This document shows positions 1 to 64,000 of a stretch of DNA of 64,000 nucleotides, piece after piece. The stretch lies in the NCBI RefSeq assembly GCF_009914755.1, contig NC_060931.1. One strand, given 5' to 3'. A model generated the notes under the pieces. The model was given only the letters and a program-made list of their open reading frames with translations, searched no databases and was not told the DNA's origin. This DNA is from the human T2T-CHM13v2.0 reference genome, Homo sapiens. The position numbers and the translations under genes were made by a program. Numbering within the stretch: position 1 is the first letter of the stretch; each line of letters starts with the position of its first letter.

Positions 1-183
1 AATAAGATGCTTAGATTTTAGGTCAGGTGAGAGTTGAAGAGGTTTTAAGTTCTTAAGAACACAGGCTAAGGGAGAAGAAGGAGGAATGGAAGGTGGAAGC
101 TTGCCCATAGTGAAGGAGGCAAGCCCAGAGAACAGAGAGCGTAGAGACACGGAGGGAAGTGGTTTGGGGGTTCTTGCCCCCTA

Positions 184-400
184 GAAAAGCAGGACTTGCC
201 GCTAAGGGTGAAGGAGAAGGGGTTGAGGGGTACTTGCCCCTGCCCCAGGAAAGCGGGACTTGCCGCTAAGGGTGAAGGAGAAGGGGTTGAGGGGTACTTG
301 CCCCTGCCCCAGGAAAGCAGAGAAGGGGTAGAGACAAGGAGAGAAGGGGTTGGGCTACTTGCCCCTTCCCCAGAAAAGCAGGACTTGCCGCTAAGGGTGA
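184..400. repeat. ~64-bp tandem repeat in HERV-H leader (about 3.5 units)
   Basis: Units G(A/G)AAAGC(A/G)GGACTTGCCGCTAAGGGTGAAGGAGAAGGGGTTGAGGGGTACTTGCCCC start near 184, 248, 312 (variant) and 373 (partial). Confidence 0.85.
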
Positions 401-686
401 AGGACCAAGGCAGGTGTCCCTGCGTGGTCTGACACCCTTGAAACGTGGGTGTATAATCAGAGAGGCGTCCCTGCATTGATTAAACACCAAGGGAAGGCTG
501 CCTTCCCAGTCCGTGACCGGCGCCGGAGTTTTGGGTCCACGGATAAAACGTCTCTTTTGTGTCTACCAGAAAATGAAAGGAATTGAAATTAAGAGAAGGG
601 AGAGATTGAAGTGTAGCGCCAAGATTGAAAGGAGAAAGAGGTTGAGGGATAGTGAGGGAAGTTGGAGAAGAGAGTAAAAAGAGGCC

Positions 687-695
687 GCTTACCGG
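687..695 (-). promoter_or_regulatory. HERV-H major 5' splice donor
   Basis: Minus strand AAATCCG|GTAAGC about 145 nt downstream of the LTR; GT at 692-691. Confidence 0.8.
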
Positions 696-818
696 ATTTG
701 AAATTGGTGCGATGTTTCTTGGGCTGGTCGGTCTGAGGACCTGAGGTCATAGGTGGATCTTTCTCACGGAGCAAAGAGCAGCAGGACAGGGGATTGATCT
801 CCCAAGGGAGGTCCCCCG

Positions 819-836
819 ATCCGAGTCACGGCACCA
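819..836 (-). other. Primer-binding site complementary to tRNA-His
   Basis: Plus strand ATCCGAGTCACGGCACCA matches the 3' 18 nt of tRNA-His including CCA; lies immediately inside the LTR. Confidence 0.95.
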
Positions 837-838
837 AA

Positions 839-1279
839 TTTCATGCGCGTCTGTGTGAAGAGACCACCAAACAGGCTTTGTGTGAGCAACATGGCTGTTT
901 ATTTCACCTGGGTGCAGGTGGGCTGAGTCCAAAAAGAGAGTCAGCGAAGGGAGATACGGGTGGGGCCGTTTTATAGGATTTGGGAAGGTAATGGAAAATT
1001 ACAGTCAAAGGGGGTTGTCCTCTGGTGGGCAGGGGTGGATCTCACAAAGTATATTCTCAAGGGTGGGGAGAATTACAAAGAACCTTCTTAAGGGTGGGGG
1101 AGATTACAAAGTACATTGATCAGTTAGGGTGGGGCAGGAACAAATCACAATGGTGGAATGTCATCAGTTAAGGCTGTTTTTACTTCTTTTGTGGATCTTC
1201 AGTTACTTTAGGCCATCTGGATGTATACATGCAAGTCACAGGGGATGCGATGGCCTGGCCTGGGCTCAGAGGCCTGACA
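839..1279 (-). mobile_element. LTR7 (5' LTR of HERV-H), likely LTR7up-type
   Basis: Minus strand starts TGTCAGGCCTCTGAGCCCAGGCCAGGCCATC and ends CGCGCATGAAA; TATAAAA at 975-969; AATAAA at 903-898; several CCCCACCC boxes; ACAAAAGAAG block at 1192-1183. Confidence 0.95.
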
Positions 1280-1480
1280 CCAACATCTACTGTTTTTTGA
1301 TTTTTTGATTATGGCCATTCTTGCAGGAGTAAGGTGGTATCGCATTGTAGTTTTGATTTGCATTTCCCTGATCATTAGAGATGCTGAGCATTTCTTCTTA
1401 TGATTATTGGTCATTTGTATAGCTTCTTTTGAGAATTATCTATTCATGTCCTTAGGCCACTTTTTGATGGGCTTGTTTGT
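1280..1480 (-). mobile_element. L1 (L1PB-like) ORF2 3' fragment interrupted by the HERV-H insertion
   Basis: Translates to [34 protein letters not shown], an L1 ORF2p C-terminal motif; truncated exactly at the LTR edge. Confidence 0.85.
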
Positions 1481-1630
1481 TTGAAAAAAACAATCAATTA
1501 GTTCTATGAAGTACTGAGTGTCTCTGTGCCAGGTACTGCAGTAGGAGATGGGACATATCAGTGAACAATAGCCAAAGGTCTACGCTATTCCTGAAGGTCA
1601 GGTATTGCGACAGACAGTTGACTACAAGCA

Positions 1631-2261
1631 TGTCAATAAAAAGAGTTAAACTCTGTAAAATATACGAAGAGATTTATTCTGAGCCAAATATAAGTGACCA
1701 AGGCCTATGAGGTCTCATGTCCTGAGGGGGTCTCAGGACCCCTCAGGAGGTCCTGAGAACATGTGCCCAAAGTGGTCAGGATACAGCTTGGTTTGATACA
1801 TTTTAGGGAGACATGAGACTTCAACCAAATACATTTAAGAAATACATTGGTTTGGTTCAGAAAGGTGGGTCAACTTGAAGGGGTAGGGGGTGGCTTCTAG
1901 GTTACAAGTAGGTTTAAAATTTTCCTGGTTGACAATTGGTTGAGTTCATCTAAAGTCCTGGGATCAATAGACAGGAAATGTCTGGGTTAAGGTAAAGGAT
2001 CGTGGAGATCAAAGTTCTTATTTTGCAGAGAAAGCCTTCAGGTAGCAGGCTCCTGAGAGAATAGATTGTAAATGCTTCTTATCAGACTTAAGGTCTGTGT
2101 AGACATTAATGCTGGAGAGGCATAATGAGGCATGTCCGACCCCCATTTCCCATCGTGGCCTGAACCAGTCTTTCAGGTTACATTTTAAGAGTGCCCTGGC
2201 CTAGGAGGAAGTCCGCTGAGATGACTGGGTGGGGGGCCTTAGAATTTATTTTTGGTTGACA
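1631..2261 (-). mobile_element. MER4-family solo LTR (ERV1)
   Basis: Minus strand TGTCAACCAAAAATAAATTCTAAGGCCCCCC ... TTTGGCTCAGAATAAATCTC ... TTGACA; TG..CA termini; 4-bp flanks AGCA/GGCA. Confidence 0.8.
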
Positions 2262-2269
2262 GGCAAAAT

Positions 2270-3390
2270 AAATAGGTTTTGCCTATGTTCAAATAATATG
2301 TACTTTTCAAAAAGAAAAAAAAGGAGCAGCTTTAAGGGGTGTAGGAGTTGGTGCGGAGGAGTGGGGCAGATTGTAGTATTAAGATGGGGGAATTTGGAAT
2401 AGGCTTCATTGAGAACATAAACTTAGCAGAAGGCACATTTAAGCAAAGTCCTGAAGAAGGTGAGGGAGCGGGCCAAGTAGATACCTGGGGCAGAGGACAC
2501 TGCCTCGGTGTTGGCTATGAGTTGAGTTGTGCCATCCCTCAAAAAAGATATGTTGAAGTCCTAACCTCCAGCACCTGTGAATGCAACCTTATTTGGAAAC
2601 AAGGACTTTGCAGACGTAGTCAAGAGGAGGTCACGAGCGTGGGCCCTCATCCAATGGCTGGCGTCCTTCTGAGAAGAGGGAAATCTGGACACAGATACCC
2701 AGGGAGAAGGCCGTGTGGAGATGCAAAGACACACAGAGGGAAGAGGCCATGGGAAGATGGATACAGAGACTGGAGTGATGCTGCCTCAGCCAAGGAACGC
2801 CTGGGCTTCCAGAAGCTGGGAGAAGCAGGGCAGGGTCCTCCCACAGAGGCTTCAGAGGGCACGTGGCCTGCCAACACCTTGACTTCCAACTTCTGGCTTC
2901 CAGAACTGTGAGAAAATCCATTTCTGTCATGTTCAGGCACCTAGTTTGGGGACTTTGTTATGACGGTCTTAGAGACTAATCCGGTGTTCAGGACACAGAA
3001 GGAGTCCATGTGGCCTGGAGGAGAGTGGCAGGGGTGAAGTGAGGAGTGGAGCAGGAAGCCTTTGGGAGGAAGTTGAGGGCCCACGAGGGATCCAGCTGGC
3101 CAAGGTAAGGACTTGAATCTTTTTCTAGTGAAATGGGTTTGTGAGCAAGGGAGTGGTAAGATCTGACTGGTGTTCCAAAACGTCTCTCACTGCCACTGCA
3201 CTGAGGATAAATTAGACAGTTGCAAGGAGGCCAGGTAGGAGGCGTTTGCAGTAATCCTAGTCAGAGGTGACCATGGCCATGGTAACAGGGACAAGAGATG
3301 GTTGGATTCCCCATGGATTTCAAAGGTAGGATTTGCTGATGGGTTGAATGTGGAGTGTGAGGAGAGAAAAAGGGTCAAGAATGACTGACA
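2270..3390 (-). mobile_element. L2 relic, split by an MLT1 LTR
   Basis: Purine-rich L2 antisense phrases such as GGTAGGATTTGCTGATGGGTTGAATGTGGAGTGTGAGGAGAG. Confidence 0.65.
2513..2982 (+). mobile_element. MLT1C-like solo LTR (ERVL-MaLR)
   Basis: GATATGTTGAAGTCCTAACCTCCAGCACCTGTGAATG ... GCCAACACCTTGACTTCC ... CCAGAACTGTGAGA. Confidence 0.8.
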
Positions 3391-6300
3391 TGCGTGGAGG
3401 GTAACATAACCAGAGAGCAGCTCAGCTTAGGGGACTTGGCACTTGGATCATTCAAGCAGCATGAAACAAACCAACAACACATTACAGACACTGAATAAGT
3501 AAACCACCATTGTTTACACCGCCCAAGTGAAGCACTAAGCAACCCTAGGCCCTCTGATTGGGCATTAGGATGCTATTTTTAAAATAATTTCGATTTATTG
3601 AGAAATCATTTAAAACCCTATCTTTTTTGTACTTATCCTTTTCTCTGGAAAACAAAAATGTAAACACATGGTTTCCTAGTTTTTTATACCTTAATAAGGA
3701 AAAATCACCTCAGATATACAGGATGACATCTCTGGATTTAATAGAGAATAGTAAAATATTTTCTGTCAGTTTCATGATGATGCCATGAGGGCATACATGC
3801 AGACACTGATGATTCAATGAGCGATAGGGCCCCTAAATGCAGGAAACACTTATGAGAACCTGCTCCTTGTGCTGGGAAAGGCTTGGAGGGACAAAGGTGA
3901 ACAGTGTATGCTCCCATTCGAGGAGAAGAAGGCAAAGATGGAAACATAAACACACAAAAACAGGGGGTGTAAAGTAGAAATACAAGTTGTGGCAGCTACA
4001 ATGAAATAAATCATTAAATCTTGAATTATCAGGGGATATTACAAATTAGAGATAATATTTAAATTAGGTATGAAAATATGAAAAAGATTGATGAGCAAAG
4101 AATGTAGGAAGAATATGCAAGGCTGTGGGAACACCTTGGGCACAAGCAGAGGCATGAGAATAAACTGAGTGTTTTCTTGAGTGGGATGACCAAGGTCCAA
4201 ACATAAAATAGTTGAAAGCAGGTGTTGGGAAAGAGACATAAGAAGCAGCAGACACGTTGCACATGCCCTGTCTACCTGCCCATACCCATTCTCTGAAGCT
4301 CTGCTGGGTCCCATTGCCTCTGCCAAGGACAGAACAGGCAACATGAAGGGTGGGTACCTTCCTCAGAGCCAACTATTTAATTAGCTGACCATCAGCCAAT
4401 CAGGTGCTTCACCTCAGGTCTCACATAAAAGACACAGAGACTAGATACATCTTAAAGATGCTGGTGGTGACCTCTGAATTGAAATGCAATGTGGAGTAAT
4501 CACGTTCAAGTCAAAGTAGGGAGAGGGATTTTGAAAGAAAGAAAAGCAGAAGCAATCATGAGAAAGGCCAGGGTAACCCAGATGGAGAAAGAGTAAGAGA
4601 CAGAGGGAGCCATTCTCTATATTTTAGCACCTGGGAGGTCCAGGTGTACTTTCTACAACCAGGTTTTATGCAATTGTCCTATATTTTATAATGAATCCTC
4701 TTTTCACCTGAGATGGTTTGAATGGGCTTCTGCTTCTTGCCACTCTAGACAGGGATCACAGAGGTGGTGAAGTGAAGAGAAGGGCATTGAATGCTGCACT
4801 TTGGAGTAAAGATTTTATTTCTATATTGTTCTCTTCATATCTCTTCATGTTAGAAATCAGGGAGCCACCTTTTGCCCACCCTCTTCCCCAAGTCCTCCCC
4901 ATGTTTGTTCCTTGCTGTGTCTCTCAATAAATGCTCTGGTTTCAGAAACTGTGTCTGTAAGACTTATCTATTGGTCCTTGGAACCAATCAGACAAGTTTT
5001 CTTTCAACATGAAAGTAGCATGATTGGCCCTGTTTTTGGCTTTTCTGGTCAGTGACAATTTCCATGTATCCACATTGGCCGTAATCCTACACATCACTTC
5101 CCCTCTTTGATAATGTGTGCCCTCACCTTAAATGTCCCCACATCATATCCCTTCCCAGCTGTTTCTCCTTCTCTGTAAATTAAAGCCTCTAACTTCACAT
5201 GGTTTGTCCTATCACTGAAAGTCTCCATCTTAGATTTATACTTGTGAACTTCACATCCACAAGCTAATGGAATAAAAATTATTTGTAAGCAATAATGTAT
5301 AAGAAATGGAAGATTAATGCTGCATTTTTAGCTCAACCCATTTGCTCATACTTGTATTCTAATTTTAGCTTAAACTTTTCTGTGATTATTTTTTGCTACA
5401 TATCCATTGAAACAAATCAATCAATACAAAAGTGGTTTGTAGAAAAATAGACTTTTCTTCCCAGCTCTGTTTCTACCATAACCACAAAAGAAAACCAAGT
5501 TAACAGCCTGGAATGTATTCTTTAAATTTCTCTAGGTTTATACAAACATATATAAGATAATACATATATATATAATCCCATATATACATATGTGGGATTT
5601 GTCTCTTTAAAATGATTGGATTATGACATACAAGGTACTCTACAAAAAAATTTTTTTCTTGTAACAGTATGTCTTAAACATCTTCCCAGTTAATATGTAT
5701 AGATTGAACTCTCTTTCTTGACAGTTGCATAATATTCCAATGTGTGAGTAAATCATAATTTGTTCAACTGTCCTCCATCAATAAGCGTTAATATTTTATT
5801 TTCAATTTTTTGCTATTTCCCATACATCTAGCCTTATTGGCTGGGGCATTTTATTTCTGTAGAATAGATTACATAATAATATGCTCTTTAAACAAAAATA
5901 TATTGACATTAAAGATGAATTACCTTTGCTTCTCATCTAGAAATAACTCCATTACATCTCTAAGTCCTATTCTATATTGTAGAAATGGGTAGCTAGAAAA
6001 AAAACCACTTTTGAAAAGAGGAAAATGACTCATGTTTTTGTCTTTCCCGCTGAGTGTTCACCACTGCTCTGGGCTGTTGTGGGCAGAAGTAGCGTCACAG
6101 TTATAGGCATTTTAATAGAAGAAGTAGGTGTCCTTCCTTCTGAAAATCCACTCTGTTGTGGAATAAAGCTGGTCTCCTTTAAAGCACCACGAATTTAAAG
6201 AAGAGCAAAGGAGGCACCAAGCAGCAATTTCCCTCACATCACTCAACCTATTAAGCCTCTTCTCCCAAACGTGGGCCAACTGCAAAAGAGTGTTCTTTAG

Positions 6301-7552
6301 AAATGTTCCCATTTCTGCCAAGGCTAACCAGGGATAGTTTCTTGTAATGGTTAGCATAACTCCTGGCATGTTGCTAAGGTCAAGTCTCAACCTTTAGCCA
6401 AGGGAATGGGCCAATTTAGAAGAAAACAAAGTTCAACTCCATTGGGTGGAGCCCAGCCTGGTGTCAGACCCTTTGAGGCCCAGTCTGGGATGAGGTTCCC
6501 AACTGGTTAGACTTATCTTCACATACCGAAGCGGTCTGGCTAAAACTAAATGGGAACTGCAGAATTTTTGTAAACCACGTTGCACTTTGTAAAAAAATTT
6601 TAACTCTCCCCTAGCCCCAAACCTAGCTAGGTAACAGCCGAAGTTGATTTCAGAATGTTAACTGCAGTTCTCCATGCACACAGTTGCATTCTCTGCAGCC
6701 ATATGGTCATCTTTTCTAGGTGGATCTATAAGAAGATCAGGAAATTTTATTATTGCTAAATTTTTGGTGAAACACATATTAAGATGATGAGAGATGAAAA
6801 TGACAAAGTGGTGGTAATGAAAACTTCCTCCCTTCTCATCTGCCAGTGATTCTCTGTCCAGGAACAAGGGTAATATATTTGACATTTGGTTCATTGAATG
6901 TGCTTCAGAGTGAAATTGTCAGAATTGCACATGGATTGCTACTGATATTACATATGTTGCAAGACTCTGCAGGGTGTGTCTCCCAGAGACCTTTCCCTAA
7001 TGGTAGGAACTAGACTGTGAGCTTTTTCTCAAATATACTTTGGATGATCATCTGTTTCCCTGCAAGTGCAGAAGGAAGTTCACAAAGCACCATGGAAAAA
7101 AACCTAAGAGGAGTCCAAGGCTGAAATGAGGTAACATGATACTAAAGATACAATCAAGAAGATACTAAAGATACAACCCCTTCCCTGACTAACTTACATT
7201 CCAGGATCTGCTGGAGATACTCTCTCTAGGCAGCACTTCCTCTTATCCCTAGACTAGATGAGGGCCCTCCAGGATGTACCCACAGCACTTGCTACACTGT
7301 ATGGAAACTGTCTTCTCACTGGCTGTTTACTCCAGGACAAGAATGGTGCTCTTTCTTGCTCCCTGCTGTATCCATGGCACCAGGAAACAGTGCCTGGCAT
7401 GGAGGAGGCACACAGTGAGGCTAGGTACAAGAGAGAAAAAGGAAGGGCTGAAGGGGGTGATGTCAATGGGTACAAGAAGGTGCAAGGAAGTTCCCAAATC
7501 TAGAAATGCAGAGCTGATTGCCCACTTGTTCATAAATCTTAGGGGTTTTTTA

Positions 7553-7988
<436 letters not shown>

Positions 7989-8048
7989 TAATGTAAGATA
8001 TGCTTCTTAGAATAAGGTTTCAGGAAACATGTAAAAGAGAGCTCTCTG

Positions 8049-8658
<610 letters not shown>

Positions 8659-8989
8659 AGCATAGCTATGTACTATATGAAGACCTAAAATTCAAATTAC
8701 ATTTTATTTCTTTTAAAATATGCTGAAATAGTTACAAACAAAAAGTTACAATGTCTGGAATTCAAAATTACTGGGGGATTAGGTAGGTAGGGGTACAGCT
8801 GAAACAAAATCATTATTTATTAAAAATTGGTGAAACTGGCTGACAAATACGTCAGGTTCTTTCTACTATTCTTTTTACTTTTATTTATGTTTGAAACTTT
8901 CCATAGTCTTTTAAAATTACACAACAATTAGATGGGTTGCAAGTATAAAGTGTCTTGTTACAAACCACACTGATGCCACCTAAATTTTT

Positions 8990-9595
8990 TTTATATACTT
9001 TAAGTTCTGGGATACAAGTGCAGAACGTGCAGATTTGTTCCATAGGTATACACATGCCATGGTGGTTTGCTGCACCCATCAACCCGTCATCTACATTAGG
9101 CATTTCTCCTAATGCTATCCGTCCCCTAGGCCCCCACCCCACAACAGGCCCTGGTGTGTGATGTTCCCCTCCGTGTCCATGTGTTCTCATTGTTCAACTC
9201 CCACTTATGAGTGAGAACATGCGGCGTTTGGTTTTCTGTTCTTGTGTTAGTTTGCTGAGAATGATGGTTTCCAGCTTCATCCATGTCCCTGCAAAGGACA
9301 TGAACTCATCCTTTTTATGGCTGCATAGTATTCTATGGTGTATATGTGCCACATTTTCTTTATCCAGTCTATCACTGATGGGCATTTGGGTTGGTTCCAA
9401 ATCTTTGCTATTGCAAATAGAGCTGCAATAAACATACGTGTGCATGTGTCTTTATAGTAGAATGATTTGTAATCCTTTGGGTATATACCCAGAAATGGGA
9501 TTGCTGGGTCAAATGGTATTTCTGGTTCTAGATCCTTGAGGAATCGCTACACTGTCTTCCACAATGGTTGAACTAATTTACACTCCCACCAACAG
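8990..9595 (-). mobile_element. 5'-truncated L1PA (L1PA6/7-like) 3' end
   Basis: L1 3'UTR plus ORF2 end (FAGTWMKLETIILSKLTQEQKTK); 18-bp TSD GATGCCACCTAAATTTTT at 8972-8989 and 9596-9613. Confidence 0.92.
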
Positions 9596-10956
9596 GATGC
9601 CACCTAAATTTTTAACTTAAACACGCTATTGCTGTAGCTCCACCCACCCTTGTCTCAGCCCTCAGCGACTCACCCCTTCTGTGCTGACTTGCTTTTATAT
9701 TTTATTTATTGTTCTCTGCAGCCATTTCCATTCATAGGGCTTGAGACACTTTTCAGCCGACAGATTGTAACTCGCTAAGGAGCCCTGACTCCTCCTATCC
9801 TGCTTCCCACTTACAAGCAAAAAGCCCTTTTGATTAATTTCTGACAGCTCCTGCTTAGATTCACTCAGAACTAATTACGTTGGTACAACCTACTCAGACA
9901 AAAGCAGCTCTAAAAGTTCTGCACCAGCCCTAGATTTCAAGAGTAGGCAACATCCTGTTTAGGAAAAGAAAGAGGTAGCCCCAGACCCAACGAATTCTGT
10001 CTTCTTCAATTTAGACAAAAACCTGATTCATCTCTGTGTCCCCTGACATCCAACCCGGCACAAAGCCTTCCACAGACTGGGAGCTCGAGAAGTTCTTGTG
10101 GAGGGCATGTGTCCGGTTCCCTCAACACTCCACTTTTTCAAAGATACTCCAGAGCAGAAGCGAGTTAACAGGGGCTTGCTTCTCACTGTAACCACACTTG
10201 TCAGCTCACACTCATCTAGAGTTTTCAGCTGCCACCAGGCACAGAGTCCTACTGAAGTCCACACCCCCATGCATATGAAGCCACCCACTTTCCTGTATCC
10301 CACACAGCCAAAATGTCACTCAGAGACACTCCCAGGTTGGTGCCACATTGTCTCCAGCTTTCAACTCCACAAAAGGGCTTCTCCCCTTTCACAGATCATT
10401 ATTTTAACATCTTACTATTTTAGAAGCCTTCTATTTTAAAAATAGCAACTATCGCCAGCTCCTTCTACTGAAGCACCGTTGTCTAAAATGTGTTCACCCT
10501 CCAGCGAGGTGCCGGAAAGGGAGGAGGCTCAAAAGTTCCCTATACCTCTGACAAGGTCCTCTTCTCTGCACTTTGGGTGCATTTTCATGTCTAGAAATAC
10601 ATCTGGAATCAGTCCAGTGTATTAAAGAGTTAGTCCTTATTTGTAACTTTGCTTTTTCTTCCTGATATCCTATAAAAACTTGAGCCAACTTGCTTCAGTC
10701 CATTGAATTTTATAAATGAACAGAAATAAATATTTTGCTTCTGAGTTTTACCGAGAATGAGAAAGGATTCAATTTACTCTTAATATATCCTTAAGAAAAA
10801 AATTATTTAACTTAGTAAAAAATGTGATTTTCTGGGAATTCAGGAGGCTTGCATTTTTCTTTTTAGCTTATCTGTATTTCCAATTTTTTCGATAAGGAGC
10901 ATGTATTATTTTGTCATTTTAAAATGTAGTTGTCATTTTTTCTTCCTTTTAAACTA

Positions 10957-11150
10957 AGGTTTCTCAACCTGAGCACTATTGACATTCTGGACTTGATGAT
11001 GCTTTGTTGGGGCTGGGCGGCAGGGGGCGGGTGTTCGGGGGGCCCTGCTGACACCTTGATTTCTATATTAAAAGACTGAAATGGGCAAAACATGCACCTG
11101 TCTGGTGCACTGCAAGATGTTTCGCAGCATCACTGGCCCCTACCCATGGC
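10957..11150 (-). mobile_element. MER20 fragment (hAT-Charlie) with an internal foreign insertion
   Basis: GGTTTCTCAACCTGAGCACTATTGACATT ... resumes CTGTCTGGTGCACTGCAAGATGTTTCGCAGCATC. Confidence 0.75.
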
Positions 11151-11999
11151 CAGAGCCCAGAGGTGTTCCTACAGAAGTCTGAAAAAACATCCGAATTGGT
11201 GGAACCGGACTCCCATGCTTACCAACTGGACTCCATTGCTCCTCAGATGAAAGAGAAGCAGAGCAGAGAGAAGGGGAGGTAGTTTAATGTGAGGGGAGCA
11301 ATTTAAGCAGCAATATCATAAAACCGTCATCATCAGAATGTGCAGGGAAGAGGGTCCTCTGCTCCCGACTCAAAGGGTACTGGAAACTCCTGTTCCTTTC
11401 CACATCAACCTTCCTTGAATTCATCAGTCTGTTCCCCACTCTCCAAGTGCATGCTGCTGTTGACTCTTCCAATGGCAAAAGCCATCCCACAATTGCACTG
11501 TGCAGGTGCCCTGAATATATGTAGCAGAGTTGCATGAGGAGGAGAAACTCAGAGGAGAAAGACAGAGAGTTTCCACAGGCACCTTGGGAGATTGGAAGGG
11601 AGTGGTGAGGAATGCTCAGAGCTTTGGAAGGGCGGAGCAGGCAGTAGATGCCCCTGAGGCTGAGACGGGAGCGAAATTTGGCCATTTAGAGAAGACCAAA
11701 CACTTGCTTTACCCACACAGCACCCTGGGCTGGGGCAGCACCTCAGAAACATGTGCCTGGTTACCTGGCAAGTTTGAGTCAGCACCTGAATTTAACACAG
11801 GGGCCTTGAGCCTTGGCCAAATCTCCATGCCCAGGTAGCCCAGAGCAGTAAACCTTCTTGCCTTTTCGCAAGCATATCAATGGGGACCAGTGTGGACTAA
11901 AGATCGCCAGATTTGGGGGCAACCCTAGGAAGAATGTCAGGAAAAATGTTAAAAGACTGAAATGGGAAAAAAAAATGGTACTGGGTATCTTGTCTATCA

Positions 12000-13214
<1,215 letters not shown>

Positions 13215-13647
13215 TTATTGACCTGTGGATATTGACCAGATTTGCGCCTATTTGTAAGTTCATTTCAGCATTCCTGATGGCCGATATAGTGTATGGTTTG
13301 AATTCTCCTTTGAGCCAGTAGTGACATCTTCCTGTTTCCTCATTAACGAGTTAAGTAAAATCTTTCACATTGTTCATTTTTGTATTTATTTGATAGTCAT
13401 GATTTTACATTTATTTTTAAATTGTCCTTAAACAAATCAAAGGGCTCCTCAAAACATCATCAAGATTAAACTTCCTTCTCTTTACGTCCTTATCACAGAA
13501 ACACAGAGTTGGATTTCATTCTACTTAGAAAATCAAAGCAATGTAACCATGATTGCACCCAACGTAGAGAAGGAAAACTCACTTCCACCACAGGGAGAAG
13601 TGAGCCCAATGGGTAGAATTACCCAAAAGCCTAACGTGGAAGCCTCT

Positions 13648-13981
<334 letters not shown>

Positions 13982-14876
13982 TGATTCAAAAGAACAAAAC
14001 TACAAAGAACAGTTTTATTCATTGTTATTGGCCTTAATTTAAATATATTTTTTTCATTCAAAACTTCATTGAGTCTCCACAAGGCCAGCCCGGACAGACT
14101 TTGAGATCCAAGTCAGTTGCTATTCCCAAGGAACTCAGAAATGAGTGCTGAATGCAACATCTGTCACAGAGTGAGTATTCGGTGTTTATCAAAGATTATT
14201 TTCTCAAAAATGGGATATACCGCCAGCTCACAGAAGACTAGTTCGTCAGGTTTTAACTGTAGTATTATACAAAAATGTCCCCAAGTAGCAAAACATTTTA
14301 TGAATCTGTCTGTAGGTAGAAATTCTATACATTATAAACACATCATAATACAACTTATGCAATAGAACGCCTTACTAGAATAAAGAAAATGAACTGGAAA
14401 TGTTCTGCAAAATTAGTCATTTGTTGTTGTTTTCAGCCTTTGTTTTTTAAAAAACAAGGCAGGCAGTAATTATACATTTGAAAAATGTATAATTTCAATG
14501 TATACATTTGAAAAATATATAATTCCTGGAAATGAAGGAATTACAGTAGCCTTAGGCAAAGTTACACTTGCCGCAGTTTTTTCTTGACTCCCCTTTATCA
14601 TCCTTCCTCTCCTTCCTGGGATACTCATAAGGCTCAGCTTGTCTCTCAAAGGAGCCCAGTGCTGCTAAAGTCTTTCTGTTACCCCTCCTTAAACATCAGC
14701 TTTCAAATAGCTGTCATAAAATAAACACGTAAATTCATACTAATTGAGATGACTAAAGACATGCAATGAGTTATCACTTTGGGAGCATATTTACGTTTTA
14801 ATGAGAACAACTCAATCCATTAAGCACTTAGGAAGTATCTCCATGTCCAGGCCTTGTGTTCCTGCTGCGGACTTTA

Positions 14877-15330
14877 TGTCAGAGGGAAGAGCTAAGGCTC
14901 AAGGCTGCTGTTCAGATTATTTTGTCCCACAGAGTATTCCCTTGGTGTAGTACTCTCCCCCTTTTCCTAAGGATGTGGCTTCCTGGGAGCTGTAGTGATT
15001 GCTAGCTCTCTTCTGGAACTAGCCACCCAGCAGGTCTACCAGGCTCCAGGGGCTGGCACTGGGAGTTGTGTGCACAGAGTACTGTGATGTGAACTGTCTG
15101 CAGGTCTCTCAGCCGTGGATATCAGCACAGTATTTGGGGTGTCTCCCAGGTCCTGCAGGAGTAATCCACTTCCTTCAGAGAGTTTGTGGGTCCTCTCAGC
15201 CTTCCTGGTTTATTCCTGCAGTAGTTCTGGAGCAAAAAACCACGATGCGAGTCTCCACACACTGCTCTGTCCATCCATGTGGGAGCTGCAATCTAGTCCC
15301 GCTTCCCATCCGCCATGATCCCTCTTCTCT
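14877..15330 (-). mobile_element. L1PBa-like 5'UTR fragment (5' end only)
   Basis: Minus strand begins GGGATCATGGCGGATGGGAAGCGGGACTAGATTGCAGCTCCCAC, matching the recalled L1PBa 5' end; flanked by TGCTGC(G/A)GACT(T/C)TA repeats. Confidence 0.75.
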
Positions 15331-15399
15331 CTTGCTGCAGACTCTAAATAGAGTCCTACTCCCAGTATGGGGGAATGTAAAGTGAGGCATCCACAGAGC

Positions 15400-16346
15400 T
15401 TCTCTTCTCAGCTGCAGGCTCTTCCAGCCTGATGCCTGCTTGAGACTTCCGACCTAAACAAAGCTCTCACCCTCCCCACACACAAACAACCAGTTCCTCC
15501 TCCCATGTTCCCCATTTCAGTAAGTAAAATCCACTATCCATTCAGCCTCAAACCAAAAGCCAAAGTGATGGTTACGATTCTTCCCTCGACTTCCCCTCCA
15601 TGTCTAATCCATCAGTAAGACTGTCTGCTCTACCTCCAAAATATCTCCCAAACCCAGACGCCTCGCTCCATCTCCTAGTCTAAGCCACCATCATCTCACA
15701 TTAGGAATGGAAATATCCTCCCAACTGGGCTCTGATTTCCAGCTTGTCCTTTTATAATCTATTCTCTACACAGCAGCCAGAGAAGCCTCTCAAAAACATA
15801 AATTAAATCATGGCACTCTCCTCTAATGACTTTGCATTGCATGGTGGACGTAAAATCTGAACTTCTCGTCTTGACCCCAAGGCGGCTACATAGTCTGGCC
15901 CCCCGACCTCCCTGCTCTCATTTCTTGTCTTTCCTGCCCTTGCTGACTCTGCTCCAGCCACGCTATTTTCCTTTCAGCTCTCTGAATCAACCAAACTTGT
16001 CCTGACTCAGGACATTTGCACTTGCTGTTTCCTTTGCCTGGGCTTGCCAAAAGTTCTGGCTTCTTTGTATCATTTAAATGTCAGCCAAAGATCACCTCCT
16101 CAGAGAGGCTTTTCCTCCCCATCATGCCCTGCCACAGCTCCCTTTTCATTGACTTCATCACACTTGGCACCCTTTAGACCTCCTTGCTTGCTTATCCATC
16201 TCCCCGCATTCCCCACCCTCCAATAAACATCCTCGGGAATGGAGGCTCCATGCAAGCGAGGATCTGGTCTGTCTTGTTCATTATTACATCTCAGTTTATA
16301 TTAAGCACACAGAACATGCTTAATTAATATTTATCGAATGAATGAA
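15400..16346 (+). mobile_element. L2 3' region
   Basis: Pyrimidine-rich L2 phrases (CTACACAGCAGCCAGAG; CATTTGCACTTGCTGTTTCCTTTGCCTGG) ending AATATTTATCGAATGAATGAA. Confidence 0.8.
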
Positions 16347-16499
16347 AACCCAAGATAGAAGGTTTGGGGGAGAAATCCTTCTCAGCCCCTTTCAAATTAT
16401 ACCTATCACTGCAGCCAGTTCCCTCAATGGGCAAGGCCAGCCAGTCCTATGTAAAAGAAAGATATAAATGATAGCTTCCAATTACAGATAGCTTTAGAA

Positions 16500-17690
16500 A
16501 CTACAAAGAAAGAAAATACCCTAGACACAGTTCCAAGTAACAGACAGGAAAGCCTGCAGGAAGTTCAGTATGAAAGGAACATTGGAGTCACCATTCAGGA
16601 TAGAAAAAGAAAGGGAAAAAAACCACCAGGCCCTCACTCCATTTGAGAGAAATATCAAGAATATCCAAGTACTTCTTTAGATACTCCAAAAGAAGGAGTT
16701 TGAAAAAGAATCGTCAGAAAATTTTGAGCTTATATTAACATTACTTATTAAAAGATCTGAAAAGAGAGTTGTGCAGATCATCAGACCCAAACTCCTGAAT
16801 GCAAAGACCAGTCATGACTCATTTGACTAAAGAGTTATATTAGGCTGCTAAGACCAGGGAGCAGACAGCTTAACAATTGAAATTCATCCCAAGGAAGCAA
16901 GGGGAAGTGTGCTCCTTCAAGGGCAAAGGAGAATTGAAGAAGATGCAAACTAATCCTTTAAATGCATCAAAGACATCTAACAGCTGAGATATGCATCGAT
17001 GCCATTTGATCATCACAATGTAAAAAAATTGCCCAGGGTAACATAAAGGAGAGTGGATTCTGAATTTTCTGCTTTGATCTTAAGAAGAAAGTGGAACAGT
17101 CCTATATCCAAATAGGCGGATGTAAACAACTCCAACAATGATCACCATGACAAAGGACAAAGGTCATTTGTCCAGAGAAGACTGGAGCAGCCACACTACC
17201 ATTCCCTTCTGCATGGTGCTGTACATGAAAACAGTTGAGACCCTTGAATGCTTATGAAAGAGCCCACTGGGGGCAGGCGCGGTGGCTCACGCCTGTAATC
17301 CCAGCACTCTGGGAGGCCGAGGCAAGGGGATCGTGACTAGCCTGGCCAACGTGGGGAAACTCCGTCTCTACTAAAAATACATTAGAAAGGGATGGTGCCG
17401 CACACCTGTAGTCCAAGCTACTCAGGAGGCTGACGCAGGAGAATTGCTTGAACCCGGGAGGCAGAGGTTGCAGTGAGCCGAGATTACGCCACTGCACTCC
17501 AGCCTGGGCTACAGAGCAAGACTCCATCTCAAAAAAAAAAGAAAAGAAAAAGAAAGGGCCCATTGGGCCAATCACACTAAGGCTTCTGTGATTCTCTGGA
17601 ATAAATAGATTTGTTAACAACCCCAAGCCAGCTATGAAGGTCATTTCAACTTTAAAGGATATGAAACAAGATTCTCCACCAAAGGCTATT
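16500..17690 (+). mobile_element. Possible very old non-LTR retroelement RT fossil (RTE/L4-like), interrupted by an Alu
   Basis: Degenerate motifs in the expected order: KPPGPHSI (~16620), KQG (~16895), LRYA-D-like (~16984). Confidence 0.35.
17271..17551 (+). mobile_element. AluS with small left-arm deletion
   Basis: TSD GAAAG(A/G)GCCCA(C/T)TGG at 17256 and 17552. Confidence 0.9.
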
Positions 17691-18197
17691 AAAAGTTATA
17701 GACACAGAAGTGGTTCTGAGTCAGGATACAGAGTATGGATATGGCTAAGAACATCTCTGGGCTCAGAGTTCGTAGGCACCATGGAACAAGTAGGGACTTT
17801 GAGGCCAGTTCTGGGCCAAATTCCAGTTCTGCCACTTATTAACTGCGTGGCTTTGGCAAGTTCCTTAAGATCATTATACCTCCAATTACTCCTCTCTAAA
17901 ATGGTGATAGTCATACTGACATCGTGGGGTAGAGTGAGGATTCAAGGAAGTCATGTATATATATATTTTTGTAAGTGTGATAAAGTCTAGTACCTGGCAG
18001 GGGTTCAGTAAAAAGTAGTTTGCTTCTCCCTTCATGGGGATCAGAGCTGGACTCATCTTTAAAGGGCCTGAAAGAGGCCAATGACAGAAGGTTTTCTGGC
18101 TCCCCGCATGCCAAGCTCACATATAAACTGTAAAATGATTTCAGAGGGTCATGGAAGAGGAAGAAACGAATCAGATCATGTCTAAAGAAGACAGGTG

Positions 18198-18345
18198 ACT
18201 TGGGGGGCTGAAGCATGAGAATCTTTTGAACCCTAGAGGCAGAGGTTGCAGTGAGCTGAGATCACGCCACTGCACTCCAGCTTGGGCAACAGAGCAAGAC
18301 TCTGTCTCAAAAAAATTAAATAAATAAAACAAAATAAATAATAAT
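18198..18345 (+). mobile_element. 5'-truncated Alu (right arm only)
   Basis: Right-arm sequence plus A-rich tail; flanks AAAGAAGACAGGTG / AAAGAAGGTAGGTG. Confidence 0.85.
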
Positions 18346-18469
18346 AAAGAAGGTAGGTGGAGAGTTCATGCCAGGAGGACTCCCCAGGGTGCCTGGCTAC
18401 CTGCTGAGTTCAGCCCTGCTCTGGGAGGCAATGAACAGCCCATGTCAGGGTTACAGTTCTGGCCCAAAG

Positions 18470-18650
18470 TAATCCTAATAACATCTCTCATTATATAGTG
18501 CTTTCTCTATGCTGCTCAGGATTCTTAGCACTTACCATATATTATCTCATTTAATCCTCACAACAATCCTACCAGATGCAAACTATTTTTATCTCTACTT
18601 TACAGATAAAGAAACTGAGTCACAGATAGGATAAGTGACTTGTGCCTGCA
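18470..18650 (-). mobile_element. MIR
   Basis: Core TCTCATTTAATCCTCACAACAATCC ... TTTTACAGATAAAGAAACTGAG. Confidence 0.75.
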
Positions 18651-18779
18651 TCTACTCTGTTCCCAGTCTCTGTTGTGAGTCTCATTCTCTCACCTGTACT
18701 CACTGCTTGCTTTCTGGAATCCAGTTGAATAATTAGTATTTCCGGAGAGCCCCCATGGCTTTAAAACACTTGTCCAAGT

Positions 18780-19265
18780 TAGCAATATCCTTCAAAATTT
18801 AAATTGCACATACATTTGACCCAGCAATTTCTTTCCTAGGAATATATAGAAATAATCACTCAAGTATATAAAAATATTGTAGCACAACACTGTTTGTTGC
18901 AGCCTTGTTTCCAGTGCTAAAAAATTGGAGACAAGAGGGAGCCATTGTGGCTCCGGCTGGTTGCGCTGGCACTCAGGGTAGGCGAGGCTACGAGTTCGAG
19001 GCCAACCTGGTCCACATTGGTTGAAAAAAAAAAATTAAAAAAAAAAAATTGGAGACAAACTCAAATAGCTACCACCATGAAATTGGTTAAATAATTTATG
19101 GGGCACCCATGCAAATTAGGGTCCTATGGAGGCATGGAAATAATGTGTAGCTCTCTATGCACTGACCTGGAAAGACGTCACAATGTATGAAATGAAAGAA
19201 GAAAAAGATTGAATGACCTTGTTTTTGTAAGAAATAAATAATAATCATATTACATGTTATTAGTC
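18780..19265 (+). mobile_element. Old L1 (L1ME-like) 3' fragment hosting the snaR-like insertion
   Basis: TTTGACCCAGCAATTTCTTTCCTAGGAATATAT ... GCAGCCTTGTTT ... TTGGTTAAATAATTTATGG. Confidence 0.7.
18935..19042 (+). ncRNA. Retrocopy of a snaR-family / CAS-type (Alu-left-monomer-derived) Pol III small RNA
   Basis: GGAGCCATTGTGGCTC...GGTTGCGC...ACGAGTTCGAGGCCAACCTGGTCCACAT matches the recalled 5' and 3' blocks of snaR but lacks the central expansion; A tail 19024-19042; perfect 16-bp TSD AAAAAATTGGAGACAA at 18919-18934 and 19043-19058. Confidence 0.85.
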
Positions 19266-19316
19266 TGAGAGAAAAAAGTCTGTGTATAACCAAGCTAGTC
19301 CTAGTCATTATTATTT

Positions 19317-19611
<295 letters not shown>

Positions 19612-19694
19612 CCCTACTCATTATCTTTAGAAATTTTTCTTTCATTTCATATTCCTTTTATACTTTGTTTTTTTACAAGCACATATTAATTTAA

Positions 19695-19985
<291 letters not shown>

Positions 19986-20309
19986 CACATATTAATTTTA
20001 AATCAGAAAAAAATAAAGATATGTATCTTTACTCTGGTCTATACTTTGTCTCATTTGGTCCTGTGATTACCCTGGGAGGTATGTAAAACAGGAGAAGAAA
20101 CTGAGGCTCAAAGGAGGTCAAATGACTTGCCCAAGGTCACCCTGCTGTCAAAGACCACGTCGGTAACAGAGTCCAATCCATCTGACCCGCAGTTAGTGCT
20201 GCAGAACACTAAGTCCCTGAATTAAACTTTTAACAGTAGCATTAGCCCACCCTTATTCAAAGTCATGATGCATCTTTACCTGACAAACTGTATGAGTTCT
20301 GTGGTTAGA

Positions 20310-20640
20310 CCTCAAGAAAGATGCAAAAGGCATGGAAAAGATTCAGGGAGAAGAAACCGCAACAGTCTAAACAGGTGGTGCGATTTCTATACATGGGACA
20401 GAGAGAGAGGGCTTGGATTTTAAAGTTGAGAGTATTTAAGACTAAAGTTTACTCTTTAATCTCAAAACCATAGAAGAAACAGATGCATGGAACAGAGATC
20501 TGTTCTTTAAGTTCCAGGACTCTAAAATGAGAAGACATTATTTAAAGTTTGAAAATACTAGCTTTGGGTACATATAAGATATTATCAGTAGAAAGTATTA
20601 GACCAAAGCTGACACAAGGTGAAAATATAAATAATTGACA
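20310..20640 (+). mobile_element. Possible L3/CR1 3' relic
   Basis: GGAAAAGATTCAGGGAGAAGAAACC ... AAATGAGAAGACATTATTTAAAGTTTGAAAA resembles the CR1 ORF2 end. Confidence 0.4.
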
Positions 20641-21499
20641 TTTATATCACTTCATAAATAATAAGTCGATAACTGTGTAATCTGGGAGCCCAGGGCCAGG
20701 CTTGACCTGACACAAAACACCCCTCAGAGTCACTGCAGGGACAGAATTTCAGGCTGTGGGCCACCAGCATGACTCAGTGCCACATTTATGATTAACTTTA
20801 TCTTCCTTTTCCATTCCTTGAGAGCAGTAAGATTTCTAATATTTTAAATCATGTGCTTTGGGTTTAGCTTTCTTTTTTCAAAGTAGATCATTTTCAGCTA
20901 TTTGAATTTGCTTTTGTATTGTTGCTGAAGACAACACCTTATTGAACCCATTATTATTGTACATTATTGTACCCAGACCCTCTCCTATTTGGTATTCAGC
21001 AAATCTTGTGACCTTCAGTTATTCTTCTCTTGGATATTTTTGTTTATTATATGTATTGTATTTTCAAAAATTACTCTCAATATTGAATGTATTAGAGTTA
21101 ACAATATCATTATCCTAAAGATTCAGGCTACTCTCCATTTTATACCCAGCTCTTGTTTATTTAAACATAATCTAGTCTTTGTCAAATCTATGTATCCCCA
21201 AATCTATGTCTGAAATTTTCATCTACTAAATCATTATATCATTTACTAATAAGTTATATACTAGAATATAATTATATTAGTGTAATATAATAGGTGATAT
21301 TAGTAAACTACCTTGAGATACAGAGATATAATTGGTGAGGTCATGAAGAAGGCACAAGCATGTCACTAATCTCTCTCCCCACGACCCTTCAGAATGTTCT
21401 TTCTGTCTTCCTCAGCATATACAAATGAAGCAAAAGACTGTGCACTTTAAGATTTATTTTCTTTTTCACTCTGATTCTTTCCAAATTCTCCACATGCAA

Positions 21500-24065
21500 T
21501 TTTGACAAATGCACAAACTACTTGTACAGAGCGGTTTTGCTGCCCTACACATGCCCGGTGCTCCACCCATTCATCCCTCTCCCCCCACCCCTAGCAACCA
21601 CTGATCTTTTACTGTTCTATAGTTGTGCCTTTTCCTGATGCCATACAGTTGGACTCATACAGTACATAGCCTCTTCAGATTGGCTTCTTTCACTTAGCAA
21701 TATCCATTTAAGGCTTTTCCATGTATTTTTATGGTTTGATAGCTCATTCTCTTTTTTTCTGTTCTTTTTTTATTAACTTTTTTCCTTTTATTTTTAGTTG
21801 ACACATGTATTTGTATGTATTTATGGGATACAAAGTGATACTCCAATACATGTATACAATGTGTAATGATCAAATCCAGGTAATTCACATATACATCACC
21901 TCAAATATGTATCATTTATTTGTGTTGGGAACATTCAAAACCTTCTCTGCCAGTGTTTTGAAAATATACAATAAATTACTGTTAGCTATATTCATCCTAC
22001 AGGGCTATAGAATGCTAGAACTTATTTCTCCTATCTAGCTGTAATTTTGTATTCATTAACCAACCTCTCCCTATCCTCCCCTCCCCACTACCTGTTCCAA
22101 CCTCTAATAATCACAATTCTACTCTACTTCCATGAGCTCAACTTTTTTAGCTCCCATATATAAGTGAGAACATGCATTATTTATATTTCTGTGCCTGACT
22201 TATTTCACTTAACATAATGTCCTCCAGGTTTATCCATGTTGCCTCAAATGACAGGATTTTATTCATGTTTATGGCTAAATAGTATTCCATTGTGTATATA
22301 TACCACATTCTCCCTACTTATTCATCTGCTGATAGACATTTAGGTCGATTCCGTATCTTGGCTATTACGAATAGTTGTACTATAAACATGGGGTGTAGAT
22401 ATCTCTTTGGTGTACTGATTTCCTTTCCTTTGGATAAATTCCCAGCAATGGGATTACTGAATCATATGGTAGTTCTATTTTCAATTTTTTGAGAAATCTC
22501 CATACTGTTTTCCATAATAGCTGTACTAATTTACATTCCCACCAACAGTGTATAAAAGTTCCCTTTTCTCTGCATCCTCACCAGCATTTGTTATTTTTGT
22601 CTTTTTCATAGTAGCCATTCTAACTGGGGTGAAATGACATCTCATTGTGGTTTTGGTTTGCATTTCCCTAATGATTAGTGATGTTGAGCAAGTTTTTCAC
22701 ACACTAGTTGGCCATTTGTAAGTCTTTTGCAAAATGTCTGTTCAGATCCTTTGCCCACTTTTTAAAGTGAATTATTTGGTTTTTTTTTCCTGTTGAGTTG
22801 TTTCATTTCCTTATATATTCTGGATATTAGTGCCTTGTGAGCTTAATAGTTTGCAAATATTTTCTCCCACTCTACAGGTTTGTTTCTTCTTTCTATCAAT
22901 TGTTTCCTATGCTGTAAGGAAGCTTTTTAGCTTGACATAATCCCATTTGTCTATATTCGTTTTTGTTGCCTGTGCTTATGAAGTGTCACCCATAAAATCT
23001 TTGCTTAGATCAATGTCCTGAAACATTTCCCCCATGTTTTCTTCTAGTCATTTTATAGTTTTAGGTCTTACATTTACGTCTTTAATCCATTTTGAATTGA
23101 TTTTTGTACATGGTGACAGATAGGGGTCTCGTTTCATTCTTCTGCATATAGATATATAGTTTTCCCAGCACCATTTATTGAAGAGGATTTTCTTTCCCCC
23201 AGTGTATGCTCTTGACTCCTTTGTCAAAAATCTGTGATCTGTAAATAGATGCATTTATTTCTAGATTCTCTATTCTGTTCTACTGCTCTATCTGCCTGCT
23301 TTTATGCCAATACCATGCTATTTTGGTTACTATAGCTTTGTAGTATATTTTTGAAGACAAGCAGTGTGATGCTTCCAGCTTTCTTTTTGCTCAGATTGCT
23401 TTGGCTATTTGGGATCTTTTGTGGTTCCATATAAATTTTAGAATTTTTTTTTCCATTTCTATGAAAAAATGTCATTGGTATTGGTATTTTGATAGGGATT
23501 ACATTAAATCTGTATATTGCTTTGAGTAGTAGGGCCATTTTAACAATATTATTTATTTTAATCCACAAGCATGAGATATCTTTTCATTTTTGGTGCCCTC
23601 TTTGATTTCTTTCATCAGTGCTTTTTAGTTTTCATCATAGAGAAGATCTTTTACCTCCTTAGTAGCTCATTTCTTTTTAGCACTGACTAATATTCCATTG
23701 TCTGAATGTACTCAATGGGATAGGGAAAGAGATGAATAGGTGAAGCACAGAGGATTTTTAGGGTATGAAACTATTCTGTAGGATACAAGAATTATGCTTT
23801 TGTAAAAACCTGTAGAATTGTTCAACACAAAGAGCAAAACTTTATGTAAACTATGGATTTTAATTAATAATAATGTGTTAATAGTTAATATTGGTTCATC
23901 AATTTTAACAAATGTACCACACTAATGTGAGATGTTAATAACAGGGGAAACTAGTGGATAGTGGGGCTTCATGGGATCTGTCTGTACTATCTGCTCAATT
24001 TTTTCTTGAATCTAAATCTGTCCTAAAAAATAAAGTCTATTAATTTAAAAAAAAAAAACAAAAAA
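21500..24065. mobile_element. L1MC-like 3' sequences: minus-strand part (21500-21757 and 23663-23711) joined to a plus-strand part (23712-24065) ending in poly(A)
   Basis: Both parts carry GATGAAT(A/G)GGTG(A/G)AGCAC in opposite orientation; AATAAA and A tail near 24029-24065. Confidence 0.65.
21758..23662 (-). mobile_element. L1MA-type 5'-truncated LINE (~1.9 kb) nested in the L1MC
   Basis: ORF2 remnants ([25 protein letters not shown]; KAIYRFNVIPIKIP); TSD TAGCTCATT(C)TCTTTTT at 21740 and 23663. Confidence 0.85.
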
Positions 24066-24607
24066 CTTTCTAAGTGTTTTTCCAGCATGAAGATGCTGCT
24101 GCCAATGCTCTAAGCCCCTCCTCCAAGAGTGATGGTGAAGAATTAATGTTTCTTCTTCTAACTCTCAATGGCCTGTCCTGTGAGCAGGGAAATAGGAGTA
24201 TCTCTTTTCAGGGGTAATAAGCAACTACCTTACCTCTGGAGAGACTAGTCCTTCCCCCATCCCATGTGGTCTTGGTAGGATGGCCAGTCACATTGTCTCT
24301 TCTCATCCAAAGGATGAGCATGTAACCCAGAGAGGCCAACCACTCACCCTCCCAGAAACAAGGAAACACAGGGGCAAAAATAATAGGAATGAGTCACTCT
24401 AATGAAAGAGCCACAAAGAGAATGTTCTGTCATTCCTGCTGCCTGCTTCTACCCAAGACCTGATGATTCAACTCTATCTGCACAGGTTTTCAACATGTTT
24501 GCAAAAATTCCTTTTTTCTTGAATTAGCCAGAGACATTTGGGTATCTGACAACCAGAACTCCACTGAGACATGCAGGGAAAAAAAAATACCAAAAGCCCA
24601 GTCTTAT

Positions 24608-25017
24608 TGCTATGGTTTGAATATCCCTTCAAAAACTCATGTTGAAATTTAATTGTTAAATTTAATTTAAATTGTCATTGTAGTAGTATTGGGAGGTGGA
24701 ACCATCAAGAGGTGATTAGGCCATGAGGGATCTGCTCTCAGGAGTGGATTGATGTCATTATGGTGAGAGTGGGTTCAGTCATCATGAGAGTGGCTTTGCT
24801 ATAAAAGCAAGTTTGGCCCCCTCTTGAGCTCTCTTGCCCTTCTGCCTTCCACTATGGAATGTCACAGCAATAAGAGCCTCAGCAGATGCCAAGCAGATTA
24901 TGGCACCATGTCCTTGGACTTCCCAGCCTCCAGAGCTGTGAGCCAAATACATTTCTTTTCTTTATAAATTATCTACCTTGTAGTATTCTGTTATAGCAAC
25001 ACAACTGGACTAAGACA
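24608..25017 (+). mobile_element. MST-family solo LTR (ERVL-MaLR)
   Basis: TGCTATGGTTTGAAT ... CTTGGACTTCCCAGCCTCCAGAGCTGTGAG ... GGACTAAGACA. Confidence 0.85.
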
Positions 25018-25334
25018 GTCATTTATAATAATTTCTACCTAAGTAAAATGGTTAAAATTATCTAAAAGAGAAAACAAGGGATGAGGAAACAGCATATTGC
25101 TAATGTTTAAGGAATGCTTTCTACATGCCAGACTCTGAGCTGGGCACAGGAGTGCAGAGATTAGTAAAATATAGGTTGTATTTCAGAGACACAGAATGAT
25201 CAAATGTATAGAATGTGGGCTTGGGACAGACCTGGGTTCAACCTCTCTAGTCTGCTCTTACTTCCTGTGGGCCCTTGTTCAAATCACTTAACCCTCATGC
25301 AGCTTAGTTTCATCATCTCAAAGGAATTTAAAAA

Positions 25335-25373
25335 GTCTATAGCCATACCACCCTGAATGCACCTGATCTCATC
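25335..25373 (+). pseudogene. 5S rRNA pseudogene fragment (first 39 nt), inside a MIR
   Basis: GTCTATAGCCATACCACCCTGAATGCACCTGATCTCATC versus 5S GTCTACGGCCATACCACCCTGAACGCGCCCGATCTCGTC; all differences fall at CpG sites. Confidence 0.88.
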
Positions 25374-25612
25374 AGAGAAATAAAAAGAGCCTAGCTTTCA
25401 TGAATATTGCTGAAATTAAAAATAATTATGTACAGCACCACTATGGCGCCTTGTACAATGAAGACATAAAATAAACTGACTTAAGAAATGGAAAGTTACC
25501 ATGACCTTTGAAGCCTTGGGTTGCCCATTCCTAATTGCCTCTCCCCCAAATTTCTCTCCCACAAAGAGGTAATCTTTTTCGTGTCTTATTATGTTCTTTT
25601 TCTTGTATCCTA

Positions 25613-25955
<343 letters not shown>

Positions 25956-25959
25956 AAGA

Positions 25960-26790
25960 AAATATTGCTTGGGTTTGCCTGCTTTCAATCTTTAGATAAA
26001 AGGACTCATGCTTGCTTTTTCTGCCTCATGCTGTGACTTTCCTTTGTTCACTCAAAGCACTTTTGAGATTCATCCATATTGACTGTGCAGCTGTAGTTCA
26101 TTCATTTCGTTTCACTGGTGAATGGCATTGTATGGCATAAATATACCACAACTTAATTATTAATTCATTCTCATGTTGATGGTCATATCAATTGTTTCCA
26201 AATCTTTGCTGTGAACATTATTCTGCAGGTCTCCTGGTGTTTCGATGCAAGAGTTTCTCAGGATCTCTGACCGGAATTACTGTATGTGCATACATTCAAC
26301 TTTGCCTAAGTAATGACAACTTGTTTTCTGATGTGGTTGTTCTAATTTGTACTCCAAATCCCATATATGAGAGTCTGCATTGTGCCCAACACTAAATATC
26401 AGACTACATTTTTTGCCAATTCGATGGGTATAAATAGTATCTCACTGTGATTTTAACTTCCATCTCCCTGATTACTAATAAGGTTGAAAATCATCTTATA
26501 TGTCTATTGGCCATTCATGCTTTTGGAGAATTCCTATTTGTGTCCCGTAACTAATTTTCTATTGGGTCATTTGTCTTTTTCGGCTCTATTCTAAGGCATA
26601 CTCTGTGTATTCTGGAAACTAACCTTTTGTCAGCTATACATGTGCAAGTACCTTTTCCCAATTTGGGGCCCGTCTTTTCAATCTCTTTATGGAATCTTTT
26701 GATGAACATAAGTTCTTAAAGTCAGTGGAGTAAAATATATTCATCTTTTCCTTTATGACATAATTTTTTAAAGAAAATATTTTTCAATTC
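25960..26790 (-). mobile_element. L1ME-like relic
   Basis: TTTTGAGATTCATCCATATTG; ATTTTAACTTCCATCTCCCTGATTACTAATAAGGTTGA. Confidence 0.7.
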
Positions 26791-26829
26791 ACTTCTGATG
26801 CATCTCTCTTAATTGTTAAGCAATTTTTT

Positions 26830-27860
26830 TCCTGAAGCCTGCATATCATCAAGGCTAAGCCATGAGGCTTAGTGTCCCAGGGAAGAAAGGGCAAGTCCCG
26901 TCTAGGGTAGGGAAAGAAAGCAGAAGGAAATGACGTAAGGGTGAGTTCCCACCAGGGAGAATGAGGAATCTGAAGCCCTTCCAGGAGAAGTGGTGGTAAT
27001 AGAGAGAGATTTGCAGAGAAGGAGGCAAAGAGAAGACGCTACCTGAGTCTCTCAGAGACTAAGCACTGCCTCCACCTTGGGCCTTACACTGGCCAGAAGA
27101 ACATAATCCAAAATAAGAGAGAAGCTGAAAGTGAATGGGGCTTGTGCCACTTCTCTGAAACTGTGGAACAAGACCATCTCACAGGGTATTCCTTTGTCAA
27201 GATGTGACACAAAGTGTTCCATGTCTCTCCCAGTTCCTTTGTAGAATGAAGGGGATTCAGATGGTCCAGTGGGCTCTCCCACTGAGTGACACAGAAGCTA
27301 GTTGACCACTGAGGGCCAAGAGAACTGCCATATGGCTGGCAAGGCTAGTGTGAAAGTGATCCGTAGCAGAGACCACAGAATGGACATTCCAGGCCAGAAT
27401 TGGATGGAGAATATGGAAGAGGATTAGAGCATCTGCACAGCCAGCAAGGGTCAATGTGGAGCTCAATCAGCGAAAAGAAGCCTACCAGCTCCTGATCAGG
27501 CCAAAGGATAGGCCATGAGTTATGTCAGCTGCAGCCTTCAACAGCAGATGCCAGCAGGATGCCTGGAAATGAGATGATTAATTCACAATTCTGAGGAGGT
27601 CAGCATGAACACAGACAACAGCACAAGGACCATCACCTGAACCAGCCATCCTCCCCTACTGCCATGAGGATGGGTAAACCTTCCCTATGCCTCTAGAGAA
27701 AGGATAAGAGAAAGGCTTTCAAAGAAGAGAAACAGCTCCTCCCCACACACACAGCCCTCATGAAAATGGGGCCTTGAGACTAAGATGAGAGTAGTTAGAG
27801 AAAATAAAAGCAAACTACCTTTTTCTTTTTGCATATTTGAGAGATTCTATGTACCTCTCT
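26830..27860 (+). mobile_element. Possible ancient LTR (LTR78-like)
   Basis: 3' end AATAAAAGCAAACTACCTTTTTCTTTTTGCATATTTGAGAGATTCTATG resembles the recalled LTR78 terminus. Confidence 0.35.
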
Positions 27861-28008
27861 ACTCCGCTTCAATAGTTATTATTATGGTCCTCATTGTATA
27901 TGGGAAGTCTGAACATGCAAAAAAAGATTATAGTACAATCTAAATACAGTAACTGAGCTATACACAATATACATAGAGCCCATAGAAAAGGCAGAAATTA
28001 GCTACATA

Positions 28009-28820
28009 TATTAGTTTTATATTGCTGTATAACAATATTACCACAAACTTAGCAGGTTAAACCAATACAGTTTTACTTATCCACAGTTTTACTTTCCATG
28101 GTTTCAGTTACTCATAGTCAACTGTGGTTCAAAAATATTAAATGGAATATTTCAGAAATAATTCATAAGTTTTAAATTATGCATCATGCTGAATAGCATA
28201 ATGAAATCTTGCACCATGCCGCTGCCTCCTGCCCAGGACATGCATCATTCCTTTTTCCAGTGTATCCACACCATATATACTTCCCATCTGCTAGGCACTT
28301 AGTAGCTGTCTCGGTTATCAGGTCAAAAAAGCATAGTATATGCGGGGTACAGTACTATCCACAGTTGCAGGTACCCACGGGGAGTAGGTATCCACGGGGG
28401 GTAGGTATCCATGTAGCTGGGTCCTCTGTAAGGCTTCAATCAAGGTATTGGCCAGGGCTGGGTCCTTATCTGAAGGCTTAACTGTGGAAGAATCTGCTTC
28501 TAAGCTTACAAGGTTGTTGGATGCATTTAATTCCTTGTTGGTGGTGGACTGAGAGCCTCAGTTTCTTCTTGCTGGTGTCAAGTTCCCTGCCACGTGGGCC
28601 TCCCCAACATGACTGCTTGCTCATCAAAGCCAGCAAGGGAGTTCCTCAGCAAGATAGATATTAGAGTCTTATGTAATGTAACCATGGAAGTGATATCTCC
28701 TTTGCCATGTTTTATTAATGTGAAGCAAGTCACACATGCTGCTTACACTTAAGGGGAGGAGATGAAGGGTGAATGCCAGGAGACAGGGTCATGGGAGTGC
28801 CTTAGAGACTGTCCACTATA
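28009..28820 (-). mobile_element. MLT1-family LTR interrupted by MER44
   Basis: TATTAGTTTTATATTGCTGTATAACAATATTACCACAAACTTAGCAGGTTAAA ... GGAAGAATCTGCTTCTAAGCTTAC. Confidence 0.7.
28068..28400 (+). mobile_element. MER44A-like (TcMar-Tigger7 derivative)
   Basis: CTTATCCACAGTTTTACTTTCCATGGTTTCAGTTACTC ... CACTTAGTAGCTGTCTCGGTTATCAG; starts at a TA site. Confidence 0.8.
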
Positions 28821-30664
28821 CTAGGCAAGGTGGGTGGCTGGGGAAGACATGCCAGATGTGACTTCTCAGAGGAGACACAATCTGAGCTGGCTTTTGAAGA
28901 AGGTTAAGAGCCCCAGAATTGCTTGGCAGCCCCAGAACCTAGTCAATGTTTAGCGTTATAGGAGGAAAGAACAAATGTTTGTGAATGACAGTATTGACAT
29001 CGGGAGAAAAGTCTGGTCACCCTTATAGGAAAGAAGATTGTATTTTACATGAGGCAAAAACAAGAAAAATAATTGTCAAATCTCATCTCAATAGCAATAA
29101 GTAACATTAAAGCCCTTCTAGCAATATTAAAATGGGAGAGGTCACTGCATTAATGTCTCAGCAAGCCTCACCAGGAAAGCGTAATGAACATCAAGGGCAC
29201 TGAAACGACAGGAGATGATCTAATGCAGGAAGCTCCCCAAATACTATATTTATACAAATGATAAATAGGTTTCAAGAAAGGAGAAACCAACTAATGTTGA
29301 TGACTAGGGAAATAAATAATATTAGAACTTTACACTGCAGTAGCATCTTTCATCTGGGATCCTAAAAAGCTTTAAGAGTAATTAAATTTGGGTGCTGCAT
29401 CAAAGTAGACCCATTTTTAAAACAAAAATATGGATTTTATGCCCTTCAGCAGATGTAGCACTGAATAGTCTCACAGATAATGAAACAAAACCTGGAGATT
29501 ATTTTCTCTTGAAGAATGTTTTATCATTGTTTCCAAGGTTCTAAATTTGTAACTAGCTGAGTCTTACGGAAATGCAGGGTGGAGCCACATTTCTTTCTAT
29601 ATATTGGAAAAGAGGCAGCAGTTTCAGCCCAGGTGGAGTGTGTGGGGATTGGGGGTTAGAAGCAGTCCCCATGGAAAACCCACCTAGGGAACAGGAAGCA
29701 AACATTGGGTCGCCCTTGACATATGAAAAAATGACATGACATTTGGAAAGCATCCATCTGTGTCAAACTCTGTTCTGGTTTTCAAGTATCATTGTTGGAG
29801 TGCCTCTGAGTCTCAAAAGCCTTCTGTGTTTCACATTGTTTCCGTGTCAGAGACAAGTCCATGTTTAGTTACTTGGGAGCAAGCCTCCATTCCTGGTTGG
29901 TGGTCTCAGTATGCTACCAGATCTTGCCATCTTACCATTTGAAGCTCCTGTGACCATGTTGAACCCACTCGCAACCTGGGTGTGTCTGTGGGAAGCCTGC
30001 ATCTCACAGGGACATTAACACCCCTGCTGGGAGACTTAGCGATTCAGACAGGAAGTTTCATCCTCAAAATCAAGTCTCATATGCACCCTTCCATGTTCCA
30101 CTGTGCCTTCAAGATGTGTGAATCAGCTTGCTGCTTCGGCAGCAGAACGTGGAGACAGCTTTCCACCCCCGGTTTTCCACGGGGCAATACACGGACCATC
30201 GTGTGAGCTGGCGGTGCAGAAGCATAAAGCTCCTTGGCCATCATTCCGTTCACAATCATTCCGTTCACAACAGGGCCATGCTGCATCTGGGGAAAGGCCG
30301 GTGATCATGTGAGCATGAGTGGTCATGGTCTATAAGGAGGATACAAAAGAATCTCGGAAATAGACACCATTTATTCACCAGCTCCTACTAGAAGAAATAA
30401 GTTTTGAGCCCTTCAACTAAAATAATGTGAAGAAATATTCCTGAAGTTAGATAGGCAGAGGATTAGGAATGTGGGAAGATGCTTGACTGAAGGTTCAACC
30501 GATCTCCTGTGTTTAATTTATTAATATGGAGTTCTAGCTGGGCATCTGATACTCAAAGACAAGGGAACAAAGCTTCACAGCCTGTTACAGCTTTGGACTT
30601 GGCCCAGGCTCATGCCCATCTCCAAAGCGGTCAAGTCCTATTTGTCCTATAAGAAGCACCTGCT

Positions 30665-30992
<328 letters not shown>

Positions 30993-31391
30993 CTATGAGT
31001 CATCCACCCTCCCCAAACTCCTCACCATTTATACATGCCTCCCTCGAGACCCTCATCCCTGTGTCCATTCAATTTTAGCAGTTTATGTACACGTCATATC
31101 CTCTTTTCAATCAGAAGTAACTCGAGGGCCCTCGCATTTTGGCTCGTATATACTAAGTACTCAGTAAACACCTTGGAAAATGAGTGAATGGCTGTTTAAT
31201 ACCTATTAAAATACAGAGACCAAACGTACACTCGCCCCTCCGGATCTCACTTGGGGAGCAGTGCCTTTGTGCTCAGGAGGGCTGCCATGTTCCTAAATAC
31301 TTCGGAATACACAGAATTCTGGTATGCTTTCTAGAGACCAGATATACCCAAGCTTCAGCCCAATTTCAGTTTTTAAAAACAGGATCAAGAG

Positions 31392-31701
31392 GGCCAGATG
31401 TGGTGGCGCATGCCTGTGATCCCAGCATTTTGAGAGGCCTTGGAGGGCAGATCACCTGAGGTCAGGAGTTCGAAACCAGCCTGTCCAAAATGGTGAAACC
31501 CCATCTCTACTAAAAATACAAAAATTAGCTGGGTGTGGTGGTGCACACCTGTAATCACAGCTACTCAAGAGGCTGAGGCACAAGAGTGGCTTCAACCTGG
31601 GAGGCAGAGGTTGCATTGAGCTGAGATTTTACCACTGAACTCCAGCCTGGGTGACAGAGTGAGACTCTGTTTCAAAAAAAAAAAAAAAACAAAACAAAAC
31701 A
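31392..31701 (+). mobile_element. AluS
   Basis: TSD AAAAACAGGATCAAGA at 31375 and 31702. Confidence 0.9.
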
Positions 31702-31810
31702 AAAAACAGGATCAAGATTTACGCCTTCCTGAAGAAGTTGAGTCTGGGGTCACAGTCATTAGTATCATGCTTCATAATGACCTTAAGCCTCTTTCAAGTG
31801 TGTGATATTC

Positions 31811-31904
31811 TATTAGGTTGATGCAAAAGTAATTGCGGTTTTTGCCATTCTTTTTTTTTTAAAAAAAAGGCAAAAACCGCAATTACTTTTGCATCAACCT
31901 AATA
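31811..31904. mobile_element. MADE1 (Hsmar1-derived MITE), near-perfect palindrome
   Basis: TATTAGGTTGATGCAAAAGTAATTGCGGTTTTTGCC ... GGCAAAAACCGCAATTACTTTTGCATCAACCTAATA; TA target sites. Confidence 0.95.
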
Positions 31905-33410
31905 TATGCACAGTTTCATAAGCTCTCTGAGGGCAGGACTTCTGTCTATTCTGTTGATGTTATTGTTACCCACACACACTACCTTGTAAGGAAGTCTGCC
32001 CACACTGGGCAAACATTAACTATTGACTAAGCGTATCATTTTATTTTAACACAATTAGGAAGCCCTGCATTCCAAGGAACCCCTTTAGCCAAAAGCTGCT
32101 GAGTTAGGTCACCAGACTCAGCACACACCTTTTCTAATCTGCTTCTTCAGTCCCTATGAGCCATACAATGCATTCTCTCCTGCCTAGAGTTGGCAATTTC
32201 AATTATTTCTTTTCCAGAAAGAAATAAAAGTGTCTGGACTGAAATAGATTTCCCTGTTTGGAAACTAATGCAGTGAGGGGTCTATTTGTTACAAACACTG
32301 ATAGGCAGCCTTCTCCACAGAGGTGAGCCGTCCTTTCCCATGGGCTCCTCTTTGCTCCTTCCTCTACAGGAATCCATCTACTCTGGTTCATGTACAGAAG
32401 GTTACTGTGGTTTTTCCAGGAAACTGCTGCCTGATGAGGGAGGCAAATTTTCTGTGTACAAATTTGAGGACCATTTGTGCAGAAACAGACATAAGTAACA
32501 GAATATAAGCCATATTAATGTTTTTATGACTATACTTGGGCCTTCTCAACAATGGTTAAGTGTTGCCAAACTAGCTTTACTTAGTGTTGGCAGGACAGGA
32601 GCTGTAATATATAGTTCTTTTTGTCTTGGCAATAAGTCTGGCACTCCTGCCAGAATCTACTCTAAAGGAAATGAACCAGAGACAATAAGTCCATTCAAAT
32701 GCACTAGCGATTTCTTCCAGCAGGGATTTTTCAATTTCTAAGTTGATACAAATTTTAAAACCACCTATTTTAAGTAGGGAGTGGGAGTTTTATTTTCCAA
32801 AAGAAGATGTTATATTTACCAATGTATTTCTGACATCTGTCCGCAACAAGAAATATTATAGTGCCAGGTAATTGAGAAGGTGTCAGAACAAAACAAACAT
32901 AAAACAAACAAAAACAGAGAGAGATGTATTCCTTTCAAAAGGATGTAAACACAAAATATAATTGATGGGCTTCATTCAGTCAGCCGTTTAATTTGCGGTG
33001 TTTAAGTACTTACATAAAATGACATTACTGCTGTGCTATTGTCTCGCTGGTTCCATGCATTTTATTTATGACCATGTGTCTTTGTGAGTGAATAAAAAAA
33101 TGTGGAGTTGCTAGCAGCAAACCTTACACATTTCAAAACCCAAAACCAAGAAATCCTTGAAGGACCACCTATAAAAAAAAACTTTGTTAACACAAGGTTC
33201 AATATTTGCCTGGGTTGGCACAATCCTACTTGGAGGGGAAAAAGGAGGCGGATTTTTCTGGCTTTAGGAGGCGGGATTTCAGGTAAACCACTGTGAAGGT
33301 GCCTGTCTACGCCTCTGAATTCTAGAGCCTAGAGCCCCCTGCTGGCTGAAGGAGGAAGAGACCTGAATGGACCCGATGGCCATCATTTCAAACTCCTCAT
33401 TTTCCCCCCA

Positions 33411-34320
33411 GGTCATTCATTCATGCAGCAAATATTCGTTGAGGCTTGCTCTGTGCCAGGCACTGTTCTAGGCTCTGGGGATAATCTGTTCAACAAAACA
33501 TACAGGTCTTTGCCTTACTGGAGTTTACACTGCAAAAAAAGAATTCAAATGGCCGGACGCGGTGGCTCACACCTGTAATCCCAACACTTTGGGAGGCCGA
33601 GGCGGACGGATCACCTGGGGTCAGGAGCTCGAGACCAGACTGGCTAGCATTGCAAAACCCCATCTCTACTAAAAATACAAAAAATTAGCCGGGCGTGATG
33701 GTGCACACCTTTAGTCCCAGCTACACGGGAGGCTGAGGCAGGAGAGTCACTTGAACCCCAGGAGGCAGAGGTTGCAGTAAGCCAAGATCACGCCATTGCA
33801 CCCTGGGCGACACAGCAAGACTTCATCTCAAAAAAAAAAAGGAAAAGAAAACCAAATAACCATAAACTATAATGTCACATAGAAATTGATACTAACAGAT
33901 AAACTATGAATCACAGCACAGCAGGGAGAGGAAGTAAAGAGTGATGGGAGGATGATGTATTTTTAGACAGAAGAACTGAATAAATAAAATGAAGAAGAGG
34001 GAGAAATTGGTAGGAGGGGCTTCCAGGAAAGGGGCGGAGCGAGTGTGAGAGCTGGGCGGGGGTCAGGGAGTGCACGGAGCAGTTAGCAGTGCAGAAGGCC
34101 CCGGTAGCTGAGCGATGAACCGAAACTTAAAAATGAGCTGAGCCCAATGATGCGGAGCCTTACATGGTAAGAATTTTGGATTTTACAGTAATCCACGGAG
34201 AGGCTTGAACAGAGAATTAACTAAATTTGCTTTCCATTCTAAATAGACCATTCTGTGTGCAACAAGAACTAACTGCGAGTGTGAAATCTGAGAGGCCCAT
34301 TTTGGAGGCTACTGCCATCA
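33411..34320 (-). mobile_element. L2 3' region interrupted by an AluS (33551-33850)
   Basis: TCATTCATTCATGCAGCAAATATTCGTTGAG ... TGTGCCAGGCACTGTTCTAGG. Confidence 0.7.
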
Positions 34321-34569
34321 TATTTCAAACAATTCAATCAATGAATTTCACCAAACTGAAATTCCTGCTGTTTACAACAAGGTTCAGAGAAGAATAAAAT
34401 ATCTTGGTCTCTGCCCTCAGAGAGCTTTCAATCAACTTGGGAAAATAAGATAGGCACACTTCAAATTAAACTTACGAGAGACAGTGAAGGATTGTTCTGG
34501 CTTGTACACAAGAGCAATAATAATGAAGATGAAAAAGGTGGTGTCACCAGCAGCCAAGCACCAGCTTGA

Positions 34570-34800
34570 GGCAGTTTAGCTTCATGGTTAAGAGCACAAG
34601 CGCTAGAGCCAGGCTGCTGGGGTTCAGAATTCTGGTGTCATTTACTAGCTGTGTGACCTCTGGCATGTGCCTTGGTTTTCTCTGTGCCTCAGTTTTATGA
34701 CCTGTAGAATGGATCTAATAATAGGACCTTCCTTATAGGGTTGGTATGAGGAATAAATGTGTGTCAATGTTGTGTAGAAGGTGTTTACATCAGTGTTAGG
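34570..34800 (+). mobile_element. MIR
   Basis: TGGTTAAGAGCAC ... CTAGCTGTGTGACCTCTGGC ... CTCTGTGCCTCAGTTTT. Confidence 0.8.
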
Positions 34801-35280
34801 TAATTTACCAAAACTACTCAAAAGGAAGAAATGTCTCCGAAATCATTATTACTGCAGTAGGTCAGATGTGGTGTGATAGTGACTTACATATCAGTTGTGG
34901 AAACAAAATAAAAGGGGCAGTATTTCTGGAAGGTTAACTTAGAAGGTTTGATGACAACAAGATGGTAAATGAAGCATACAAAGGGGTTCAAGATGAACAT
35001 GAGATCTCAAGCGTAATGATTAGGAAAACAGTAGAAAGGAGAGAAAAAGAGAATTCAGGATGGGAAATTGGTTTGAGAGGCAGGGCAGGTTGGATTTCAG
35101 GCATACTGAGTTTGAAGTGGACAAGTGATTAGAAATGTCAGACTAGGGCTCAGAAGAGAGATCAAGGGTATCCTTATGGATTGGAACCTCTTCCTTTGGG
35201 GGCTATCTTTGAAGCCATGGAGATGACAGATAACTAAGACAGAAGTGGCTGAAAAAAAAGAGCTCTAAGAATGAAATTTA

Positions 35281-35651
<371 letters not shown>

Positions 35652-35743
35652 AAAAGAGGCCAAAGAGAGGAAAGCATCAGAAAATCAGGAAGAGACATGT
35701 TATTTTAGCAAAAATATTGAGAAAGATGGAAAAGCCACTGTCA

Positions 35744-36157
<414 letters not shown>

Positions 36158-36185
36158 CTAAGGGTCTCTGCTAAATGTTTGTCAT

Positions 36186-36587
36186 GAATGCTGTGCTGTG
36201 CCACCCAGATTTCTCCATCAGGACCCAAGGTGCTGTCTCCCCGGGGAGGGTTGTAAGCTGACAGCTCCCAGCGGCTCGGCTGAGGAAAGCCATCTTGCCC
36301 AAGGTCGTGCCCGCATCCTGGGGCAGCCTGCAGCAATGGCTGGTTGACTTCGGGGTATAAAAGCCCAGTTTCTTCCCAAAAAGGGACAACTCAAAAGGGC
36401 CATTCCAGGTTTCGAGCCATGGAGTCAGCTAGGGCTGAGTCACAACACACTGTGACTGCACTGCCGCCAGCCTCCCCTTCCCCACACAGCGTTGACGCCA
36501 GTGAGAAGAAAAGACCCCCAGGACACTTTAAGCAGCAATGCCAATCTCTGAGTCGGGATCTGCTTCCCCAGGAACCCAGAGGCCACA
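36186..36587 (+). mobile_element. LTR16-family solo LTR (ERVL)
   Basis: GCCATCTTGCCCAAGGTC ... GGGGCAGCCTGCA ... GGGGTATAAAAGCCCAG ... GGGACAACTC ... TCTGCTTCCCCAGGAACCC. Confidence 0.75.
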
Positions 36588-36670
36588 ATGTATTAGAAAA
36601 TTCAATAAAAATAAAAATGATAACATCAGGGAAGAGTTTTGGCACAAAGAGATCAATATAGCATTTAACA

Positions 36671-37050
36671 GGCCAGGTGCAGTGGTTCATGCTTGTCATC
36701 CTAGCAATTTGGGAGGCTGAGGCACGTGGATCACTTGAGTTCAGAAGTTCAAGACCAGCCTGGCCAACATGGTGAAACCCCCATCTCTACTAAATTACAA
36801 AAATTAGCCAGGAGTGGTGGTGCATGCCTGTAATCCTAGCTACTTGGGAGACTGAGGCACAAGGATCACTTGAACCCAGGAGGCAAAGGTTACGGTGAGC
36901 TGAGATCGCCCACTGCACTCCAGCCTGGGCAACAGAGCAACACTGTGGAAAAAAAAAAGAAAGAAAGAAAGAGAGAAAGAGAGAGAGGGAGAGAGGGAGG
37001 GAGGGAGGGAGGAAGGGAGGAAGGAGGGAAGGGAGAAAGAAAACACAAAG
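36671..37050 (+). mobile_element. Alu with tail expanded into a (GAAA/GA/GGA)n purine tract
   Basis: TSD ATAG(C/T)ATTTAACA at about 36658 and 37053. Confidence 0.88.
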
Positions 37051-38259
37051 AAATAGTATTTAACAGATAAATAAAAATAGTTCCTTAGAAATAGAAATTC
37101 TGAAATTGAAAGGGTCAAATTGAGGGAAGTGAATAGGAATGGGCTTTTCTCCAGGACCCCAAACCTATCAGACTTGCAAAAAATGAGATGGTGCCATTTA
37201 CCTTTGGTGAAAATAGAGTGCTGGGTTTCCTAACCCGATTGATGGTGCTGTCACCGTATAACCTCACAATCTCTTTTAATCTCTGCACTCTTGTCACTTT
37301 GCTGCCATCTGGAGAGAGGATTAATTTGATTTGTCCCCCAAGGAGATTAATGTATCTGATTGGATTCCAGCACACGGAGGGATACCATTCTCTAACCCAT
37401 CAGCACTGTCCATGGCCAGGGTGCAAAAGCCCATCCCACTTCTCCCAAGAAAGAAGCAGCTCTGAGGATCCCGAGACACTGTGGAGATGATGCTTGCAAA
37501 GTTCACTTTCACATTGCGCTGTCTTTCTAGCCTTCCCAGTGTTGAAATATCTCTCCATACGCCCAGTGGACCTTCCCATAGCCTATGGGGGTGGGGCAGG
37601 GGAAATTCACTGCTTAAGAAAAAGAATGTTCTTTCATGCAACCAAATGTACTATCCAACCCCTCAGATGCTTGGAAAGGCAGGGATCATGCCTGTTTGTT
37701 TACCTCTGTACCCCAAGAAACCAGCAAAGTGCCTGAACACACAGAAAGTGCTTGATTGTTGAATAAATGATCTAAAAACTGGTGCTAGGTGGATCACGAA
37801 TGAAGTAAAAGAAACAATCAGTAAATATAAATGATAAAGATGGCTAGAGACAGTTTGGCTCTGTGTAAATTATGACTAAGTTGGAGTCCTCTTCCGGTCA
37901 CCTCAGTGAATGTCTCAGTGATCCAGTTGCCCATGGTAGATACTTAAGAAAAGCTCTTTGGACTGAATTAAACTACAATAAAACCTCATTGGTGGAAGCC
38001 CAAATAAAAAAGCATATTCATTGGTGCAAATACTTCAGAAGAAGGGACATTATTCATTATTCAGCACAAGGATATGAGAGTGACGAGGAAGAGAAAGACA
38101 GGGACAATTTTTAACAATGAGAAGAAAGGAATCCAAAGGTGGGGAGTCTAAGGAAAATGATCGATTATCCACATTAATGGAACTATTCGGTTTAAAGCTT
38201 CAAGAATTGGCCTGAGGGACCACCATGAAATTTGCTATCTCAATTAATCCTTGCAAAGT

Positions 38260-38500
38260 GAAAATAATACATGTTAGCTGTTCTCACCATTCTAAGGACT
38301 TTACATGTATCCTCATTTGATCCTCTCAAGAACTCTGTGTGTTAAGTTTGCCAGTACTGCCATCCCCATTTTACAGATGAGGAAACTGAGGTCTAGAGAA
38401 CTTAAGTGACTTGCCCAAGGTGGCACAGCTGGTAAGTGCAGCCATGGGTCTTCGAACCTGGACAGTCTGACTCCAAGGCCATGCTCTTAACCTGTTCACT
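38260..38500 (-). mobile_element. MIR (near full length)
   Basis: CCCCATTTTACAGATGAGGAAACTGAGG ... AAGTGACTTGCCCAAGG ... CAGTCTGACTCCA. Confidence 0.85.
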
Positions 38501-38525
38501 GTATCACCTCCTGCAAGGACAAACA

Positions 38526-38563
38526 TTCCACCTTCTTTTCCCCTCTTCAACCCACAGGTAAGT
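38526..38563 (+). promoter_or_regulatory. Juxtaposed 3' and 5' splice-site motif (recursive-splice-like)
   Basis: TTCCACCTTCTTTTCCCCTCTTCAACCCACAG|GTAAGT; motif only, use not shown. Confidence 0.4.
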
Positions 38564-39055
38564 TCTGTATTTCCTGGTTTTTAAACTCTAGAAAGAATGC
38601 TCTTGAAGAACAACCATATGACACTTTTTAAAGTGCAATTGATATTTAAGACTCTATCTCTACATTGAGATTCCTAAGAAATAGCATTTTTAATAATATA
38701 GATGTTTAAAACAAAACAATACAGAAAGTGGGCTGCATCTGAGGGTAATTTTTTTTTTTGTCTATTTTGTTCACAGCTAAATCCGTGGGCCTAGAATAGT
38801 GCCTAGCACATGGCAAGCTTTCAAAAATATTTGTCAAACTTGTGGTTGAACCAAAACAAGATATACAGAATCCCCTATATGGGTACTCCCACATAAACTT
38901 TATGGCACAATTGAGACTCCACCTCCAGGGCATGGTTTCTTGGGAGAACCCAAGTGGCTAAGTCTTGCCTTGTATTTGCCTTGTATTTTATATTAGAATC
39001 ATCCTGTGAGGTAATTAACGCAGTTTTATGATGCTTAATCAAAGACACACAACTT

Positions 39056-39445
39056 GGCCGGGTACGGTGGCTCACACCTGTAATCCCAGCACTTTGGGAG
39101 GCCGAGGTGGGTGGATCACTTGAGGTCAGGAGTTCAAAACCAACTTGGCCAACATGGTGAAACCCTGTCTCTAGTAAAAATGCAAAAAAAAAAAAAAAAA
39201 AAAAAAAAAATTAGCCAGGCATGGTAGCACACTCCTGTAATCCCACCTACTCAGGAGGCTGAGGCAGGAGAATCACTTGAACCCATGAGACAGAGGTTGC
39301 AGGTGAGCTGAGATCGTGCTACTGCACTCCAGCCTGGGCAACAGAGGGAGACTCTGTCTCAAAAAAGAAAGAAAGAAAAGAAAGAGAGAGAGATGGGGGG
39401 TGGGAAATTAAGGAAAGAAGGAAGGAAGGGAGGGAGGGAGGGAAG
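39056..39445 (+). mobile_element. AluS with A27 linker and purine-repeat tail
   Basis: Full dimer; A run 39184-39210. Confidence 0.9.
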
Positions 39446-39580
39446 GACACATACACAGCTTGCTAAAACATGTCTTCTAGCAAAGATGCAAGTATAGTAA
39501 AAGTTTTCTTAGCACAATGTGTCCAAGTCTGATGTGTCCAAATTTGAGTTGCTTCATTAATTACTTGACAACTTGACAAC

Positions 39581-39922
39581 TTTTTTTTGTTTTTTGGGGT
39601 TGTTTTGGTTTGTTTGTGTGTTTGTTTTTTGAGACAGTCTTCCTCTGTTGCCCAGGCTGCAGTGCAGTGGCACAATCTCTGCTCACTGCACCCTCCACCT
39701 CGCAGTCTCAAGTGATCCTCCAACCTCAGCATCCTGAGTAGCTGAGACTACAGGTGCGCAAAACCACGCCCAGCTAATTTTTGTATTTTTCGCAGAGAGA
39801 GGGTTTCACCATGTCTCTACAAAAAATTGGTTAGGCTGGTCTCGAACTCCTGGGCTCAAGCACTCCTCCCACCTCGGCCTCCCAAAGTGCTGGGATTACA
39901 GGTGTGAGCCACCGCACCAAGC
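39581..39922 (-). mobile_element. AluJ
   Basis: Antisense dimer with T-rich tail. Confidence 0.88.
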
Positions 39923-40057
39923 CTTTATTTGTATTTTGAGGCAAGATTGCTTCATGGTTAAGAGGCATGGGCTGAATGACCAGGCCTGTGTATGTTTGTT
40001 AACCTCTCTGAGCCTTAGTTTTCTCATATGTAGAATTTAGGTAATTTATTAACATCT

Positions 40058-40520
40058 ATATCAGTTAGGTTCTAACCAGGAAAAAAGAAACCACTCTAGG
40101 CATTTCAAAGAGGGCATTTAATATGTGGAACTGGTTCCCTAGGTGAGGGAAGAGTGGGGAAGCTAAATGGGATGGTGAGATGACCTGGATACGAGCTGCA
40201 GCAGGAAGCCACCACCATCCGTAGGGCTGCAGGGACAACCAGACAGAGCAGGTGGTGACAGCAGAGCCCAAAAGCCAGGGCTACTGGGCACTGGGTCCAT
40301 AGGGGAGACACAGCTGCTCCTGGAGTCAGCACTGGCATCAGCACAGGAAAGGGATAAATGCCCTCACATCTTCCCTCTTCCTGCCCTCCAGCCTCTGCCA
40401 GCGCCTCTTATTGGCTGAACCTAATGAGAAGCCAGGGAGCCTGGGAAATGTGATGGCTGTGGTACAGAGCAGAGCAGGAAAAGGGCAGAGATGGACCTGA
40501 GAGCAAATGAGCAATTCACC
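40058..40520 (-). mobile_element. LTR33-like ERVL LTR inserted in a MIR
   Basis: TATATCAGTTAGGTTCTAACCAGGAAAAAAGAAACCACTCTAGG ... ATTTAATATGTGGAACTGGTT; MIR halves on both sides. Confidence 0.6.
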
Positions 40521-42867
40521 AGCTCAAGACCTCACTGGGCTGTCATGAGATTTAAATGGGTTACACATGTGCTGAGCACTCCCCGCCGGCACGTCATGGT
40601 GCTTAATGAAAGTTATTATTGTTATTATATGTAACAGGCCCTGGGCTGGACATGGGTAACAGAAAAGACGTAGACTCTACTACCAAGTAGCAACCAGTCA
40701 AATCACTGTAGCCCATTTGTTTTTTAGCAATGACCCATTCCGTGGGCCTCTAGTGTGAACCTTCTAGCAGTCTTTATCCCCCCATATTGATACAGGTGAC
40801 CAACTTCGGAGTATGCATATCAACCATCAGCATCAATGGTGACCAAGAAAAACAGGCTAACATTGACCTATAAGTGTTTACTCTTCCAGAATAAAAGGGG
40901 TCCTTAAAAATGCAAAATATTTTATGTAAGATACAAAATGATCTGTCAATAAAACAGGCACTGACTCCATCATCTTACCTGATAAAGGATTGATTTAGTG
41001 AGTGTGTCATTTATGCAGCTGATTGCGTGTCTAGCTTTAAGGTATTTGATGATTTCCTAAAAAGACAATGGCTTTACAACTAGAAGCCCATTTTAAGAAA
41101 GATTTTCTCAAATCAGAGAGGTTCCTCACACGGATGACATGAAACCTTGGATGAAGCGTTCATGAGTCTGGTCACGAGCAGAGTCAACGGGTGCTGCCAA
41201 TTAGAGGCCAGGAAATCTTGTCTCTCCATCTCTTCATTTTTATCCCTGGCCTTGGAGTCGCCAAATATTAGTTCTGGAATCCAAAAAACACATTCGCGTG
41301 CCTAACATGTAGAAATTACTCCAAACCACCAATGCCAATTACTGCTAATATTCATAGCTAATAGAAAGATAAAGTGGAAATTGAGATAGTGACTTCACCC
41401 TGGCAGTTGGGCCCAGCTACACCAGGAAAGCACTGGCTATTCCTTGGCTTCTCATCCTGTCTCTATCTACTCAAGGAGATACAGAAAATTGGCTGTGAGG
41501 AAAAATTATACTCTTTACTGTTGGAGTAATAATGCTATCTTAAATATCAAGCATCCTGGAGCATTTTAATTAGGTGGGAAGATACCAGAAGGCATCATCT
41601 GTATCTTCTGTAGGACGACTAAATGAAATAGCTGGGAGCTTTAAGTTCATCTTTAAAGAACATGAATGAAAATAATATTTTATATGGAGAAATAAAGGGG
41701 AAAGATGGAGTGAGATCCCAAAAATTACACATAAAATTGAGCTGGATTAATGGTCTCTTTCCTATACAAAGTGAATTGGTTTGACAGCTCAATGAGTCAG
41801 AAGTCACCATAGGTTTAAGACAATGGAATGACTTTGCCATTCTCAATGCTGATCAAAAACCTTTCAAAAAGCATATTTCCTGGACACAACAAATTTCATT
41901 CTAATTTTGTTTCCTGGTTCTGTCTTTCTGATCCTCGGTATAAATGATGTCACCATTCCCATTAGTTAGGCATGAGGTACTGCCAACCCATAATTACAAA
42001 TGCCTCCCCCCGGCATTCTGTTACATTGAGCTGTCAGTGAGTTTCATCTCCAAATTGTAATGGCACTATTTGCTTTATTTGGTCTTAGGTGATGTAGGAT
42101 GGATGCCCTTCTAAACAGCATGTGCATTTAAGATGGCAGAGCAAGAATGATTTATATGGGGAATAACTCCTTAGTCTGTCAAAGACCTGGCAGAATCTTT
42201 CTGGGAAACTAATTGCAGCCAGTTCCTTCCCCAGCTCGGAGGTGAACTATTGGCATCTCTGCCAGCCATCATAAGATACAATCTACCAGCCATAAGAAGA
42301 GAGGAAACCAGATCTCTCATTCTCAACACTGGTACATGCCTGATAATGCTGTTTCTCAAAAGCCAATTATTGAGATTTAAATGTCCCCTATACAAACATT
42401 CACCATTTTCTTTTGATCCTACAAAAATCACATCACCTTTCTGAACTACTTATGGTGCATACAAAAATCATTTTTACTCTACAGTCATGCTGTGAGCTGC
42501 TGTGAATGTCAGGTCTGTGATGCCCCTGTATTCTCATAAAGGGCATAGAGCGGGCTGAGAATTCAATGGGAAAGGGTAAGGAAATTATCTGTCCTCAACA
42601 TCAGAGACGCTTTGCCCTGAGTTCAGAGTTGTCCTGTCCACTGAATGTTCTCCCTACTCTCCTTATCATGGTTCCTTCTCCTTTGCTTCTTCTCCTGGAC
42701 CACTGTTTGAATGAGATACACACTGAACTCCTTGTTTGTCCTCTAACGCCACAAAACCAAGGCTAAAGAAAGGGGCACAGTGCAGAACATGTCTCCCTGG
42801 AAGACCCAGAGATGTCCCAACATCCCTGGGAGAGGCCCAAATCCAATCTTGTCTCATTATCCAGACC

Positions 42868-43205
42868 AGTAGTTATCAGTGGGGGTGACTGTCCTTCAGG
42901 AAACATTTGCAATGTCTGAAGACATTTTTAGCTGCTACAACTGGGGGTAAAGGGCATTACTGGCATCTAGCGGATGGAAACCAGGGATTCTGCTAAACAT
43001 CCTACTATGCACAGAACAGGCCCCATAGCAAAGAACTGTCTGACCCCAAATGTGAATAGTGCTGGGGCGCCTATAGTCCCAGCTACTTGGGAGGCTGAAG
43101 TAAGAGGATCACTTTAGCCCAGAGAGTTTGGGGCTGCCCTGGGTAACAAAGCAAGACTCCATCTCTTTTTAAAAAGTCAGTAATGCCAAAGTTGAGAAAC
43201 CCTGA
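42868..43205 (+). mobile_element. MER20 with a FLAM-type Alu monomer inserted (about 43066-43175)
   Basis: CAGTAGTTATCAG ... ACATTTGCAATGTCTGAAGACATTTTT ... GTTGAGAAACCCTG. Confidence 0.85.
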
Positions 43206-45291
43206 TCTAGATTTTAATCAAGGAGAGGGTTTAGGCAAGTAGCTCTCTCTTCCAGTTGGCACCAATCCCGCATGGAAGCCACACCCCAGGCAGAAGCTCT
43301 GTTTAGGCCCCACATTTGCCTGATTCAGCACATCACACTTTAATCATGTAATTCAATTTTTCCTAATTTTTTTAATGTTATTTAGGCCCTTTAATATAAT
43401 TTGGCAAGCTATTATAGTTGTTACAGCTGCTAGTTCTGCCCTCAATACTGATTTCACTTATGACCTCAGCTGGAATAAGATTTAAAGTTTGAGATGATGT
43501 AAGTGAATAAGGATTATTAGATTTATTCGTATGGCAATTTAAATAAGAAACTGCCTGGCTTAGAATAAGTGGTAAATGAAAAATGCTAGTGATTTATAGA
43601 CCTGTCCATTTTAAAGATTTATATGATGTGTGGGATGATTAAGTAAGAGACAGGCCTGATTATATGAAATATGTAATTTTTGTAAATGCGATATTGGAAG
43701 CAAGCTGCTAAACAGTGCTGCATAGCAACTCTCGGCTAAGCCATTTTTATTACACAATTATTATAAACTGGTATGCAGAGTCATGTGTGAATTACACACA
43801 GAGTCCTTGCTCTAATTCTTTTTAGCTGGATGGGAGCATGTTCATAGGAAATGCATCTAAAACTTCAGCCTTGAAACATCAGTCCCATTGGTACCCCAAA
43901 AGGCAGGGCAGACTGGGGATTTCAGACCTGCATCAGTGACTGTCAGGCTTTGAGCAATGCTCTCCTTCATAAAGGGCATGGCCACCATGCCCAGGTCTCA
44001 GCACTTCAACTTATGAAATGGAGATGCTCCATCTGTCATATTTTAGTGATACACTTTAGGGAAAAACGACAGCAGTCAGAAAAAGAAACGTAAGACATCG
44101 TGACATAGTTTCCTTCCCTCAGTTCAAATACTCCCCTCATCAAGGTAGCACATAGTACCTGAAAACTCAGAGAGCCCAGGGTGATTCACCCAACTCAGGT
44201 CAGGTTGCTGCCCCCTTTCCAGAGCCTCAGAATCCTGTGGAGAGAGTTGAGACCAGGCGCCTCCCTGAGGTTTTGGATATAGTCCCAAAGTCAGCCCTAG
44301 GATTGCCATAGAGGAATGAGCGATGGTTCAGTTCTTATCTATCTCTCAGGAGTGGAGAATATGTAAGCAATGTTAATATTTAAGTTATTTTGACAACTGC
44401 TTGGTACAAACAAAAAACAGAACAAAGCACCTGTCTTAGGAGAGTAGAGAGACCTGGTAGTAGTCAGATTTCTTCCAGAAACTGAGTGTAGGACTTGGTA
44501 AGGTAAATTGCCTGCCTCTTTAAACTCAGAGTTGTTAGAACTCCTTTAGCCACATCTCAGGGCTGGTAGGAGGGGTTAAGGGGATAAATGAAAGGAGAGC
44601 CCTTTCGAAAGCATAGGGCAAAGCTTCAGAAGACAAAATGGAGGTCAAAGCAGAAGCAGGAAACACCGTCATTCAACAGACATTTATGGCGGCCCTGGAA
44701 CCCTGCTAGGGCCTAGGGTTGCCAAGAGGGGCAAGCCACCAAGCTCTGGGACGCCCAGGGCTGAGTGTGAGGATGATCTAAACTCTAAATCTGCAGTGTT
44801 TACACAACAGATTAAGTGCTGAGGGTGAGCTTAATTCAGCTGGGGGGTGGGGGCTGTGGTAACAAAGTAGAAAACTTCACAGAAGAAATAACATTTAAAC
44901 CAGCTCTTACAGAATGTGGAAGAATTAGAGAAACAGAAAGAAGCTTCTAGTCCACCCAGATGTAGAACCAAACTGCCCCTGAGCCCACCGTGAGAAGGAG
45001 AGGAAAATTACCAGCATGCATTCGGTTTGATATCAGGAACCGGAAACACACATTCAAGCTTGTGGAGGAGAGTGACAGAATGTTCTGCGGGTCTCGAAAC
45101 TTCCAAGGCCGGTAGGGATCAGAAACTCTTAAATTCTTGAAATTTAGTATCCATCATAAAATATGTGGAATTGTTAATGAATTATAACAATTATACTTCT
45201 TTCTCTGATAGAATGTGTAATTTACTAATCAAATATAATATTAACTTTTAGCATGCCCATGAGTTTTAATAAATAATCCCCAATATAGTGA

Positions 45292-45590
45292 TTTTATTTT
45301 TATTTACTTATCTATTTTATAAAAACAGGGTCTCCTTCTGTCACCCAGGCTGGAGTGCTGTGGTGCAATCATAGCCTTGAACTGCTGGGCTCAAGTGACC
45401 TTCCCACCTCTGCCTCCCAAGTAGCTAGTATAGGCATGTGCCACCACACTTGGCTAATGTTTAAAAATTGTTTCTAGACATGGGGTCTCACTGTGTGCCC
45501 AGGATGGTCTCAAATTCCTGGCCTCAAGCGATCCTCCCTCCTCAGCCTCCAAAAACACTGGGTTTACAGGAGTGAGCCACCGTGCCCAGC
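45292..45590 (-). mobile_element. AluJ
   Basis: TSD CAA(T/C)ATAGTGATTTTA at 45281 and 45591. Confidence 0.9.
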
Positions 45591-45757
45591 CAACATAGTG
45601 ATTTTAATAAGATAAGTATTTTATTTGACTTAAACAGTAAATGTTTTGGTCCAGAGTCCTGATAAACTGATTAGTATTTCTGAAAGATGCATGCTGCCCA
45701 TCTTCATTAAATGTGATAGCATGAAGACAGAATTTTATTTAAGCCAAATGAATTGCT

Positions 45758-46037
45758 GTTTTGTTTTGTTTTGTGTTGTTTTTGAGACATAGTCTCATTC
45801 CATCACCCAGGACTACAACCTCCACCTCTTGGGTTCAAGTGACTCTGATGCCTCAGCCTCCCCAATAACTGGGCTTACAAGCGCACACCACTATGCCCGG
45901 ATAATTTTTGTATTTTTAGTAGAGATGAGACTTTACCATGTTGGCCAGGCTGGTCTTGAACTCCTGGGCTCATGTGATCTGCCCGCCTCAGCCTCCCAAA
46001 GTGCTGAGATTAGAGGCATGAGCCACTGCACCTGGCC
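45758..46037 (-). mobile_element. Alu with ~30-bp right-arm deletion
   Basis: CACCCAGG joined directly to ACTACAACCTCC. Confidence 0.85.
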
Positions 46038-46849
46038 ATTTGAATTGATTTTTTTAAATTCAAAAATATCTAATCTGTTAGCTCAAAATTTATTTTAATA
46101 ACCCCAAAATCTATGTCCAGTTTCTCCAAGATGAAGGCAATAACAAAAGGAACCCACACTGTCAAATTATGGCTATCTGCACTCAGAAAAGAGAAATATT
46201 TTTAGTTGCCAACTGAAGACATTGCATGGAGCAAAAATTATAGGTCAAAAGAGAGAAGAGCAAATTAAATAATAAGATGCATTTGTTTGAACTTCATCCT
46301 CATTCCTTTTTTAAAACCTACTTATCAGAGAAAGGTAGGGTTTAGATTTATTTCCTAACTACTACATTAATAGATACCCTAACACTTTCCTGATCAGTTT
46401 TATGAATTGATTAATAAGGCAATCATGGTTTGGGAAAGCTTTTATATGCCACCTGATATTGATGCCATCTATAAAAAGACAACCAACCGAGCACCTGATA
46501 TCCAGTAAAGGCAGGTTCAAAAATTGCAGTCTTAGAAAGATAATGGAGTGACCATGACCTCAAGTACTTTGAGCCAAATAGCAACTGTCAACTCCTGATA
46601 GCAGTATTTGACCTCAGAGGCACGTGACAGCAACCAACCTGAAACAGCCATTTTCTCAAATTCTGTTAAGGATAATAAACCATGATAGGGGAAATCACCT
46701 GCCCTAGTAAGGAAACCTCTTGTAATCAATGACCTAGAAACGGGCACCATGATTTGAGCAGAAAGCAGGTGGAGGAACTGCGGGAATGTGCTGCTTTATA
46801 TTGAGGGTCCACTAGATTTTGGCACGGTTGTTTTTGTTGTAGTTATTTT

Positions 46850-47650
46850 GCTTTGTTTTGATCATTTTTAGTTCATCTCCTGAAAAATCTCAACATACAT
46901 AAAAGTAGACAGAACAGCATGATAAGCCACCATCTACCGACCAGGCAGCTCCAACAATTACCAAGGCAGTGGTGCCACTCTCGTTCCCTCTATACTCAGA
47001 CATCATATCATCTCATCCGTAAATTTGAAATAAATATTTAAGTGCATATTTCTAAAATATTTACATACACATTTCTAAAAATAAAGACCTTTTAAAAACC
47101 AATCCAAAACCATTATCACTACTAAAAAAAATTGACCAGGTGTGGTGGCTCATGCCTGTAATCCCCGCACTTTGGGAGGCCATGGCAAGCAGATTGCCTG
47201 AGAAAAGACCATCCTGGGCAACAGAGTGAGGTCCTGTCTCAAAAAGAAAAAAAAAAACAAAAAAGACGACTAAAAATTAACCATAAGTCTTTAATTGTAT
47301 CAAGTGTCCAGTCAATGTTTACTTTTCCCAGTTGTCTCCTAAATGGACCTGTCCACATGTGGCAGTTGGCTGCCATCCCATTGACATTATTTTAATCTGA
47401 GGTTCCCTCCCCACACACTTTTTCTGGCTATTCCCTTACTGAAGACATTGAGTCATTTGTTCTAGGGGTTCCCACGTTCTGGGCTGTGCCGCCTGTGCCC
47501 TATTGTTTTCTGAGAAGTGGTAGTTACACGGAGGCTTGAATAGATATGGGCTTGATGTTTTGACAGGACAGCTTTACTGGAGGGGTCATGTTCCTCCACC
47601 AGAAGTGCCATGTCTCCTTTCATGATGTTATTGGCCATTATGATCAATGG
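46850..47650 (-). mobile_element. Old L1 (L1MC4/5-like) 3' relic with an Alu monomer at 47133-47265
   Basis: AAAAGTAGACAGAACAGCATGATAAGCCACC; CAAGTGTCCAGTCAATGTTTACTTTTCCCAGTTGTCTC. Confidence 0.55.
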
Positions 47651-48054
47651 GCTCTGATAATATAATATAAGCTGTTAGAAGAAAACCATTGAACCAAAAC
47701 ATTCAGAAGGTTTTGTTTAAAAAAAAAACACACTAAAATCCTTTTTCTCTGTGGTAGGCACTGTGTTTTCCTGCACATAGCACCTCATTTAATCATTCTA
47801 ACACCCTCATGAGGTGCTGATGGGAGCAGATTTGAACCCAGCCAGTGAGCCTCCAAAGCTCATTCTCTTAGCTACCACAGAAGCAGATCGCCTTGAGAGT
47901 CTTATCTTATGGGCCGGCTGCAAAGGAGAAGCCCCTTTTGACTTAGGTAGCATGAATAACTGAAAGAGGTAGAAGTGAAGCAGTAACCAAAAAAATGGTT
48001 GAATCTTAAAACACAAGGTATACATTCCTATAAGACTGATCAAAACACCAAGTG

Positions 48055-48335
48055 GGCCAGACACGGTGGCTCATGCTTGTAATCCCAGCACTTTGGGAGG
48101 CCGAGGCAGGTGGATCACCTGTGGTCAGGAGTTGGAGACCAGCTTGGCCAACACAGCTTAACCCCGTCTCCACTAAAAATACAAAAATTAGCTGGGTGTG
48201 GTGGCAGGTGCCTGTAGTCCCAGCTACTTAGGAGGCTGAGGCAGAAGAATTGCTTGAACCTGGAAGGCAAAGGTTGCAGTGAGCCAAGATAATACCACTC
48301 CAGCCTGGGCAACAGAGAGAGATTCCGTTTCAAAA
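48055..48335 (+). mobile_element. AluS
   Basis: Dimer with short A tail. Confidence 0.9.
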
Positions 48336-48960
48336 AGTGACTGTTTATTAACTGGCGAACGCAATCATCTGAAGGGCGTGTCATCTGACAGAGGAGGCAA
48401 GTTGGACTGCAGTCACAGTGTCATCTTGGTACAGGCATGGAAACAGAGGCTGAGGAGGTCCCAGACAACCTTCATCAAATAGGGCTGAAATAGCACTCCG
48501 AATGTCACCAAAGTGAGTAGAAGCCATGATGCTCTGTTTAAAGTTTGCTCTGCCCTTTGCTCAAATCAACTTAGAGTTATGTTACCCACTCTTGGTGGGA
48601 AGGGTTGCCAAAATTAGAGTCATTTCATTAATCTCCCAGGCCAGGGAGAGGTGGTTATATATCACTCCAGGTTACGTTGGCAGCAGGATAATCATTGCAT
48701 TTCCGTAGTGCATAAAGCAGTATTTCTTTCCATTCATTTGCTATCAGAGTCTCTATAAAAACACCTTAGAACTAAAATATGTTTCTCGGTCCTTTAGATT
48801 TTAACAAGACTTCCTTCAAGACGAATATTTTTGAAAAATTCCAAAGTATGAAAAGTATGGAAGCTTCATTTCAAAGGACATCTCTAAACAAATTTTTTAA
48901 ATTAATATTTTTACAAAATGATTGTCTCATTCCTAACAGGGGAAGGCACCTTGTGATTAA

Positions 48961-49067
48961 AAGGAAGAAGAAGAGAGGGAAAGGGAGAAGGAAAGATGGA
49001 ACACAGGAAGAAGAAAGGAAGGAAGGGAAGGAAGGAGGAAGGGAGGGAAGGAGGGAGAGAGGGAAAA
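48961..49067. repeat. Purine-rich (GGAA/GGGA) low-complexity tract
   Basis: Nearly pure G/A for about 105 bp. Confidence 0.9.
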
Positions 49068-49096
49068 AATGGCTTAAAATATTTAGAATGTATTTA

Positions 49097-49559
<463 letters not shown>

Positions 49560-49841
49560 CTAGATCTTTCTCTCTCAGTTCACTGTAAATCACTGTGTAT
49601 TTGTTTAGGATTCTAAATAGACCATAGGTAATTTATAAGTTCTCATGGAATCTTCTGAACTTTTTTAATGGTGTTTACCAACAAGAAACTGTGTCATATA
49701 GTAGAGATTTCTGTAAGCTGTCCTCTGAAACAGTATTCCTTCCCAATTACTTTTTAAAACAATGTGAAATCCATTATGTTTGATACAAAAAAAAAATTCT
49801 AAAAAATTGAGTGAGGTATTAAAAAAAAAAAAAAGATCTAT

Positions 49842-50145
49842 GGCCAGGAGCAGTGGCTCACACCTATAGTTCTAACACCAGGAGGCTGAGGTGGGAGGAT
49901 CCATCGTGATCAGGAGTTCAAGACCAGCCTGGGCAACATAGGCAGACCCTCCCCACCTCCCCCACATCTCAACTAAAAAAAAAAGTAGCCGGGCATGGTG
50001 GCACACACACCTGCAGTCCTAGTTACTTGGGAGGCTATGGTGGGAGGCTTGCTGGAGCCAGGGAGTTCCAGGCTGCAGTGATCTGTGATCTCACCATTGC
50101 ACTCCAGCCAGGGCAACAGAGCAAGATCCTGTCTCAAAAAAAAAA
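49842..50145 (+). mobile_element. AluJ (diverged)
   Basis: Dimer; flanks AAGATCTA. Confidence 0.85.
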
Positions 50146-50499
50146 TTAAAATTTTCTTAAAAACTAGCAACAAGATCTAGAAGTGAATGTACTGTAAAAT
50201 AAAAATCAGAGTAAGGGAATAAAGTCAAGAGACTTGCGCTATCATCATTTTACAGCTGTTACTGGCAGGAATAAATTGTTTACATTGCCCAGTTCCACAT
50301 CTTTGATTCTTCCAGCTCACATAACTCATTATTTTACAAGGTGTTTCTGTAACAACTCACTAAACAGTAGTCCTTGCAAACAGTTCTGCTGCTCTGTAAT
50401 CCAAGATTTTGGATAACATAATTTTAACATAAACATAATTTCAATAAAACTAAAGAGCTCTTTACTGTGCACTGAACAAACTACTCAGGCAGTAGAGGT

Positions 50500-50665
50500 C
50501 TCGCCAACAATGCAACAGACAAAGCAAAGCCGGGATGGCTCAGGCAGGGGGCGCGCGGATCACTCACTGCAGACAAAGGGAGAAGGACCCGACGCGCCCA
50601 CACCGCCCGCGCATGCCCTGTGCCCGCGGGATCAGGTGTAGCGGGGTAACAGTTGAAAGCGCACA
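50500..50665. promoter_or_regulatory. Small CpG cluster with CTCF-like and NRF1-like motifs
   Basis: About 14 CpGs in ~135 bp; CTCAGGCAGGGGGCGCGC at 50539-50556; CGCGCATGCCC at 50608-50618. Confidence 0.5.
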
Positions 50666-50870
50666 GACAGCTGGAGTTAGCTGGAGTAGCCCTGCTACTC
50701 AAGCTGTGTGGTTTGGGGCAAGTTGAGTAATCCTTCTTAGCCTCGGTTTTCCCATCTGCCGCATGAAGAAAATGCCACCTTGCAGAGTTACTGTGAGGAC
50801 TAAAGAGATAACCCACATACATCTTCTTAGTTCTGCTGTCGATGCTCAATAATAAATGGTATCTGTTATT
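50650..50870 (+). mobile_element. MIR
   Basis: GCTGTGTGGTTTGGGGCAAGTTGAGTAATCCTTCTTAGCCTCGGTTTTCCCATCTG. Confidence 0.75.
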
Positions 50871-51953
50871 ACCATATGCCATCCCAGCTCCCATCATCAT
50901 CCCCAATAGGCAAGGGACATCACCACAGTGACACAGCTGTGCTTAGACCAAGGATGCAGAGAATTAAATGGAAATAAATTGAAATAATACCCATCCCTCT
51001 TTAGATGCTCTTCTAGAATTTGGGCTGTCTGGAAGTGGGCTACTGTAAGTGGGTTATCCACTCATGTGCCTAATCCTGCCTGTGTATTCAAGGCTCCCTT
51101 CCTCTGTTCAGGCAAGAATAGAAATTGGAATCTGTGAGTAGTAAGTGAAGACGAGTCTAGAAAAAGCAGCATGGGGTGAATGGAGCCACCACACTGTTCA
51201 GTGGCAGAAAGTCTGAATAGACAGCTCCAAGCTCAGAACCATCCACAATTTCATTATTAGGCTTAACATTCTGTGTTAATCAATCCATCCTAAAACCCCC
51301 ACCTCTGAGGCAGACACAGAGGCCAAATATAACACAACCCACATACCATCCAATTCAGGATGTTGTTCAAATATTGATGAGTTTCAAACCCTCTAACAAT
51401 ATAAAGTATTATAAGCCACATCTAAAAACCAAACTTGACCTTGGAGGGAGAAAACAGCCAAAGACAGATATGTATTATATAAATTTCCTTTCTGAAGCTA
51501 CAGGGAAATGTCAAATCATCACAGTTTATTTATTTTACTTTTTTTCTTCCCCAAAAAAGGAAAAGGAAAATTCTGGAATTTAAAAAATCAAAGAGAATAA
51601 AAATACAACAGTACATTCTATTGTTCTCCAGGTCCAAAAGTACATGCATATACTTAGCTGGCGAAAGAAAGAAAGGAAGGAAGGAAGGAAAGGAGGGAAA
51701 GAAAAGAAAAGAAAAGAAAAGAGACTTTGACAAAGAAAGGCATTTCCCTGGGAATATTCTACCTCTGGGAGGACAGTGGTCAGGCATTTCTTCTATCTTG
51801 CTATTCCTTGAGCACAGTCCTGCCAAATATCCTCCTTTCACCATTTGCAGTTACCATGAGAAAACCACAGAGAAAGCTCTGGACAGCCATGGAGTCTTAG
51901 CTGGATCTACAATAAAAGGAGTCAGGTACCCTCCCACCTTCCCAGAAAGACTG

Positions 51954-52878
<925 letters not shown>

Positions 52879-53904
52879 ACTATGACATGGGATAAAAGTA
52901 AACTTCTACATGCAGATGAATTTGGTAGGCTCAGAAACATATACATAATTAACACAAGATTAAGTGTCCGTAATGGATATTTGGGGAGGGGGCAGAGGGA
53001 AAACAATCATAAGACACAGGAAAGCTCAGGGATATAAAACAGCTCAGGGAACACGTGCCCCTTTGAGAAGGCAACTTTCTGCTTCTCTGCTGTGTCCGGG
53101 AGTTCAGAGTCTCAACCACATACAGTTCTTAAGGACCACCTGATACAACTGAAAAGACCTTGGAGCTGATGCAACCTCTTCCCACGGGGTGCCTGCCACA
53201 GAGATGAGTGCCTGGAGTGGCTGTCACCTCCAGGGAACTCTGAGTGGGCCAAGGAAGGAAGTCATCCCCTCCTCCATTCAACTCATTAATCACAGCTGTT
53301 AGGTAAAGAGCCCCTAGGGGTTCCCACAGTATAGCAATAGCCTTTCCCTACCTACAGCCAAGCCTAGTCCAAAGGTCTTGGAGGCCCTGGGGCTCTTGGT
53401 CAGGGCCAGCCTCCCAGGCTCTGTTCAGTATGACTGTAAGAGTGATAAGAATCTCTCTGCGCAAAAGTTCCTTCTTCCACACCCCCCAAATGCACAACAC
53501 CCATCTTCCCAGGCTAAATGCTCCAGAGTTCTATCTTTGAATTGCCCTGTCCAGAAACCTCCTTTAAAATGCAAATACACATAATAGAGATTTTGAAAAA
53601 GCACTTTAGCTTATACCAGTTCTCTAAGGAGATAGGAGGCTGGGGGAAGAGGCAGGAAGGAAAACTGCCTAGGAAGGGGCAGTCTAAGTAGGGGTCCAGG
53701 AGAGGCGCTGAGCAACCCAGGAGAGCAGGCTGACTCTGAGGTTGAAGGGGGGATTCAGTGGAAAGTGATTTCTTTAAAAAGGAACATCCAGCGTGAGACT
53801 TAGACCCTGGCTAACGTCCAGAAGGATCTAGAATAGGATGGGGAGTCCTCTTACAGTGATCATTTCATTCTCGCATAATTTGTCCTATTTTCAATGATCT
53901 AGAT

Positions 53905-54202
53905 CAGGGCTTGGCAATCTATGGCCTGCAGCCAAGTCTGGTCCAGCATCTGTTTTGTACCTATAAGCTAAAAATGGTTTTTACCTTTTTAAATGATGGG
54001 AAATCAAAAGAAAAATAATATTTCATGACAAAAAAATTATGTGAAATTCACATCTTACTGCCCATAAGCAAAGTTTTATTGGAACAGAGTCATGCCCATT
54101 CTTTTACATGTTGTCTATAGTTGCCTTCTGCTGTAAGATATTTCCACAAAGCCTAAAATATTTACTGCCTGGCCCTTTACAGAAAAAGCATCTGAATCCA
54201 TG
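53905..54202 (+). mobile_element. MER58B-like (hAT-Charlie)
   Basis: CAGGGCTTGGCAATCTATGGCC ... GGCCCTTTACAGAAAAAG; perfect 8-bp TSD ATCTAGAT at 53897-53904 and 54203-54210. Confidence 0.88.
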
Positions 54203-54210
54203 ATCTAGAT

Positions 54211-54425
54211 ATTGGTTAAGAAGATGTGCTTTGTGGCCAGTGTTCTGGGTGGAAGCTGTGCCACTTAACTCCTCAGGCAAGTCCCTTAATTTCTTCATCT
54301 GTAAAATGAGGACAAGTCCTTGTAGAATTAGGGTAAGAACTAAATAAGTGTTTGAATAAATAAATGTTCGGCACAGGGTCTGGTGCATAGTAAGTGTTCA
54401 ATAAATATTAGCTGTTATTATGTTT
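54211..54425 (+). mobile_element. MIR
   Basis: TTCTTCATCTGTAAAATGAGG ... TGGTGCATAGTAAGTGTTCAATAAATATTAGCTG. Confidence 0.8.
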
Positions 54426-55391
54426 TAATGTGATTAGACACTGACGCATAATCTTATTCTTCCACACTTCCCTGTCCCCCATTACAAGTTAGAATAATAC
54501 ATCTTGTTCCTGAATAAGACTGGAAAGTAATCCACTTTGGTATGGCCATGACTACCAAAAGATTTCAGAAAAATATTAAATAGCAAGAGTTGACAATCAT
54601 TTTGCATCAAGCTCTAACCTCTAGAAGGTCTATTTCCCATGATTTAAGTAAAAGCAAGTACATTATCTTAAAACCACTTTAGCAGAAAAAGTTAATTAGG
54701 CAGAGAGTTGATGTGACTCACAATAATTCTGATAAAGTTACATAGGCTCAGGCAACAGGAGCTGAAATGAATCACGGCTTGTAGAGCTCCCTCACTGTGG
54801 TGAAAGCAACCAACTGGAAGTTAAGTACCTTGGGTAGAATCTTGTGCTTTGATTCAAGAATTTCCAGTTTTTTAAGCTGCTCATTAGTGTCATCTGAGGC
54901 GTCTTTGAGGGATCAAGTTACAGAATAATCACTGGAAGGAACAAAGATTAGAGTGCCTTAAGGGTAAAAAGAGAAAGGGAGGATGATGGAGGGGAAGAAA
55001 TGAAGGGAAGGGTCAGCTCCTAGCACAGGCGGCGTGGTTATACTGCCCTCAACCAGATGCTGACCTGGCGCAGATCACCAAATGCTACAACATGTGAGAA
55101 ACACAAGGTAATGATCCTTGTTTTCCAAGCTTCTAGGCTTTGGGTTAAAATAAGAAGGCAAGAAACAGAATTCTAAGTACCTGGGTCAGCCAACAAAATA
55201 ATAATAGCTACCATCTCATGAATTCATACAATAAATGAGCCAGGCAGTCTGCTAAATAATTTGTGTGCATTACCCAATCCAGTTACATAGGGTTTCTTAG
55301 CTCCATTTTACAGATGGGAAATTGAGGATTAGGAAAATCAAATAACTTTCTACAACTTACACAGCTAGTGAGCATAAAAGCTGTAATTTTT

Positions 55392-55727
<336 letters not shown>

Positions 55728-56464
55728 TAAAGTTTTAAACTAGACAATACATGCACACATTACTAAACTCAAAAGGTCTCTAGTGAAAAATAAGCAAATC
55801 TCCTTTTCTCTCTCCATGGAGGAAGTCGCTACTACTAGTTTCTCTTGGATTCATCCAAAGAAATTCCATGCATTAACAAACATGTGTGTACATGTTCTTT
55901 CACTCACAAATGGTAGCAAAATACACTGTCCTGTAACTTGTTTCTCCCCCTCAAACTTTAGTAAGATTTTTAAGAGACCTTTCCGCGTCTGCATATGTAA
56001 AGCTGAAACTTGATTCCGACTACCCAGCACCAAAACTGTGCTGATAACCATTTTGCTATATCACCTCTGGGCACCCCCAACCTTTTTGCTACATCACCTC
56101 TGGACGCCTGTGGGGAGGTTAACAGAAGGCACTGGTGCTAAACTCAGGGTATGAGCTTCAAGGGGGAGTTCTCATTGAGCTGCTGCTCTTCTTAGGGCAT
56201 GGAGGTAAACCCAAAGAGGGACGAGACCTAGTCCTTCCCCTCCATTCATTTGGAGTTAAGACGCGTAGGCCTAATTTCAGTCATGAAAGCAGAGAGTTGC
56301 ACAGTACAGTGTCCATGGGGTTCAGGGAAAGAAATCTTGGAAGGTGAGAACTGTTCAGAAAGGAAGTTGGGAAGCCCGGGTGGAAAAGGAATGGCATGAG
56401 GAAAGGAAAGCCAGTAGCTGGGGGATGTGTTTGGAGGACCCATGAGGAAGATGTAGCCAGGTCA

Positions 56465-56967
<503 letters not shown>

Positions 56968-57348
56968 CTACAAATAGCAGAAAGATTCTCAGGTTTTTGT
57001 CCACTTTTAAAATGTTAAGGGTGGCTCTGCTGCTATTAGGGAAGTAGGTCACAGCTACAGGTATTTTCAGAGGGTTTGTGTCTCGCCCACCCCCCAGGGC
57101 CAGTGGGGAGGTTAGAAAATCCACTTGAAACGCTTTCAACTACTCTTCCAGGGGCTGAGAACCCCCACCCTGTCCCAGGCATTCTGAAAGTGTATGAGAC
57201 GGGAAGCAGCATATTTTGAAAATAATTCCACATCTACTTCTAAAAAGTCTACCCTAATGTCACCCTTCTTCACTAGCAGAGAGGTGTGCTTTCCAGAGTG
57301 GACAAGAAAGTATATTATCAGCTGGATTCTATAGATGGATTAGGAAGA

Positions 57349-57800
57349 TGCTGTATGGTAAACGCACCTGAGAGCAATAACTTCAGCATACCCTGAGGAT
57401 GGCCCTGTATTGCAGACGCACCTGAATGTGTGCTCTGAACTAGGGAATCCGGGCGTGGCCAAGCCAGAGATTCATTCCTTGTCTTTGAGGAACATCTGAG
57501 CCTTCAGCCTCTCCCATGGAACACTGGCTGTGCAGGGACTGAAGCCCTGAGTTTGGGGTTAGATGAAGGTTGCCAGGTGGAGGTCCTCGGGGGTAGGGTG
57601 TTGAGTGAAATGGTATATACGCTACAAGCTGTTTGCAAGCGGCAGTGGTTTTCCTGCACAGCCCGCTGCCACTGGACTCTCTCCCCTGTATGTAATCCCT
57701 TAATAAAACCCCGTGTCTCATTTGCTGGCTCTGGGTCTCTTCTTTGGCCTCTTGAGCCTGGTGCCTTCCCTACTGAGGTTAATAGGGGTTTGGCACAACA
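57349..57800 (+). mobile_element. LTR47-family solo LTR (ERVL)
   Basis: GCACCTGAGAGCAATAACTTCAGCATACCCTGAG ... CTAGGGAATCCGGG ... AATAAAACCCC ... GGCACAACA. Confidence 0.75.
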
Positions 57801-57974
57801 ATGGAAGACCCTGAAGTCATTTGAAAATGATGAGGGGTAGACCTACAGCTTCCATCACATTCTCTACAGAGACTCTAGATTTGGATTTTGCACCTAAAGA
57901 CTGTCTTCTTGATGAAATAGAAAATGTCAAAGCACAAACATATGATGGATATATTTGTTCACTGGGCATATATA

Positions 57975-58367
<393 letters not shown>

Positions 58368-60189
58368 TAAACTAAGTCATGGTCCAGAAAGTTTTAAATC
58401 TGCTGCTCTAGAATATGTTACTCCCCAGAATATAGCAATCTAGTCCTGAAAAATCCAAGCGACTAGATCATGCCCAGGTTTGCAAATCACATATTCAAGG
58501 GAAACTGAACTTCATTCAGGAAGCCACACATGACGAAGGCTGACAATTGAAGGGAAAGGAGCCATTGGCGACTGAGGCCACTGAGGGAGTGCATGGGAAC
58601 ACCAGGCTTCAGGACTGAGCAACTGGGAGCAGGCACTGGCAACCCAGGCTAGACAAGCCAGAGCTAAATGGCATCTGCTGCCTCTTTCTGTGAAGCTGCT
58701 GTTCTGAGCCAACAGTCAATGGGGCCTCATCTAGCTCACGGGCAGCTGTAGTTGATTTGAGTTTGACACAGGTGGGCCAGCCTCTCCGGGCCTCCGACTT
58801 CAGTATGCTGGATACTTCACCTGGATACTTGTCAAACATCTGGGTTCCTGGTCCTGGCTCCAGAAATTCTGACTCAGTTGGGAAGGGGAGAGAAGGAGAT
58901 GGTAGAGTTCACAACCAACCCACACTTGGAAATCACTGGAAAAAAACAAAGCATTCCATTTCCCTGATGGCAACTAGGGCAGTTTCCATCTCTCAGCAAG
59001 TATGTATTAGGCAAGCATATGGGACTAGGAGTGTGCTAGGCGCTGCCAGGAATGTTTTGGATTTTTTAAAAATATATCTTAGGGCCTTCTGTTAAGGAGC
59101 ATATAAGTGAGCTGTGTGATATGCTTGCATGTGTGTAATTTAATTACGAAAGGGCAGGAAAATAGGGAAATAAAAGGGGGAGATGACAAATAGATAAAGG
59201 TACACACGTCCCTTTTTCTCTCATAACGTTTGGGGAGCAAAATCATGTTCTCTTCTATTCATCTAAAATAACAAAAAGGGTAGTGATGTGAATGAGGCCA
59301 GGGAGTTCCTCAGAGGCCCTTCCTTAAACAGAAGGTGATTAACTAATAGTCACAGAACAAGCATGTGGAGTGCAGGTCCAGACAAGCAGATCCCATATCC
59401 AGGCCTGCTGGGAACAAGAACAGAGAGAGGACCCATCTCTGCCTGGCTAATGTGTGACTTAAAGCATCGTTAGTTCTTTTGACAAATATTAAGATGGAGA
59501 ACTGAACTTCAGCGCTCATTATGCAGCAGAGATTAAAGCCCAGATGTGGTCAATTATGTGCTCAAGGCCACACAGATGGAGCCAAGACTTGAACTTAAAG
59601 CCCCTTTGATGACCATATTTGACCTACACTGTTTTTTCAAGATATGAATAGCTAGCTGGCCACATATACAAAAATAAACAAAGCTAAGACCAGCACCTAC
59701 AGTACAGTATTACCTGGAACATGGTAGGCACTCAATAAATATTTGTCAGATGAATTAATGTGCCATTTAAAAGATACACAATATTGGGTCAGACGGCTGT
59801 GAAAGCCTTCGTCCAGCACCTGATGGCTTCCCCACAAACATGCCTAATAATCAAACAAGCTGCACTGATCCCTTTTTTATGTTCCCAGAACAATAATAAT
59901 AGCTAACACTGTTAAACACTTACTAGGGGCCAGACACTTGCTTTACACATGTTGACTTAATCTTTATAACAATCCTATGAAACAGGAACTATGATCATCA
60001 CCATTTCACAGAAGAGGAAACTGAGGCACAGAGAGGTTAAAGCAGCACAGAGCCTTACTTCACAATGCTTATAAGAAAAATTCTAGGACAATTAAATTCT
60101 AACTGATGGGTGCAGCATGGGATTTATTATCCAAATAGGAATTTGGTTGTATTAAAGCAATAGGAATTAGCCTGTGGGAAAAATCATCC

Positions 60190-60630
60190 TAGGCTGTAGA
60201 ATTAGAGAAAAGGTCACAGTGGAGGTGGGATTTAAGCTACTTCTGAAGATAGAGGCCAGACTGAAGGATAAGGGAAACGGCATAAACAAAGGCCTGGGGC
60301 CAAAATATAGAAGGTGTGCCCAGAGACCTTCTGCCTGGAATGGAAACTGTGCCTCAGGGATTAGCAAGACGTAAATTTGGATACTGTGGGGTAGAGTCGG
60401 AGTACAGAGGACTTAGACACAGGCTAGGGAGCTTGGTTGGTTGTTTAAGAAGCCTGTCTGGTTTCTTGACTAGGAAATAGCCCAACAAGAAGTGAACTTA
60501 AGGGGCATTAGCTTGGCCAACAGCCTGTAAGAACAGTGGGAGAGGGCAGCGGCTTGAAGGCCTGGAGACCAATATGGCAGAGGCTGCATTAATCCAGGCC
60601 TGGAGACAACAGAAATGGAGAAAAGACACA
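60190..60630 (-). mobile_element. L2 relic
   Basis: GGAAACGGCATAAACAAAGGCCTGGGG ... GAGGCTGCATTAATCCAGG. Confidence 0.6.
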
Positions 60631-60983
60631 GCTGTGAGAATATGTTATTAAAAATTCAGTAGCCATGCTGAGTACCTCCTCTGGGCCAGGCCAGTTGGGG
60701 CTATGAGCTCACTAGTTGGGGCTATGAGGTAAGTGTACCTACAAGGTAACCTCGAGACCAAGCCTGTGAGCTTACCTCGCTGCATCCTCACCGCAAACCT
60801 GGGAGAAGGGGTGTTATTGTCCCCATCCTAAAGAAAAGAAAACCAAGGCCCCAACTTCACCCACCTATGCTTCCAATGACATAAACAGGCTCTGGCAATG
60901 CATTGGATGCCTCAATTTCTTATCAAGAATAGCTCCTTTTTGCTTCTTCAAAGCCATTTGAGGTCAGGGAGGTAGTTGGAGGT

Positions 60984-61336
60984 TGATATGGTTTGGCTGT
61001 GTCCCCACCCAAATCTCAACTTGAATTGTTTCTCCCAGAATTCCCACGTGTTGTGGGAGGGACCCAGGGGGAAGTAACTGAATCATGGGGGCTGGTCTTT
61101 CCTGTGCTGTTCTTGTGATAGTGAGTAAGTCTCATGAGATCTGATGGGTTTATCAGGGTTTCCGCTTTGGCTTCTTCCTCATTTTTCTCTTGCTGCCACC
61201 ACGTAAAAAGTGACTTTCACCTCCACCACGATTCTGAGGCCTCCCCAGCCATGTGGAACTATAAGCACAATTAAACCTCTTTTTATTCCCAGTTTCAGGT
61301 GTGCCTTTATCAGCAGCGCAAAAACGAACTGATATA
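60984..61336 (+). mobile_element. THE1A-like solo LTR (ERVL-MaLR)
   Basis: TGATATGGTTTGGCTGTGTCCCCACCCAAATCTC ...; perfect 5-bp TSD GAGGT at 60979-60983 and 61337-61341. Confidence 0.92.
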
Positions 61337-61609
61337 GAGGTGATGAATTCTGTTTGGTGTTTATTGTGTCTGAGCTAACAGAAGGACACGCTGGTTCAGG
61401 GAGTTGAGAATCCTAGCCAGCATTCTCACAGCATCATCTCTGAGATTAGAGGAGCCTGCCCAACTGAGAGATAGTGACTGTGGCTAGGAAGGCTCTGTGA
61501 GAAGGGAAGAAACTGGCCCTTATCGACCATCCTTGACCTTTGCATCTCAAATCTCATTTAATCCATATAAAATGGGTATTGCTTAGGCCCTTTGAAAGCT
61601 AACATGCTG

Positions 61610-62128
<519 letters not shown>

Positions 62129-62855
62129 TTAAGTAGCTAGCCCACAGAGAAACTGGGCTAGACCCCAGCCAGACACTTCCTACCCGAGAAGCCATACACA
62201 GCAGGGTGCGGTTTGGCTCGTCTAGGAATAAGTGAGCCCTTCTCACGGAACTGCTCTTGAGTTGAGGGCCCTTTTGCCACAAGCTGTGGGTTGAAAGGTG
62301 TAGGCAAAAGTTCACCTTTTAATCCACAGCTTGGTGATCCTTTTCTGAAAGAATTCTGGCTCTTCAATGCAGGTATAGTCAAGAAAAGAAAGTAGTCAAG
62401 AAAAGTCTTACCAAAGCAACATAGCTTAGTAAATTGCATATGTACATTTTCTTCTCTTTTATGAACATTCTTATTCCATGATTAGACAACAGCTCTTTAA
62501 AAATCGAGACAGCAAAAACGGTGACAGATTTGTCCCTGTCTTGCAAATACGACCCTTTCAGGGGTCTTTGTAAGTTGTGGAAAAGTAAGTCTGCCAATCC
62601 ACCAGCAGATGTCTCTGTTTTGCCTAAATGAATAGGGCTCCCTCTGTTCTCAGCCACTCCATTTCAGATCCAATTAAACAAAACCCTTTCTCCGATTGTC
62701 CCCAGAGATCCCAACATGCTTAAAAGCAAAGAATTTTCTTCCTCCTTAATTTTTAAAATGGAGAAATGTAATGGAATAGTTTCTCATTCTCCTAAAAATC
62801 AGCATTCAAGTCTCATATACCCATTTCTTGTAAATCTTATAAAACCAAGCTTATA

Positions 62856-63078
62856 CTGGTAGTTGCCAGGGGCTGGAGGAAGAAAGGAATGGAGAGTTAT
62901 TATTTAATGGATACGGAGTTTCCGTTTTATAAGATGAAAAGAGTAGAGATTGATGGTGGTGACAGTTGCACAATATTATAAATGTATTTACTACCACTAA
63001 CCGTACACTAGAAATGGATAAGATGGTAAATTTTACGTTTGTGTATTTTATCACAATAAAAAAAAATTGAGGGAGAAA
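62856..63078 (+). mobile_element. L1MB-like 3' end
   Basis: GGTAGTTGCCAGGGGCTGG ... TTTTATCACAATAAAAA; TSD AAA(A/G)CCAA(G/C)CTTATAC. Confidence 0.8.
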
Positions 63079-64000
63079 AAAGCCAACCTTATACCAAAGA
63101 ATATATTACCCTCAACTTTAGTCCTTACTGTAAATTCCACTCATGAATTGGCAAAATTAGCTTAAGGAAAGTAGATTTCGATAAAAGTTTAAATTCTGTG
63201 CTCTCAAAGTAAAAGTTTATTAGTGGACCACCTTTTGTGAATAAATAAGTCCATCTTGAGTGGAGATGGAACATCTCCTTTTGGAAGATTTTGTGATAGA
63301 AGAGATGCTGAAAAAGAATTTAACCTCGTGATGGAAGTCATTTTTCATTTAAAGTATCTCTACCGTGTATGATCCAGAGGCTCTGTTACTTTCTTCCTGT
63401 TATGCCTTTTCCCCTCAATAACTCTAAATTTAAAAATTAAGTAGAAAATACTAATTAATATTTGCTGAGTTTTTTTCTCCCTAAGCAAATTAGAGCCCCG
63501 TTTTCAGTCAATCCATGTGACCCTTGAGAAATGCCTCCCCTGTGTCAAAGCATGCCTGGTCCTGTAGGAACCCTTTTCAGCCAGCAGGACCCTCAGGAGA
63601 CAGGGAAACCTTCTTGTCTAGAACCTCCAAACAGGAAGTGCCAAAAACTAAAACCTTGCCCGAGGCAAAGTGTTCTTGTCAAGATTCAGGTTTCTATGGC
63701 CACACCTTTTTACATCCTGACCACTAAGCCAAACTCATCGATTTCTATTTCACACTCAAAAACACACGTACACATGAAAAGGAGCACTTTAGGAATAGAC
63801 TGACCCTAAGAGAAATAAAACCTCAAGAACTTCCAGTAAATTTATTCAGAAGATCTCAATATTGCACTTAAAATTCTATTTCAGTTCAACGAATCAACTT
63901 ACATTGAAAAATGCATTTTCAAATGGAGGGCACATTAGGGATCTCAGCCCAAACATAGCTTGGGTGTTTTTCCAGCTGAATGTTGGCCTGACTCTCATAC

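What the first reader, a model, noticed from the sequence alone, without database searches (positions are those of the whole stretch)
18919..19058. Retrotransposed snaR/CAS-type Pol III small-RNA gene with intact promoter boxes
Seen: a ~90-nt GC-rich unit plus A tail, bounded by a perfect 16-bp TSD at an L1-endonuclease-like site (CT/AAAA) inside an old L1. It has an A-box-like TGGCTCCGGCTGG (18948-18960), a B-box GAGTTCGAGGC (18992-19002) and 5 CpGs; the first T4+ terminator is at 19222. Known (from memory): the blocks GGAGCCATTGTGGCTC and ACGAGTTCGAGGCC-CCTGGTCCACAT belong to snaR (small NF90-associated RNA), which arose from an Alu left monomer via ASR and CAS intermediates; mature snaR genes spread mostly by segmental duplication on chr19. 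Inference: this copy lacks the snaR central expansion, so it looks like a CAS-stage element mobilised by L1, a rare mini-SINE that repeat annotation may mislabel as a FLAM scrap. It may still yield a ~290-nt Pol III RNA with a unique L1-derived 3' end.
Basis: partly seen in the sequence, partly recalled or inferred. Interest (0 to 1): 0.8.

Follow-up and report, generated by a model that had tools for sequence, protein, structure and literature searches.

The report
Known CAS/snaR retrocopy in old L1
This is a real ~90-base retrotransposed copy of the ancestor of the ape-specific snaR small-RNA genes, frozen half-way between the older CAS element and snaR, but the family, and very probably this copy, was described in 2011.

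Summary
A perfect 16-bp direct repeat (18919-18934 and 19043-19058) brackets an 89-nt GC-rich body plus an A11-TT-A6 tail, inside a remnant of the L1 ORF2 C-terminal region.

The body matches the Rfam snaR-A model end to end (59.4 bits, E 7e-13, below the gathering score of 98). It lacks both central snaR expansions.

In the window's own genome its best relative is a chr21 copy (91% identity), taken here to be snaR-21. Its 16-nt 5' block occurs only at snaR-lineage loci: 65 exact sites, 61 of them on chr19.

It has snaR-type bases at 6 of 11 diagnostic columns and CAS-type bases at 5. It branches as sister to all snaR genes (support 0.977).

This fits Parrott et al. 2011 (PMC3045588). They defined CAS as a low-copy retrotransposon family with target-site duplications, and named a human chr7 element, Hs7i, as intermediate between CAS and snaR. 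Of the three chr7 copies found, only this one is intermediate, so it is almost certainly Hs7i. The supplement holding the coordinates could not be read.

Present-day Pol III transcription (~290 nt, first T-run at 19222) is untested and unlikely. Interest is low.

The parts
18919..18934 (+). 5' copy of the target-site duplication (AAAAAATTGGAGACAA)
   Evidence: 16 of 16 identical to 19043-19058. It encodes KNWRQ of the host L1 ORF2 remnant, the counterpart of KTWNQ in the human ORF2p sequence printed.
18935..19023 (+). 89-nt body of the CAS-to-snaR transitional retrocopy
   Evidence: Rfam snaR-A model positions 1-115, 59.4 bits, E 7e-13, with two central gaps; 91% identity to chr21:23095692-783; alignment, diagnostic columns and tree.
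18948..18960 (+). A-box-like stretch TGGCTCCGGCTGG
   Evidence: differs from the same stretch of the chr19 array copies (TGGCTCCGGCCGG) by one C-to-T change at a CpG. Its position fits the +11 to +22 given for CAS in PMC3045588.
18994..19002 (+). B-box GTTCGAGGC
   Evidence: Fits GWTCRANNC. Identical to the chr19 snaR copies. About +58 from the GGGAGCC start, against +57 to +65 given for CAS.
19024..19042 (+). A-rich tail: A11, TT, A6 (up to A12 if the A's of the duplication are counted)
   Evidence: The same A-run, 1-3 T, A-run layout is seen in the chr21 and chr12 retrocopies.
19043..19058 (+). 3' copy of the target-site duplication
18775..18918 (+). 5' flank: remnant of the L1 ORF2 C-terminal coding region
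   Evidence: 8 dispersed paralogs match 18775-18847; a reading frame of paralog L062 hits LINE-1 ORF2p residues 1156-1215, E 6e-16; the window piece 18803-18868 hits ORF2p 1168-1185; E 1.6 is weak, but L1 ORF2p chains were the only hits.
19059..19200 (+). 3' flank: continuation of the same L1 remnant
   Evidence: in paralogs L058 and L062 the two flanks map to adjoining positions that overlap by 16 nt, as expected for an empty site. The 3'-flank alignments score only just above the shuffles (40 against a maximum of 38; 37 against 36).
19222..19226 (+). First T-run (TTTTT) downstream, the only candidate Pol III terminator
   Evidence: A transcript starting near 18937 would be about 290 nt.

Best explanation
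This is a processed retrocopy (retropseudogene) of the Pol III-transcribed master gene of the CAS/snaR lineage. It was made when that gene had acquired about half of the snaR-specific substitutions but neither of the two 8-nt internal expansions.

Inferred mechanism: a Pol III transcript of the master gene, placed on chr19 by Parrott et al., carrying an A-run and probably 2 U's left from its terminator plus added A's, was reverse-transcribed by L1 ORF2p at a nick in CT/AAAAAA inside an old L1. This produced a 10-16-bp target-site duplication.

The copy lost the parent's 5' flank and its adjacent T-run terminator. It is most likely a silent molecular fossil. It is very probably the element called Hs7i in Parrott et al. 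2011.

Shown: anatomy, family assignment, intermediate state, L1 host. Inferred: the source locus, the timing (after the orangutan split and before the human-chimpanzee split, per the paper), silence, and identity with Hs7i.
For: - Anatomy: perfect 16-bp repeat, A-rich tail, and no flank similarity to snaR duplicons.
- Family: the Rfam snaR-A model matches end to end at 59.4 bits. On the same scale the chr19 array copies score 104-109, the chr2 copy 93.7, chr21 70.7, chr12 63.4, and four plain CAS 34-42. Two of the 12 loci scanned, L046 and L052, had no snaR-A match at E <= 0.001.
- Lineage-specific blocks: GGAGCCATTGTGGCTC has 65 exact sites in the genome (chr19 61; chr3, chr7, chr12, chr21 one each; reversed control 1). 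The 28-nt B-box block has 36 sites (chr19 34, chr7 1, chr21 1; control 0).
- Diagnostic columns: 6 snaR-type and 5 CAS-type of 11.
- Tree: sister to snaR + chr21 + chr12, support 0.977.
- Descent from Alu: alignment to two window Alus shows the two deletions that define ASR and CAS.
- Literature: CAS are ~85-nt retrotransposons, more than 69% of human copies have short direct repeats, and Hs7i/Pt7i on chr7 are intermediate between CAS and snaR.
- Identity with Hs7i: the three chr7 copies found are 26.18, 45.72 and 122.07 Mb, and the other two are plain CAS.
Against: - Identity with Hs7i rests on elimination. The supplementary dataset with coordinates is an old .doc that could not be read.
- The genome searches scored only 40 of 106 and 40 of 53 candidates.
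- The series ours, chr21, chr12, snaR is not perfectly nested. At alignment column 106 (TTGGTT) ours has the snaR state while chr21 and chr12 keep the CAS state. At columns 40 and 73 the reverse holds. So parallel change, or more than one master gene, is needed.
- Two of the five 'CAS-type' columns (65, 66) lie beside the second expansion and may be alignment artefacts.
- Silence is inferred, not shown. The B-box is consensus, and the A-box differs by one base from copies that I equate by sequence with the transcribed snaR-B/C.
- No primate genome was on hand, so age and orthology come from the paper only.
Confidence: 0.88

Rival explanations
1. The copy is still an active Pol III gene. Its internal A and B boxes drive a ~290-nt RNA with a snaR-like 5' domain and a unique L1-derived 3' part ending at the T5 run at 19222-19226.
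For: The B-box is consensus and identical to the chr19 snaR copies. The A-box-like stretch differs from those copies by one base. Five CpGs are retained. One human CAS locus, on chr8, has ESTs compatible with Pol III transcription (Fig. S4 legend).
Against: That legend says evidence existed for only one CAS locus, and it is not this one. Table 1 of the paper calls the comparable copies snaR-12 and snaR-21 apparent pseudogenes. Conti et al. 2015 (PMC4333407, abstract seen) found that selected Alus needed their native 5' flank as well as the internal promoter for in vitro transcription; this copy has an L1 flank instead. The fold of 18937-19035 is not unusually stable (z -1.51; 20 of 200 shuffles fold as well). 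No expression or ChIP data could be consulted here.
Confidence: 0.07
2. It is an ordinary free left Alu monomer (FLAM) or Alu fragment, and the snaR likeness is only shared Alu ancestry.
For: The lineage does descend from an Alu left monomer. The B-box region matches window Alus over 34 nt at 79%. The paper says RepeatMasker rates ASR closest to FLAM_C/AluJb.
Against: Only those two 34-nt matches to Alus exist in the 64-kb window, against 85-91% end-to-end matches to CAS and chr21 copies. The 16-nt 5' block is found at snaR-lineage loci only (65 sites). Alus in the fetched loci match Rfam Metazoa_SRP, while this element gave no such match at E <= 10. Alignment to Alus needs two gaps of about 16-19 and 14-16 nt.
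Confidence: 0.02
3. A plain CAS retrocopy inserted earlier and later acquired snaR-type bases in place, by substitution or by gene conversion from snaR genes.
For: [quoted passage not shown] The mosaic pattern (snaR-type ends, CAS-type centre) and the conflicting column 106 would fit a conversion tract.
Against: At least six independent in-place changes towards the snaR state in 89 nt, with only about 2-3 private changes, is improbable. The terminal branch is very short. The direct repeat (16 of 16) and the tail are almost undecayed, which fits a young insertion. Ectopic conversion of a 90-nt unit on another chromosome is rare (established knowledge).
Confidence: 0.05

Closest known systems
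CAS (catarrhine ancestor of snaR) retrotransposons, Parrott et al. 2011, PMC3045588
   Same: An ~85-90-nt body derived from an Alu left monomer with both deletions and without the snaR expansions. A-box near +11 and B-box near +57. A-rich tail, target-site duplication, dispersed intergenic or intronic location.
   Different: It carries snaR-type bases at 6 of 11 diagnostic columns, plus the ATT block in GCCATTGTGG. It is only 73-85% identical to the 23 plain human CAS copies compared.
Hs7i / Pt7i, the chr7 CAS elements 'intermediate between CAS and snaR' (same paper, section read)
   Same: Human chromosome 7, intermediate sequence, no expansions. It is the only one of the three chr7 copies found with these properties.
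   Different: Nothing known to differ. Coordinates could not be compared because the supplementary dataset is unreadable.
snaR-21 (21q21) and snaR-12 (12p12), called pseudogenes flanked by short direct repeats (Table 1)
   Same: Retrocopies of the same stem lineage with target-site duplications and T-interrupted A-tails. The chr21 copy is the closest paralog (91%; 77 of 86 aligned columns) and also lacks both expansions. That these loci are snaR-21 and snaR-12 is my inference from chromosome and approximate position.
   Different: Ours branches earlier. It keeps CAS-type GGCAC and GAGGCTAC where chr21 and chr12 have GGCCC and GAGGGT. The chr12 copy has the first expansion.
snaR genes (chr19 arrays, snaR-H, snaR-I); Rfam RF02556
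   Same: 5' block GGAGCCATTGTGGCTC, B-box block ACGAGTTCGAGGCCAACCTGGTCCACAT, TTGGTTGAAAA 3' end.
   Different: It lacks both 8-nt expansions, the conserved duplicon flanks and the A-run/T7 terminator. It scores 59.4 bits against a gathering score of 98. It spread by retrotransposition, not segmental duplication.
Alu left monomer / FLAM_C, and BC200 as another FLAM-derived RNA gene
   Same: Ultimate ancestry, a type 2 Pol III promoter layout, and L1-dependent mobilisation through an A-rich 3' end.
   Different: Two internal deletions relative to Alu. No Rfam Metazoa_SRP match. Roughly two dozen copies in the genome, not hundreds of thousands.

Membership tests
CAS retrotransposon family (Parrott et al. 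2011) | Alu-left-monomer derivative carrying both deletions (delta1 between the A and B boxes, delta2 after the B box) | tested here: met
   alignment to two Alus of the window needs a gap of about 16-19 nt before the B-box region and about 14-16 nt after it.
CAS retrotransposon family (Parrott et al. 2011) | No epsilon1 or epsilon2 expansion; body of about 85 nt | tested here: met
   gaps opposite both expansions. The body is 87-89 nt.
CAS retrotransposon family (Parrott et al. 2011) | Consensus B-box at about +57 to +65 and an A-box-like enhancer at about +11 to +22 | tested here: met
   GTTCGAGGC at 18994-19002; A-box-like stretch at 18948-18960.
CAS retrotransposon family (Parrott et al. 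2011) | A-rich 3' tract and flanking short direct repeats | tested here: met
CAS retrotransposon family (Parrott et al. 2011) | CAS-type bases at the positions that separate CAS from snaR | tested here: inconclusive
   5 CAS-type and 6 snaR-type of 11 columns. It is transitional, as the paper describes for Hs7i.
CAS retrotransposon family (Parrott et al. 2011) | An ortholog in at least one other catarrhine (for Hs7i: chimpanzee Pt7i) | not testable with these tools
   No primate genome other than the window's own is held.
snaR genes (Rfam RF02556) | Reaches the Rfam gathering score (98 bits) | tested here: not met
   59.4 bits. The chr19 array copies score 104-109.
snaR genes (Rfam RF02556) | Both internal 8-nt expansions | tested here: not met
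snaR genes (Rfam RF02556) | Conserved duplicon flanks and an oligo(A)-oligo(T) terminator directly after the gene | tested here: not met
   flanks unrelated to those of the chr19 and chr2 copies; first T4+ run lies 199 nt after the end of the body.
snaR genes (Rfam RF02556) | Pol III transcription and NF90 binding | not testable with these tools
   No expression, ChIP or CLIP data are available here.
Ordinary Alu / FLAM | Contiguous full-length similarity to an Alu left monomer | tested here: not met
   only two 34-nt, 79% matches in the window; two large gaps; no Metazoa_SRP match, unlike neighbouring Alus.
L1-mediated (target-primed) retrocopy | Target-site duplication of about 7-20 bp, a 3' A-tail, and a nick site resembling TTTT/AA on the bottom strand (consensus recalled, not from a call) | tested here: met
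   10-16-bp duplication and an A-tail. The top strand reads CT/AAAAAA, so the bottom strand reads TTTTTT/AG, one mismatch from the recalled consensus.

The most novel reading that the evidence does not exclude
The locus is not a dead fossil. It is still a working Pol III unit whose intact B-box and near-intact A-box produce a ~290-nt chimeric RNA (snaR-like 5' hairpin plus a unique L1-derived 3' part, terminating at 19222-19226) in testis, placenta or immortal cells. This RNA could bind NF90 as snaR does, which would make this a living example of the pre-expansion stage of snaR evolution.
Probability: 0.06. Interest if true: 0.45.

Novelty: already known. Interest (0 to 1): 0.12.

Why it matters
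The copy is a dated snapshot of a gene in the making. It records the snaR master gene after about half of its snaR-specific substitutions and before its two internal duplications, so it helps order the steps by which an Alu monomer became an ape-specific NF90-binding RNA. That use was already made of it (as Hs7i) in 2011, so the present value is confirmation in a complete genome assembly. The small addition is the T-interrupted A-tail shared by the three stem-lineage retrocopies. It hints at which form of the RNA was the template for L1.

Tried and rejected
- Pfam scans of the L1-like reading-frame pieces of the window (5 pieces) and of paralogs (8 pieces) gave no L1 family. The L1 assignment was obtained instead from solved ORF2p structures. 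One window piece (18872-18934) gave no hit at all.
- A DNA search for paralogs of the 5' flank found only 8 short matches (50-70 nt) that stop before the insertion site. A more permissive local alignment was needed to bridge the site, and its 3'-flank scores are barely above the shuffles.
- RNA folding gave no sign of special stability (z -1.51).
- Attempts to confirm the coordinates of Hs7i failed. The supplementary dataset is an unreadable .doc. The supplementary figures hold no text for Hs7i. The 2009 Cold Spring Harbor paper is not held. The 2011 review does not mention chr7.
- A full-text search for 'catarrhine ancestor of snaR' found only the two Parrott and Mathews papers. A search for snaR with Pol III, ChIP-seq and Alu found 10 papers, 8 listed. 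The one I opened (PMC4333407, passages) does not mention this locus.
- Chance as an explanation of the direct repeat was considered and rejected. The repeat abuts exactly the ends of a unit that aligns end to end with family members.

Full report
**Observation**

The window reads, from 18919: AAAAAATTGGAGACAA, then an 89-nt GC-rich unit (18935-19023), then A11-TT-A6 (19024-19042), then AAAAAATTGGAGACAA again at 19043-19058. The repeat finder reports the two 16-mers as 100% identical. The first six bases of the repeat are A's that merge with the tail, so the duplication is 10-16 bp.

Measured on 18937-19023, the unit has 63% G+C and 5 CpGs. The first run of four or more T's downstream is TTTTT at 19222-19226. 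The B-box GTTCGAGGC (18994-19002) fits GWTCRANNC as printed in the supplement of Parrott et al.. The A-box-like stretch lies at 18948-18960.

**What the unit is**

An Rfam scan of 18700-19300 at E <= 10 gives one strong hit. The snaR-A model (RF02556) is matched from its first to its last position at 18936-19035, 59.4 bits, E 7e-13, below the gathering score of 98. Two central gaps fall where snaR has extra sequence. No SRP/Alu-type family is matched at the element.

A search of the window's own genome with 18935-19030 scored 40 of 106 candidates. The best relative is chr21:23095692-23095783 (91% identity). Next come the chr19 tandem arrays (78-81%, with gaps), chr12:20992028 (83%), chr2:77959947 (80%) and a set of dispersed copies at 82-87%.

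A second search used a typical dispersed copy as query (40 of 53 candidates scored). It listed about two dozen dispersed ~93-nt copies and two further chr7 copies, at 45.72 and 122.07 Mb.

- GGAGCCATTGTGGCTC occurs 65 times: 61 on chr19 and one each on chr3, chr7 (this element), chr12 and chr21. The reversed control occurs once.
- ACGAGTTCGAGGCCAACCTGGTCCACAT occurs 36 times: 34 on chr19, plus chr7 and chr21. The control gives 0.

In the 64-kb window the unit finds only two 34-nt, 79% matches to Alus. Aligning it to those Alus needs one gap of about 16-19 nt before the B-box region and another of about 14-16 nt after it. It is therefore not an ordinary Alu or FLAM fragment.

**Intermediate state**

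I cut the family members out of the fetched loci and collapsed identical bodies. This left 34 distinct rows from 53 loci. L047 is the same place as L001, and the array copies collapse. I aligned these rows.

For the diagnostic count I used 23 plain dispersed copies as CAS and three rows as snaR (two chr19 array types and the chr2 copy). I left out four longer ASR-like rows (L050-L053) and one 5'-truncated row (L048). Eleven substitution-type columns separate the CAS majority from snaR.
- The window copy has the snaR state at 6 and the CAS state at 5.
- The chr21 copy scores 7, 3 and 1 other.
- The chr12 copy scores 6, 3 and 2 other.

Two of the window copy's CAS-type columns (65, 66) sit beside the second expansion and may be alignment artefacts. 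The ATT block in GCCATTGTGG, also shared with snaR, was not counted because CAS copies vary there.

By eye the copy is snaR-like at GCC-ATT-GTGG, GC-G-C, TAC-GA-GTTCGAGG, GGTC-C-ACAT and TT-G-AAAA. It is CAS-like at GGC-A-CTC and GAGG-C-TAC.

A FastTree tree rooted on the ASR-like rows places it as sister to the clade of snaR, chr21 and chr12 copies. Support is 0.977 for the larger clade and 0.937 for the inner one, and the terminal branch is very short.

Bit scores against the snaR-A model provide an additional measure, though one that also rests on sequence similarity:

| Copy | Bits |
|---|---|
| chr19 arrays | 104-109 |
| chr2 | 93.7 |
| chr21 | 70.7 |
| chr12 | 63.4 |
| this copy | 59.4 |
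| four plain CAS | 34-42 |

Two of the 12 loci scanned gave no snaR-A match at E <= 0.001.

The series is not perfectly nested. At column 106 this copy has the snaR state while chr21 and chr12 keep the CAS state. The opposite holds at columns 40 and 73. Some parallel change, or more than one source gene, must be allowed.

**How it got there**

The flanks share nothing with the flanks of the chr19 or chr2 snaR copies. This rules out segmental duplication.

The 5' flank has 8 dispersed paralogs. A reading frame from one of them (L062) matches human LINE-1 ORF2p residues 1156-1215 at E 6e-16. The window's own frame 18803-18868 (TFDPAISFLGIYRNNHSS) finds only LINE-1 ORF2p chains, residues 1168-1185, although weakly (E 1.6). 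A neighbouring 21-residue piece found nothing, and Pfam gave nothing.

The duplicated 16-mer encodes KNWRQ, the counterpart of KTWNQ in the ORF2p sequence printed.

In two paralogs (L058, L062) the 5' flank with its repeat copy and the 3' flank with its repeat copy map to adjoining positions that overlap by 16 nt. That is the picture of an empty site, but the 3'-flank alignments are barely above the shuffled controls.

The bases before the duplication are CT. The nick would therefore lie in TTTTTT/AG on the bottom strand, one mismatch from the L1 endonuclease consensus TTTT/AA. That consensus is recalled, not taken from a call. Together these features are the standard signature of L1-mediated target-primed reverse transcription.

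**Comparison with what is in print**

From Parrott et al. 2011 (PMC3045588) I read the abstract, Results sections 14-18, Discussion section 24, section 27, found passages, and the supplementary figures. The paper reports the following.
- CAS elements are ~85-nt elements of Old World monkeys and apes, with a B-box at +57 to +65 and an A-box at +11 to +22.
[quoted passage not shown] The authors read them as low-copy retrotransposons.
- snaR arose from CAS by substitutions followed by two 8-nt expansions.
- snaR-21 lacks both expansions and snaR-12 has only the first. Both are flanked by direct repeats and are called apparent pseudogenes.

The 2011 review (PMC3337139; abstract, sections 4 and 5, and passages) repeats this. 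A full-text search for the family's full name found only these two papers.

Of the three chr7 copies I found, the ones at 45.72 and 122.07 Mb are plain CAS. The window copy is therefore Hs7i by elimination.

I could not confirm this directly. The dataset with coordinates is an old .doc that the tools cannot read. The alignment figures are pictures.

My equating of the chr21, chr12, chr2 and chr3 loci with snaR-21, snaR-12, snaR-H and snaR-I rests on chromosome and approximate position in Table 1.

**Activity**

The internal promoter looks usable. The B-box is consensus, and the A-box-like stretch differs by one CpG transition from that of the chr19 array copies. Their sequences match the snaR-B and snaR-C lines printed in the supplement (compared by eye), and Table 1 lists those as transcribed.

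Several points argue against activity.
- The copy lost the parent's upstream flank and its terminator, so any transcript would run about 290 nt into L1 sequence.
- The Fig. S4 legend states that evidence of Pol III transcription existed for only one human CAS locus, on chr8.
- The abstract of Conti et al. 2015 (PMC4333407, passages) reports that selected Alus needed their native 5' flank as well as the internal promoter.
- The predicted fold is unremarkable.

I put the chance of meaningful present-day transcription at under 10%. No expression or occupancy data could be consulted.

**A detail seen on the way**

All 3 stem-lineage retrocopies have an A-run, then 1-3 T's, then a second A-run that abuts the duplication:
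- this copy: A11-TT-A6 to A12
- chr21: A10-T-A10 to A12
- chr12: A12-TTT-A5GA7

One CAS copy (L009) has A13-CCTT-A10. Among the other plain CAS copies with an exact duplication of 10 nt or more, most have uninterrupted A-tails. I count 1-2 T-interrupted tails among 10 such loci by my reading. That script required exact repeats, so it under-counts duplications.

In the snaR genes the A-run is followed directly by the T7 terminator. The orangutan parent locus reads A-rich, then CTTTT.

A possible reading is that the L1 templates were terminated Pol III transcripts that kept a few terminal U's and were then adenylated. This would differ from priming inside the internal A-run, as is usual for Alu. 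The sample is too small to decide. A source gene with T's inside its A-tract, or later mutation, would explain it as well.

**Verdict**

More exactly, the element is a CAS-to-snaR transitional retrocopy in an L1 ORF2 remnant. The kind of element, its mode of spread and very probably this copy are already published. Interest is low. What remains open is only whether the locus is transcribed and what the tail structure says about the template RNA.

Noticed in passing
window 19024-19048; L002 (chr21:23.10 Mb), L010 (chr12:20.99 Mb) and L009 (chr13:99.24 Mb) tails as printed: All three CAS-to-snaR stem-lineage retrocopies have an A-run, then 1-3 T's, then a second A-run before the target-site duplication. 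One CAS copy has A13-CCTT-A10. Most plain CAS copies have pure A-tails. This could be a remnant of the master gene's Pol III terminator followed by added A's.
   Followed up: partly
own genome, chr19:49.66-53.69 Mb: The complete assembly holds 61 exact copies of the 16-nt snaR 5' block on chr19, mostly spaced about 5.35 kb apart in two inverted arrays. Table 1 of Parrott et al. 2011 lists 26 snaR genes on chr19, so the arrays are about twice as large here.
   Followed up: no
alignment columns 40, 73 and 106 (window 18971, 18988 and 19020): The order window copy, chr21, chr12, snaR is not a clean nested series. The window copy shares TTGGTT with snaR (and, by eye, with the gorilla snaR-A clones printed), while chr21 and chr12 keep the CAS-type TTGATT. 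The window copy keeps two CAS states that chr21 and chr12 have lost. This points to parallel change or more than one source gene.
   Followed up: partly
window 18976-18980 (GGGTAGG); L003 and L046: The extra T in CAGGGTAGGCGAGG is shared with the chr19 53.2-Mb array copies (snaR-B-like). A similar extra T occurs in the plain CAS at chr7:45.72 Mb. This is probably a recurrent single-base event.
   Followed up: no
L046 (chr7:45,721,374-45,721,467): This plain CAS copy is followed by A9-T9-A5 and then an Alu. It keeps a long T-run right after its A-run, unlike most human CAS copies.
   Followed up: no
window about 19328-19610 and 19701-19984, minus strand (L001 positions 1894-2176 and 2267-2550): Two Alu elements lie just downstream, seen as paired Rfam Metazoa_SRP-type matches. 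The stretch 18600-18700 upstream looks like a MIR SINE; that is recalled from its sequence and was not tested.
   Followed up: no
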